In this document: one piece after another, positions 1 through 64,000 of the stretch
How the letters are laid out: each line of letters opens with the position of its first letter
How positions within the stretch are numbered: the stretch's first letter is position 1
NCBI GenBank assembly: GCA_964016885.1
Contig: OZ024740.1
Location: forward strand, 59,582,001 to 59,646,000
Direction: 5' to 3'
DNA: 64,000 bases
Source: Eledone cirrhosa
Taxonomy: Eukaryota
Translations under genes and position numbers: made by a program
Notes under the pieces: model-generated
Told to the model about the DNA's origin: nothing
Seen by the model: only the letters and a program-made list of their open reading frames with translations
The model's database searches: none

Positions 1-1491
1 AAGCCATGTATAAAGAAACAGTCAGCAAGGTTAGAATTAACAACGAATATAGTGAAGAGTTTAGCGTAAAAGTTGGTGTTCATCAGGGCTCCATTCTTAG
101 CCCCCTACTATTTATTATTGCCCTTCAGGCTATAACAAAGGAGTTCAAGACCGGCTGCCTATGAGAACTCCTATACGCAGATGATCTAACGCTCATAGCT
201 GAATCAATGGCTGAACTAGAGAAGAAATTCCAAACATGGAAGCATGGCCTAGAATCAAAAGGCCTTAAAATTAACCTGTCTAAGACTAAAGTTATAGTTT
301 GTAGGAAGGAAAATAGGGCACCGGTCCCATCCGGGAAATGGCCATGCTCAGTGTGTAGGAATGGAGTAGGCAGAAACTCCATTTTATGTCCCAAATGCAA
401 AGTATGGGTGCATAAAAGATGTAGTGGGATCACAGGTAAGCTAACTAAGAATATATGTGGCCGCTGCTCTGGTGCAATAAGTAGCAGCAAGTGCCCACAG
501 AATACTAGCTTATTCCATTGCACAGATGGTTCTACAGAAATAGTGGACACCCTCCGTTACTTGGGTGACAAAATCAGCAGTGGTGGAGGGTGCTCTGAAA
601 GTACAGTAGCTAGAGTCAGAACTGGATGGAAAAAGTTCAGAGAACTTATACCACTATTAGCCGCTAAAGGGTTCTCTCTAAAAATGAAAGGCAGGCTGTA
701 TGATGCCTGCATACGAACAGCAATGTTACATGGCAGTGAGACCTGGGCATTGTGTGCAGAGGATATACGCAGCCTGGAGAGGAACGAAGCTTGCATGCTC
801 CGCTGAATGTGTAATAGTAACATACGTGAACGGCAAAGCATAAACGAACTAAGGGAAAAATTAGAAATAAGAAGGATCAGATGTTGTTTACTCGAGAGAA
901 GACTACTTTGGTACGGTCAAGTGATGCGCATGAAAGCCGACAGCTGTATAAAAAAGTGCAGGGCAATAAAAATAGATGGTAACCACGGAGTAGGCAGACC
1001 CAGAAAAACCTGGGACGACCTGATAAATTCCGACCTCACACACTTACACCTCTCCAAGTCAATGTCACTGGACTGAGATTTCTGGCGCTACACAGTAATA
1101 CAGAAGACCCACCTTACCTAAGTACAAAGTAAAACCTACTACAATCAGTAGGCATCTCTAACAAAAATACACCTCTGTCCCACTACCCCCACCCCATCCA
1201 CACCACCCCTTTCAATGTCAAGTTATGTTGGTACCACAACATACAGTCCGAAACAAATGAGGTCATGTAGGTGTCATAACAAAAAAAAACACACAGTCCA
1301 CGCTGTAATGTGGCCATGTAGGTAACACGCTAAAAACCTCCCAGTCCACACTGTAAACGTGGTTGGTGTTAGGAAGTGCATCCAGCCGTAGAAAACCCGC
1401 CAGACAGTCCTAAGCGAGCAAAACAACCACTCTTGCCTCAAGTGGGAAAACTCCCGTCCAAACCCATGCAAGCGTGGAAGATGGCCGTTAA

Positions 1492-1520
<29 letters not shown>
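1..1520 (+). mobile_element. RTE-clade LINE, family B, 3' part (RT C-terminus, 3' UTR, (GAT)n tail); in-frame stops
   Basis: GVHQGSILSP and LLYADD motifs at 75-190; ORF fragments 207-806 and 807-1076; GRPRKTW C-terminal motif; (GAT)n tail at about 1491-1520. Confidence 0.92.
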
Positions 1521-1523
<3 letters not shown>

Positions 1524-1689
1524 TATTAGGTTTTTAATTGCTTATGTGAGTTTCTACTATACAACCTGGTACACCTCTGTGTTTCTGAAGTATATGTAGT
1601 ATTGCAGTCTTTTGAGTATGTAGAATTGTGTTTGTAGGGCTTGATTAAAACCTTCAGAGGCCCTAAGCATTAAAATGGTTATGGTACAC

Positions 1690-1818
1690 TCAGGTTAGCT
1701 TTGCCTTTCATCCTTACGAGGGTTGATAAATAAAGCAGCAGTAACACACTGGGATCGATTTAATTGACTTTCTCCTCCCTTCAAATTGCTGACCTTGTGC
1801 CAAAACTAGAAACAATAT
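1690..1818 (+). mobile_element. tRNA-derived SINE, core and 3' portion
   Basis: gcctttcatccttacgagggttgataaa core shared with the other SINE copies. Confidence 0.75.
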
Positions 1819-1819
<1 letters not shown>

Positions 1820-1858
<39 letters not shown>

Positions 1859-1895
1859 GGTGGTGGTGGTGGTGGTGGTTGTAGCAGTAGTAGTG

Positions 1896-1960
<65 letters not shown>

Positions 1961-1997
1961 GGTGGTAGTTGTAACAGTAGTAGTGGTAGTTGTTGTT

Positions 1998-2030
<33 letters not shown>

Positions 2031-2031
2031 A

Positions 2032-2062
<31 letters not shown>

Positions 2063-2114
2063 GGTAGTAGTAGTAGTGGTGGTGGTACTAGTAGTACTAG
2101 TAGTAGTGGTGGTG

Positions 2115-2185
<71 letters not shown>

Positions 2186-2186
2186 T
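1820..2186. repeat. (GTA)n/(GTG)n trinucleotide microsatellite
   Basis: Direct reading; explains the poly-V and poly-T ORFs. Confidence 0.97.
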
Positions 2187-2404
2187 ATAAGAGCAGGAAT
2201 AGAAGTGAAAGAAGAAGAATGAAACTGGTAGCAGATGTAATTGCTCACATGCCAATTAGACACATGCTCTCTTTACTTTATGATTTTGTTTAGCCATAAA
2301 CTAGATGAAATATGTTTAATGTAATGTATGTGTGTGTTTAGAAGTGTATACATTTCTATTAATGCATATTTCATATAATATGATTTTATGACTACAAACA
2401 CACA

Positions 2405-2446
<42 letters not shown>

Positions 2447-2487
2447 GATATTAACAAAGGGAAACTATATTTATAAAACCATATTTT

Positions 2488-2548
2488 TTTCATTATACAT
2501 ATTTCAAGGATACCAAGTTAAATTATGGTATGCCTTCATCAGACAAAA
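2488..2548 (-). ncRNA. Type-I hammerhead ribozyme fold in a (TA)n-adjacent mini-element (about 2446-2580)
   Basis: Minus strand: TTTTGT-CTGATGA-aggcATACCA..TGGTATcctt-GAAA-TATGTA-TA-ATGAAA; core intact, stem I pairs with G.U. Confidence 0.7.
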
Positions 2549-2584
2549 TACAATATATACCAGTTTTATAAATAAACATTGACA

Positions 2585-3113
2585 CTGGGATGAGCTGATA
2601 AATTCCGACCTCACACACTTACACCTCTCCAAGACAATGTCACTGGACCGAGACCTGTGGCGGTACTCAATAATAGAGAAGACCCGCCTTACCTAAATAC
2701 AAAGTAAAACCTACTACAGTCAGTAGTCATCTCTAACAAAATACACCCCCGTCCCACCACCCCCACCCCATCCACACCGCCCCTTTCAATGTAAAGTTAT
2801 GTTGGTGCCACAACATCCAGGCCGAAAGAAATGAGATCGTGTAGGTGTCACGACAAAAAACACACAGTCCACGCTGTAATGTGGCCACAGTCCACGCTGT
2901 AATGTGGCCGTGTAGGCAACACGGTAAAAACCTCCCAGACCCACACTGTAAATGTGGTTGGTGTTAGGAAGGGCATCCAACTGTAGAAAACCCGCCAGAC
3001 AGTCCTATGCGAGCAAGACAACCACTCTTGCCTCAAGTGGGAAAACTCCCGTCCAAACCCATGCAAGCGTGGAACACGGACGTTAAACGATGATGATGAG
3101 GATGATGATGATG
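2585..3113 (+). mobile_element. RTE family B, 5'-truncated 3' end with (GAT)n tail
   Basis: Near-identical to 1010-1520. Confidence 0.9.
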
Positions 3114-3207
3114 TACCCTTTCAAAATGTGACCGTTACTTTTGGAAGCCATTATATCAGTTATAAAAATATTTACTTGTTGTATCCCAACAATTTAAATA
3201 GAACTTT

Positions 3208-3257
<50 letters not shown>

Positions 3258-3261
<4 letters not shown>

Positions 3262-3302
3262 TACTTGGGGAGGGTCATATTTGTGTAATATTGCCAGAAT
3301 TA

Positions 3303-3303
<1 letters not shown>
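3258..3303. mobile_element. Solo terminal arm of the 17803-18068 fold-back element, inside (TA)n
   Basis: gttatacttggggagggtcatatttgtgtaatattgccagaatt also at 10270-10320 and 17803. Confidence 0.8.
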
Positions 3304-3334
<31 letters not shown>

Positions 3335-3659
3335 TCCACATGAAGTGATGCATGCATGTTTATGAGTTGGAACAGGAACATGAAACCTTGAAAATACTTC
3401 AGAGTGGATGCATTGGTTCATGAGTGTGCTAGGATATTTTTATGTTTATAAAAGTGCATCCATTAACCTTTTCATTACCACATTTTAAATTAAATGTGTT
3501 GCTTATATGTTTCAATTCATTGTCTAAATTATCAAGAATTTTGAGAGATTTGGTAAAATAATAAATTTTATCATCATTAAACTAGTTTTGAACATACCTT
3601 AAAATTATGAGCATGACTTAGAATTGTAGAGCTACTTCTCCAAATTGAGAGATCACAAC

Positions 3660-3906
3660 TCTGATACTATAGGCATGTGGTTGGAATGTCTCAGGAAAAA
3701 ATCACTGGACAGATTTTATGGGTGAAACCAGCAGGTAGGAGACCCAGGGATAGACCCCGAGCAAGATGGTTGGATAACATCTATGAGCTTCGCTGATCTA
3801 GCCCGATCAGTTGGAGATGGTTGCTTCTGACATGACCCACTGGAGGAAGTATTTGAGGACTCTGCCCTCACGACCATCTCAGGAATAAGTGGGCAAAGAA
3901 GAAGAA
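3660..3906 (+). mobile_element. Degenerate RTE-type LINE 3' end with short (GAA)n tail
   Basis: Encodes KPAGRRPRDRPRARWLDNI, the RTE C-terminal GRPR..W motif. Confidence 0.6.
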
Positions 3907-5875
3907 TTGTGATGGAAGGTTTAAATTTGAAAAGAAATTCTTTTTATCATAGAATGAAGGATGGTTTCAGATGGATTGCCTGGCATCAAAAGGGTCCAGT
4001 TACTTTTCTTGTGCATATGTGTGTGTGTGTGTGTGAACAAGCATGTGCATGCACAAGAAGCAAGAGTTCTACTATGCTAAATGTATGTGGTGGGAGTGTC
4101 AATTGATTAACGTACAAACTGCCTTTCAGCTCTTGAATGTTGGTAACACTCGAATTTCAGAACATTACATATTTCTAGTGCCAGCTCAAGTATGATTCAA
4201 AGGGCTATAATACAGGCCGTGTTCTAAGAAGTTCAGAATAAAGGAATGACTTCTGATAAGTTCTAATAGCTAAGGAGACTTCCAAGTATATGGAAAAAAC
4301 TTCCAAGTATATGGAAATGATGAAAATGCTATTAAATGTATATCAATGAGTGATTGATATTTCATTTAACAGAATCATTTAATCTTCTACTGCAAGTCAG
4401 GTAAACGGTAAATAAAATATTGAAGACAAGAAAAATTTACAAAATAAAATACTATTTTCTTTTCCTGATATATTTTCCCCTGATGAGGCTTTTAATAATC
4501 TAAAACATTCTAGTTTTTTAACATTAAAGAATTTAACCTATTCAAGTTGTTTGCAATATGTACTTCTTTTATCCTTGAAAAATTAAACTTGTGATAAAAA
4601 TATATAGAGGAAAATTAACACTCTGTAAAATAATTGGGATTCAAAGGTAACAACACAAAGGAAAACTCTTCACTCATGTAATGAACATAACAACTTCCCT
4701 AGTGCTGATGTTATGATAATATGTACCCAATACACTCTGTAAAGTTGTCAGTATTAAGAAGAGCATTCAACCATAGAAACCGTGCCAAAAATGGTAAAGA
4801 GAACTCTTCAGTCATATCAAGGACATGAAAATCTCCATAGTATTGGGGCCATGATAAAATGTACCTAGTACACTCTGTAAAGTTGTTGGCATTAGGAAGG
4901 GTATCCAAACATAGAAATCATGCCAAAAAGGGTAGAGAAAGCTCTTCAATCATGCCGAGGAAGATAATCCCTTTAGTGCAAGTGCCACAATAAACCATAG
5001 ATATCATGCCAAAAATAGAATACATTGAAATAAGACATGCCCTGACCCATCCAGGAGAGCAATAGCTCCATTTATGTACATACTTGGTTTGTAATGACCC
5101 ATGAAAATCGAGTCAGCATCGGAAAACAGGTGTAATGTGATGTTAATAGTGATGAAATTCATTTCTTGTATTCTGATATAAACAAAACATTTAGCTAAAA
5201 TAATCCCAATAATTGCCAATACAATCTAGCAAAATCCTGGAACCATAGATATCATAGAACAGTGCATAGAAAAGTGCTTTTAAATAATCACTAATAAATT
5301 ACTATATATGTAGCATCTAATGGACATTAGGAATGCATACTGTCCAATAGAAAAGTATATATATGTTTTTACGTGATAAAATCATTTGTTTTTATACAAG
5401 ACCTCATCAGTATATATAATTGTTAATAATGCTGATATTCATATAGTGTGATGGCTGTAGCAAGCCTGTGTTTCCAAACTTGGGCTGACTGTTAGCATCC
5501 ATTAGCCACATACTTTCAACACTATACTCATACACAATATTACATTTCCTCAAGACAAGCACACAAACACAAAATTTAGCAAACAAAAATAAAAATACTG
5601 ATTCACTGGTACTTTTTGATTTTGACCCATTACAGATAGATGTAGCAATGGGCTGCAATGCATGCTATGCCACATCTTCTAAATACCTTATGCTACTGAT
5701 TAAAACTAACTATCTCTTTTGAACTAATGAACAATAAAAATACACCATTGCAAAGACTCTCTGGAGCTGATTTTCAATTCAACAAGTGTATAAGACAAGC
5801 AAATCTTGGAACATCTCAAAACATTTCCTCTTCTGTGCTAAATGTTTACATGTTCATTTATTTGGTAGCTGAGGG

Positions 5876-6092
5876 TGGTGGATTGGCAGTATCGGTAGAG
5901 GCTCAGAGACCATGCTTTGCAGCAAAGAGTTACAGCCCTTTATGATCTGAGTTCAAATCCAGCCGAGGTTAACTTTGCCTTTCATCCTTACGGAGTCGAT
6001 AAAATAAAGTACCAGCACGCACTGGGGTTGATTTAATCGACTTTCCTCTCCCCCAAAATTGCTGGCCTTGTGCCTATATAAGAAACCATTTA
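5876..6092 (+). mobile_element. tRNA-derived SINE
   Basis: A-box-like TGGCAGTATCGG, B-box-like GAGTTCAAATCC, core GCCTTTCATCCTTACGGAGTCGATAAAATAAAGTACCAG. Confidence 0.88.
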
Positions 6093-6384
6093 TTTGGTAA
6101 GCTTCCAAATTCAAGATGAATTTCATAACATTATGAACACAAATGTAAGGAGACTTTAGACACATTCACAGTAACTTAACCATAACTTATACACAACGAT
6201 AAACTTATTGACTATGATCACCCACCATAATATAATGCTAATGAAATTATGCTGTCTTCTCTGGTGATATTTCCTACATTTTCTTCTATTGTATTCATAA
6301 TATTCATACACATGGAATAGCCATGTTATTTATAAATATGTTCAAGGTAATTCTGTCTCTTCCTTTTGTCTTTTCATTACATAT

Positions 6385-6570
6385 TTGTTTCTACGTTAGG
6401 CACAAGGCCAGCAAATACCCAGTGTATTACTGGTACTTTATTTTATCGACCCCGTAAGGATGAAAGGCAAAGTTAACCTCGGCGGGATTTGAACTCAGAA
6501 TGGCAAGGGCCGTAACTCTATGCGTCAAAGCATGGCGTCCGACCTTCTACCAATACTGCCAATCCACCGT
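6385..6570 (-). mobile_element. tRNA-derived SINE
   Basis: Reverse complement of the same family. Confidence 0.88.
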
Positions 6571-6899
6571 CTTTTCATTACATATTGATGTTAATTCACT
6601 CAAGTTGATTTCCTTACTAACAATAGTTAAATAGTGATCAGCTAAAATAAACATCACTAAATGACCAATACATCTGAAATACTCAATAATTTGCTCGCTT
6701 GCCTACTTACATGCATGTGTGTGCACGCATGGAGGGGTGTGTGTTTACACTGTGAATTTCAAGCAGCACAGATCAAGGTTTGATACATAAGTTACATCCA
6801 GTTTTTTGTGCTTCAATTGTTTTTTTTATCAAAAAAAGAAGAAAAGATGCAACAGACTACAAGTACATATGGTAAGCTCTCTTTTTATGTTTTTAGTTT

Positions 6900-7365
6900 A
6901 ATCATTATCATTATCATCATCGATTAACGTCTATCTTCCATGCTAGCATGGGTTAGAAGGGTTTGTCCCATTTAGAGGCAAGTTGGGTTGGGTGAGCGTG
7001 TCTCGCTCATATAGGAGAGTTTCTGGTTGGTTTTCTTCAGCTGGATGACCATCCTGTGTGCTGGGTGCTTTTTGTTGTGTCTTTTACATGTCCACTTTAC
7101 AGTGTGGGCTGGGTATTTTGGGGCTGGTTTTCTACGGCTTGATGCCCTTCCTAACGCCAACCACATTGACAGTGTGTGCTGGTTGCTTTTTGCTGTGTCT
7201 TTTACACATCCACTTTACAGTGTGGGCTGGGTGTTTTGGGGCTGGTTTTCCATGGATGGATGCCCTTCCTAATGCCAACCACATTTACGGTGTGTGCTGG
7301 GTGTTTTTTGTCATGACACCTACATGATCACTTTACAGTGTGGGCTGGATGTTTTGTGGTACCAG
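6900..7365 (-). mobile_element. RTE 3'-UTR-only insertion with an internally repeated segment of about 115 bp
   Basis: (ATC)n tail at 6900-6922; gatgcccttcctaacgccaac motif repeated. Confidence 0.75.
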
Positions 7366-8419
7366 CATAATATACATGTATATATATATATATATATATA
7401 ATATACATACACATATCATGATATACACATATATATATATTTGCATGCACATATCATACATATACATACACACTTCATATATATATACACACATAAATAT
7501 ATCTCAAATCATAAAGGGCCGTATATATATTTGCATACACATATCATACATATACATACACACTTCATATATATATACACACATAAATATATCTCAAATA
7601 TTATTATACTGTAGTTTCCAATACAAGATAGCACTATCTTCTAATATATTATCAATAATTATTGATACATATTTATAATACAATCAATATTGTCTTTTAC
7701 ACTTTTTTTATTTATTTTGAAATAATCTGGTTTTCTTTCCAGTGGTTCTTTTAATCTGACTCCAAGATACTTTCCAAGAGCTCCTTTAGTCTCATGCTTG
7801 AATGTATTGGGGTTAATAAAAGGCTGAAATATTATGCTTTGAGAGTAGTAGTTTATGAAAATACAAACATATTAACAAGAACCTATTTGTTATATGTAGG
7901 TGAAATGTAGTTTTGAATAATGACATTAGTATATTGTTGAAAATGTGTTTTTAGTATTTTGAAATTAAAATTTAATATTTATGTCTGAAGAAATATATAT
8001 AATTTAATCAATCTTATTAATTGCTTACTATAAACGGCGATGATGATGACATTAATAAATTTATGCGTTTCAAATTGATGGAGAAACTTATGAAAGCAAC
8101 TATAAAAGTTATAGCATAACAAATTAAACAAAGAATTATCTTAAATTAAATGGAGTTTAGGCTTGTATCAGAACAGGTTACTACCAACGTTCTCTTTTTA
8201 GTGAGAAAAATACAGAAGTTTGTAGCTAAGAGCAAGCCACTTGACTTGCAGAAGTCCTGTGAAAAGACACTATGCTCTGTAAATGTTGATGAATAGCTTC
8301 TGAGAAACATGCTTCAAAGATGCCTCCAGTAATGAATTTAGTGAAAAGTTTAACATTCAGATATGTGTCCAGCAGAACTCATTTTCTAGCACTCTTCTGT
8401 TTAATAAAGTTCTTCAGAT

Positions 8420-9375
8420 GAGTTTAAGTTTGTTGCTTCATGGAAACTTCTATTTGCTGATGACCTAGTTCTCTTTGTTGAATCTGTCAAATAATTAGAG
8501 TAAGAATTTTAAAGATAGAAGCAAAGCATACAACTGAGAAGCCTCAGTGTAAACTATAAAAAATGTTTTAGTTAGAGAAAGAATAAAAGGCTCTAATACC
8601 ATCTAGGAAGTGACCATGTTCATTATACAAAAAAGGAGTTATGTAGCAATAGTATATAGTATACCCGATGTAAACTATCTGTGCACAAGGGGTGCAGTTA
8701 GGTTCCAGAGTAGATGATAGAGAAGAATTTTGTAAGTAACAGAGTAGTAGGCAGTAAAACCCTGTATGGAAAACATTCTTCAAAAGGTCTGGAAGGCTCT
8801 TTAGGGGAGTTGATAGTATTTGTTACCTAAGTGACCTAATAAGCAGTGAAGGTGGGTTTTCTGAAACCATAGTAGAGAGTGTAAGAACAGAGTGGGAATA
8901 GTCTAAGGAGCTACTGCCTCTGTTAATAACAAAGAACTTTTCTGAGGGAAGGCAGATTGTATGATGTTTGTGTACAAAGTATGATATTTCATGGTAGCAA
9001 AGAAAGGGTATTAAATGGAGAGGGTGTGAAAAGGCTGAAAGTAATGAAACATGCATGCTTTGTTGGCTGTGTAATGTTGAGAGGAAAACTAGGTAAAGAG
9101 GAATTAGATGTAGTGTGAAAAAGAAAAGTCTAAGCTGGTAGGAATGGACATATGATGGGCATAGTGGCCTGAATAAAGAATTGTGAAGCAAATTTTGTGG
9201 AAGGAACCTGCAAAAGAAGAAGACCAAGGAAAACATGGGAAGAAATATTGAAAGATCATCTCAGGATGCAGAACGTCATGAAGATGGTAACAGATTATAA
9301 TAAATATCAAGATGCTGTGCAGGAGAAAACCTATCAAACTCCTACCAAAATTGGATGTAAAATGATGATGATGAT
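8420..9375 (+). pseudogene. Old degenerate RTE LINE 3' fragment
   Basis: PWKLLFADDLV, PSRKxPC, CYLSDLISSEGG and RRRPRKTWEE remnants; (GAT)n tail. Confidence 0.8.
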
Positions 9376-9409
9376 GTCTATAGTAAAATTTGACCACAAG
9401 AATATAGGA

Positions 9410-9660
9410 AGGAAAACAAACAAATACCAGGGATTGTCCAACCTTTTCCTCTTCACACCGGTCACTTTTGAGACCACAGGCATACTTGGACTCCACACTG
9501 CCAAGCTCCTCTGCAAGATCAAAACAACATCAACCCGTCTGAGGAAGGAGCCCTGCAAGGTGGGGTGGCTGTTGCAGCATGTGTCGCTGACCATTGTCCA
9601 CAGAAATGCCTTTGCAGTCTTGTCTGCAAAGTACAGCCCCAGCACTGCTGTGTCCTAGGC
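9410..9660 (+). pseudogene. C-terminal remnant of a CRE-like (restriction-like endonuclease) non-LTR retrotransposon
   Basis: FTPVTFETTGILG...KEP...WLLQHVSLTIVHRNA resembles the F.P.A.ETLG...EPRE..WL.QR.S.A.QRGNA tail; paralogue at 56682-56860. Confidence 0.6.
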
Positions 9661-10224
9661 CTAGAGCCCATCCCCCTCCCTCTTCCCACTCCTATTCTTC
9701 TGTGACCCTAGAGCCTGTGCCTTTCCCTTCACTTTCTGTTTTTAAATATCTGTAGTGTTGTTATTTGAAATAGATTCATTTATGATTTATTTTATTTTTA
9801 TGAAACGTATTTTGCTTAAATAAAAAAGAATATAGGTCAATTTCTCATTAGCTTCAGTTTAATTCTTCAATATATCCTTAATTCTATCATTAACTTTCAA
9901 CAGATCTATTATAGTTATAAAATATTTCATAGTTTTTATGAATAATCCAGCAACCATCTCAATTCCCATATTTTCTATATAATACTGAAGGTTCAGGGAA
10001 TATAGAGATGAAACTAAAAATATGACCAAGTTTTAATCTACTTAACAGACACAATATAATATATTCACAGCAATAAGTAACCATTGCTGAAACCAAGTAA
10101 TACTTTCTTTAGTTATAACAAATATTTTCATATATCATATTTGGCATAAATAAAAGTACACATGCACACACCCATATATATAAATATATACATACATATA
10201 CATACATATACATATATATATATA

Positions 10225-10273
<49 letters not shown>

Positions 10274-10342
10274 ATACTTGGGGAGGGTCATATTTGTGTA
10301 ATAATATTGCCAGAATTAAATATATATATATATGCATATATA

Positions 10343-13300
10343 GGGTTTCTCTTAGTAGCTTTTTCATGTCGTTAATATTATGATGTTCCCTGCTGTATTA
10401 GCGTTAAATTTTCCCTGCTGTATTAGCGATAAATTTTCGAGGGTTTCTCTTAGTAGCTTTTTCATGTCGTTAATATTATGATGTTCCCTGCTGTATTAGC
10501 GTTAAATTTTCCCTGCTGTATTAGCGATAAATTTTCGAGGGTTTCTCTTAGTAGCTTTTTCATGTCGTTAATATTATGATGTTCCCTGCTGTATTAGCGT
10601 TAAATTTTCCCTGCTGTATTAGCGATAAATTTTCGAGGGTTTCTCTTAGTAGCTTTTTCATGTCGTTAATATTATGATGTTCCCTGCTGTATTAGCGTTA
10701 AATTTTCCCTGCTGTATTAGCGATAAATTTTCGAGGGTTTCTCTTAGTAGCTTTTTCATGTCGTTAATATTATGATGTTCCCTGCTGTATTAGCGTTAAA
10801 TTTTCCCTGCTGTATTAGCGATAAATTTTCGAGGGTTTCTCTTAGTAGCTTTTTCATGTCGTTAATATTATGATGTTCCCTGCTGTATTAGCGTTAAATT
10901 TTCCCTGCTGTATTAGCGATAAATTTTCGAGGGTTTCTCTTAGTAGCTTTTTCATGTCGTTAATATTATGATGTTCCCTGCTGTATTAGCGTTAAATTTT
11001 CCCTGCTGTATTAGCGATAAATTTTCGAGGGTTTCTCTTAGTAGCTTTTTTCATGACGTTATTATTGTTAATTTTACTGATGTAGTATTAACTTATTAAC
11101 TTGGATATTTACCATGCGGTATTCTAATCCTATTGTATCTCTTTCAGTTATTTACCATGCGACCCTCAGTTCCTACCCCCCCCCCTCTATGCACTTCTTT
11201 AAGGCTTACTACCCTGTCTTTAACCTAATTCATTCAATCTGAAAATATTGAAGAGATAAGACACTTTGCCATTCTTCTCTGCTAAAATGTACCAGTAGAG
11301 CTGATTCAAATTTTCCCAGCCAGCCATCCACCTAATCTACGAAGGTATTTTAGCCTACATATTGTCGTTAATATTATGATGTTCCCTGCTGTATTAGCGT
11401 TAAATTTTCCCTGCTGTATTAGCGATAAATTTTCGAGGGTTTCTCTTAGTAGCTTTTTCATGTCGTTAATATTATGATGTTCCCTGCTGTATTAGCGTTA
11501 AATTTTCCCTGCTGTATTAGCGATAAATTTTCGAGGGTTTCTCTTAGTAGCTTTTTCATGTCGTTAATATTATGATGTTCCCTGCTGTATTAGCGTTAAA
11601 TTTTCCCTGCTGTATTAGCGATAAATTTTCGAGGGTTTCTCTTAGTAGCTTTTTCATGTCGTTAATATTATGATGTTCCCTGCTGTATTAGCGTTAAATT
11701 TTCCCTGCTGTATTAGCGATAAATTTTCGAGGGTTTCTCTTAGTAGCTTTTTCATGTCGTTAATATTATGATGTTCCCTGCTGTATTAGCGTTAAATTTT
11801 CCCTGCTGTATTAGCGATAAATTTTCGAGGGTTTCTCTTAGTAGCTTTTTTCATGACGTTATTATTGTTAATTTTACTGATGTAGTATTAACTTATTAAC
11901 TTGGATATTTACCATGCGGTATTCTAATCCTATTGTATCTCTTTCAGTTATTTACCATGCGACCCTCAGTTCCTACCCCCCCCCCTCTATGCACTTCTTT
12001 AAGGCTTACTACCCTGTCTTTAACCTAATTCATTCAATCTGAAAATATTGAAGAGATAAGACACTTTGCCATTCTTCTCTGCTAAAATGTACCAGTAGAG
12101 CTGATTCAAATTTTCCCAGCCAGCCATCCACCTAATCTACGAAGGTATTTTAGCCTACATATTGTCGTTAATATTATGATGTTCCCTGCTGTATTAGCGT
12201 TAAATTTTCCCTGCTGTATTAGCGATAAATTTTCGAGGGTTTCTCTTAGTAGCTTTTTCATGTCGTTAATATTATGATGTTCCCTGCTGTATTAGCGTTA
12301 AATTTTCCCTGCTGTATTAGCGATAAATTTTCGAGGGTTTCTCTTAGTAGCTTTTTCATGTCGTTAATATTATGATGTTCCCTGCTGTATTAGCGTTAAA
12401 TTTTCCCTGCTGTATTAGCGATAAATTTTCGAGGGTTTCTCTTAGTAGCTTTTTCATGTCGTTAATATTATGATGTTCCCTGCTGTATTAGCGTTAAATT
12501 TTCCCTGCTGTATTAGCGATAAATTTTCGAGGGTTTCTCTTAGTAGCTTTTTCATGTCGTTAATATTATGATGTTCCCTGCTGTATTAGCGTTAAATTTT
12601 CCCTGCTGTATTAGCGATAAATTTTCGAGGGTTTCTCTTAGTAGCTTTTTCATGTCGTTAATATTATGATGTTCCCTGCTGTATTAGCGTTAAATTTTCC
12701 CTGCTGTATTAGCGATAAATTTTCGAGGGTTTCTCTTAGTAGCTTTTTCATGTCGTTAATATTATGATGTTCCCTGCTGTATTAGCGTTAAATTTTCCCT
12801 GCTGTATTAGCGATAAATTTTCGAGGGTTTCTCTTAGTAGCTTTTTCATGTCGTTAATATTATGATGTTCCCTGCTGTATTAGCGTTAAATTTTCCCTGC
12901 TGTATTAGCGATAAATTTTCGAGGGTTTCTCTTAGTAGCTTTTTCATGTCGTTAATATTATGATGTTCCCTGCTGTATTAGCGTTAAATTTTCCCTGCTG
13001 TATTAGCGATAAATTTTCGAGGGTTTCTCTTAGTAGCTTTTTCATGTCGTTAATATTATGATGTTCCCTGCTGTATTAGCGTTAAATTTTCCCTGCTGTA
13101 TTAGCGATAAATTTTCGAGGGTTTCTCTTAGTAGCTTTTTCATGTCGTTAATATTATGATGTTCCCTGCTGTATTAGCGTTAAATTTTCCCTGCTGTATT
13201 AGCGATAAATTTTCGAGGGTTTCTCTTAGTAGCTTTTTCATGTCGTTAATATTATGATGTTCCCTGCTGTATTAGCGTTAAATTTTCCCTGCTGTATTAG

Positions 13301-14025
13301 CGATAAATTTTCGAGGGTTTCTCTTAGTAGCTTTTTCATGTCGTTAATATTATGATGTTCCCTGCTGTATTAGCGTTAAATTTTCCCTGCTGTATTAGCG
13401 ATAAATTTTCGAGGGTTTCTCTTAGTAGCTTTTTCATGTCGTTAATATTATGATGTTCCCTGCTGTATTAGCGTTAAATTTTCCCTGCTGTATTAGCGAT
13501 AAATTTTCGAGGGTTTCTCTTAGTAGCTTTTTCATGTCGTTAATATTATGATGTTCCCTGCTGTATTAGCGTTAAATTTTCCCTGCTGTATTAGCGATAA
13601 ATTTTCGAGGGTTTCTCTTAGTAGCTTTTTCATGTCGTTAATATTATGATGTTCCCTGCTGTATTAGCGTTAAATTTTCCCTGCTGTATTAGCGATAAAT
13701 TTTCGAGGGTTTCTCTTAGTAGCTTTTTCATGTCGTTAATATTATGATGTTCCCTGCTGTATTAGCGTTAAATTTTCCCTGCTGTATTAGCGATAAATTT
13801 TCGAGGGTTTCTCTTAGTAGCTTTTTCATGTCGTTAATATTATGATGTTCCCTGCTGTATTAGCGTTAAATTTTCCCTGCTGTATTAGCGATAAATTTTC
13901 GAGGGTTTCTCTTAGTAGCTTTTTCATGTCGTTAATATTATGATGTTCCCTGCTGTATTAGCGTTAAATTTTCCCTGCTGTATTAGCGATAAATTTTCGA
14001 GGGTTTCTCTTAGTAGCTTTTTTCA
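10343..14025 (+). repeat. 98-bp tandem array (about 31 units in 3 blocks of about 7, 5 and 19) split by two identical spacers of about 310 bp (800-bp period)
   Basis: Unit starts gggtttctcttagtagc at 10343, 10441, 10539 and so on; each unit has ttccctgctgtattagcg twice; spacers about 11053-11363 and 11853-12163. Confidence 0.95.
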
Positions 14026-14341
14026 TGACGTTATTATTGTTAATTTTACTGATGTAGTATTAACTTGGATATTTACCATGCGACCCTCAGTTCCTACCTC
14101 ACAATTTCCCTCCCCCCCACCCCCACACACCACCATAGTCTATTCGACCAATCAAACCTAGCATGCCATTTCCACTGCTGCTGCTGCTACTACCTGCCTA
14201 ACTAACTCTCTCCTCCTCTGGCGCATCCCAACACACCCTGCCATTACCCCACCACCACTGTCCTTCTAGCCCTCAATTTTCCCACCGTTATGGATGGATG
14301 AGCTGGGAATACACGAGCAACTCTGAATCAATAGATGAAAT

Positions 14342-17300
14342 ATGAATCTGCGAGCTACCAAGCACCCACGTGAAGCGCCAACCCAGAGACCCTCCCCTAC
14401 GAGTGTCGACAAATGCCCAAAACTCCGAGTTGGTACCATCAATGTAGGCTCAATGAAAGGAAGAGCAGGAGAAATCGTAGAAATGCTAGAGCGAAAGGAA
14501 GTTGATGTATGCTGTGTGCAAGAGACTAGATGGAGAGGAGGGTCTGCTAGAGTCCTTGTAGGAAAAAGCCAGTGCTACAAATTTTTCTGGGTGGGAAACG
14601 ACGATGGGATGGGTGGTGTAGGTATACTATTAGCTGACAAGTGGGTAGATAAAGTAATCTCAGTGTACAGGGTAAATGCAAGAATCATTAAACTCAGACT
14701 AGTCCTGAATAAGACAATTACCACAATAATATCAGCTTACGCACCCCAATCGGGGCTGCCAGACGAACTTAAGGATAGGTTTTACGAGTCCCTAATACAC
14801 ACTACTGCTCTAACAGACGACAAGGACTTCCTAATCATTGCAGGAGATTTTAACGGACACGTAGGTAAACACTGCGACGGCTTCAATAGAGTACATGGAG
14901 GCCATGGAGTTGGCACAAGGAATGAGGAAGGATTCAGACTTCTAGAATTCTGCGACGCCAATGACATGTCGATATGTAACACAAACTTTAAAAAACCCGA
15001 CAACCACCTGATCACCTATAGATCAGGGGAGCACTCTAGTCAGTTAGATTTTATTCTCATCAGAGGACGTGACAGATGGACGGTCGTAAACACAAAAGCC
15101 TTCCCTAGTGAGGAATGTACATCCCAACATAGCTTAGTTGTCAGCGACCTCACGGTCAGAACTAGACGAGCCCTGAAACAGAGGCCAACCTGGAGAAGAA
15201 AGATCTGGAAGCTGAAAGTCCCCTCAACCAGTAACAGATTTAAAGATATTTTACTCAACGCCTACGACAGTAAAGAAGAACAGATAGAGACATTTAACGT
15301 AGAAGAGAACTGGGAGTTCCTAAAAAATAACTTACTAGAGGCGACGGATGAGGTTTGTGGCTGGAGTAAGACCTCAAGCAGGAGGAGAGTGACTTGGTGG
15401 TGGAACAATAAAGTAGATGAAGCAGTCAAGGCCAAGAGACAGGCATGGAAAGAATGGAAGAACGGGGGGAGCAGGGTACATTACATAGAGACCAAGAGGG
15501 AAGCTAGGCGACAAGTATACTTAGCTAGGAGGGAAGCAGAGGATAGAAAATTCAAGCATGTTTTACAACGTGAGGACCAGAAACAGGAGGTATTCAAGAT
15601 TGCGAGGCAGTGTGTCAGAGATAGTTGTGATGTCATTGGAGAGAAGTGTATCCGGAATGATAAAGGTGAGCTTGCCCTCACAAGTGCTGAGAAGAAAGAT
15701 GCATGGAAGAGTCATTATGATAGATTACTAAATGAGGAGAATGCATGGGAAGAAGAGACCCTACCCCACGTAGACCCTATAGAGGGACCAGCAGTACAAG
15801 TCAGCGGCAGCGTAGTAAGTAAGGCAATCAGAGATATGAAGATAGGGAAGGCAACCGGTCCATCGGGTATAGCTGCCGAGATGCTGAAGGCATCTGGGTC
15901 TGTAGGTCACACTATAACCACACGTATCGTTAACCAGGTAATACTAGAGGGGGCCATACCAAAAGATTGGTGCAGTAGCATCATTGTCAACTGCTACAAA
16001 GGTAAAGGCGATGCACTAGATAGAGGAAACTATAGAGGTATAAAGTTGATGGACCAGGTCATGAAAGTAACAGAAAGAGTTATAGCACAGCTGATTAGGG
16101 ACCGGGTGAATATAGACGAGATGCAATTTGGGTTTGTTCCAGGGAAAGGCACCACTGATGCGCTCTTCCTTGTGAGGCAATTACAGGAAAAGTACCTAGC
16201 TAAAAGTAAGCCACTCTACTTGGCATTTGTCGACCTTGAGAAAGCCTTTGACAGAGTTCCACGTGCAGTAATCTGGTGGGCTCTTAGAAAACTAGGAGTA
16301 GATGAATGGCTTGTGAAAGCGGTACAAGCCATGTATAGGGGAGCAGTCAGCAAAGTTAGGATTGGCAATGAGTATAGCGAGGAATTTAGCGTACAGGTTG
16401 GGGTCCACCAGGGCTCTGTTCTTAGCCCTCTCCTGTTCATCATAGTCCTGCAGGCAATAACGGAGGAGTTTAAGACCGGATGCCCATGGGAACTCCTGTA
16501 TGCTGATGACCTCGCACTCATAGCTGAATCTATGGTAGAACTAGAGAATAAATTCCAAACCTGGAAGCAGGGACTAGAGAGAAAGGGCCTCAAAGTCAAC
16601 ATGACAAAGACTAAGGTCCTTATAAGTAGACGAGAAAACAGAACCCAGATCCCCTCAGGGAAATGGCCTTGCTCAGTATGTAGGAAAGGTGTAGGTAGGA
16701 ACTCCATTCTTTGCCCCAAATGCAAACAATGGGTACACAAGAGATGTAGCGGGATCTCAGGAAGCTTAATTAAGAATGTAGGATTCACATGCAGCAGCTG
16801 TGCTGAAACAGCAAGCAAACAGCCACAGGAAACAAGTACCACCAATCTCTGGGAGGGCCCTGTAGAAACAGTAGACAGCTTCTGCTACCTAGGTGACCGA
16901 ATTAGCAACGGAGGTGGGTGCTCAGAAAGTACAATAACTAGGGTAAGAACGAGATGGAAGAAGTTTAGGGAACTACTACCACTGCTAGCTGCAAAAGGCT
17001 TCTCCCTCAGAATGAAAGGCAGACTGTATGATGCGTGTATCCGAACAGCGATGTTGCATGGTAGTGAGACCTGGGCGCTGAAGGTGGAAGACTTACGTAG
17101 ATTAGAGAGAAACGAAGCCTGCATGCTCCGATGGATGTGTAACAGTAATATACGTGAACGACAAAGCATAAATGAATTGAGAGAGAGACTGAGCATAAGA
17201 GGAATCAAATGCTGCGTGCAGGAGAGGCGGTTACGCTGGTATGGACATGTGATGCGTATGAAGGATGACAGCTGCATAAAAAGGTGCAGAGCACTAGAAG

Positions 17301-17461
17301 TTGATGGAAACCGCGGAGTGGGGAGACCCAAGATGACTTGGGATGAGGTGATAAAAGCCGACCTTACCCAACTACACCTCTCAAAGTCAATGACACACGA
17401 CCGTGACTTCTGGCGTCACGCAGTAATACAGGGTACCCGACCTCCCATGGGTACATGCTGA
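14342..17461 (+). CDS. RTE retrotransposon polyprotein: APE endonuclease, reverse transcriptase with inserted C4HC3 (PHD-like) finger, 1039 aa
   Basis: APE motifs GTINVGS, CVQETRW, SAYAPQ, GDFNGH, SQH; RT motifs FVDLEKAFD, GVHQGSVLSP, YADD, FCYLG; uninterrupted ORF. Confidence 0.96.
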   Translation: MNLRATKHPREAPTQRPSPTSVDKCPKLRVGTINVGSMKGRAGEIVEMLERKEVDVCCVQETRWRGGSARVLVGKSQCYKFFWVGNDDGMGGVGILLADKWVDKVISVYRVNARIIKLRLVLNKTITTIISAYAPQSGLPDELKDRFYESLIHTTALTDDKDFLIIAGDFNGHVGKHCDGFNRVHGGHGVGTRNEEGFRLLEFCDANDMSICNTNFKKPDNHLITYRSGEHSSQLDFILIRGRDRWTVVNTKAFPSEECTSQHSLVVSDLTVRTRRALKQRPTWRRKIWKLKVPSTSNRFKDILLNAYDSKEEQIETFNVEENWEFLKNNLLEATDEVCGWSKTSSRRRVTWWWNNKVDEAVKAKRQAWKEWKNGGSRVHYIETKREARRQVYLARREAEDRKFKHVLQREDQKQEVFKIARQCVRDSCDVIGEKCIRNDKGELALTSAEKKDAWKSHYDRLLNEENAWEEETLPHVDPIEGPAVQVSGSVVSKAIRDMKIGKATGPSGIAAEMLKASGSVGHTITTRIVNQVILEGAIPKDWCSSIIVNCYKGKGDALDRGNYRGIKLMDQVMKVTERVIAQLIRDRVNIDEMQFGFVPGKGTTDALFLVRQLQEKYLAKSKPLYLAFVDLEKAFDRVPRAVIWWALRKLGVDEWLVKAVQAMYRGAVSKVRIGNEYSEEFSVQVGVHQGSVLSPLLFIIVLQAITEEFKTGCPWELLYADDLALIAESMVELENKFQTWKQGLERKGLKVNMTKTKVLISRRENRTQIPSGKWPCSVCRKGVGRNSILCPKCKQWVHKRCSGISGSLIKNVGFTCSSCAETASKQPQETSTTNLWEGPVETVDSFCYLGDRISNGGGCSESTITRVRTRWKKFRELLPLLAAKGFSLRMKGRLYDACIRTAMLHGSETWALKVEDLRRLERNEACMLRWMCNSNIRERQSINELRERLSIRGIKCCVQERRLRWYGHVMRMKDDSCIKRCRALEVDGNRGVGRPKMTWDEVIKADLTQLHLSKSMTHDRDFWRHAVIQGTRPPMGTC

Positions 17462-17802
17462 AGCATATAAACAATATGCCCCCCCCCCCCCACCGCAAGG
17501 TGGTCGTGGAGGTGCCACGGCAAAAAAGCACCCAGCCCACACTGTAAAGTGGACGTGTAGGCGCCACGAAAAAGCACCCAGCACTCACTGTAAATGAGGT
17601 TGGTGTTAGGAAGGGCATCCAGCTGTAGAAATCAAGCCAGATCAGTTCCTGTATGAGCAAGGCATGGTCAGCCGACCAGACACTGCCCACAACAGGACAA
17701 CCCGTCTAACCCATGCTAGCGTGGAAGAACGGACGTAAAACGGTGATGATGATGATGATGATGATATATGCATATATATATATATATATATGCATATATA
17801 TA

Positions 17803-18068
17803 TATACTTGGGGAGGGTCATATTTGTGTAATAATATTGTCAGAATTAATAACAGAACACACTCACTGTTTCGTAACATTGAGGACCGAATAAATTAAAT
17901 TAACCAATATAAAAGACACAGAAGCGAAAACCAACCAAACAGTGAGTGTGTTCTGTTAGTAATTCTGGCAATATTATTACACAAATATGACCCTCCCCAA
18001 GTATAACAATATTTGTTTCGACACACGATTTCATATCAAAAACCTCGCAAAATTAATTCATCGCCGTT
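17803..18068. mobile_element. Fold-back mini-element (inverted arms of about 68 bp plus unpaired tail) in (TA)n
   Basis: tatacttggggagggtcatatttg...cactgttt (17803-17871) is inverted at about 17937-18006; 60-bp tail then (TA)n. Confidence 0.85.
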
Positions 18069-18083
18069 ATATATATATATATA

Positions 18084-18250
18084 ATTGGCAGTATCGGTAG
18101 AGGGTCGGACGCCATGCTTTCCAGCATAGTTACGTCTCTTTACGATCTCAGTTCAAATCTCGCCGAGGTTGACTTTGCCTTTCATCCTTACGGGGTCGAT
18201 AAAATAAAGTACCAGTAATGCACTGGGTAATTGCTGGCCTTGTGCCTAAA
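18084..18250 (+). mobile_element. tRNA-derived SINE between (TA)n tracts
   Basis: A/B boxes and core. Confidence 0.88.
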
Positions 18251-18679
18251 CAGTTATATATATATATATATATATATAAGTGGGTACAAGAACACACCGT
18301 ATTTTTTGTCTGGCAAGTTACTTAATCTGAGACTGTGTTAAAACTAAATCAATTACTGCATGGAAGAGTCGTTTTAACTATTTAAACACATAAAAACTGT
18401 TCCATTTACTTTAATTTACATATATCATTTATTTCTAAGTGTTAAAATTTTCACAGTCTGTTACCTGGTCACTGTCACAATATTTTATATAGAGTATTTA
18501 ATTTGTAGTTTAGTGAAATTTGGAGTTCCCCAGTTCAAATTCCACACTGCCTTTTATGTTTCTGGTTAAAGTACCAGTCAAGTACCAGAGTTCGTTTATA
18601 TTTCTATAATATGTCTGAAATATAATTGGAATTATAATAGATTTTTATCCATATGGTAAGATGGAAAACAAAATCAATC

Positions 18680-18895
18680 TTAACCCATTAGCATTTACAT
18701 TACTCTATATATACTACTGTATTTTTACAGTAAAGGCTTTATCTTACATAATATCGAATCTATGAAATTTTGATATTATGTATTTTGAAAACAATACCTT
18801 AATGTTGGTATGAGTGGCCAGTTATGACCAGTTTTAACAGAAATAGGTGAAAGTATTCTGGCCAGATATGGCTAGTTTAAATACTAAATGGTTAA
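18680..18895. mobile_element. piggyBac-type MITE
   Basis: TTAA-CCCATTAGCATTTA...TAAATACTAAATGG-TTAA; related copies at 54865-55081 and 55805-56021. Confidence 0.78.
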
Positions 18896-19164
18896 TAAGA
18901 TGTTAATTTAGAAATTGCAACAACCAACATTTTGTAAAAGATTAGCCTTATGAGTTCCATGTGAGTTTTTCTAATCATTATGAGTTCTTTTTTGAAGCAA
19001 TATTTTAAAGATGGATGCTTTTCTTATTACTAACCCTTTTAATTGACTCATATGGTGTAATTATCTTAAAACTGGGATACATACAGTGAAACTCTTTTAC
19101 CTCCAAGTGATTAAAATATATATTACAAGAAATTTAGTCTGGTGCTCTACAAATTCTGATGCTT

Positions 19165-21908
19165 TCATCATCATCATCATCATCACCGTTTTACGTCCGT
19201 TCTTCCACGGTAGCATGGGTTAGACGGGTTGTCCTGTTGTGGGCAGTGTCTGGTCGGCTGACCATGCCTTGCTGATACAGGAACTGATTTGGCTTGATTT
19301 CTACAGCTGGATGCCCTTCCTAACACCAACCTCATTTACAGTGAGTGCTGGGTGCTTTTTCGTGGTGCCTACACGTCCACTTTACAGTGTAGGCTGGGTG
19401 CTTTTTTGCCATGGCACCTCGACGACCACCTTGCAGTGGGGGGGGTGTGGGGGCATATTGTCTATATGCTTCAGCTTGTACCCATGGTAGGTCGAGTACT
19501 CTGTATTACTGCGTGACGCCAGAGGTCACGGTCGTGTGTCATCGCCTTTGAGAGGTGTAATTGGGTAAGGTCGGCTTTTATCACCTCATCCCAGGTCATC
19601 TTGGGTCTCCCCACTCTGCGGTTTCCATCGACTTCTAGTGCTCTGCACCTTTTTATGCAGCTGTCATCCTTCATACGCATCACATGCCCATACCAACGCA
19701 ACCTCCTCTCCTGCACACAGCATTTGATTCCTCTTATGCTCAGTCTCTCTCTCAATTCATTTATGCTTTGTCGTTCGCGTATATTACTATTACACATCCA
19801 TCGGAGCATGCAGGCTTCGTTTCTCTTTAATCTACGTAAGTCTTCCACCTTCAGCGCCCAGGTCTCACTACCATGCAACATCGCTGTTCGGATACACGCA
19901 TCATACAGTCTGCCTTTCATTTTGAGGGAGAAGCCTTTTGCAGCTAGCAGTGGTAGTAGTTCCCTAAACTTCTCCATCCCGTTCTTACTCTAGTTATTGT
20001 ACTTTCTGAACACCCACCTCCGCTGCTAATTCGGTCACCTAGGTAGCAGAAGCTGTCTACTGTTTCTACAGAGCCCTCCCAGAGACTGGTGGTACTTGTT
20101 TCCTGTGGCTGTTTGCTGCTTGCTGTCCCAGCACAGCTGCTGCATGTGAAGCCTACATTCTTAATTAAGCTTCCTGAGATCCTGCTACATCTCTTGTGTA
20201 CCCATTGTTTGCATTTGGGGCAGAGAATGGAGTTTCTACCTACACCTTTCCTACATACTGAGCAAGGCCATTTCCCTGAGGGCATCTGGGTTCTGTTTTC
20301 TCATCTACTTACAAGGACCTTAGTCTTTGTCATGTTGACTTTAAGACCCTTTCTTTCTAGTCCCTGCTTCCAAGTTTGGAATTTCTTCTCTAGTTCTACC
20401 ATAGATTCAGCTATAAGTGCGAGGTCATCAGCATACAGAAGTTCCCATGGGCATCCGGTCTTAAACTCCTTCGTTATTGCCTGCAGGACTATGATGAACA
20501 GGAGGGGCTAAGAACAGAGCCCTGGTGGACCCCAACCTGTACGCTAAATTCCTCGCTATACTCATTGCTAATCCTAACTTTGCTGACTGCTCCCCTATAC
20601 ATGGCTTGTACCGCTTTCACAAGCCATTCATCTACTCCTAGTTTTCTAAGAGCCCACCAGATTACAGTACGTGGAACTCTGTCAAAGTCTTTCTCAAGGT
20701 CGACAAATGCCAGGTAGAGTGGCTTACTTTTAGCTAGGTACTTTTCCTGTAACTGCCTGACAAGGAAGAGGGCATCAGTGGTGCCTCTTCCTGGTACAAA
20801 CCCAAGTTGCATCTCATCTAGTTTCACCCGGTCCCTAATCAACTGTGCTATAACTCTTTCTGTTACTTTCATGACCTGGTCCATCAGCTTTATACCTCTA
20901 TAGTTTCCTCTATCTAGTGCATCACCTTTACCTTTCTAGCAGTTGACAATGATGCTACTGCACCAATCTTTTGGTATGACACCTTCTAGTATTACCTGGT
21001 TAACAATACGTGTGGTTATAGTGTGACCTACAGACCCAGATGCCTTCAGCATCTCGGCAGCTATACCCGATGGACCGGTTGCCTTCCCTATCTTCATATC
21101 TTTGATTGCCTTACTTACTACGTTGCTGCTGACTTGTACTGCTGGCCCCTCTATAGGGTCTACTTGGGGTAGGGTCTCTTCTTCCCATGCATTCTCCTCA
21201 TTTAGTAATCTATCATAATGACTCTTCCATGCATCTTTCTTCTCAGCACTTGTGAGGGCAAGCTCACCTTTATCATTCCGGATACACTTCTCTCCAATGA
21301 CATCACAATTCTCTCTGACACACTGCCTTGCAATCTTGAACACCTCCTCTTTCTGGTCCTCACGTTGCAAAACATGCTTGAATTTTCTATCCTCTGCCTC
21401 CTAGCTAAGTATACTTGTCGCCTAGCTTCCCTCTTGGTCTCTATGTAATGTACCCTGCTCCCAACGTTCTTCCATTCTTTCCATGCCTGTCTCTTGGCCT
21501 TAACTGCCTCATCTACCTTATTGTTCCACCACCAAGTCACTCTCCTCCTACTTGAGGTCTTACTCCAGCCGCAGACCTCATCCGTCGCCTCTAGTAAGTT
21601 ATTTTTTTGGAACTCCCAGTTCTCTTCTACATTGAATGTCTCTATCTGTTCTTCTTTACTGTTGTAGGCGTTGAGTAAAATACTCTTAAATCTGTTACTG
21701 GTTCGGGGGTCTTTCAGCTTCCAGATCTTTCTTCTCCAGGTTGGCCTCTGTTTCCAGGTTCGTCTAGTTCTGACTGTGAGGTCGCTGACAACTAAGCTAT
21801 GTTGGGATGTACATTCCTCACTAGGGAAGGCTTTTGTGTTTACGACCGTCCATCTGTCACGTCCTCTGATGAGGATAAAATCTATCTGACTAGAATGCTC
21901 CCCTGATA
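19165..21908 (-). mobile_element. RTE family A, 5'-truncated, frameshifted
   Basis: ORF fragments 19471-21540 highly similar to the 14342 ORF; (ATC)n tail at about 19165. Confidence 0.93.
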
Positions 21909-22376
21909 CTGCAAGGTAACGTCACACTGGTGGGATTTGCACTCAAAATTTAAAGGGATAGATATTAGACACTACAAGGTATTTTGACCAGTGCACAAAT
22001 GATTCTTCCAGTGATGTGATGATCCATTTGAATATCAATCACTTGACTTAGACATCAAACTATATTCACTCTAGTCATGGTGTTGCTGCTTTTGCTATGC
22101 TATGCAGATTTCAATACATTCACTCATATCTAGCTATTGAAAATATTACAGAAAACACTTGGATTCTGTGTCATACTAGTGTAGTTCTAAATTACTGTAA
22201 CAATAATAGTAAATCTTTCACTTTTAACTAACAAGATTAAACCATTAACTGGTAGCATCTTAGTTTTGTTTTAACAATCACTATTAACTTTCAGAACTTT
22301 CCAGATGAACTTTATAATCATATTGTATACATCAATATTCCTTGTAAGGGTATGCATATATATACATATATATATA

Positions 22377-22578
22377 ACAAAGAGGGTGTGTTAAGAGACC
22401 AGATGGACCATAACGCACCAGAGTACTCAATACTTAGGGTAGTAGAGTGGGTAATATGAAAAGAGTCAGGACCCCGACGGCTGAGCTCCGGCCGTTTCGA
22501 CAGCTAGATCTGAACTGTTCAGATCTAGCTGTTGAAATAGCTGGAGCTCAGCTGTCGGGGTCCTGACTCTTTTCATAT
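22377..22578. mobile_element. Tail-plus-fold-back mini-element in (TA)n (family with 34951 and 53011)
   Basis: 77-bp leader ending gagtactcaatacttagggtagtagagtgggta, then a near-perfect 125-bp palindrome at 22454-22578. Confidence 0.88.
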
Positions 22579-24589
22579 ATATATATCCCATGCTAGCATG
22601 GAAGAACGGACATAAAACGGTGATGATGATGATGGTGATATATAGTATAAACAAAGTTTCAAAAACTTTGTTTATACTAAATAAGCTCTCTTCCAACAGC
22701 AGAGAGGGCATCTAGATCACTATAGCTGAAGAAAAGTAACAGGTGAAATCAATAGCATGTATATCACTTGGACAATAGCTGAGGTTTGATCAACCTCAGC
22801 CATGTCAACTAGATAAGGGTGTATGCTGTAAGAGCTAAAAGACCCAGTTACTCCAGAATACAACACTGATGATGTATCCAAGTATTTACATCTGTAATTG
22901 AGTCACCTGGATGAGGGTGTATATTGTAAGAGCTGTCCTGTGACTCCATGATACAAAACTGATGATATGCCCAAGAGTTTGCATCCATGGATGCAAAAAG
23001 AACTCATTTTTTTCCTTTTTTAATTAGCTTCAGTCATGACTGGTCATGCTGATACAATGCCTTGAAGAGATTTAATCAATTATATCCACTCCAGGACTTA
23101 TTTTTTTCAAGTCTGGTACTTATTTCATTGATCTTTATTTGTTGAATTACCTAGTTGCAGGACATGAACACACACACACACATATATACATACATACACA
23201 CATACACACATACACACATGCATATATATACAATGAACTTCTTCATAGTTTTCATCTATATATAAGTTTGAGTGACTTCTGTTCGTCCTTACATCACATA
23301 CTAGAGTTGACTGAGAAGGAAGGAGTGATGACGTCACACACTAGAGATGACTGAGGAAGGAAGCTGTGATGACGTGACACACTAGAGAACAGTGTCTAAT
23401 ATTCACTACACTTGTGTGTACAATCTACATACATAAGGCACACACATATACATATATGCGTCACTGTTTTTAAATAAATTCTAGTCTACCAAATTTCACT
23501 GACAAAGCATCGGTGGATCTGGAACTTTAGCAAATGACACTTGCTCATTGTGTCATGCAGTGGAATGGAATTTGAAACTAAGAGATTGCAAAACAAACAT
23601 TTTAACCACACAATCAAGCCTTCACTTATGTAATTCTTGTTTGTTACTTTGCTGCAGTGGTGGCAGTGGTGGTAGTTGAGATGATGAAAATGATGATGAT
23701 TATGATGATGACAACAACATTATCTATGGTGAAAATAATTAGAAAGAACAAGATTAGAAAGCTGAAAGATATAAAACATTTGTTTCAACAATTTTTTCCT
23801 TAAATGAAAGAAGGCTTTACAAATAATTCATATAGTATGTTTGTTTTGTTTCAATGGCTTCAGTGAAAGCTAATAGTAATTCTTGAAATTTTCTGATGAA
23901 GAAGGCATTATTGTATACATAGTACTAGTCACATTTTCTGTTCTGCTATGCTGTATTTTGAAGGATGATCATATGAAAATCTATATTTTTCATTAATATA
24001 TATCTCTGGGGTTTCTTTTGATGAAATTACATTGATATTTTTGTAAAGTGTTGTCATGTATGCTCAAAAGATAACTGTGCCCAGTAGTGTTTAGCATGCA
24101 AGAAACAATATCAGCAATTTGATATAATTTTAGTTGATTTTGAATTAACACGATTTGGCTCAAAGCATATTACATTACAAAACAAAACTCTTGCAAGCAG
24201 GGTAAAGCGGACGTAAAATGAAAAAAAAAAATAAAATAATGCTGTTTTAAATAGAAACTAGAGTTTTAATTGAAGGATCTGCAGACAGTTAATCCAGTTA
24301 TTGCAAATGATAACAATATTCTAGCTGCAATGACCTTAAAGGAAAATATGAAACTTTTTATATCAGTATAAAGTAGAAAAAGTTTGTAAATAGTGAAAAA
24401 TTGAAAAATGGTCATAAAAATTATTTTAACACCATAATTATTTTTTGGTTGTATCACTGAAAATTAGAAATAACTAAAATATGTACAGATTGAAACAATA
24501 TTCTATGAAGTATTTGAGAAATGGGTTTCAGCATAGTTAGTTAGGAAGAGCATGGAACATATGAGCAAGACACAGTCATCTGATCTATC

Positions 24590-25026
24590 TAACCTCATTA
24601 TGACTTGAACTTTACAGTGTGGACTGGGTGCTTTTTGTCGTGTCACCTACAGTGGACGAAAATGGGAGGATGGAGTATGGGGTATTGGGTGGGGTGGGGT
24701 GTACATTGGGTTAAGAGGTGCCTACTGACTGTAGGTTTAAGTTCATATGTAAGGGAAGGCGGGTCTTCTGTATAACTGGATAGCGCCAAAGATCTCGATC
24801 CAGTGACATTGTCTTAGAGAGGTATAAGTGAGCAAGGTCAGTTTTTATCACCTCGTCCCAGATTTTTCTTGGTCTACCCACTCCATAGCTTCCATCAATT
24901 TTGATCGCTCTGCACTTTTTTATACAGCTGTTGTCCTTCATTTGCCTCACATGTCCATACAATCTCCTCTCTAGCACACAACATTTGATACCTCTTATGC
25001 TTAGTCTCTCTCTCAATTCATTTATG
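24590..25026 (-). pseudogene. RTE 3' fragment
   Basis: ORF 24711-25016 (GRPRKIWDEVIK). Confidence 0.85.
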
Positions 25027-25035
25027 CATATATAT

Positions 25036-25312
25036 GAAAATAGACGGTTTCAGCAAAAATTGACTATAGAAAATAGTCCAATATTAGGGCATATGAACTC
25101 CCATAATAAAAAAATGGGCATTGGCATGCAGTTGAATCGAAATAAGAAATGTGAGTTCAATTCCCACTCATGCTAATGTCCATTTTTCTGTCATAGCAGT
25201 TCATATGCCCTAATATTGGACTATTTTCTATTGTCAATTTACAGTAAAAGCTTCTAATTCTATTTTCGAAATGTTCAATCGTCACTGTATTCTAATTCCC
25301 ATATGCCTATAC
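25036..25312. mobile_element. Fold-back mini-element with tail, in (TA)n
   Basis: aaattgactatagaaaatagtccaatattagggcatatgaact is inverted at about 25198-25240. Confidence 0.8.
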
Positions 25313-25371
25313 ATATATATAGAGAAGAAAATGTGAAGTTGGTGTAGCGGTTAAAGTCCTTTATTGATAAG

Positions 25372-25446
25372 GCTATGATACATATTTCAATGACGACAGT
25401 GGCCACGTGAGTTCGCATAACCAGTGTCATGATCTTATCAGACAGC
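25372..25446 (-). ncRNA. Degenerate type-I hammerhead ribozyme (core G8>A)
   Basis: Minus strand: GCTGT-CTGATAA-gatcATGACAcTGGTTA..TGGCCAcTGTCGTcatt-GAAA-TATGTA-TC-ATAGC, then AATAAA and (TA)n. Confidence 0.6.
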
Positions 25447-25952
25447 TTCATTATGTAATAAGGTTACATTCTCGAGGCAATCCAAACTAAAACGGCAAGG
25501 GAACAGACAAAGATAATGTTTTTGAAGCCTCCACCCATTCCCTTGTGAGCTCTAGTTCCCCTCCACAGCTTTGCACAGGTGCAAATGTATAGGAAGTTGA
25601 TCAACTAACTACTACCCAAAACAATGCAGTTCTAACCTAGACAAGCCTCTCCCACAACCAATTTCCCCCATATTAGCTGGTAAGGTCAAAGAGTCAGCCA
25701 ATAAGTTATAGTTTACTGCTAACCCAATGTCCAGCAGCAGCTGACCAGAAATCTGTGGTAGGGTATATGTATCACTACTACCCCTATTTATGTTGGGACA
25801 ATACAATGATGATGATGATGGTGATATATATATATATATAATATATATACAACCCATCTAACTCAAGCAAGCATGGAAAAATGGACGTTAAACGATGATG
25901 ATGATGGTGATGAATAATGTGCCTAAAAACTACATTATCTAGTTATCTTTCA

Positions 25953-26293
25953 TTGGATTGGCAGTATCGGTGGAGGGTCGGCCGCCATGCTTTCCAGCAT
26001 AGTTACGTCCCTTTACGATCTGAGTTCAAATCCCGCCGAGGTTGACTTTACCTTTTATCCTTACGGGGTCGATAGAATAAAGTACCAGTAATGCACTGGG
26101 TAATTGCTGGCCTTGTGCCTAAAGTAGAAACAATTATTCGGACGCCATGCTTTGACGCATAGAGTTACGGCCCTTGCCATTCTGAGTTCAAATCCCGCCG
26201 AGGTTAACTTAGCCTTATGGGGTCGATAAAATAAAGTACCAGTAATGCACTGTGTAATTGCTGGCCTTGTGCCAAAAGTAGAAACAATTATTA
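25953..26293 (+). mobile_element. Two tandem tRNA-derived SINEs
   Basis: Two B-box/core units. Confidence 0.88.
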
Positions 26294-26547
26294 GTACCAA
26301 AATTTTATTTATTGATACTATAATTTAGTCTCAAATTTGATATGTTAGTTTCAGATTCAGTACAGAAGAAGAACACTTTCCTTAATATAAATTATGCTCT
26401 TTCACATTATATAATTTTAACCACATAAATTACAAAACATACTATACAAAATACATATTTTAATCTCTTAATTAATAAATCATTTTTACAATGTAAATTA
26501 AAAATACACAATACAGAAGACATTTCTATATTTAATATATATATGTG

Positions 26548-27145
26548 ATAATTGTTTCTACTATTGGCATAAGGCCAGCAATTACCCAGTACATTACTGG
26601 TACTTTATTTTATCGACCCCGTAAGGATGAAAGGCAAAGTTAACCTCGGCGGGATTTGAACTCAGAATGGCAAGGGGCGTAACTCTATATGTCAAAGCAT
26701 GACGTCCGACCCTCTACCGATACAGCCAATCCACGATGATAATGGCTTCTGATTTAGGCACAAGGTCAACAATTTTCAGGGAAGGGAAAGTGAATTAAAT
26801 TGAACCCAGTGTTTTAAGGGTTCTTTATTTTATTGACCCCATAAGGATGAAAGGCAAAGCTAACCTTGGTTGGATTTGAACTCAGAATGCAAAGGGACTT
26901 AACTATATGCCATAAAGAATGTTGTCCGATGCTCTAATGACTCTGCCAATCAGTGAATGTAAAATAATGTAAAACAATTTTGGGCAAGGAGAAAGTCGAT
27001 TAAACCAACCCGAGTGCATGAAATGGTACTTTATTTTATCAAGCCCATAAGGATTAAAGGCAAAGCTAACCTCGGCTGAATATGAACTCAGACCGTAAAG
27101 GGCCGCAACTTTATGTCACGAAGCATTCGGTGCTCTACCAATCAA
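26548..27145 (-). mobile_element. Three tandem tRNA-derived SINEs
   Basis: Three aggatgaaaggcaaag...gaactcaga units. Confidence 0.85.
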
Positions 27146-27654
27146 ATAAAATGAGTTGGAAACTGAATTTCAATACAGAATTCAACACTAATGTACTGTA
27201 GTGTACAGAGTGTAAATTTCAAATAATAACTATTGTGGGTGGATGTTGGTGTAATGGTAACACATTGGTCTGGCAAACCAAAGATGTGGGTTTGTGTCCC
27301 ATGTACGTCAATACTCATCCTTTTTTTCCATTCAGAGGCTTTTTTTAAAATCCCAACTAACAGACTAATGTTATTTAGTCAAATACAACATAACCTCATG
27401 TTACTACTTATTTTCAAATTCGCTAGCTGTTTGTAAACAAATCCTGCTTTGTGTCTCCCTACTTATATACAATAACTATTATCCTCTGTGTCCTTCCTTT
27501 TAAAAGATGGTAGTGTATGTGATTTGGCAGAGATTTTACTGTTATTTGGCATGACTGGGGAATACTGGTCCTGTATGATCATGAATCCTTAGCATGGAAA
27601 AATATCAGAGATATAATCGAGATTTTAGATACATTCATTTTGGAAGCCTTCATT

Positions 27655-28175
27655 ACCATCATCATCACCAAGTTTTTACATCCGCTTTTCCACAACTGTA
27701 TGGGTATGATGGGTTTTTTCAGTAAAGCATCTTCCTACTCATCACATTCCTTTATGATCTCCTCTGAGAACTTCAACGATTTGAAATCAGCTCTCACCAC
27801 CTCCACCCAGATCTTCCTTGGTCTTCCACTGTGATTTCTTAGAACTTCTTCACCCAGCGATCATCATCCATGTGTATCACATGTCCATACCAAACCCAAT
27901 GTTTCTTTCAGTTCATCCATGCTTTGTCATTCCCTCATATTAACATTGCACATCCACTGAAGCATGCTCACTTCATTTTCCCCCAGCCTTTGCATATCCT
28001 CGGTATTCAATGCCCATGTCTCCTTATCATGCAACATCACATTTTGCATACATTCTTCGTACAGTCAGCCTTTCATTTATAAAGAATAACTTTTTGTTGT
28101 CAACAGACATAGGAACTCCCAGAACTTATCCATCCTGTCCTTATTCTAGCTACTATATTCTCAGAGCACCCTCCT
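27655..28175 (-). pseudogene. Old RTE 3' fragment
   Basis: Minus-strand GCSENIVARIRTG and GRPRKIWVE remnants; similar to 33911-34945. Confidence 0.7.
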
Positions 28176-28796
28176 TATGAAATATATTAGTTATTTTAAT
28201 GCAAATGTATATACTGAGGTCAAAGAATATATTTGAAGTAATGCAACAGACCAGCAACTTTAGTAATACATGACGTATTCTTCAAAGCAGGTTAGGTTTG
28301 TATTGTCATGTGTGCAGAAGAGAAATGACAGAAATAAAAGCTGAAAGTATTTACAATTTTGATTATATCACTGATATCCTTTTGTAATTGTTTTGTTGTT
28401 TGAGTGCATTTGTTGTTACAGGTGTGTCTGTGCATGTGTGTCTTGTAAATGTGTTTATGTATTGTTTGTATGTATGTGTGTGTGCCGTAGTATGTTTAGA
28501 ATATGTGTTTGGACAGTATAAGTTCATAATAAGATGTGTGTGTTTGCATGTGAATTCTTGTGCTCATATGTGTAGATAACTACATGCTTTTGTATGTCTG
28601 TATGTTTGTACACATGTGTATTTCTATTGTATATTGCATTAATAGCTACACATTACTTTTATATATTGATTTAGGTTTTCAGTTCAAGAAGTGTATTAGA
28701 AATTATTTTAAACAACAGGGCCTGAGAATATGAATGCACTAACCAAAATATTTTTTGGTTAATGTTGATACTATATATATATATATATATATATAT

Positions 28797-31700
28797 CATC
28801 ATCATCATCATCATCATCAGGTTTAGCGTCCGTGTTCCACGCTTGCATGGGTTTGGACGGGGGTTTTCCCACTTGAGGCAAGAGTGGTTGTCTTGCTCGC
28901 ATAGGACGGTCTGGCGGGTTTTCTACAGCTGGATGCCCTTTCTAACACCAACCACATTTACAGTGTGGGGCTGGGAGGTTTTTACCGTGTTGCCTACACG
29001 GCCACATTACAGCGTGGACTGTCTGGCGGATTTTCTACAGCTGGATGCCCTTCCTAACACCAACCACATTTACAGTGTGGGGCTGGGAGATTTTTACCGT
29101 GTTGCCTACACGGCCACATTACAGCGTGGACTGTCTGGCGGGTTTTCTACAGCTGGATGCCCTTCCTAACACCAACCACATTTACAGTGTGGGGCTGGGA
29201 GGTTTTTACAGTGTTACATACACAGCCACATTACAGCGTGGACTGTGTGTTTTTTTGTCGTGACACCTACACGATCTCATTTGTTTCGGCCTGGATGTTG
29301 TGGCACCAACATAACTTTACATTGAAAGGGGCGGTGTGGGTGGGGTGGAGGTGGTGGGACAGGGTGTGTTTTGATAGAGATGCCTACTGACTGTAGTAGG
29401 TTTTTACTTTGTATTTAGGTAAGGCGGGTCTTCTCTATTACTGAGTACCGCCAAAGGTCTCGGTCCAGTGACATTGTCTTGGAGAGGTGTAAGCGTATGA
29501 GGTCGGAATTTATCATGTCGTCCCAGGTTTTTCTGGGTCTGCCTACTCCGTGGCTACCGTCTATCTTTATTGCCCTGCACTTTGTTATACAGCTGTCGTC
29601 TTTCATGCGCATCACGTGACCGTACCAACGTAGCCTTCTCTCGAGTAAACAACATCTGATCCCTCTTATTTCTAATTTTTTCCTTAGATCGTTTATGCTT
29701 AGCCGTTCACGTATATTACTATTGCACATCCAGCGGAGCATGCAAGCTTCGTTCCTCTCTAGTCTGCGTATATCCTCTGCACACAATGCCCAGGTCTCAC
29801 TGCCATGCAGCATTGCTGTTCGTATGCAGGCATCGTATAACCTGCCTTTCATTTTTAGGGAGAACACTCTAGCGGCTAATAGTGGTATAAGCTCTCTGAA
29901 CTTTTTCCATCCCGTTCTGACTCTAGCTACTGTACTTTCAGAGCACCCTCCCCCACTGCTGATTTTGTCACCCAGGTAACGGAAGCTGTCCACTATTTAT
30001 ATAGAACCCTCTGCGCAATTGAAAGAGCTAGTATTTTGTGGGCACTTGCTGCTACTTATTGCACCAGAGCACCGGCCACATGTAAAATCTATGTTCTTAG
30101 TTAGCTTACCTGTGATCCCACTACATCTTTTATGCACCCATACTTTGCATTGGGGACATAAAATGGAGTTTCTACCTACGCCTTTCCTACACACTGAGCA
30201 TGGCCATTTCCCGGAAGGGACTGCCGCCTTATTTTCTTTCCTACAAACTAGAACTTTAGTCTTAGCCAGGTTAATTTTAAGGCCTTTTGATTCTAGGCCG
30301 TGCTTCCATGTTTGCAATTTCTTCTCTAGTTCGGTCATTGATTCAGCTATGAGCGTTAGATCATCTGCGTATAGGAGTTCCCATGGGCAGCCGGTCTTGA
30401 ACTCCTCTGTTATAGCCTGAAGGGCAATAATAAATAGTAGGGGACTAAGAACAGAGCCCTGATGGACACCAACTTTTACGCTAAACTCTTCACTATATTC
30501 GTTGTTAATTCTAACCTTGCTGACTGTTTCTTTATACATGGCTTGTATAGCTCTCACAAGCCATTCGTCAACACCTAGTTTTCTAAGAGCCCACCAGATA
30601 ATGGAACGGGGGACTCTGTCGAAGGCTTTCTCCAAGTCAACAAAAGCTAAGAATAGGGGTTTACTTTTAGCTAGGTACTTCTCCTGTCGTTGTCGTATAA
30701 TGAAAAGAGCGTCTGTGGTACTTTTGCCTGACACAAAACCAAACTGCATTTCATCTGGATCAATTCGCTCTCTGATTAGTTGCGCTATAACTTTTTCCGT
30801 GACCTTCATGACCTGGTCGATTAATTTAATGCCTCTATAGTTACACCTATCTAGGGCATCTCCTTTACCCTTGTAACAGTTAATGATGATGCTGCTATGC
30901 CAGTCCTTCGGAACATCCCCATTCTGTATGACTTGGTTTACTATCCGGGTGACCATGGTGTATCCCACCGTTCCAGAGGCTTTCAGCATCTCAGCAACTA
31001 TTTCCGAAGGCCCAGCTGCCTTACCTGTCTTCATATCTTTGATTGCCTTACTTATTATACTACCTTTGACTAACACTGCTGGTCCCTCTATTGGGTCGAT
31101 GTGGGGGAGACTGTCTTCCTCCAATTTGTTCTCCTCATTTAGAAGCCTTTCGTAGTGACACTTCCAAGCTACCTTCTTATCAGCGTCAGTGATGGCAAGT
31201 ATGCCATCATCATTAAGTACACACTTCTCCCCGACAATATCACGGTTTTCCTTGACACATTGCCTAGCAATCCTGAACACCTCACGTTTTTGGTCCTCAC
31301 GTTGTAGAACATGCTTGAACTTTCTTTCCTCTGCTTCCCTTCTTGCGAAGTACACTTGTCTCCTAGCTTCCCTCCTGGCCACTTGATAGTCTTCTCTACT
31401 TCCCCCATCCCGCCATACTTTCCAAGCCTGCTTTTTGGCCTTAATTGACTCCTCCACCTTACTGTTCCACCACCATGTTACTCTCCTCCTACTTACAGGC
31501 CTGCTCCAGCCACAGACTTCGTCTGCCGCCGTCAGCAGGTTTGCTTTCAGGAATTCCCACTGTTCCTCTATATTATACGACTCTAATTGCTCTTCCTTAC
31601 TCTCGAAAGCATCAAGTAATATGCTTTGAAATTTATTTCTGGCTATGGGGTCCTTTAGTTTCCATATTTTATCTCCTGAGGATAGTCCTCTTCTGTTGTC

Positions 31701-33272
31701 GAGTACGTCTCGTCCTGACTATGAGGTCGCTAATTATCAGTCTATGTTGAGAGGTGCATTGTTCATGGGGGAGGGATTTAGTGTTTACAACAGACACTCT
31801 GTCACGTCTTCTGGTAAGGATATAATCTACCTGGCTTGTGTGTTCCCCCGATCTATAGGTGATCAAGTGATTGTCTCGTTTTTTGAAGTTAGTGTTACAG
31901 ATAGTTAAGTAAATAACTTAACTATCTGTCACAGAATTCCAGGATTCTGGAGCCTTCCTCATTTCTAGTACCGAACCCATAACCTCCATGGATTCCGTCA
32001 TAGCCGTCACAATGTTGTCCAACGTGACCATTTAGGTCGCCTGCAATAATTATATAGTCACTGTCGGTTATTTGGGAGGTAGCGAGCATCAGTGTCTCAT
32101 AGAATCTGTCTTTTATAGCGCCGGGCAGTCCGGATTGGGGTGCGTACGCAGATATTACTGTCACCGTAGTTTTATTGAGGACAAGTCTTATTTTAATTAT
32201 TCTGTCGTTCACTCTATTTATGTCTATTATCTTATCTGCCCACTTTTCTGCTACCATGATTCCTACCCCACCCAGCCCATTGTCATTTCCCACCCAGAAA
32301 AGCTTATAGCATCGTACTTTACCCACGATGAATCTAGCAGACCCTCCCCTCCACCTGGTCTCTTGAATACAACAAACATCGACCTCCTTACATTAAAGCA
32401 TTTCTACAACCTCGTTAGAGCGACTCTTTAAGGTGCCTACATTCATGGTACCAACTCTGAAGTTTTGGATTGCGTTTGGAGGGTGGGAGCGGTGGGGCGC
32501 GGGGGGGGGGGGGGGGTAGGGGGGTAGGGGATGGGGTTATGTTAGCCATCCTCGGCCGAAACAAGGAGGAGTGCTTGCATTCTCGTCCACGAGGTGAATT
32601 TGTCTTTATCTTTAGCATTGTCGCTGAGCGTCCAGATTTTTCTCTCTTCAACTCTCCAGAATTCCGTAGTCCATCCATCATATCGAAAAGCAACCAGTTA
32701 CGCGATAATATGGGCCTCTGACTTATGATTGGTCCACGTAATAATGGTGGTGCGTGGGGGCGGGAGGGAGGGATGTTGGGTAGTTAGTGAGAATGTAAGG
32801 TTTAAGATAAGATCTCCGTATTTTGGGCATAATTTAACAATAAACGAAAATACAAGATTCGTTTTGTTTAAGAAAATACGATAGAGAAAATGCGGTGATA
32901 GGGAAAATATGATTTTAGAGAAAAAAAATATGATATAGAATGGTGAAAATATGACATAGAATGGTGATTGAATGAATGACTAATGGATTAGAATGGAGAG
33001 AAGAATCGAGAAAAATATTTGAACGTTACTTTATACCGAGGGAACAGCCATCCCAGAATAGCGAGTTGGCGATTTTGATTAATTTTGGTAGGGTTTATCT
33101 TATATGTATAGAGAGGGAGGGGGTGGGGACAGGAACCAGCATGATGTATGGGTAGGGGGTAGAAGATGGGATGGAGCAGAGAGGTTAAGAGTTTAAATAG
33201 GCACTCAAAGTTTTGCGTAAAACTTAGCAAGTTTAACAAAATATATTTAAAGGAATATATAAGAGTGATTTG
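28797..33272 (-). mobile_element. Near full-length RTE family B, disrupted, flanked by (TA)n on both sides
   Basis: ORF pieces 32415-32693, 31922-32326 (APE), 29997-31457 (RT and PHD) and 29415-29993; 112-bp triplication in 3' UTR; (ATC)n tail. Confidence 0.93.
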
Positions 33273-33339
<67 letters not shown>

Positions 33340-33910
33340 CACACACATACATATATGCTCAAAATGGTATTTACTCCATAAGAGGAGATAACTCCATATA
33401 TAGACATAAGTCAACACATCAGCCATTCAAGAAATACATAAAACATACAAGTGATCTATGGCTATTTTCCCTGCTGAAAAATCAGTTAGGCATACAGGCT
33501 CCATGATAGACTTTATATTCAGTAATGGGGTACTCTTGGAGGCCATATTTTACAGCTGGATGCGCTTCCCGGCATAAACCCAATTACTTGCCTCTTACAA
33601 CATACAATATACATTCACAACATTATTCATTTCATTTTGCATCAACTTTCCGTGCTAGCGTGGGCTAGATGGGCTGTTAGAGACAAAGTTAGTACTTGAT
33701 TGGAGCTACAGCCATGCTAGCTACATAACAGGATAATGTCTCAATACATTTCATTTTGGCATGGTTTCTATGGCTGGGTGCCATTCCTGGTGCCAACCAT
33801 TTAAGTCACCTCTTGTAACATTTAAGTACACAGTATATCTACTCCAGACTATATATCTAAATATATAGATACATACATACATGCACACACACACACGTGT
33901 GTGTGTGTGT

Positions 33911-34945
33911 ATCATCATCATCATCATCATTATTTTACGTCCGCTTTTCCCTGCTTGCAAGAGTGAGACGGGTCTTATTCAGCACAGCATCTCTCTACTC
34001 GTCACGGTCCTTCGTCATCTCCACCGTGAGCTTCAATGATCTGAGGTCTGTTCTCACCACCTCCGCCCATGTTTTTCGTGGTCTACCTCTACCACATCTT
34101 CCTTCAACTGGCATTTCCTGGCACTTCTTCACCCATCGGTCATCCTCCATGCGCATCACATGTCCATACCACCACAGTCTCCTCTCCCATACACTACATT
34201 CTATCCATCTCACAGTTTCTCTCTCAACACATTTATGCTGGGTCATTCACGCACATTTACACTGCACATCCAACAGAGCATGCTTACCTCATTTCTCTCC
34301 AGCCGTCGCATATCCTCTGCAGTTGCTGCCCATGTCTCACTACCACGCAGCATCGCGCTCCTCACACAGGCATCATACAACCGGCCTTTCGTACGCAGGG
34401 AGAAACCCTTCTTCGTCAACAGAGGAAGCAGCTCCCTAAACTTCTTCCAACCCGTCCTTATTCTAGATACTATGGCCTCGGAACACCCTCCTCCCATGCT
34501 AATCTGATCTCCTAGGTACTGGAAGCTATCCACCACTTCTATAGCGCCCTCCTGCATTTGAAAAATGTGTCTATCAATGCGACTTCTACTGTCTAATTTC
34601 CCTGTACATCTACTGCATACATATTTCTCCCTACCTGTTAGTTTGCCTGCTATCCCGCTACATCTCTTGTGTACCCAGGATCTGCATTGTGTGCATTTTA
34701 TAGAATTTATGCCAGTTCCTTTTCTGCATATCGAACATGGCCATTTCCCTGACGGAATCAGGGTTTTGTCCTCTTTTCTACTCATCAACACTTTTGTCTT
34801 AGCTAGGTTCACTCTCAGTCCTGTTGATTCCAACTGCTGTTTCCATAGCCAGAATTTATTCTCTAGCTCCTCTACTGATTCTGCTATAAGAACCAGATCG
34901 TCAGCATGGAGAAGTTCCCATGGACAGCCAGTCTTAAACTCTATA
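33911..34945 (-). mobile_element. RTE family C, 5'-truncated
   Basis: ORFs 34243-34986 (HADD, same Cys finger) and 33995-34246; (ATC)n tail. Confidence 0.9.
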
Positions 34946-34950
34946 TATAT

Positions 34951-35173
34951 AACGAAGGAAGTGTGGTAAGGAACCAGGTGGACCATAATGCACTAGAGTA
35001 CTTAATACTTAGGGTAGTAGAGTGGGTAATAGGAAAATGTTCAAGACTCCGACGGCAGAGCTCGAGCCGTTTTGACGGCTATTTCTGGACTAAATTGTTA
35101 CAACGAATTTAGTCCAGAAATAGCCATCAAAACGGCTCGAGCTCTGCCGTCGGGGTCTTGAACATTTTCCTAT
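34951..35173. mobile_element. Tail-plus-fold-back mini-element in (TA)n
   Basis: Same leader as 22377; palindrome at 35029-35173. Confidence 0.88.
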
Positions 35174-35517
35174 ATATATGTATATAGGTATATATATGTA
35201 TATATGTATATGTAAAACTGTGATGATGATGATGATATATATACACATGCACACATGCACACACACACACCTGTGAATGTAAACACCTATATATAAACAC
35301 ATACAAATATACACATATAATCATTTCTAGAAGCCTCATAAGAATTTTGAGTTATAGAATTCTCTGAAATGGAGATATATATTGACAGGTTAAACATACA
35401 GATATTTACATATATTTAGAGTTCCTCTTTATACAGCAAGAACAAGAAAATCTATATCTAAACATCAATAACTCCCAAACTATTGTCAATGTATGTGTTG
35501 ATATATATATATATATA

Positions 35518-35649
<132 letters not shown>

Positions 35650-35669
35650 TACATATATATATGCATATG

Positions 35670-35699
<30 letters not shown>

Positions 35700-35700
<1 letters not shown>

Positions 35701-36611
35701 CATCATCATCATCATCATCAACGTTTAACGTCCGTGTTCCACGCTTGCATGGGTTTGGACGGGGGTAGTCCCACTTGAGGCAAGAGTGATTGTCTTGCTC
35801 GCATAGGACTGTCTGGCAGGTTTTCTACAGTTGGATGCCCTTCCTAACACCAACCACATTTACAGTGTGGGTCTGGGAGGTTTTTACCGTGTTGCCTACA
35901 CGGCCACATTACAGCGTGGACTGTGTGTTTTTTTGTCGTGACACCTACACGATCTCATTTGTTTCGGCCCGGATGGCGCGGCACCAACATAACTTTACAT
36001 AGGACGGGGTGGTGTGGATGGGGTGGGGGTGGTGGTGGTGGGACGGGGTGAATTTTGTTAGAGATGCCTACTGGCAAGGCGGGTCTTCTCTGTTACTGAG
36101 TACCGCCAAAGGTCTCGGTCCAGTGACATTGTCTTGGAGAGGTGTAAGTGTGTGAGGTCGGAGTTTATCAGCTCGTCCCAGGTTTTTCTAGGTCTGCCTA
36201 TTCCGTGGCTACCGTCTATCTTTATTGCCCTGCACTTTGTTATACAGCTATCGACTTTCATGCGCATCACGTGTCCATACCAACGTAGCCTTCTCTCGAG
36301 TAAACAACATCTGATCCCTCTTATCTCTAATTTTTTCCTTAGTTCGCTTATGCTTTGCCGTTCACGTATATTACTGTTACACATCCAGCGGAGCATGCAA
36401 GCTTCGTTCCTCTCTAGTCTGCGTATATCCTCTGCACACAATGCCCAGGTCTCACTGCCATGCAACATTGCTGTTCGTATGCAGGCATCGTACAACCTGC
36501 CTTTCATTTTTAGGGAGAACCCTTTAGCAGCTAATAGTGGTATAAGCTCTCTGAACTTTTTCCAACCAGTTCTGACTCTAGCTACAGTACTTTCAGAGCA
36601 CCCTCCCCCAA
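35700..36611 (-). mobile_element. RTE family B, 5'-truncated, inside (TA)n
   Basis: ORF 36058-36690; (ATC)n tail; TA tracts on both sides. Confidence 0.92.
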
Positions 36612-36774
36612 TATATATGTATATATATATACACACATATATATATATATATATACATATATATATGCATATGTATATATATATATACATATATATATAT
36701 ATAAAAGACGTAAAATAAGAAAATACTTTTTAAAAAATTTTTTTAAAATTTTTTACTTACTTACTTAAATTTTC

Positions 36775-36856
36775 ACTCCAACTAATTAGTTTCTGCAATG
36801 GGATAAAGACAGTTACGTAATCCAACTGTCGAGAATTCATTGCGTCATCAGGGAGT
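36775..36856 (-). ncRNA. Type-I hammerhead ribozyme
   Basis: Minus strand: ACTCC-CTGATGA-cGCAATG..GACAGTT..AACTGTC..CATTGCa-GAAA-CTAATTAG-TT-GGAGT. Confidence 0.85.
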
Positions 36857-37327
36857 CTATTCTCAGCTGAGTCTCCAGGCAATGCGCGGACACTGGCGGC
36901 TCATATAAAAATAATAATAATTCGGTAGATAGAACAGCTGGCGAGGACTGGATTCTATGTACTGAAATTCTCACTGCTTCTAGTCAAATGGCCGATTCTA
37001 AAGAATCAATCACGTGACACAGAGGCTAGTTAGAAGGAATGGGATGGTAAGATGACTGACGCCTACTAACACCCCAAAAAATTTAGAAGTGGTTTTGGCA
37101 GGTTTGCTCGACAAATCAGTGATTTGGAGATAAATATAGATAATTTAATATATCAACTAACATAAGCGCACAGATGCACGTCCATGCCAGCAAATACACA
37201 GGTTATGTCATAGTACCTAGGTGGTTCAATGCAGGAGGATGCAGAACAATAATATAAAAGACGTAAAATAAGAAAATACTTTTTAAAAAATTTTTTTAAA
37301 ATTTTTTACTTACTTACTTAAATTTTC

Positions 37328-37409
37328 ACTCCAACTAATTAGTTTCTGCAATGGGATAAAGACAGTTACGTAATCCAACTGTCGAGAATTCATTGCGTCA
37401 TCAGGGAGT
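37328..37409 (-). ncRNA. Type-I hammerhead ribozyme (second identical copy)
   Basis: Identical to 36775-36856. Confidence 0.85.
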
Positions 37410-37470
37410 CTATTCTCAGCTGAGTCTCCAGGCAATGCGCGGACACTGGCGGCTCATATAAAAATAATAA

Positions 37471-37540
<70 letters not shown>

Positions 37541-37971
37541 AGCGTGGAACATGGACGTTAAACGGTGATGATGATGATGATGATGATGATATATATACAT
37601 ATATTCATACACGCACACATACATATTCATATATAGATATATTCACACACACATGCACACACATATATATATAGTAGTGTTACAAACAAAAATGCTATTC
37701 ATTACAAGAAATATGTGTCAAAGAAAGACAAAACATATAGCAGGAAGCAGGAGGAAAGGGAAATGGTGAGGACAAGAGAGAGCCAGTCAACAGACCTTAC
37801 ATTGAGTAGCAGTAGTACCTATTTCATGGATTAAGTTTGAGAGGAGGAAATGTTTTCAGACTGTAAAAGTCCACAAAATTACTCATGTAGAAAAATAGCT
37901 TTATAGTCTTATACACTGATCAAAAGAGTAGTAATTATTTCTTTATCGGCCACAGGGGCCAATCAACAGAG

Positions 37972-38640
37972 TAATAATTGTTTCTACTTTTGGCACAAGG
38001 CCAGCAATTATCCAGTGCATTACTGGTACTTTATTTTATCGACCCCGTATGGTTTCTGATTTTAGGCACAAGGCCAATAATTTTGGGGAGGGGAAAGTTG
38101 ATTAAATTGACCCCAGTGAAAGGCAAAGTTAACCTCAGCAGGATTTGAACTCAGAACGCAAAGGGCCATAACTCAATGCCACAAAGCATGTTGTCCAACG
38201 TTCTACCGATACTGCCAATTCACGACTCTAGTCAACAGAGTAATAATTCTACATTTGGCACAAGGCCAGCAATTTGAAGGGAAAGGGAAAGTCGATTAAA
38301 TCAATTCCAGTGCACCACTGGTACTTTATTTTATCGACCCTGTAAGGATGAAAGGCAAAGGTAACGTTGGTGGGATTTGAACTCAGAACATAAAAGGCCA
38401 TAACTCAATGCCACAAAGCATGCTGCCCCGTGCTCTACTGATACTGCCAATCCATCACTCTAGTCAACAGAGTAATAATTGTTTCTACATTTACCAGCAA
38501 TTACCAGTGCATTACTGGTACTTTATTTTATTGACCCCATAAGGATTAGAGGCAAAGTTGACCTTGGCAGGATTTGAACTCAGACTGTAAAGGGCTGTAA
38601 CTCTGAGCATGGCGTCCGACCTTCTACCGATGACAATAGC
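37972..38640 (-). mobile_element. Cluster of 3-4 tRNA-derived SINEs
   Basis: Repeated core and B-box; units separated by ctctagtcaacagagtaataatt. Confidence 0.85.
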
Positions 38641-39288
38641 ACTGCATTGAAGTCTATATATATATACTAACTCTATACATACTTTAAATGAAATATACTC
38701 TCTAATAAAAGTAACAAAGAAGTTGTATGGATTTAGTAATATAACTTTCTCATTATTAAGCTAGTGTATGGCAAAATCATTAGTGGGTCAGATAGAATAC
38801 TGTATTTATTTTAGTAGTCTGCTCTCTGAGTTCAAATCCTCCCAAGTCCAACTTAGCCTTTCATAAGGGTCAATGTAATTGATGTTCCTCTCCCATCAAA
38901 ACTGCTGCTTCGTGCTTAAATTTGAAACCATTAAAGAAGGGTTGAGGATTGGCAGAATCATTAGGGTATCAGACAAAATGTTTTGTGACAATTAGTTTTC
39001 TGAGTTCAAATCCTGCCAATGTCAAATTTGCATATCATTCTTTCTGGGTTGATAAAATAAAGTACTAGTTAGAGTATTGAGTTTGGTATAATCAACTTAC
39101 CCCTCCCCTCAAATAGCTGACTTTGTGCCTAAATGAGAAATCCTTATCAAGCAAATAAATTAAATGTTCACACATTAAATTATGACAGAAGATTTTTAGA
39201 TAAATATAAACACATTAAAACATACAGCTGTCTCATATAACCAGGTGGTTTAGTATCAAAACGGTTAAAAAAATTTCTGAGCTATGTT

Positions 39289-39926
39289 CAGGGTTGGATT
39301 TAGACCTTGGGGAGGGGGTTACTTCAGGTTTGAGGAGGGGCCCTCATACACAAAAAATTAGAATACACACCAAACCCCCAATTTTACATATCAAAGTCAG
39401 CTGGCACAAGTAATTAGAATTGAAAAGTTATACATACAGGTATTAAATTTAAAAAATCTAATCATTCTCATTTTATGTCCACTTTCCACACTGGCATGTG
39501 TTGAACAGAGAGACTAGAAATATAGAAGCGACCTCATCTGGCTCATATATTACTATTTGGCATGGTTTCTATGGCTGGATGTCCTTCCTAACATAACCAC
39601 TCTAGAATGTTTACTGGGGGCAGTGTTTTTGTGACAACCACTTTACACAGTGACATCAAATACTTTTTATTAGAATATTGTTCTAATAACAACCTGATAT
39701 CTCTAAAGTTAAGAAAATTTGATGGATTTCTTGCCACAGTAAGGACATTAAATACATTTTGTTAAAAATATAATTCTCATTGTCAAACGATAAAACTAAA
39801 AAGCCCAGCAAAGGGCACAACTAAATTGCTACGGCTGTCACTGGTGGGCACAACCAACCCCCAGCCTCCTGCTGTGTAGGGCCCGCGGAAATTGCCCCCA
39901 TTTTCCCCCTATTAAACGCGGTCCTG
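39289..39926. mobile_element. hAT-like MITE with internal SINE/RTE-like insert; second copy at about 55140-55706
   Basis: CAGGGTTGGATTTA...TAAACGCGGTCCTG imperfect TIRs; about 550 bp shared with the 55k copy ending TAAATTCGGCCCTG. Confidence 0.6.
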
Positions 39927-42900
39927 GTACTTCTTCATAACCATGGGAATTGGGGTGCAGTCATGTGTGTAGGTGTATTCTACTATAGTCTCAGCTTGAT
40001 CAATGCCTTGTGAGTGAAATTTGATAGATAGAAGCTGTGTAAAGGCTTGTCTGATGATTTGTGCCTGTAATTCAAAGGTGCAGTCTTGTCACATATTGTA
40101 TCATGCTGATTTTTCTTGAGAATTATGTTAAAAGTACACATGTCTGTGGAATACTCAAAACTTATATGTCAATTAATGAACTGTACCCAGAATTGATTGC
40201 ATGATTGAATGCTCATTGTTGAATCTGACAAAGAATCTATCATCATGCATATATATCTGTATGGTTAACCTGCCAATATATCTCCATTCACAGAATTCTA
40301 CAACTCCTGCATGTGATTGTGTGTAGTTGTATGTGTTGTGTGTGTGTATTTGTGTGTTATGGTTGTGGTGTGTGTTTACAGTTGTGTGTTGTGGCTGTAT
40401 GTGTGCAGTTGTGTCTTGTGATTGCATGTCTGTGTGGGTGTGGCATGTAGTTGCATGTCTATGTGTGTGTAGTGTGTAGTTGTGTGTGTGTGTATAGTTG
40501 TGTTTGTGTGTGTGTGTGTGTATGTTTGCATCCGTGTCTGTATTTACATTTACATGACTTGTTTGTTTATATTCTGCTGCTTAGTAGCTTGACAAATAGA
40601 AATCAATAAATTATGTATGTTTGAAAATAAGTACTTTAATCAATATGATTGGCTAAAAACACTTGAATACTGCACTCCAGCATGACCGCAGTCTAATGAC
40701 TGAAACCAGGAAAAAAAAGAGAAAAGAGTAGAAGATTGAAAAACTCAATATATCTTAAATAAATAAAGATATAGATGGCAAATAGGCAGTGTCATTAGAA
40801 CATCAGGTGGAGCGCTTTGCAGTATTTGTTCTGGCTCTCTGAGTTCAAATCCCACCAAGGTTAACTTTGCCTTTCATGTAGTGTCTAATATTCATAAATA
40901 AAAGATGACCATGAATGCAACAACTTTCATCATAGATCTTTTAAATCAGGGTTGATCTGAAATTAACAGCAATGACTAACTCTTTCATTATCATAATGAA
41001 GCACACTGCATAAGATTTTCAAATTAACCAAAAAATTTGGGGAATTTCATAATTAAGTTAAGAGTTTGGAATATAATAAAGTTTGTATATTAAATTATAA
41101 AGGAAGGGCTTTAGATAAATATAAACATCTTAAAACAAACAGTTTTGTATAATAAAACTAGGGGTGGTTTCAGGTAGTTTGGTATCAAAAAGGTTAAATA
41201 TAGTATATGAATGTCAAGTCAGCCAGCTGGAGTAGGTTCAAAGAATCAACCAGGAATAGAACCTATTTCACATATTTCATCTGTCAGAAGCTAACGATTT
41301 GTGATGCTTTACTTTCATTGCAAAACTTCTTAATTGACAGCTTTATATTTTCATATCTTCAATATAGAAACATAGTGAATGTTATTTTCAAAAGAAGCTT
41401 TATATATGAATTCATAAGAACTGTTTAAGCCATGTTTCACTAGAAAATTACTTACCTCGGGCATCAGTTTTCTTTTGTGAAAGCAGTAAACAGAATGACT
41501 CAAGAATTCCAATAGTATATTAAATATAGAGAGCAATAAATAGATATGTTGATCATTTTAAAAACAGTTTGACAACCAGTTCATGAAATTGCATGTGACA
41601 TAGAAAGAAAAATTTTATTTTTAAAGTGTGTGTGTCAGATGGTGTTGGTGGGGAAGGTTATGATACTGAACAAGAGGTGAACTGACTTGAGAACCATAAA
41701 AGCTTATTTAGAACATCAGTCAAGTGAAGAAGCAACATTTTCTCTTGACTTTTCTATAGATCAGACTGAAACAAGGACAATGTTAGATTGATGGCATTTG
41801 ATCAATGCTGCTGGGAAGACAGTTACATTATATTATATTGCTCTTATTGATATATTGACTATATCGACATTAAATCTCCAAAATAACCTCTATATACACT
41901 TATCAACTGAACACCTGTAAGAAAAATTTCTTTGGAGATATTAAAAAAGAATTTATAATTCTGTATACCATATAATATAATTCTGTATGCCCCTCCACTC
42001 CATACACACATACACATGCAAACAAAGACAAGAGATAATAACTGAGTCAGGAGGTAAATATAGAAAAATAATTCTTATTGATAAAATGGAAACCAGGACT
42101 GAAAGTCTTCTAACCAATTTATTGTTCAATTTTAATATTTGTTGATACTGGGAACAATATTACCTCCTCAAATTGATTTCTGCCTCCCAAGAGTAGGATA
42201 AATAACAAAACTATTAAAATATTTATGGCCTGTAATTTTCTGGTTCACTAGTTTTAAAATAGAAAAACCACAAAAAGGTTAAACAATAGTGCCAGAAGTA
42301 AAAAATTTCATGGGAGATTTCAGAAACTGTATTAAAACAATATTGATAATATCGAGACAATTTTATAACAGAAGTGATTAATATATGTGTTCAAATAAAC
42401 TTGATCTTAGACAGTCAGTCAAAACTTATATAGATATTCATACAAATTAGCTTGAAATCAAAATTGTATTGATTTCATAATTACTTGTTATTGGGTTAGC
42501 AACTAAATTCAAAGGTTGTGTCATTTTGAATCAAATTTGAAAATTATTTCAACTTCTGCAGTTCCACTCACTTTTCTTAAAGAAACTCATTATTTCTATT
42601 TATGAAAGTATCAAGGCATTTGCTTGTTGAATTCACAATAAGAATAATATATATAACTTACACACACACATACAATATATATATATATTTATAGAAAATG
42701 TCCATTTTCTCTGCTTCCAAGGGTTGGACAGGTTTACACAGGCTGAGTTTGTACTGAAGTGAGGCCGCTGATGTCTTTAGACAGGCTGGGCATTCACATC
42801 TCACTTACATATAGTTCCACATCCTACCAAGTGCATTTTATCATGACACCATCACTAGAGAGCTTGTCAGGTCTTTGTCACAACTAGAGGGTCCTCAGTG

Positions 42901-43859
42901 CCTTTTGTTTGACAAGCTTTCTATGGCTGGATGACCTTCTACAGTTGGATACCCTATGGGAGGAAAGGAAGATAGATATGAAGTTATAGGTGTATGTGGG
43001 GATTTGGCAGGGTGATGACTAAGGGGAAGGAGTAGCTGATAGTGGATAGGGAGATGAAATATTGTGATCGATAGAGGGCAGGGGAGGAGTGATGAAGAGA
43101 TAAATAATGGGTGATAGGTGAGGAGGATACACAAATGGTAGAGAGAGTAGCTACTATGGTGCAATAGTCAGAGTATCTAAGGGCTTTAAAGAGAGAGAGG
43201 GAGAAAATGAGAGAGATATACATATATGCATATGTACATCTGTGTCAGTGTCTATATCTTTTTTATGTTTACCACAACAAACTGGTGTCAAGTTACACCC
43301 CCTTATGCCAAAACTGTAACTTAGCAGTTTGATAGAGATCAATAAAATAAGTACCAGGCTGAAATAAGTAATAGGGTTGATATGAGCAACTTAAAGGTAG
43401 TGCTACAGCACTGCTGTAGCCTAATGTCTGAAATCAATAAAAGAATAAGCAAACAGAAACATCTCTTTCCCTTCTGATACCAACACACCTAAAACCAGCC
43501 TTGGTTTTATGAAACCAAGCTGTTTGTTTTAAAGTGTATATATCTAAAAACTTTCCATCATAATTTTATAATTTTATGTCAGAACCTTTGCTATTTTATG
43601 CATCAAACACCAACTTAATGAAAATGTTAGTCTAAAAAATAACATGTTATTAGAAAGCCACATCAATGTGAATGGGTCATGAAATATTAATTATACAAAG
43701 ATAGTAAAAGATGTTGGAATATTACCTTGGAGTTGTTTAATATTTCAAGATAAAATCTTAACACCTAAAGAAGAGTGAGGAAACTAATTCGGGGCAAGAT
43801 ATCTTGTGTCTTCTTATACTGGCATTTTAAAATCTGAAAAAGGTATTTCAATACTGCCT

Positions 43860-44526
43860 CCATGATAGTTTTCATTCCACATTGTTATAGACGATCCATT
43901 TTTTTTACTCCAGATATGATTTTCTTCAAAAAGTGATCATTTTCTTCCGGTTTATGCAGTTGGGTGAGGATGGCTTCATTCAATTCACGGGGAACCCAAA
44001 CATTGAGTCTCCTGACATAACAAAGCCTATGCAGATGATTTTCAACATGTGATTTGGATATCTGGTGAATATCTGCAATCTCCCTGGTTCTAAGATAGAA
44101 GTTGGTGTTGACTTAACTCCTTCACTTGGTCGCCGTTAACCCCAGTTTGCTGTTCAGAGTGAGGTGCATCTTGAATTTAAAAATTTGCCAATTGAAATCT
44201 TGAAAACCACTTCTGGCATACACGTTCTGTAACAGCATCGTATCTGTACACAGTGCATATGTTCCTGTAAGTTTTGGATGCTTTCTTACCTATTTTAAGA
44301 TAATAAAAGCATGATGTGTCGATAATGTTCATTTTGGTTCTCCATTTTGAGGATCAAGAAAAATGCACAAAATACGATCAAACTTCTTTGAGTTTTGCTA
44401 CAAACTACTTTGAAGTATCAAGTATCTAATGAGTGCATACTCTGAAGGAAAAAAAGTACAGTTAGTGACTATGCGAGCAACTGAAGTTGGCAAAAAACCA
44501 AACAGACTTTTTGGCCAACCCAATAT
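43860..44526 (-). pseudogene. Mariner transposase remnant with one TIR
   Basis: Minus strand MENQNEHYRHIML (ATG about 44345), VWVPREL, FLKKIISG..KWIVYNNV; TIR TATTGGGTTGGCCAAAAAGT at about 44506-44526. Confidence 0.85.
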
Positions 44527-45752
44527 ATATGCATATATGTTTATATATGTGTGTGTGTGTGTGTGTGTGCAAAAGGAAAACAGAAATAACATACAAATGA
44601 CACAGTACAATGAAGAAATATATTATTAATTTACACTTGATATAGTAGGAAAAGAGTCTTCATGTTTCAGATGCTAATCCTTCATCCAAAAATAGAATGA
44701 GAAATTAAAGGAGAAATATATAACATAGTTAAATGACATGCCTGAAACATTAGTATCCAAGGCTATTTCTGGAAACTTTAGAATTCCTTACAAATACGTA
44801 CATAAATGCCCAATAGATAAAGGGATGTGAACCTGGCTATATAATATTCTAAAACAAAGTCTGTGAATACTTATTTGTATATCTCACTTTGCAATATTGA
44901 AAATTATTTAATCACGGCATTATACAACAACAGCAACAAGTATCTTAAAGCCATTTCCTTATTAAAGGTGTTAGCCTTGCTGGCTCCATGGCATGCTTTC
45001 AACTTATAATGAAGTCCTTTTTGAGACAAAGATTTAGGGCTGGATACCTTTCCTGGTAGCAACCCTTTGTCATTTTTTATGACAAGCTGAGATATAGTCA
45101 ACCTATTCTAAACTGGATACACATAGTTCTAAACCAAATACACACAAAATATTGCAAAAAATAAAGAAATTTTCAAATGCATCAGTTTAGAGCTCACCTT
45201 GTACACTTCTCTTAGAGACCTTATATACAAATACAAGTTGTGGTGACGTTCAAATATTGGACCTTTTTATTAAAAAACAAAACAAAAAACAATAGAAATG
45301 ACCAAATGATTAGCCAAATTTAAGAAAAAATTTATATTACAGCAGAAAATTATCCCTGTAGCTGAATTTTTTTCCTCTCATACTGCATACTGACATTTTC
45401 AAGATTTTAACAGTTAATATAAAAATATTGGAATATTAGATTAAGTTGTGGCTTTAAGGCATAAAGTAATAGCCATTTGAAATGGAAGATATTGGAAATT
45501 AGCCAATATAACAATCACTTGTACAATGGGCCAATGTAAAAATATATTTTAATGACAGAATGGAAGAATATATTTTAAAAAAAAACAGGAAGATATTTTA
45601 GTTCTGCTGCACAATGGTGGTAGTAGCATTTTGTGTATTGTAACAGTGATCTAATGTTGCTGATGTTGCTTAGCCCTAAGTCAACCTGGTTTGAGTACTA
45701 AGATGTTCCAGCTGTCCATCATTTCTCAAGTATGCTGCATTTGAAGAGTTTG

Positions 45753-45973
45753 TTAACCCTTTTGTTTCCTTGTGTCTAATGAAATACACTGCTGATGTGT
45801 ATCAATTAATTTTGAAAATTTGGAGGAATTTAATAAAATAACTTACCTTTACATCAGTACACTGATGTTTGAAACATTCCTTAACAGAAGATTTAATATG
45901 GACATTTTAAAATGAGCAGTTGGCAATCATAAAACTAGGGTGGTTTCAGGTGGATTGGTATCAAAAATGTTTA
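45753..45973 (+). mobile_element. piggyBac-type MITE (second family), degenerate
   Basis: TTAACCCTTTTG..., similar to 53422-53677. Confidence 0.6.
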
Positions 45974-46989
45974 GGTAGTTGGTTATGATTTGAAGGAGAT
46001 TTGACTGCTATTTCTTGTAGGTTAAGTTACTATGTAGAGGCTACATCATTATATTGGTAGAAGTAGCATCAACTGGTGTTCTGTTGCAATTGCAATTTGC
46101 CACAAATGTCAATAGATATAACAAATAGTGAATTTTACAGCCACTGTTATAATGAACATTATCAATGTTAAAATACAATAAGGATTGGTAGTATTGTTCT
46201 CTGTTGTAACAGTAAATACTGATGTATTAGTAATAGAAAGTAAGATTTAATGGAAAATCGGTTATATTAAGAAAATGTTAATTGTAGTAGTATTAAAAGC
46301 AGTAGACTACCATCTTGTATAACATAGTTCAGATGAATCTGGCATATTAATATTGTGTATCCTGGTTTTTAGAAAAGACACACTTTCCCTGCATGTTGTA
46401 GGGACAACTGAAAAGGTTGGGGCCATGTAGGGTATACAGCTATAAAACATGATTTCAAAATATCCTGCCTGTCAGCATAGAAAAGTGGTCATAAAAACAA
46501 AGATAATGATGATAACATTGATTGAACTTGCTGCTCTCAAAGCATTTAATTGGTTATCCTGCTGCAGTGCCAGGATCACGAGAGATACTATGGTCACTCT
46601 GGCATATTGTAACTGTTTATCACCAAGTAGTTGATATCTCTTACTTTGCCAGATCTCTAGTCAGTCGAGCATATTTCAAATGATATATTTTCCTTTGAAA
46701 ATATTTTTTTTTACCTTGATATTTTAATATTCTTTTTGTGTTTGTGTGGATAAAGATAATGGGGAAATTAAAATAGAGTTAAGGATAAAAAGTTGAAGAC
46801 AAAAAGCAGAGATCCTCTGCTAAATGCTAAAACTCTTTAGTTACTTCTTACAGGTAACTTGAGTTCAAATTCTGCAGAGTTAGCAGCCTTACATCGTTTC
46901 AGAGTTAGTAAACTAAGTCATTAATACAACTGTATTGACTCAATCGACTTTACTCATTCATTTTACAAACCTAAAAGTGTTCTTATGGA

Positions 46990-47345
46990 TATTTTAAAGT
47001 ATGTGACATCCTAGAGATCATTAGCAAAGCAAAATGGAAGTGGGCAGAACACATTGCCAGAATGATTGACAACAGATGGATCACACTCGTCCCCTTCAGG
47101 ACTCTACTATGTCACACAAGAAGTAAAGGCTACCAGAAGACCAAATGGGGAGATAACCTTGAGAAAATTGTAAAATTTGGGCCATGAATGGCTCAGGACA
47201 GCAAAGATAGCACAGCTCGAGGAAGGTCTATGTCCAACGATGGACTTTCCATGAAAGAAGAAGACGAAGAAGGAGGAGGAGGAGAAGGAGAAGAAGAAGA
47301 AGAAGAAGAAGAAGAAGAAGAAGAAGAAGAAGAAGAAGAAGAAGA
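46990..47345 (+). mobile_element. Degenerate RTE-type 3' remnant with long (GAA)n tail
   Basis: KQKWKWAEHIARMIDNRW remnant; (GAA/GGA)n at 47255-47345. Confidence 0.6.
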
Positions 47346-48000
47346 TTTTCCATAAAAGGTACCCATAAAATTAAACAAGTAGCATTAACACAGATTGAAA
47401 CTAAAATTCTATTGCTTTAGTTAATTTCAAAAATTAGAAATGAGATGCATTTAAATTCATCTCATGCGTAAATAGATAAAACTGTGTCAGTGAAGGAAAG
47501 CAGCTATTCTTGAGCAACAGGTCAGGGAATTATAATGTAACCAATTTCGTTTGAAACTTATCTACATAATAACATAATTTTCATGTTAACAAAATTCAAC
47601 TAAAATATTGTCAATAAATATCATCCAATTAGATTAAAACTTTCAATATCAAATCGCCAGAAACTGCCTATGGTTCTATGATGCAGAACTTATTTTTATA
47701 AAGTATTTATAAAACCATCCCTCATAATTCTAAGTAAGAACCGTCGTTAAGTTATGTTTCAAATACCAGCTTAAAAGGGAAAAAGTTAGTTATATTACTA
47801 AATTCGGCCAAATTCTTGATTACTTTTGAAATCATGAACAATTTCTTTTATCTCTGTTACTGTATTGTGGTGTGATAAATAAATATATACATATTAACCA
47901 CGTCCAAACACAATGGAACCAAACTCCCACTGTCACTGCCTCTGTCTCTCCCACTCTCCCCACCTCTCACTATTATAAGCAAATAGGGGCCCACCAGATT

Positions 48001-49998
48001 GTAATGAAAGGGTTAATGACATAGACAGTGTCTTTCATTAGAAATAGGGTAATTAAAGGGTTAATGACATAGACAGTGTCTTTCATTAGAAATATGGTAA
48101 TGAAAGGATTAATGACATAGGCAATGTCTTTCATTAGAAATATGGTAATGAAAGGTTTAACGACATAGGCAGTGTCTTTTATTAGAAATATGGTAATGAA
48201 AGGTTTAACAACATAGGCAGTGTCTTTTATTAGAAATATGGTAATGAAAAGGTTAATGATAGGTAGTGTCTTTCATTAGAAATATGGTAATGTAAGGATT
48301 AACGACATAGGCAATGTCTTTCATTAGAAATATGGTAATGAAAGTGTTAATGACATAGGCAGTGTCTTTCATTAGAAATATGGTAATGAAAGCGTTAATG
48401 ACATAGGTAGTGTCTTTCATTAGAAATATGGTAATGAAAGGGTTAATGACATAGGCAGTGTCTTTCATTAGAAATATAGTAATGAAAAGGTTAATGATAG
48501 GTAGTGTCTTTCATTAGAAATAGGGTAATGAAAGGGTTAACGACATAGGCAGTGTCTTTCATTAGAAATATGGTAATGAGAGGGTTAATGACATAGACAG
48601 TGTCTTTCATTAGAAATATGGTAATGAAAGGGTTATTGACCTAGACAGTGTCTTTCATTAGAAATATGGTAATGAAAGGTTAATGACATAGGCAGTGTCT
48701 TTTAATAGAAATAGGGTAATGAAAGGGTTAATGACATAGGCAGTGTCTTTCATTAGAAATATGGTAATGAAAGCGTTAATGACATAGGTAGTGTCTTTCA
48801 TTAGAAATATGGTAATGAAAGGGTTAATGACATAGGCAGTGTCTTTCATTAGAAATATAGTAATGAAAAGGTTAATGATAGGTAGTGTCTTTCATTAGAA
48901 ATAGGGTAATGAAAGGGTTAACGACATAGGCAGTGTCTTTTATTAGAAATATTGTAATGAAAGGGTTAATGACATAGACACTGTCTTTCATTAGAAATAT
49001 GGTAATGAAAGGGTTATTGACCTAGACAGTGTCTTTCATTAGAAATATGGTAATGAAAGCGTTAATGACATAGGTAGTGTCTTTCATTAGAAATATGGTA
49101 ATGAAAGGGTTAATGACATAGGCAGTGTCTTTCATTAGAAATATAGTAATGAAAAGGTTAATGATAGGTAGTGTCTTTCATTAGAAATAGGGTAATGAAA
49201 GGGTTAACGACATAGGCAGTGTCTTTCATTAGAAATATGGTAATGAGAGGGTTAATGACATAGACAGTGTCTTTCATTAGAAATATGGTAATGAAAGGGT
49301 TATTGACCTAGACAGTGTCTTTCATTAGAAATATGGTAATGAAAGGTTAATGACATAGGCAGTGTCTTTTAATAGAAATAGGGTAATGAAAGGGTTAATG
49401 ACATAGGCAGTGTCTTTCATTAGAAATAGGGTAATGAAAGGGTTAACGACATAGGCAGTGTCTTTTATTAAAAATATGGTAATGAAAGGGTTAATGACAT
49501 AGACTGTGTCTTTCATTAGAAATATGGTAATGAAAGGGTTAACGACATAGGCAGTGTCTTTTATTAGAAATATTGTAATGAAAGGGTTAATGACATAGAC
49601 ACTGTCTTTCATTAGAAATATGGTAATGAAAGGGTTATTGACCTAGACAGTGTCTTTCATTAGAAATATGGTAATGAAAGGTTAATGACATAGGCAGTGT
49701 CTTTTAATAGAAATAGGGTAATGAAAGGGTTAATGACATAGGCAGTTTTTCATTAGAAATATGGTAATGAAAGGGTTAATGACATAGACACTGTCTTTCA
49801 TTAGAAATATGGTAATGAAAGAGTTAATGACATAGGCAGTTCTTTCATTAGAAATATGGTAATGAAAGGGTTAATGACATAGACACTGTCTTTCATTAGA
49901 AATATGGTAATGAAAGAGTTAATGACATAGGCAGTTCTTTCATGAGAAATATGGTAATGAAAGGGTTAATGACAAGAAATATTGTAATAAAAGGGTTA
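48001..49998. repeat. 48-bp minisatellite, about 41 diverged units with higher-order duplications
   Basis: Unit gaaagggttaatgacataggcagtgtctttcattagaaatatggtaat. Confidence 0.96.
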
Positions 49999-50460
49999 GT
50001 ATTTCAACTTTGCTGCATAAATCTTGATTGTGTTTAAAAGCTAGAAATAACCGTCAGATCTCACCCAAAACACACTACGATCTTAAAACTGTAAAGTTAA
50101 CATCATAATCCTAGATATACATAAATATGGGCTAATTATGCCTGGATCACAATTGAAAAACAGGTTTGTTGAATTAGGGCTGACCTGGGGTTAAACAACA
50201 GTAATAACGACTTCTAGAAGCGTAAGTGAATGTCGTCTGCAACATGAGAATTCCATTATATCTAGTTTACCAACCATGTTTAGGTAATCCAGACAAACCA
50301 AAGTGTAAAGGAACAACATCATTAGAACTTTTGGTTATAAGTAGTGGACACATAAAGTCATTTATGAAAACATCATATCAGTTTGTTCTCTTGTCTTTAG
50401 CTTATATTGCATTGGCAATGAGATGCTGTCTGAGGGCGTCGCATTATTGATTGCGTGATA

Positions 50461-50655
50461 GGGTGGTGGAGTGGCAGTATCAGAAGAGCGTCAGACACCT
50501 TGCTTCGCAGCATAGAGTTATGGCCCTTTATGTTCTGAGTTCAAATCCCACAGAGGTTAACTTTGCTTTTCATCCTTATGGGGTCAATAAAATAAAGTAC
50601 CAGTAATGTACTGGGGTAATTGCTGGCCTTGTACCAAAAGTAGAGACAATTATTG
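50461..50655 (+). mobile_element. tRNA-derived SINE
   Basis: A/B boxes and core. Confidence 0.85.
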
Positions 50656-51294
50656 ATTGAGTGATTGAAGCATCACTTATGCAATTGAAATATGTATCAC
50701 AGCTTTATAAATAAAGAAATTTTGAACATTTACATCAGACTTTCATGATTATCCTTATTGTGTATAAGGATAATCTGTCATGGATTAACAAATTATATTT
50801 GGAAGAAAACATGAAATTACATGTTTAAATCTAATTACATCATTGTTCACTGATTGGTGTGGTACCTATGTAAACCTGATTAATCAACATGTTTACCATA
50901 AGTATATATATATGAGTGGGGGTGTGGGCATGTGTGTGTGTGTGTGTGAATATGTCTGTGTGTGCGTTGGTTGGTATATATACACCATTTGAGATGAGAT
51001 GCCCCCAGATGAGATTTAGGTTTTGTTTGATTAACAGGTCTGATCAAGGGGCTGGAGTCAAGTCGGTAACACTAATATGGATCCTGAGTCACCCATCTGT
51101 GAAATGTTCCTAACTGAGCCTAATCAATAAAAACCTCAATGTGAAACCTTGTTTTGTTCTTAATATATACACTCTGCTATATTGTAGAGTGCTAATATTG
51201 GTACCTTCCTCAGTTAACCACAAATCTATTGAATCACCTAATATATGTATATATATCCATGCTAGTGTGGAAGATGGATGTTAAACGAAGATGA

Positions 51295-51337
<43 letters not shown>

Positions 51338-51339
51338 TA

Positions 51340-52131
51340 TAAAAATTTCGCTCTACAAGGCTGAATACAATAAATGTAATTTGAGTTTTTCAAATATTAA
51401 TAATAACATTCGATTCGTTTGCAATTATGCAAACAAGCCTCATGTTTAAAGCCATGTCAGTAGAATAAACCCTTCATTCTTACTCTTGTATTGGCATGTA
51501 AAGAGAATTGCAGACACTAACCAACAGATCTGCTGTTCTGTTTACATACCAACAGAAGAGTAAGAATGAAGGGTTCATTCTACTGACATGGCTTTAAAAA
51601 TGAGGCTTGTTTGCATAATTGCAAACGAATGAATGTTTCAAAAAAAAAGAAGAAAAGTGGAAAATAAAAGTAGAGGAAAAAAAGTAAAGTAGAAATAATT
51701 ATTAATATTCGAAAAACTCAGATTACATTTATTGTATTCAGCAATGTAGAGCAAAAAATTTTTTTTTTTATTACTTGAATGTGGCAAAACTGGCCATTTA
51801 TCGCTCGTATACAGGAAACTGACTGGCCAGTCTGCTGATATGCAAATCTGACTGATCAGCCAGTCTGCTAATATGCAAATCAGGCCGGTCAGTCACTGTA
51901 TATTTTAGAAAATAGCATATATTTTCACTAGCTCTGACAGTTGGCAGGTGAACAGTGAGCTGTACTGATGAAGGGTGATTCCCAGAAACATTAGTGTCTG
52001 CAGTTCTGTTTACATGCCAACACAAGAGCAAGAATGAAGGGTTCATTCTACTGACATGGCTTTAAAAATGAGGCTTGTTTGCATAATTGCAAACGAATCA
52101 AATATTATTATTAATAAACTCAGATTACATT
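51340..52131 (+). mobile_element. Composite pLTR-like element: inverted partial repeat, 468-bp unit, partial direct repeat; in (TA)n
   Basis: 51340-51520 is the reverse complement of about 51531-51760; 51999-52131 repeats the sequence from 51531 onward. Confidence 0.85.
51959..52004 (+). ncRNA. Type-I hammerhead ribozyme
   Basis: GCTGTA-CTGATGA-aGGGtgattCCCa-GAAA-CATTAGTG-TC-TGCAGT (GUC cleavage triplet). Confidence 0.85.
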
Positions 52132-52214
<83 letters not shown>

Positions 52215-52280
52215 ATATGATATGTAGATTTAAAACTGCACTATCCACAAGTGTTTTTTAGCCTTCATATCATGTTCTCC

Positions 52281-52351
52281 TGTTTTATCTGATGAAAACA
52301 CAAATATTATTGCATGATGATGTTTGTTTTTGAAATGCGCATAATAAAATA
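52281..52351 (+). ncRNA. Type-I hammerhead ribozyme in a TA-flanked insert of about 175 bp (52219-52393)
   Basis: TGTTTTAT-CTGATGA-AAAcACAAATATT..GATGTTTGTtTTT-GAAA-TGCGCA-TA-ATAAAATA. Confidence 0.82.
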
Positions 52352-52399
52352 CATGGAACTCCTTTAACCATCTTTTGATCTTATATTATATTTATATAT

Positions 52400-52997
52400 A
52401 TATATATATATAATTAAGTATGTGTGTGTGTCTGTGTATTACCTATAGGGGCCTACATCTTACGACCTATTTTCATGAAACTTTAGAATTTATCATTGCA
52501 CATCCTGTAATGGCTTTATATTTTGCATTTGTTGTTCAGGGACAAAATTCAAAAATACCACTTTTAGACTCAAATTTCCACTTTTTCTGCTCTAGCTCCC
52601 ACATTAATCAACCTACTTTGTTCAAATTTTACACTACGCTAGATCTGATTATTTCAAGTATTAAAGTGGCTTTATATTTTGGATTTTTTGTTCAGGAACG
52701 GCGTGACAACCGCTTAAATATTCGAAAATACCACCTTTTCACTCAAATTTCCGCCTTTTCAGCTCTAGCTCCCACATTTTTCAACTGATTTCGTTCAAAT
52801 TCGAAACTCCCTCCCCCAGCATGCCCCTTCGTCAGTCACCCGCGTTTCTCAGTGATAGAGGTCATCACCACCCTCCCCAGCATGGCCTGTGTGTGGCCAT
52901 AGATGAGTCATCGAGAAGCAGTTGCTAAGATCAACACCTTTTCATCAAAGCAGATATTATTTTACCTATCCAGGCAACGCTGGGTACTGCTGCTAGT
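52400..52997 (+). mobile_element. Non-autonomous Helitron-like element
   Basis: 3' hairpin TATCCAGGCAACGCTGGGTA followed by CTAG-T; internal duplicated segment of about 150 bp. Confidence 0.65.
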
Positions 52998-53010
52998 ATA
53001 TATATATATA

Positions 53011-53192
53011 AATCAGAATGGATGCAGCAAAAACCAATTAGAGTACTCACCAGAGTACTTGATACTTGGGGTAGTAGAGTGGGTAATATGAAAAATTCAG
53101 GACCTCAATGGCTGAGCTCCTGGAGTTTCAACAGCTAGATCTAGCTGTTGAAGGGCTGGAGCTCAGCCATTGGGGTCCCAAATTTTTCATAT
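53011..53192. mobile_element. Tail-plus-fold-back mini-element in (TA)n
   Basis: Leader gagtacttgatacttggggtagtagagtgggta; palindrome at 53086-53192. Confidence 0.85.
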
Positions 53193-53421
53193 ATGTGTAT
53201 ATATATTTATATATATATAATGATTTATCAAGACGTTTCAATGATTTTAAATTAGTAATGTTGAAATCTGAACTCAGATTAAATCCACAACTCTAAACTT
53301 GGGGAAATTTCCCCTGTATAAGGACTTCAGGATTCCAGATGTAAATTGAGAGATTCAATAGAGAAATTATTTTCAGGTTGAAATATCTTTTATAATTATT
53401 TTCACTGATTTTGAAAGATTT

Positions 53422-53677
53422 TTAACCCTTTTGTTACCATACTTCTAATCAAATACACTGCCTCTATTGTTTTAATGAATTTTTAAAATAATCAAGAATT
53501 TAGTAAAATATATAACCAACGTTTTCGTTATTAAGTTGGTGTTTAGAACATAACTTAACAAACTTCCTTATAGTGAATTTTTATGTAAAGTTTTCAGATA
53601 ATTATAAACACTTTAAAATATAGTTTTGTATTGTAGAACCAGGGCAGGATAAAGTGGATTGGTACCAAAAGTGTTAA
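53422..53677 (+). mobile_element. piggyBac-type MITE (second family)
   Basis: TTAA-CCCTTTTGTTACCA...TGGTACCAAAAGTG-TTAA. Confidence 0.75.
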
Positions 53678-54007
53678 AGTTGATTTTAAGGATTCTAATA
53701 TTAAATCAATATGAATCTGTTAATGTTATGCAATAATTTGTGTTATATGCATACCTACTTTTCTTCTTATGATAGGTCAAAAGAAATCTGAATGGTGAAC
53801 TGTTAAAAATAACAGCTGACGCTCCTTCAGATTATAACCCCTTACCATCTTATAAAAACTTGGTTACATTGATTAAAGCAGTCCTAAATGTTTACAAAAG
53901 CAACAACAAAAAATACAAGATGGTCATAAGCATGAATACCTTTGATCATAGGTCTGTTCAATCAAAACAGACCTAGGGTTAAACAACCATTTCTTCTATC
54001 TGAAATA

Positions 54008-54460
54008 TTGATTTCTAATTTAAGCACTAGGCCAGCAATTTCGGAGGGGAAAGGTAAAGTCGATTAAATCAACATCAGTTCATGACTGGTATTTTATTTC
54101 ATTGATTCCTTAGCAGGATGAAAGGCAAAATTGGCCTCAGTGGGATTTGAACTCAGAAGGTAAATAGCTGTCACTAAATACTGCAAAGCATTTTGTCTGA
54201 TGCTCTAGCGATTCTTCCAGTCCACCACTCCTACTACCTGAAATAATAGTTTCTGATTTAGTCAGAAGGCCAACAGTTTTGCAAAAGGGAAAAGTCGATT
54301 AAATTGACATCAGTACATTACTGGTACTTTATTTTATACATCCCATAAGGATGAAAGGCAAAGCTAACCTCGGCATGAGTTGAACTCAAAATGCCACAAA
54401 CCATATCTATATGACACAAAGCATGTTGTCCGACACTCTACTGATACTGCCAATTCACTG
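54008..54460 (-). mobile_element. Two tandem tRNA-derived SINEs
   Basis: Core and B-box twice. Confidence 0.8.
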
Positions 54461-55804
54461 CAATTACTCTCTGAAATAATAATGAGAAAATTCAGGTTTG
54501 GCTTCTCCATTAAGGTTTTACATTGACAGTTTAAAAAATTACAACTAAGCTATTCAGTCTGCAAGGAAAAGCTGGATTACTAGAATTATGTTGCTATAGA
54601 GCTTTAATATTACAAATTGCAAATCTTCAACATTTAATGTGTATCTCTTATCACAATAGCACATTATATATTTCAGACAATTTGTTCTTTACATTGGAAA
54701 ATACACCTGTTGTAAACAGAAATATCTTGAAATTTTTCCTCCCCTTTCTTCCTCTAGCTTTTATCTGAGTCAATAAAAAAGCCACCATGAAGTCCTCCTA
54801 GCAGCTAGAAATAGCAGTCAAATCCCTCTTAAACTATACAGTCTTGAAAAGATACATTAGATAATTAACTCTTTAGCATTTATATTATTCTATATTTATT
54901 ATTACATTTTCGTGGTAAAGGCTTTACTTTACATAATTATCTCACATGATATTGAATCTATGAGATTTTGATATTATTTATTTTGAGAACAATACCTTAA
55001 CATTAGTATGAGTGGCCAGTTATGGCTGGTTTAAACAGAAAGAGGTGAGAGAATTCTGGCCAGATATGGCTAAAGAGTTAAACTATATTATGCTGTCTTG
55101 AAAAGATACATTAGATAATTAAATTGTAATGCAGATACAGAGGGGGGGGGGGCACATGCACAAACAATTAGAATACACATCAAATCCCCAGTATTATATA
55201 TCAAAGTCTGCTGGAGCAAGTAAATGGAATTGAAAAGTTATACATACAGTCATTAAATTCAAAAACTCTAACCATCCTCATTTTACATACACTTTCCACA
55301 CTGGCATGTGTTGAATAGGTCATCACACTCTGAGACCAGCCATATCAGAGTGACCTCATCTTGTTCATACATTACATATTTGGCATAGTTTCTATGGATG
55401 GATGCCTTTCCTAACATAAACACTTTAGAGTATTTACTGGGTCAGTGTTTTTGTGACAACAACACAACCAGTTTACACAGTGACATAAAATACATTTTAT
55501 TAGATGTCTCTAAAGTTGAGAAAATTTGCTGAATTTTGCCACATTAAATGGGTTTTGTTAAAAGTATAGTTCTCATTGTCAAAGGAATAAAATTCAAAAG
55601 TCCAACAAAGGGTACAAATAAATTTCTATAGCCATCGCTGGTGGGGCCCCTATTGTGGGATGCCTGGGAGCAATTTTTCCCATTGCCCCCAGTAAATTCG
55701 GCCCTGACATCACACACTAATCCCCTAATGGGTATAACTAGCTTGGGAGGCCAAAGGAAATTCAATTGCATAATTAGTTGTCAGAAAATTGGTGTTATAC
55801 TGCC

Positions 55805-56021
55805 TTAACCCTTTAGCATTTAAACTGGCCGTATCCAGCCAGAATTTTTTCACTTCTTTCTGTTCAAATTAGCTGTAATTGACAGCTCATACTGACGTTA
55901 AAGTATTGTTCTCAAAATAAATAACATCAAATTCGATATTATGTAAGATAATTATGTGAGGTAAAGCCTTTACTACAAAAATACAATAATATATAGATAA
56001 ATATAAATGTTAAAGGGTTAA
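55805..56021. mobile_element. piggyBac-type MITE
   Basis: TTAA-CCCTTTAGCATTTA...TAAATGTTAAAGGG-TTAA. Confidence 0.85.
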
Positions 56022-56444
56022 AAAGGATATATTTGATAACATAATCCTTGATGCCCTTGACAAAATGTAATTGTTACAGTTAGAATGATATGTCTATTCA
56101 ATCAGGCTTCACCTTGAGCTAAACAGAACATCTACTAGCTTCTATAAGCATCCTTATAATCACCTCTAGTCCTAATTATGTTACCAAACAGAAACTATTT
56201 CCAAGATTTGTGAGCTGTCCATAAGCTTCATTTCATGAGTATCTCTCATTGCTTACTGCATTTTCACATCTAATTCTTTAAAAGTGCTGGTTCCTTGTCA
56301 ATCTTCCTGAAATACCATTAAACTTCTTATGTATCTTTTATTGTCATTGAATACACATTTTTCAGTTCTTATATATTACATGTCAATAAAGCCATTTCTC
56401 AGATGGCATTGGTTTTTGTGTTTCTTTATTTAAGAACAATCTAT

Positions 56445-56630
56445 TGGAAGAATTTAAAGAGCTTCAAACAAAATGCCATGTAGTATTTAGTTACAGTAAA
56501 GTAAATTATGAGTTTAACTCTCTCCTGCCGAGGTTAACTTTGCCTTTCATCCTTACAGGGTCAATAAAATAAAGTACCAGTAATGCACTGGGATAATTGC
56601 TGGCCTTGTGCCAAAAGTAGAAATAATTAT
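56445..56630 (+). mobile_element. tRNA-derived SINE
   Basis: Core and 3' end. Confidence 0.8.
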
Positions 56631-56681
56631 TACATTTTTTATGAAAGAGTCTGACTATGATTTTCAAAGAATTTTTAGGAC

Positions 56682-56860
56682 TTGACCAACTGCTTCCTTT
56701 TCATGCCAGTCACCATCAATACCTTATGTGACCTCAGGCATCAAACTGCTGTTTTCCTCTGCAAAATTCAGTGGAGTGCATCCTGCCTAAGGAAGGGGTT
56801 CTCTGCAGTGATATGGTTAATGCAGCAGGTATCACTGGCTGTTCTCAGCAGGTATCACTG
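56682..56860 (+). pseudogene. Second CRE-like C-terminal remnant
   Basis: FLFMPVTINTL...FLCKI...LRK...WLMQQVSLAV aligns by eye with 9410-9660. Confidence 0.5.
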
Positions 56861-57081
56861 TCCATGGGGCACAGACTGGGATGAAGAGTCTGCTGCTTTC
56901 TCTCCACTTGATCTTACTTTCAGTATTTAAATTTTTTCTTTTCTCTTTCATTTTTTCTTTTTATTATATTATTTCATGTATTTTCATTTCCACAAATAAA
57001 ATCTTTATTTTGAAAATAATCAAGAATGTTAAGGAATTTAGTGATACAACTAACTTTCTCATTATTAAGCAGGTGTGGGAG

Positions 57082-57300
57082 GGCGGTGGAGTGGCAGTAT
57101 TGGAGGAGCATCGGATAACATGCTTCCTAGCATAGAGTTGCAGCCCTTTACGTACTGATTTCAAATCCCTCAAAGGTTAGCTTTGCTTTCATCATTAATG
57201 AAATAAAGTACCAGTCATACACTGCATTGATTTAATCCTTCAGAGATGATGAAATAAAGTGTCAGTCATGCACTGAATTGATTTAATCAACTATGCTCCC
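57082..57300 (+). mobile_element. tRNA-derived SINE, degenerate
   Basis: A/B boxes and partial core. Confidence 0.7.
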
Positions 57301-57467
57301 CACCAACCCCATCCTACCCTAAAACATTAATAGCTTTCTGGTGCCAATATTATAAAAAGTTGTGGGTTGGCAGGATAACTTGAAGTGTTTAGTTACATCT
57401 CTTTACATTTGAGTTCAAATCGTTGAGGGCTGGTAAAAATTATACTAGCTAAGTACTGTGGTCAATT

Positions 57468-57936
57468 TACTGTATATACTCGTATATAAGCTGAGAAATA
57501 TGTGACAAAAAAAAAAAAAGAAATCGATAGCAAAATGAAGTCAGCTTATCAAGGTCAATATTTTGCTGATTTCCACCAACTTCAAAATTTTACATAAATG
57601 AAGTGCTAAAATATTTTATCTTTGAAGGGAAATGTTACACTGGTTTCGCTTTAGGCGTAAAATTCAAATTTCTTATTGTTTTTGGTATGTTTTGAATGAA
57701 TATGGCCTTTAAAACAGTTAGAAATCATTATATAACAGAATTGTGAAACAAAAACTATACTCTAAACAACACTAAATTCTAAACATTTTAAATATCAAAA
57801 TATTAAAACTTTATAAATATATTCTCCACTTATGAGAATTTCAAAACCACATGATCTAAACATAAACTGGGTTTGGATTTCTGCCTATTTCTCTGACATA
57901 AAATAGGGGTTGACTTATATTCGAGTATAAATGGTA
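57468..57936. mobile_element. Tc1/mariner-superfamily (Tc2/pogo-like) MITE
   Basis: TA-CTGTATATACTCGTATATAAG...CTTATATTCGAGTATAAATGG-TA. Confidence 0.72.
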
Positions 57937-58679
57937 ATTATCTATATTCCTTTGCCTAAATTTAAAGCCTAGTGGCTATTTTAAAAAATCAATATTAGTA
58001 TTTTGGAAGGATAGTATTGGTGTATTGGAAAAATAATAAAATCTTCAGACAAAATGCCTGGTGGTATCTAGTTACATGTGTGGCAAGTTAGCAGAGTCAT
58101 TAGAACATTGGATAGAATACTTTGTAGTATTCATTTCAGCTCTATATGCTCTCTGAGTTCAAAGCCCCTAATGCCAACTTTGCTTTTCATCCTTTGAAGT
58201 TGATAAAAAAAATGTACTGGTCCAGTACTAGGGTTGATACTTCCTTTATATCTCTCACTCCTTCTCCCTCTCTGAAAGAAATCAGCCATATTCCAACCTG
58301 GAGAAGGGATAGGCTCCACCGACTTTAGGGCACCCAAGACACACTGTATGTCACGACGACTCCATCAGTAGTTATGTGTCCATACATACATATTATTTTA
58401 ATTCTGAGTTCAAATCTATCCTGGGTCAACTTTACCTTTCATTCTTCTAACCATCTCTCAATTTTTTAGGCTTATTTCGTACGTCAGGAATCAATAGTGG
58501 TAGTTTGACATTTAAACCTTTTATTTTCTTTCTGCTCTTCTAAGCTTGTAATGCTTTCTATATCTCCTGGAATGATTCCACAATAGAACCATGTCACCAT
58601 CGTATAAAAGTTGTCAAGGATATCAATTTGTGTTTATGTCCATTTGCTACACCTATAATAAAGTGCATGCAGAAAGACA

Positions 58680-58838
58680 CGTGCACACACACAAACATAC
58701 TTATACACTCAACTTCAAACATGCATGCACACACACACACACATATATATACACAACTTCCCCAATACTCACACACATATATATACACAACTCCCCCAAC
58801 ACACACTCACATATATATATACACACACAACTCCTGCT

Positions 58839-58873
<35 letters not shown>

Positions 58874-58925
58874 CAACTCCCCCTATGCACACATATATAT
58901 ATATATATACAATTCCCCCTACACG

Positions 58926-58957
<32 letters not shown>

Positions 58958-58965
58958 CAGCTCCC

Positions 58966-59001
<36 letters not shown>

Positions 59002-59075
59002 GTATATATATATACAACTCACCTTACACACACATATATACTCACACATAGAACTACACACATGTGCACACACAA
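58680..59075. repeat. (CA)n/(TA)n compound minisatellite with recurring caactcccc
   Basis: Direct reading. Confidence 0.85.
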
Positions 59076-60025
59076 ACTCTAGCAAGGCCTTCATCAAATT
59101 TTACTGGTATGAAACTTTTCTCATCTTAGTTGCAACAAGCAACAATTTTCCATCACTGTAAATATTGTTGAATCATAAAACTGTAGGAGGGTAATACATC
59201 CTTTATAAATTCCTTTATTTAATGTTGCTATTTGATAGCATATTTTACAATCTCCATTTCACTTCATAGCTGCAGCAACATCCAAAAATTACGAGATGAT
59301 ATATAGAAGTAAGTTGACCAATATAGCTTAGAAACTTAATATTCCTCTATGCATTGAAGCATTTCACTAAGAGAAACTAGACAATATTGTAAAATATGGC
59401 TATTCTCTAAATGGAAGTTCGACTAAATAATAGTATAGTCTTAAACAAGAAGTCGTAGCAAATCATTTCATTTGAGGAAACGTTGCTTTTATTTATAAAT
59501 ATTTTCAACTTAAATCACTCAACAAATTTGACCAAAGATAAAATGTAAAATACTGACTGAAAATTATGCCACATACAAAATACACATATACATTGACATA
59601 TCTATATGATATATATTTGAACACATGCATGCCTAAATATATGTATACATACACACATAACGGATATATTTGTATATATATAATATATATTTATTTCTCA
59701 TTTATTCATGAGCAACACAGGATTGTCCCAGACCAGAAAGAAAATTAAAATGAAAGAAAAGGGCAATGGAAGAGAATCAGTGTGATGGGAGTGAGAAGGG
59801 GTAAAGGAAAATATATATATATATATATATATATTTAGGAAGGGCATCCAGCCATAGAAAACCTGCCAGATACAGTTCTATATAAGTGAGACATGGTAAC
59901 CCGATCAATCTTGCCTCAAGTGGGACAATCTCATCTAACCCATGCTAGCGTGGAAGATGGACGTTAAACGATGATGATGATAATGGTGATGATATATACA
60001 TATATATATATATGTATATGTATGT

Positions 60026-60220
60026 GAGTTCCGGGTTCAATTGGGGGTAACCACAGTAAGTAAGGTACTCAATACATTAGTATAATGTATACAATAAAAT
60101 TTAATATAGAAATGGCTTCTACAGGTCTAGAACTGCTTCATTCGAAAGAAATAATTTGAATGAAGCTATTCTAATCCTGTAGAAACCATTTCTATATCAA
60201 ATTTTATTGTGTACATAATA
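60026..60220. mobile_element. Tail-plus-fold-back mini-element next to (TA)n
   Basis: Leader with ggtactcaatac; hairpin at about 60085-60216. Confidence 0.78.
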
Positions 60221-60427
60221 TTTCATTTCATCATTTCATTTTACGTCCGCTTTTCCCTGCTTGTAAGGGTGGGACGGGAACTGATTTTGGCTTGATTTCT
60301 ACAGCTGGATGCCCTTCCTAACACCAACCTCATTTACAGTGAGTGCTGGGTGCTTTTTTGCCGTGGTGCCTACATATTTGTGTACATATATTTATGCATG
60401 CATGTGTTCAATATATATATATATATA

Positions 60428-60681
60428 ATGGTAGAACACTGGAAGGTAATATCCGTAGTGGTAGAGCACTCAGTCCAAGGGACGAGTTAGGTAGAAGTGG
60501 TTACAAAACAGTTAGTTCACCATACCGAGAACAATTGTTTCACCTTAGCGGGTCCTCAGCTCGTAATGGACATGGTTATACGGAACAGCATAAAAAACCA
60601 TGTTCATTACGAGCTGAGGATCCGCTAAGGTTAAACAATTGTTCTCGGTATGGTGAACGAACTGTTGTGTAACCACTTCTA
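60428..60681. mobile_element. Tail-plus-fold-back mini-element carrying a hammerhead in each arm
   Basis: Palindrome at 60492-60681; leader with gagcactcagt. Confidence 0.88.
60526..60563 (-). ncRNA. Minimal type-I hammerhead ribozyme
   Basis: Minus strand: CGAG-CTGAGGA-cCCgctaaGGt-GAAA-CAATTG-TT-CTCG; opposite copy at 60610-60647 (+) has GAAA>TAAA. Confidence 0.78.
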
Positions 60682-60914
60682 TATATATATATAATCATCA
60701 TCATCATCATCATATATATATATATATCATCATCATCATCATTTTACGTCCGCTTTTCCCTGCTTGCAAGAGTGGGATGGGAACTGATACTGGCTTGATT
60801 TCTACAGCTGGATGCCCTTCCTAACACCAACCTCATTTACAGTGAGTGGTGGGTGCTTTTTTGCTGTGGCACCTCCACGACCACTTTGCAGTGGAATGAT
60901 AGGGACTGAGGTAC

Positions 60915-61056
60915 CTATCATCTCATTTCTACAGCTGAGTAAACTGGAACAATGTGAAATAAAGTCTCTTGCTCAAGGAAACAACACATCACCCGGTCCG
61001 AGAATTGAACTCACAACCTTTCGATTGCAAGGCCAATGCTCTAACCACTAAGCCAT
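60915..61056 (-). mobile_element. tRNA-derived CORE-like SINE (different family)
   Basis: TGGCTTAGTGGTTAGAGC...GAGTTCAATTC...CCTTGAGCAAG on the minus strand. Confidence 0.75.
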
Positions 61057-61073
61057 ATGCCTCCATATATATA

Positions 61074-61091
<18 letters not shown>

Positions 61092-61110
<19 letters not shown>

Positions 61111-62909
61111 GTAGATTGGTGCAGTAGCATCATTGTCAACTGCTACAAAGGTAAAGGCGATGCACTAGATAGAGGAAACTATAGAGGTATAAAGTTGATG
61201 GACCAGGTCATGAAAGTAACAGAAAGAGTTATAGCACAGCTGATTAGGGACCGGGTGAATATAGACGAGATGCAATTTGGGTTTGTACCAGGGAAAGGCA
61301 CCACTGATGCGCTCTTCCTTGTGAGGCAATTACAGGAAAAGTACCTAGCTAAAAGTAAGCCACTCTACTTGGCATTTGTCGACCTTGAGAAAGCCTTTGA
61401 CAGAGTTCCACGTGCAGTAATCTGGTGGGCTCTTAGAAAACTAGGAGTAGATGAATGGCTTGTGAAAGCGGTACAAGCCATGTATAGGGGAGCAGTCAGC
61501 AAAGTTAGGATTGGCAATGAGTATAGCGAGGAATTTAGCGTACAGGTTGGGGTCCACCAGGGCTCTGTTCTTAGCCCTCTCCTGTTCATCATAGTCCTGC
61601 AGGCAATAACGGAGGAGTTTAAGACCGGATGCCCATGGGAACTCCTGTATGCTGATGACCTCGCACTCATAGCTGAATCTATGGTAGAACTAGAGAATAA
61701 ATTCCAAACCTGGAAGCAGGGACTAGAGAGAAAGGGCCTCAAAGTCAACATGACAAAGACTAAGGTCCTTATAAGTAGACGAGAAAACAGAACCCAGATC
61801 CCCTCAGGGAAATGGCCTTGCTCAGTATGTAGGAAAGGTGTAGGTAGGAACTCCATTCTTTGCCCCAAATGCAAACAATGGGTACACAAGAGATGTAGCG
61901 GGATCTCAGGAAGCTTAATTAAGAATGTAGGATTCACATGCAGCAGCTGTGCTGAAACAGCAAGCAAACAGCCACAGGAAACAAGTACCACCAATCTCTG
62001 GGAGGGCCCTGTAGAAACAGTAGACAGCTTCTGCTACCTAGGTGACCGAATTAGCAACGGAGGTGGGTGCTCAGAAAGTACAATAACTAGGGTAAGAACG
62101 GGATGGAAGAAGTTTAGGGAACTACTACCACTGCTAGCTGCAAAAGGCTTCTCCCTCAGAATGAAAGGCAGACTGTATGATGCGTGTATCCGAACAGCGA
62201 TGTTGCATGGTAGTGAGACCTGGGCGCTGAAGGTGGAAGACTTACGTAGATTAGAGAGAAACGAAGCCTGCATGCTCTGATGGATGTGTAACAGTAATAT
62301 ACGTGAACGACAAAGCATAAATGAATTGAGAGAGAGACTGAGCATAAGAGGAATCAAATGCTGCGTGCAGGAGAGGCGGTTACGCTGGTATGGACATGTG
62401 ATGCGTATGAAGGATGACAGCTGCATAAAAAGGTGCAGAGCACTAGAAGTTGATGGAAACCGCGGAGTGGGGAGACCCAAGATGACTTGGGATGAGGTGA
62501 TAAAAGCCGACCTTACCCAACTACACCTCTCAAAGTCAATGACACACGACCGTGACTTCTGGCGTCACGCAGTAATACAGGGTACCCGACCTCCCATGGG
62601 TACATGCTGAAGCATATAAACAATATGCCCCCCCCCCCCCACCGCAAGGTGGTCGTGGAGGTGCCACGGCAAAAAAGCACCCAGCCCACACTGTAAAGTG
62701 GACGTGTAGGCGCCACGAAAAAGCACCCAGCACTCACTGTAAATGAGGTTGGTGTTAGGAAGGGCATCCAGCTGTAGAAATCAAGCCAGATCAGTTCCTG
62801 TATGAGCAAGGCATGGTCAGCCGACCAGACACTGCCCACAACAGGACAACCCGTCTAACCCATGCTAGCGTGGAAGAACGGACGTAAAACGGTGATGATG
62901 ATGATGATG

Positions 62910-62910
<1 letters not shown>
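61092..62910 (+). mobile_element. RTE family A, 5'-truncated, almost identical to 15964-17765, inside (TA)n
   Basis: ORFs 61057-62280 and 62284-62610 split by one CGA>TGA change. Confidence 0.95.
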
Positions 62911-63316
<406 letters not shown>

Positions 63317-63369
63317 GAAAGGATGAATATAAAATGAAAGTGCTTTTTGTTAAAAAAGGAATTTATTAG

Positions 63370-63489
63370 GTATTGACATATGTTTCTGTAACAGACTGAA
63401 TACCTATGTATCGCTGCTTGCGTAATCATATAATGTTAGCAAGTATTCGATAGCAAATGTATAATCAGTTGTCACTTCTTCAGAGATTT
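63370..63489 (-). ncRNA. Hammerhead-like fold with long stem II; stem I not evident
   Basis: Minus strand: CTGAAGA-aGTGACAACTGA...TCAGTcTGTTACa-GAAA-CATATG-TC, then AATAAA and (TA)n. Confidence 0.55.
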
Positions 63490-63800
63490 TGGATAAATTG
63501 GATAAAATCAGAAAAATTGAAGTATTTATATTAGTAAAAGAGGAAGGAACAGAGGGGATAGTATATGAGAGATGGTAAATTAATTTACTGCTAAACAAGT
63601 ATATAATGGGTTTCTAATGAGAATACCATGAGTAAATCTAAATAAGAATTTTGGGAGTGCCAATTTTAATCTCTACTTGACCAACTGGACAGTGGACAGG
63701 GCTGGTCATTTGGTGCAGTAGTATTAATTATAAAGTGTCAATTGGGGAAGGGGGAGATTTCGATTGCTACTAAATAACATCAATGCTATATGTGTATATA

Positions 63801-63860
<60 letters not shown>

Positions 63861-63861
63861 A

Positions 63862-63956
<95 letters not shown>

Positions 63957-63959
63957 GTA

Positions 63960-64000
<41 letters not shown>

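What the first reader, a model, noticed from the sequence alone, without database searches (positions are those of the whole stretch)
51340..52131. Linking locus: fold-back and tandem repeat whose unit starts at the ribozyme cleavage site
Seen: the hammerhead at 51959-52004 would cut after GUC (51998). The sequence after the cut (TGCAGTTCTGTTTACA...) also begins the upstream copy at 51531 (TGCTGTTCTGTTTACA...), giving a 468-nt cut-to-cut unit. An inverted copy (51340-51520) extends just into stem III (GCAGACACTAA). Inference: the inserted cDNA came from a ribozyme-processed RNA, and the hairpin elements and hammerhead elements in this window belong to one class.
Basis: partly seen in the sequence, partly recalled or inferred. 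Interest (0 to 1): 0.8.

Follow-up and report, generated by a model that had tools for sequence, protein, structure and literature searches.

The report
Penelope-type retrozyme copied from cut RNA
This is one insertion of a non-coding, hammerhead-bearing repeat present in thousands of copies, laid out like a known Penelope-type retrotransposon insertion, and across the genome its copies most often begin exactly at the predicted ribozyme cut, which likely means that self-cut RNA is one of the templates copied back into DNA.

Summary
The anatomy is real: (TA)n, an inverted arm (51340-51520), a direct partial tandem (51531-52131) with one type I hammerhead (cut predicted after 51998), then (TA)n. 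It is one insertion of a ~440-nt non-coding family; a 30-mer has 2,066 exact matches in the genome. Partial tandem, inverted 5'-truncated copy, a tail at one end and microsatellite targets are the published Penelope-like element (PLE) signature, so this is a non-autonomous PLE / non-LTR retrozyme.

The commonest 5' junction near the ribozyme is the cut itself (15 of 53 scripted, 4.5 expected; 34 of 145 by eye). A second hammerhead family shows no such peak.

Limits: most copies read through the ribozyme (767 matches against 237 junction-type matches). At this locus the start is only compatible with the cut (-2 to +5), the inverted arm crosses it, and the 468-nt unit includes a 59-nt insert. 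Also, 80 of 85 fold-back insertions pair one short with one long 3' end, and the two arms share alleles. No parent element or RNA data were found.

The parts
51297..51339 (.). (TA)n microsatellite, left target flank
51340..51520 (-). Inverted 5'-truncated arm: runs from 8 nt upstream of the cut site to the long ('tail-plus') 3' end
   Evidence: (I1, I2, I5)
51521..51528 (.). 8-nt filler at the head-to-head junction, origin not determined
51531..51771 (+). Direct arm, upstream partial unit from about the cut site (+1; range -2 to +5) to the long 3' end
   Evidence: (D6)
51638..51697 (+). 59-nt purine-rich insert at the family's SINE-insertion hot spot; its 3' end resembles the SINE's 3' end
51772..51956 (+). 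Upstream part of the unit, with a 33-nt internal repeat (51818-51883) whose copy number likely sets unit length
   Evidence: (D14)
51957..52006 (+). Type I hammerhead ribozyme; cut predicted after 51998; self-complementary stem III strand (predicted dimer-activated); A/A mismatch at the base of stem II; stem I extends to 51941-52020
51999..52131 (+). Second partial unit, from the cut site to the short ('tail-minus') 3' end
52132..52223 (.). (TA)n microsatellite, right target flank

Best explanation
The locus is one insertion of a non-coding ~440-nt hammerhead-bearing repeat, likely moved by the reverse transcriptase and GIY-YIG endonuclease of an autonomous Penelope-like element, with its direct arm likely ending where the ribozyme had cut the RNA. 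Shown: the layout, the (TA)n targets, two fixed 3' ends about 38 nt apart, one of each per fold-back insertion, shared alleles between arms, and a peak of 5' junctions at the cut. Inferred: a PLE protein cuts (TA)n on both strands and primes twice, once at each internal start site, on the same RNA or on RNAs of one source locus. Each cDNA runs toward the 5' end and stops at random, or runs off at a 5' end made by ribozyme cleavage, with up to about 20 nt then trimmed. The two cDNAs are joined head to head, often through short palindromes. Cleavage is partial, as a monomer is predicted to fold into an inactive hairpin and to need a partner, so many cDNAs pass through an uncut ribozyme. Here the direct arm would come from a linear RNA of more than one unit, cut at the upstream ribozyme and uncut at the downstream one.
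For: Family size: 2,066 exact matches of a 30-mer, 0 in the control. PLE layout: 110 of 193 insertions are head-to-head (60 of 88 in the positional sample). 80 of 85 classifiable ones pair a short with a long 3' end, 42.5 expected, p about 1e-18; 25 more had an end outside both classes. 230 of 258 outer 3' ends abut (TA)n. Adjacent arms agree at 328 of 377 polymorphic cells, against 59% shuffled (max 68% in 2,000 shuffles). Junction peak: +1 in 15 of 53 scripted rows (60 rows, 7 read-through dropped) against 4.5 expected, p 2e-5, and 34 of 145 by eye against 12.3, p 4e-8. Positional sample: 28 ends at +1..+20, 10 at -60..-1. Of 37 distinct TA-flanked copies read by eye from the first 100 rows, 35 start at +1..+15 and 2 upstream. 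No peak at the base of stem I near +22 (by eye). A second family gives no peak at its own cut, so the method does not create one. Monomer MFE pairs the core with stem III (-16.0 vs -9.8 kcal/mol for the active fold) and the stem III strand self-pairs at -8.8. The genome holds RT+GIY-YIG ORFs, some with their own hammerheads. Layout as described in PMC8557442; two internal RT start sites and extension of both strands as shown in vitro in PMC11167929.
Against: No autonomous element sharing this family's sequence was found among 35 GIY-YIG loci examined, of 150 scored and 10,597 candidates, so the mobiliser is inferred. Most copies read through the ribozyme (767 vs 237 matches; the second filter passes only about half of true junctions). 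At this locus the +1 start is ambiguous. Among 37 arms longer than one unit only 1 scores exactly +1 (6 score -3..+1, counting the window's own), so the partly cut multimer template is weakly supported. Stem II has an A/A mismatch where G-C is usual. For the anole element PAc, cleavage was not needed for insertion in vitro and no reads ended at the cut (PMC11167929). The larger tally is by eye, and a few rows are duplicated loci.
Confidence: 0.72

Rival explanations
1. Same PLE-type element, but the junction excess comes from reverse transcriptase stalling in the long stem I hairpin (3' strand +1..+22) and from microhomology at the palindrome spanning the cut site; cleavage plays no part.
For: The whole +1..+20 zone is enriched and matches the stem I strand. 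About a dozen junctions are fold-backs centred on the 4-6-nt palindrome at -1..+5. A weaker hairpin at +33 also collects fold-backs. PAc uses uncut RNA in vitro (PMC11167929).
Against: About 15 of the +1 junctions abut host or microsatellite DNA with no inverted arm (by eye). There is no peak at the hairpin entry near +22. Counts fall right upstream of +1 (3, 2, 1 at -3, -4, -5). +1 is 34 of 77 among +1..+5, against 21% expected.
Confidence: 0.15
2. The template is a re-ligated circular monomer copied by rolling-circle reverse transcription, as proposed for non-LTR retrozymes; the +1 class comes from circles not yet closed or re-opened.
For: The unit is circularly permuted: most copies long enough run into the previous unit's 3' end or an inverted arm, with no shared outside sequence seen. 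Read-through of the ribozyme is common. Circles are reported for such repeats in coral, mussel and axolotl (PMC7229834). Tandem neighbours share alleles (118 of 137).
Against: A circle gives no reason to stop at +1 on a second pass, yet this locus and L118 do so or nearly so. Only 1 of 37 multi-unit arms crosses the unit junction twice. Allele sharing is equally expected from one source locus. This reading can coexist with the best explanation for the read-through class.
Confidence: 0.25
3. The fold-back and tandem arose after insertion by DNA-level events (hairpin repair, slippage, gene conversion) on a SINE- or MITE-like repeat.
For: Palindromic junctions and arm similarity can arise by DNA repair; flanking (TA)n is unstable.
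Against: One short plus one long 3' end in 80 of 85 insertions cannot come from mirroring one arm. Fixed 3' ends with variable 5' ends point to reverse transcription. The arms are not terminal inverted repeats of fixed length.
Confidence: 0.03

Closest known systems
Penelope-like elements (PLE) with pLTR hammerheads (PMC8557442; PMC4209133)
   Same: 5' truncation, partial tandem, inverted 5'-truncated copy adjacent at the 5' end, 30-40-bp tail at one end only, hammerhead with palindromic stem III and an extra base before stem II, microsatellite targets.
   Different: No RT/GIY-YIG ORF in this family, and no parent found. Stem I is long (8 bp plus extension), unlike the 4-5 bp of minimal PLE hammerheads.
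Metazoan non-LTR retrozymes (PMC7229834; bioRxiv 10.64898/2026.07.22.740005)
   Same: Non-coding, low-GC (35-37%) unit of about 350-470 nt with a type I hammerhead, head-to-tail permuted; proposed to be non-autonomous PLE derivatives.
   Different: Mostly dispersed partial tandems and fold-backs, not long arrays. This locus has one complete ribozyme and so fails the two-ribozyme 'active' criterion of the preprint. Circular RNA was not testable.
PAc (Poseidon) of Anolis carolinensis (PMC11167929)
   Same: Two internal reverse-transcription start sites downstream of the hammerhead that define the tail; AT-rich targets; both strands cut and extended.
   Different: PAc insertion did not need cleavage in vitro and no reads ended at the cut; here genomic 5' junctions peak at the cut.
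R2 and other non-LTR elements with 5' HDV-like ribozymes (mentioned in PMC4209133; detail recalled)
   Same: [quoted passage not shown]
   Different: Different ribozyme class and enzyme; no tail, no paired 3' ends; here cleavage marks only a minority of copies.

Membership tests
Penelope-like element (non-autonomous) | Fixed 3' ends, variable 5' truncation | tested here: met
Penelope-like element (non-autonomous) | Partial tandem forming a pLTR | tested here: met
   37 arms cross the unit junction; window 51531-52131
Penelope-like element (non-autonomous) | Inverted 5'-truncated copy adjacent at the 5' end | tested here: met
   110 of 193 insertions; 60 of 88 in the positional sample
Penelope-like element (non-autonomous) | 30-40-bp tail at one end only | tested here: met
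   Two ends about 38 nt apart; 80 of 85 pair short with long
Penelope-like element (non-autonomous) | Hammerhead motif in the repeat | tested here: met
   core intact in 55 of 72 copies matched by the pattern
Penelope-like element (non-autonomous) | Sequence shared with an autonomous PLE of the same genome | tested here: inconclusive
   None among 35 GIY-YIG loci, only chance-neighbour copies of the family; small sample
Penelope-like element (autonomous) | Own RT + GIY-YIG ORF | tested here: not met
   Longest ATG ORF in the unit is 51 aa (+) or 79 aa (-); long copies run into the previous unit
Non-LTR retrozyme | Type I hammerhead in a 150-450-bp, low-GC, non-coding head-to-tail unit | tested here: met
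   Unit mostly 431-443 nt (range 352-470), GC 35-37%
Non-LTR retrozyme | Two or more consecutive units with a complete hammerhead | tested here: inconclusive
   Not met at this locus; met at L011, L013 and L088
Non-LTR retrozyme | Self-cleavage in vitro | not testable with these tools
   Indirect only: junction peak at the predicted cut
Non-LTR retrozyme | Expressed as linear and circular unit-length RNA | not testable with these tools
   No RNA holder listed
Non-LTR retrozyme | Loop 1-loop 2 tertiary contact of canonical hammerheads | not tested
   Only an extended stem I with internal loops was seen

The most novel reading that the evidence does not exclude
This family is a genomic record of the Penelope insertion mechanism. 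Each fold-back insertion is made by two primings, one at each internal start site, on one RNA. Hammerhead cleavage works in the germ line and sets a hard 5' end on a share of templates, which is in vivo evidence that an animal PLE/retrozyme hammerhead takes part in transposition, in a family-specific way and against the in vitro result for PAc.
Probability: 0.55. Interest if true: 0.65.

Novelty: new member of a known kind. Interest (0 to 1): 0.47.

Why it matters
Whether PLE hammerheads do anything in transposition is open: the 2014 description says in vivo evidence was lacking (PMC4209133), and the one reconstituted PLE inserted uncut RNA just as well (PMC11167929). A single-base peak of genomic junctions at the predicted cut, absent from a second family in the same genome, is a cheap readout of ribozyme activity that can be run on any PLE or retrozyme family. 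The near-strict short-plus-long end rule with shared alleles constrains how inverted copies and tails form, and it ties a retrozyme-type element to PLE machinery by insertion signature and not only by phylogeny. The locus by itself is ordinary for its class.

Tried and rejected
Rfam at gathering score found only a tRNA-like match, not the hammerhead. Parent search: 35 GIY-YIG loci shared no terminal sequence with the family; L071, with two ribozymes 2,480 nt apart, is two separate insertions with no ORF between. RNA: no RNA holder listed; contigs of runs X1 and X4 only confirm the family and its polymorphic sites. The long ORFs in the window are endonuclease/RT/PHD LINE-type, not PLE, and were set aside as mobiliser for lack of a link. 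One search wasted rows on overlapping matches (37 distinct loci in 100 rows). One search was diluted by read-through copies with small indels (60 junction rows of 100 listed, 528 matches in all). The L277 ORF has no Pfam hit at E 0.01 and only a weak match to L198 (E 0.007); its PLE identity rests on Atlas neighbours and a tblastn match next to a GIY-YIG locus. The scan's earlier findings held nothing. Rejected: MITE/terminal inverted repeat reading, a cut-to-cut monomer insertion, and 468 nt as the family unit.

Full report
Observation. A type I hammerhead lies at 51957-52006 with the cut predicted after 51998, and its stem I extends to a long hairpin (z -4.26). The 105 nt after the cut recur 468 nt upstream at 95% identity. 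An inverted arm at 51340-51520 reaches 8 nt past the cut into stem III. Both outer ends sit in (TA)n. The upstream copy matches to -2 with a mismatch at +4, so its start is compatible with the cut but not fixed to it. The 468 nt include a 59-nt insert absent from the other two arms.

Family. The window lies in a 3.0-Gb genome. A 181-nt query gave 656 candidates, of which 40 were scored at 94-100% identity. A 30-mer has 2,066 exact matches and 0 in the control. I took the first 100 listed places on contig C1 as a positional sample. Positions below are relative to the cut (+1 = first base after it; 3' ends in L013 numbering). Copies end at two sites, about +136-143 and +178-181, and their 5' ends vary. 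Most copies long enough run into the previous unit or an inverted arm, and no shared outside sequence was seen. The unit is 352-470 nt, mostly 431-443 (one 651-nt spacing aside), with GC 35-37% and no long ORF.

Insertion anatomy. One search used 189 distinct loci of 239, a mix of positional and junction-selected sets. Of 193 insertions, 110 are head-to-head (60 of 88 in the positional set). Of these 110, 85 had both outer ends in one of the two classes, and 80 paired a short with a long end (42.5 expected, p about 1e-18). The window obeys the rule: long end left, short end right. 230 of 258 outer 3' ends abut (TA)n. Adjacent arms agree at 328 of 377 cells over seven polymorphic sites, against a shuffled mean of 59% and maximum of 68%. 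PMC8557442 (passages read) describes this layout for PLEs: partial tandems, an inverted 5'-truncated copy, and a 30-40-bp tail often at one end only. PMC11167929 (parts 1-2 of 4) shows that the tail lies between two internal RT start sites and that both target strands are cut and extended.

In the positional sample of 100, truncation risk per base was 0.0069 at +21..+70, 0.0234 at +1..+20 and 0.0044 at -60..-1 (p 6e-6 and 1e-6); some of these ends are blurred by fold-back alignments. For single-base resolution I searched for copies with the downstream core but non-reference bases upstream of the ribozyme's GAAA (75 of 75 and 100 of 127 rows listed). I dropped 30 rows by eye (read-through with small indels, internal deletions, one event seen twice, ambiguous). 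The 145 left gave: +5 11, +4 17, +3 10, +2 5, +1 34, -1 15, -2 7, -3 3, -4 2, -5 1, -6 6, -7 4, -8 4, -9 6, -10 5, -11 8, -12 3, -13 4. This tally is by eye and kept in my notes. The scripted subset (60 loci, 7 dropped) gave +1 in 15 of 53. A simulation with uniform junctions, real flanks and 5% divergence expects 8.5% at +1, giving p 2e-5 and 4e-8. About 15 of the +1 junctions abut host or microsatellite DNA directly. Downstream, (60 junction rows of 100 listed, by eye) gave 23 at +11..+20, 12 at +21..+30 and 25 at +31..+45, with no peak at the base of stem I. As a control, the family at window 60428-60682 shows no peak at its own predicted cut: +1 in 2 of 27 scripted rows, and roughly even counts by eye over 100 of 472 rows.

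Against over-reading. 767 matches keep the upstream ribozyme sequence, against 237 junction-type matches whose filter passes about half of true junctions. So most copies that reach this region were made from uncut or re-ligated RNA, as were the inverted arm and second unit here. Folding offers a reason: the monomer's best fold pairs the core with stem III, and the stem III strand is self-complementary, as in dimer-activated hammerheads (PMC4209133, parts 1-2 of 4 read). Among 37 arms longer than a unit, only one scores exactly +1 and six score -3..+1, so the partly cut linear multimer is the likelier template for this locus but is not shown.

Mobiliser. The genome has 10,597 GIY-YIG candidates (150 scored), with RT+GIY-YIG ORFs and their own hammerheads. 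None of 35 loci examined shares terminal sequence with this family. PLE mobilisation is inferred from the insertion signature.

One class? A stem I threshold of 5 bp found two more hammerheads of other families in the window, at +52289 and -2542. The fold-back at 60428-60682 carries a minimal hammerhead, has TA flanks and a longer arm, and in L277 follows a 452-aa ORF piece whose Atlas neighbours carry HTH_animal, RVT_1 and GIY-YIG families (no Pfam hit).

Known versus new. It works like a PLE insertion and meets the non-autonomous criteria I could test, except a shown parent. It also fits non-LTR retrozymes (PMC7229834, passages; bioRxiv 10.64898/2026.07.22.740005, part 1 of 5 and passages), which that preprint derives from PLEs. 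Five answered searches of the open library showed no paper mapping genomic PLE or retrozyme 5' junctions to the hammerhead cut, or quantifying the short-long pairing. Verdict: a new member of a known kind, with a real and testable mechanistic signal; interest 0.47.

Noticed in passing
Family position +108/109 (window 51638-51697; L037, L060, L066, L078, L079, L090, L094, L111, L116 and others): A tRNA-derived SINE sits at one fixed AT-rich spot in 16 of 139 segments of the positional sample, with a constant 3' end and variable 5' truncation, sometimes with target duplication and sometimes deletion. It may be a target hot spot or template switching.
   Followed up: partly
window 52222-52385 (+): A second hammerhead family (core at 52289, long stem II, palindromic stem III) directly beside the finding, TA-flanked, with many copies at 83-99% in fetched loci.
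   Followed up: partly
window 2446-2580 (-): A third hammerhead family (core at 2542 on the minus strand), TA-flanked, with relatives in other loci.
   Followed up: partly
window 60428-60682; L277, L279: Fold-back that is the hammerhead-bearing 3' end of a PLE family with an RT/GIY-YIG-like ORF; two 3' ends about 60 nt apart; no junction peak at its cut.
   Followed up: yes
window 17806-18070 and 25035-25310: Two more head-to-head fold-backs with one longer arm and TA-rich flanks; the first has many relatives in fetched loci, the second none. Not tested for hammerheads or ORFs.
   Followed up: partly
L198, L199, L202, L205, L206, L210, L276: Several hammerheads in this genome have a U/U or A/A mismatch at the base of stem II where G-C is usual.
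   Followed up: no
window 14339-17461 (+), 29997-31718 (-), 61045-62280 (+), 34243-34992 (-), 165-806 (+): LINE-type ORFs with an RT domain followed by a PHD finger, the longest 1,040 aa with an endonuclease domain.
   Followed up: no
window 10342-14038 and 48001-49974: Tandem arrays of 98 nt (37 copies) and 48 nt (41 copies); the first lies just upstream of the 1,040-aa ORF.
   Followed up: no
window 27242-27310 (+): tRNA-like match (Rfam RF00005, 48 bits), possibly a SINE head or tRNA pseudogene.
   Followed up: no
L195, L196, L197: Long open PLE-type ORFs of 938, 844 and 1,096 aa with short 3' regions ending at (TA)n and no hammerhead found by my scan.
   Followed up: no
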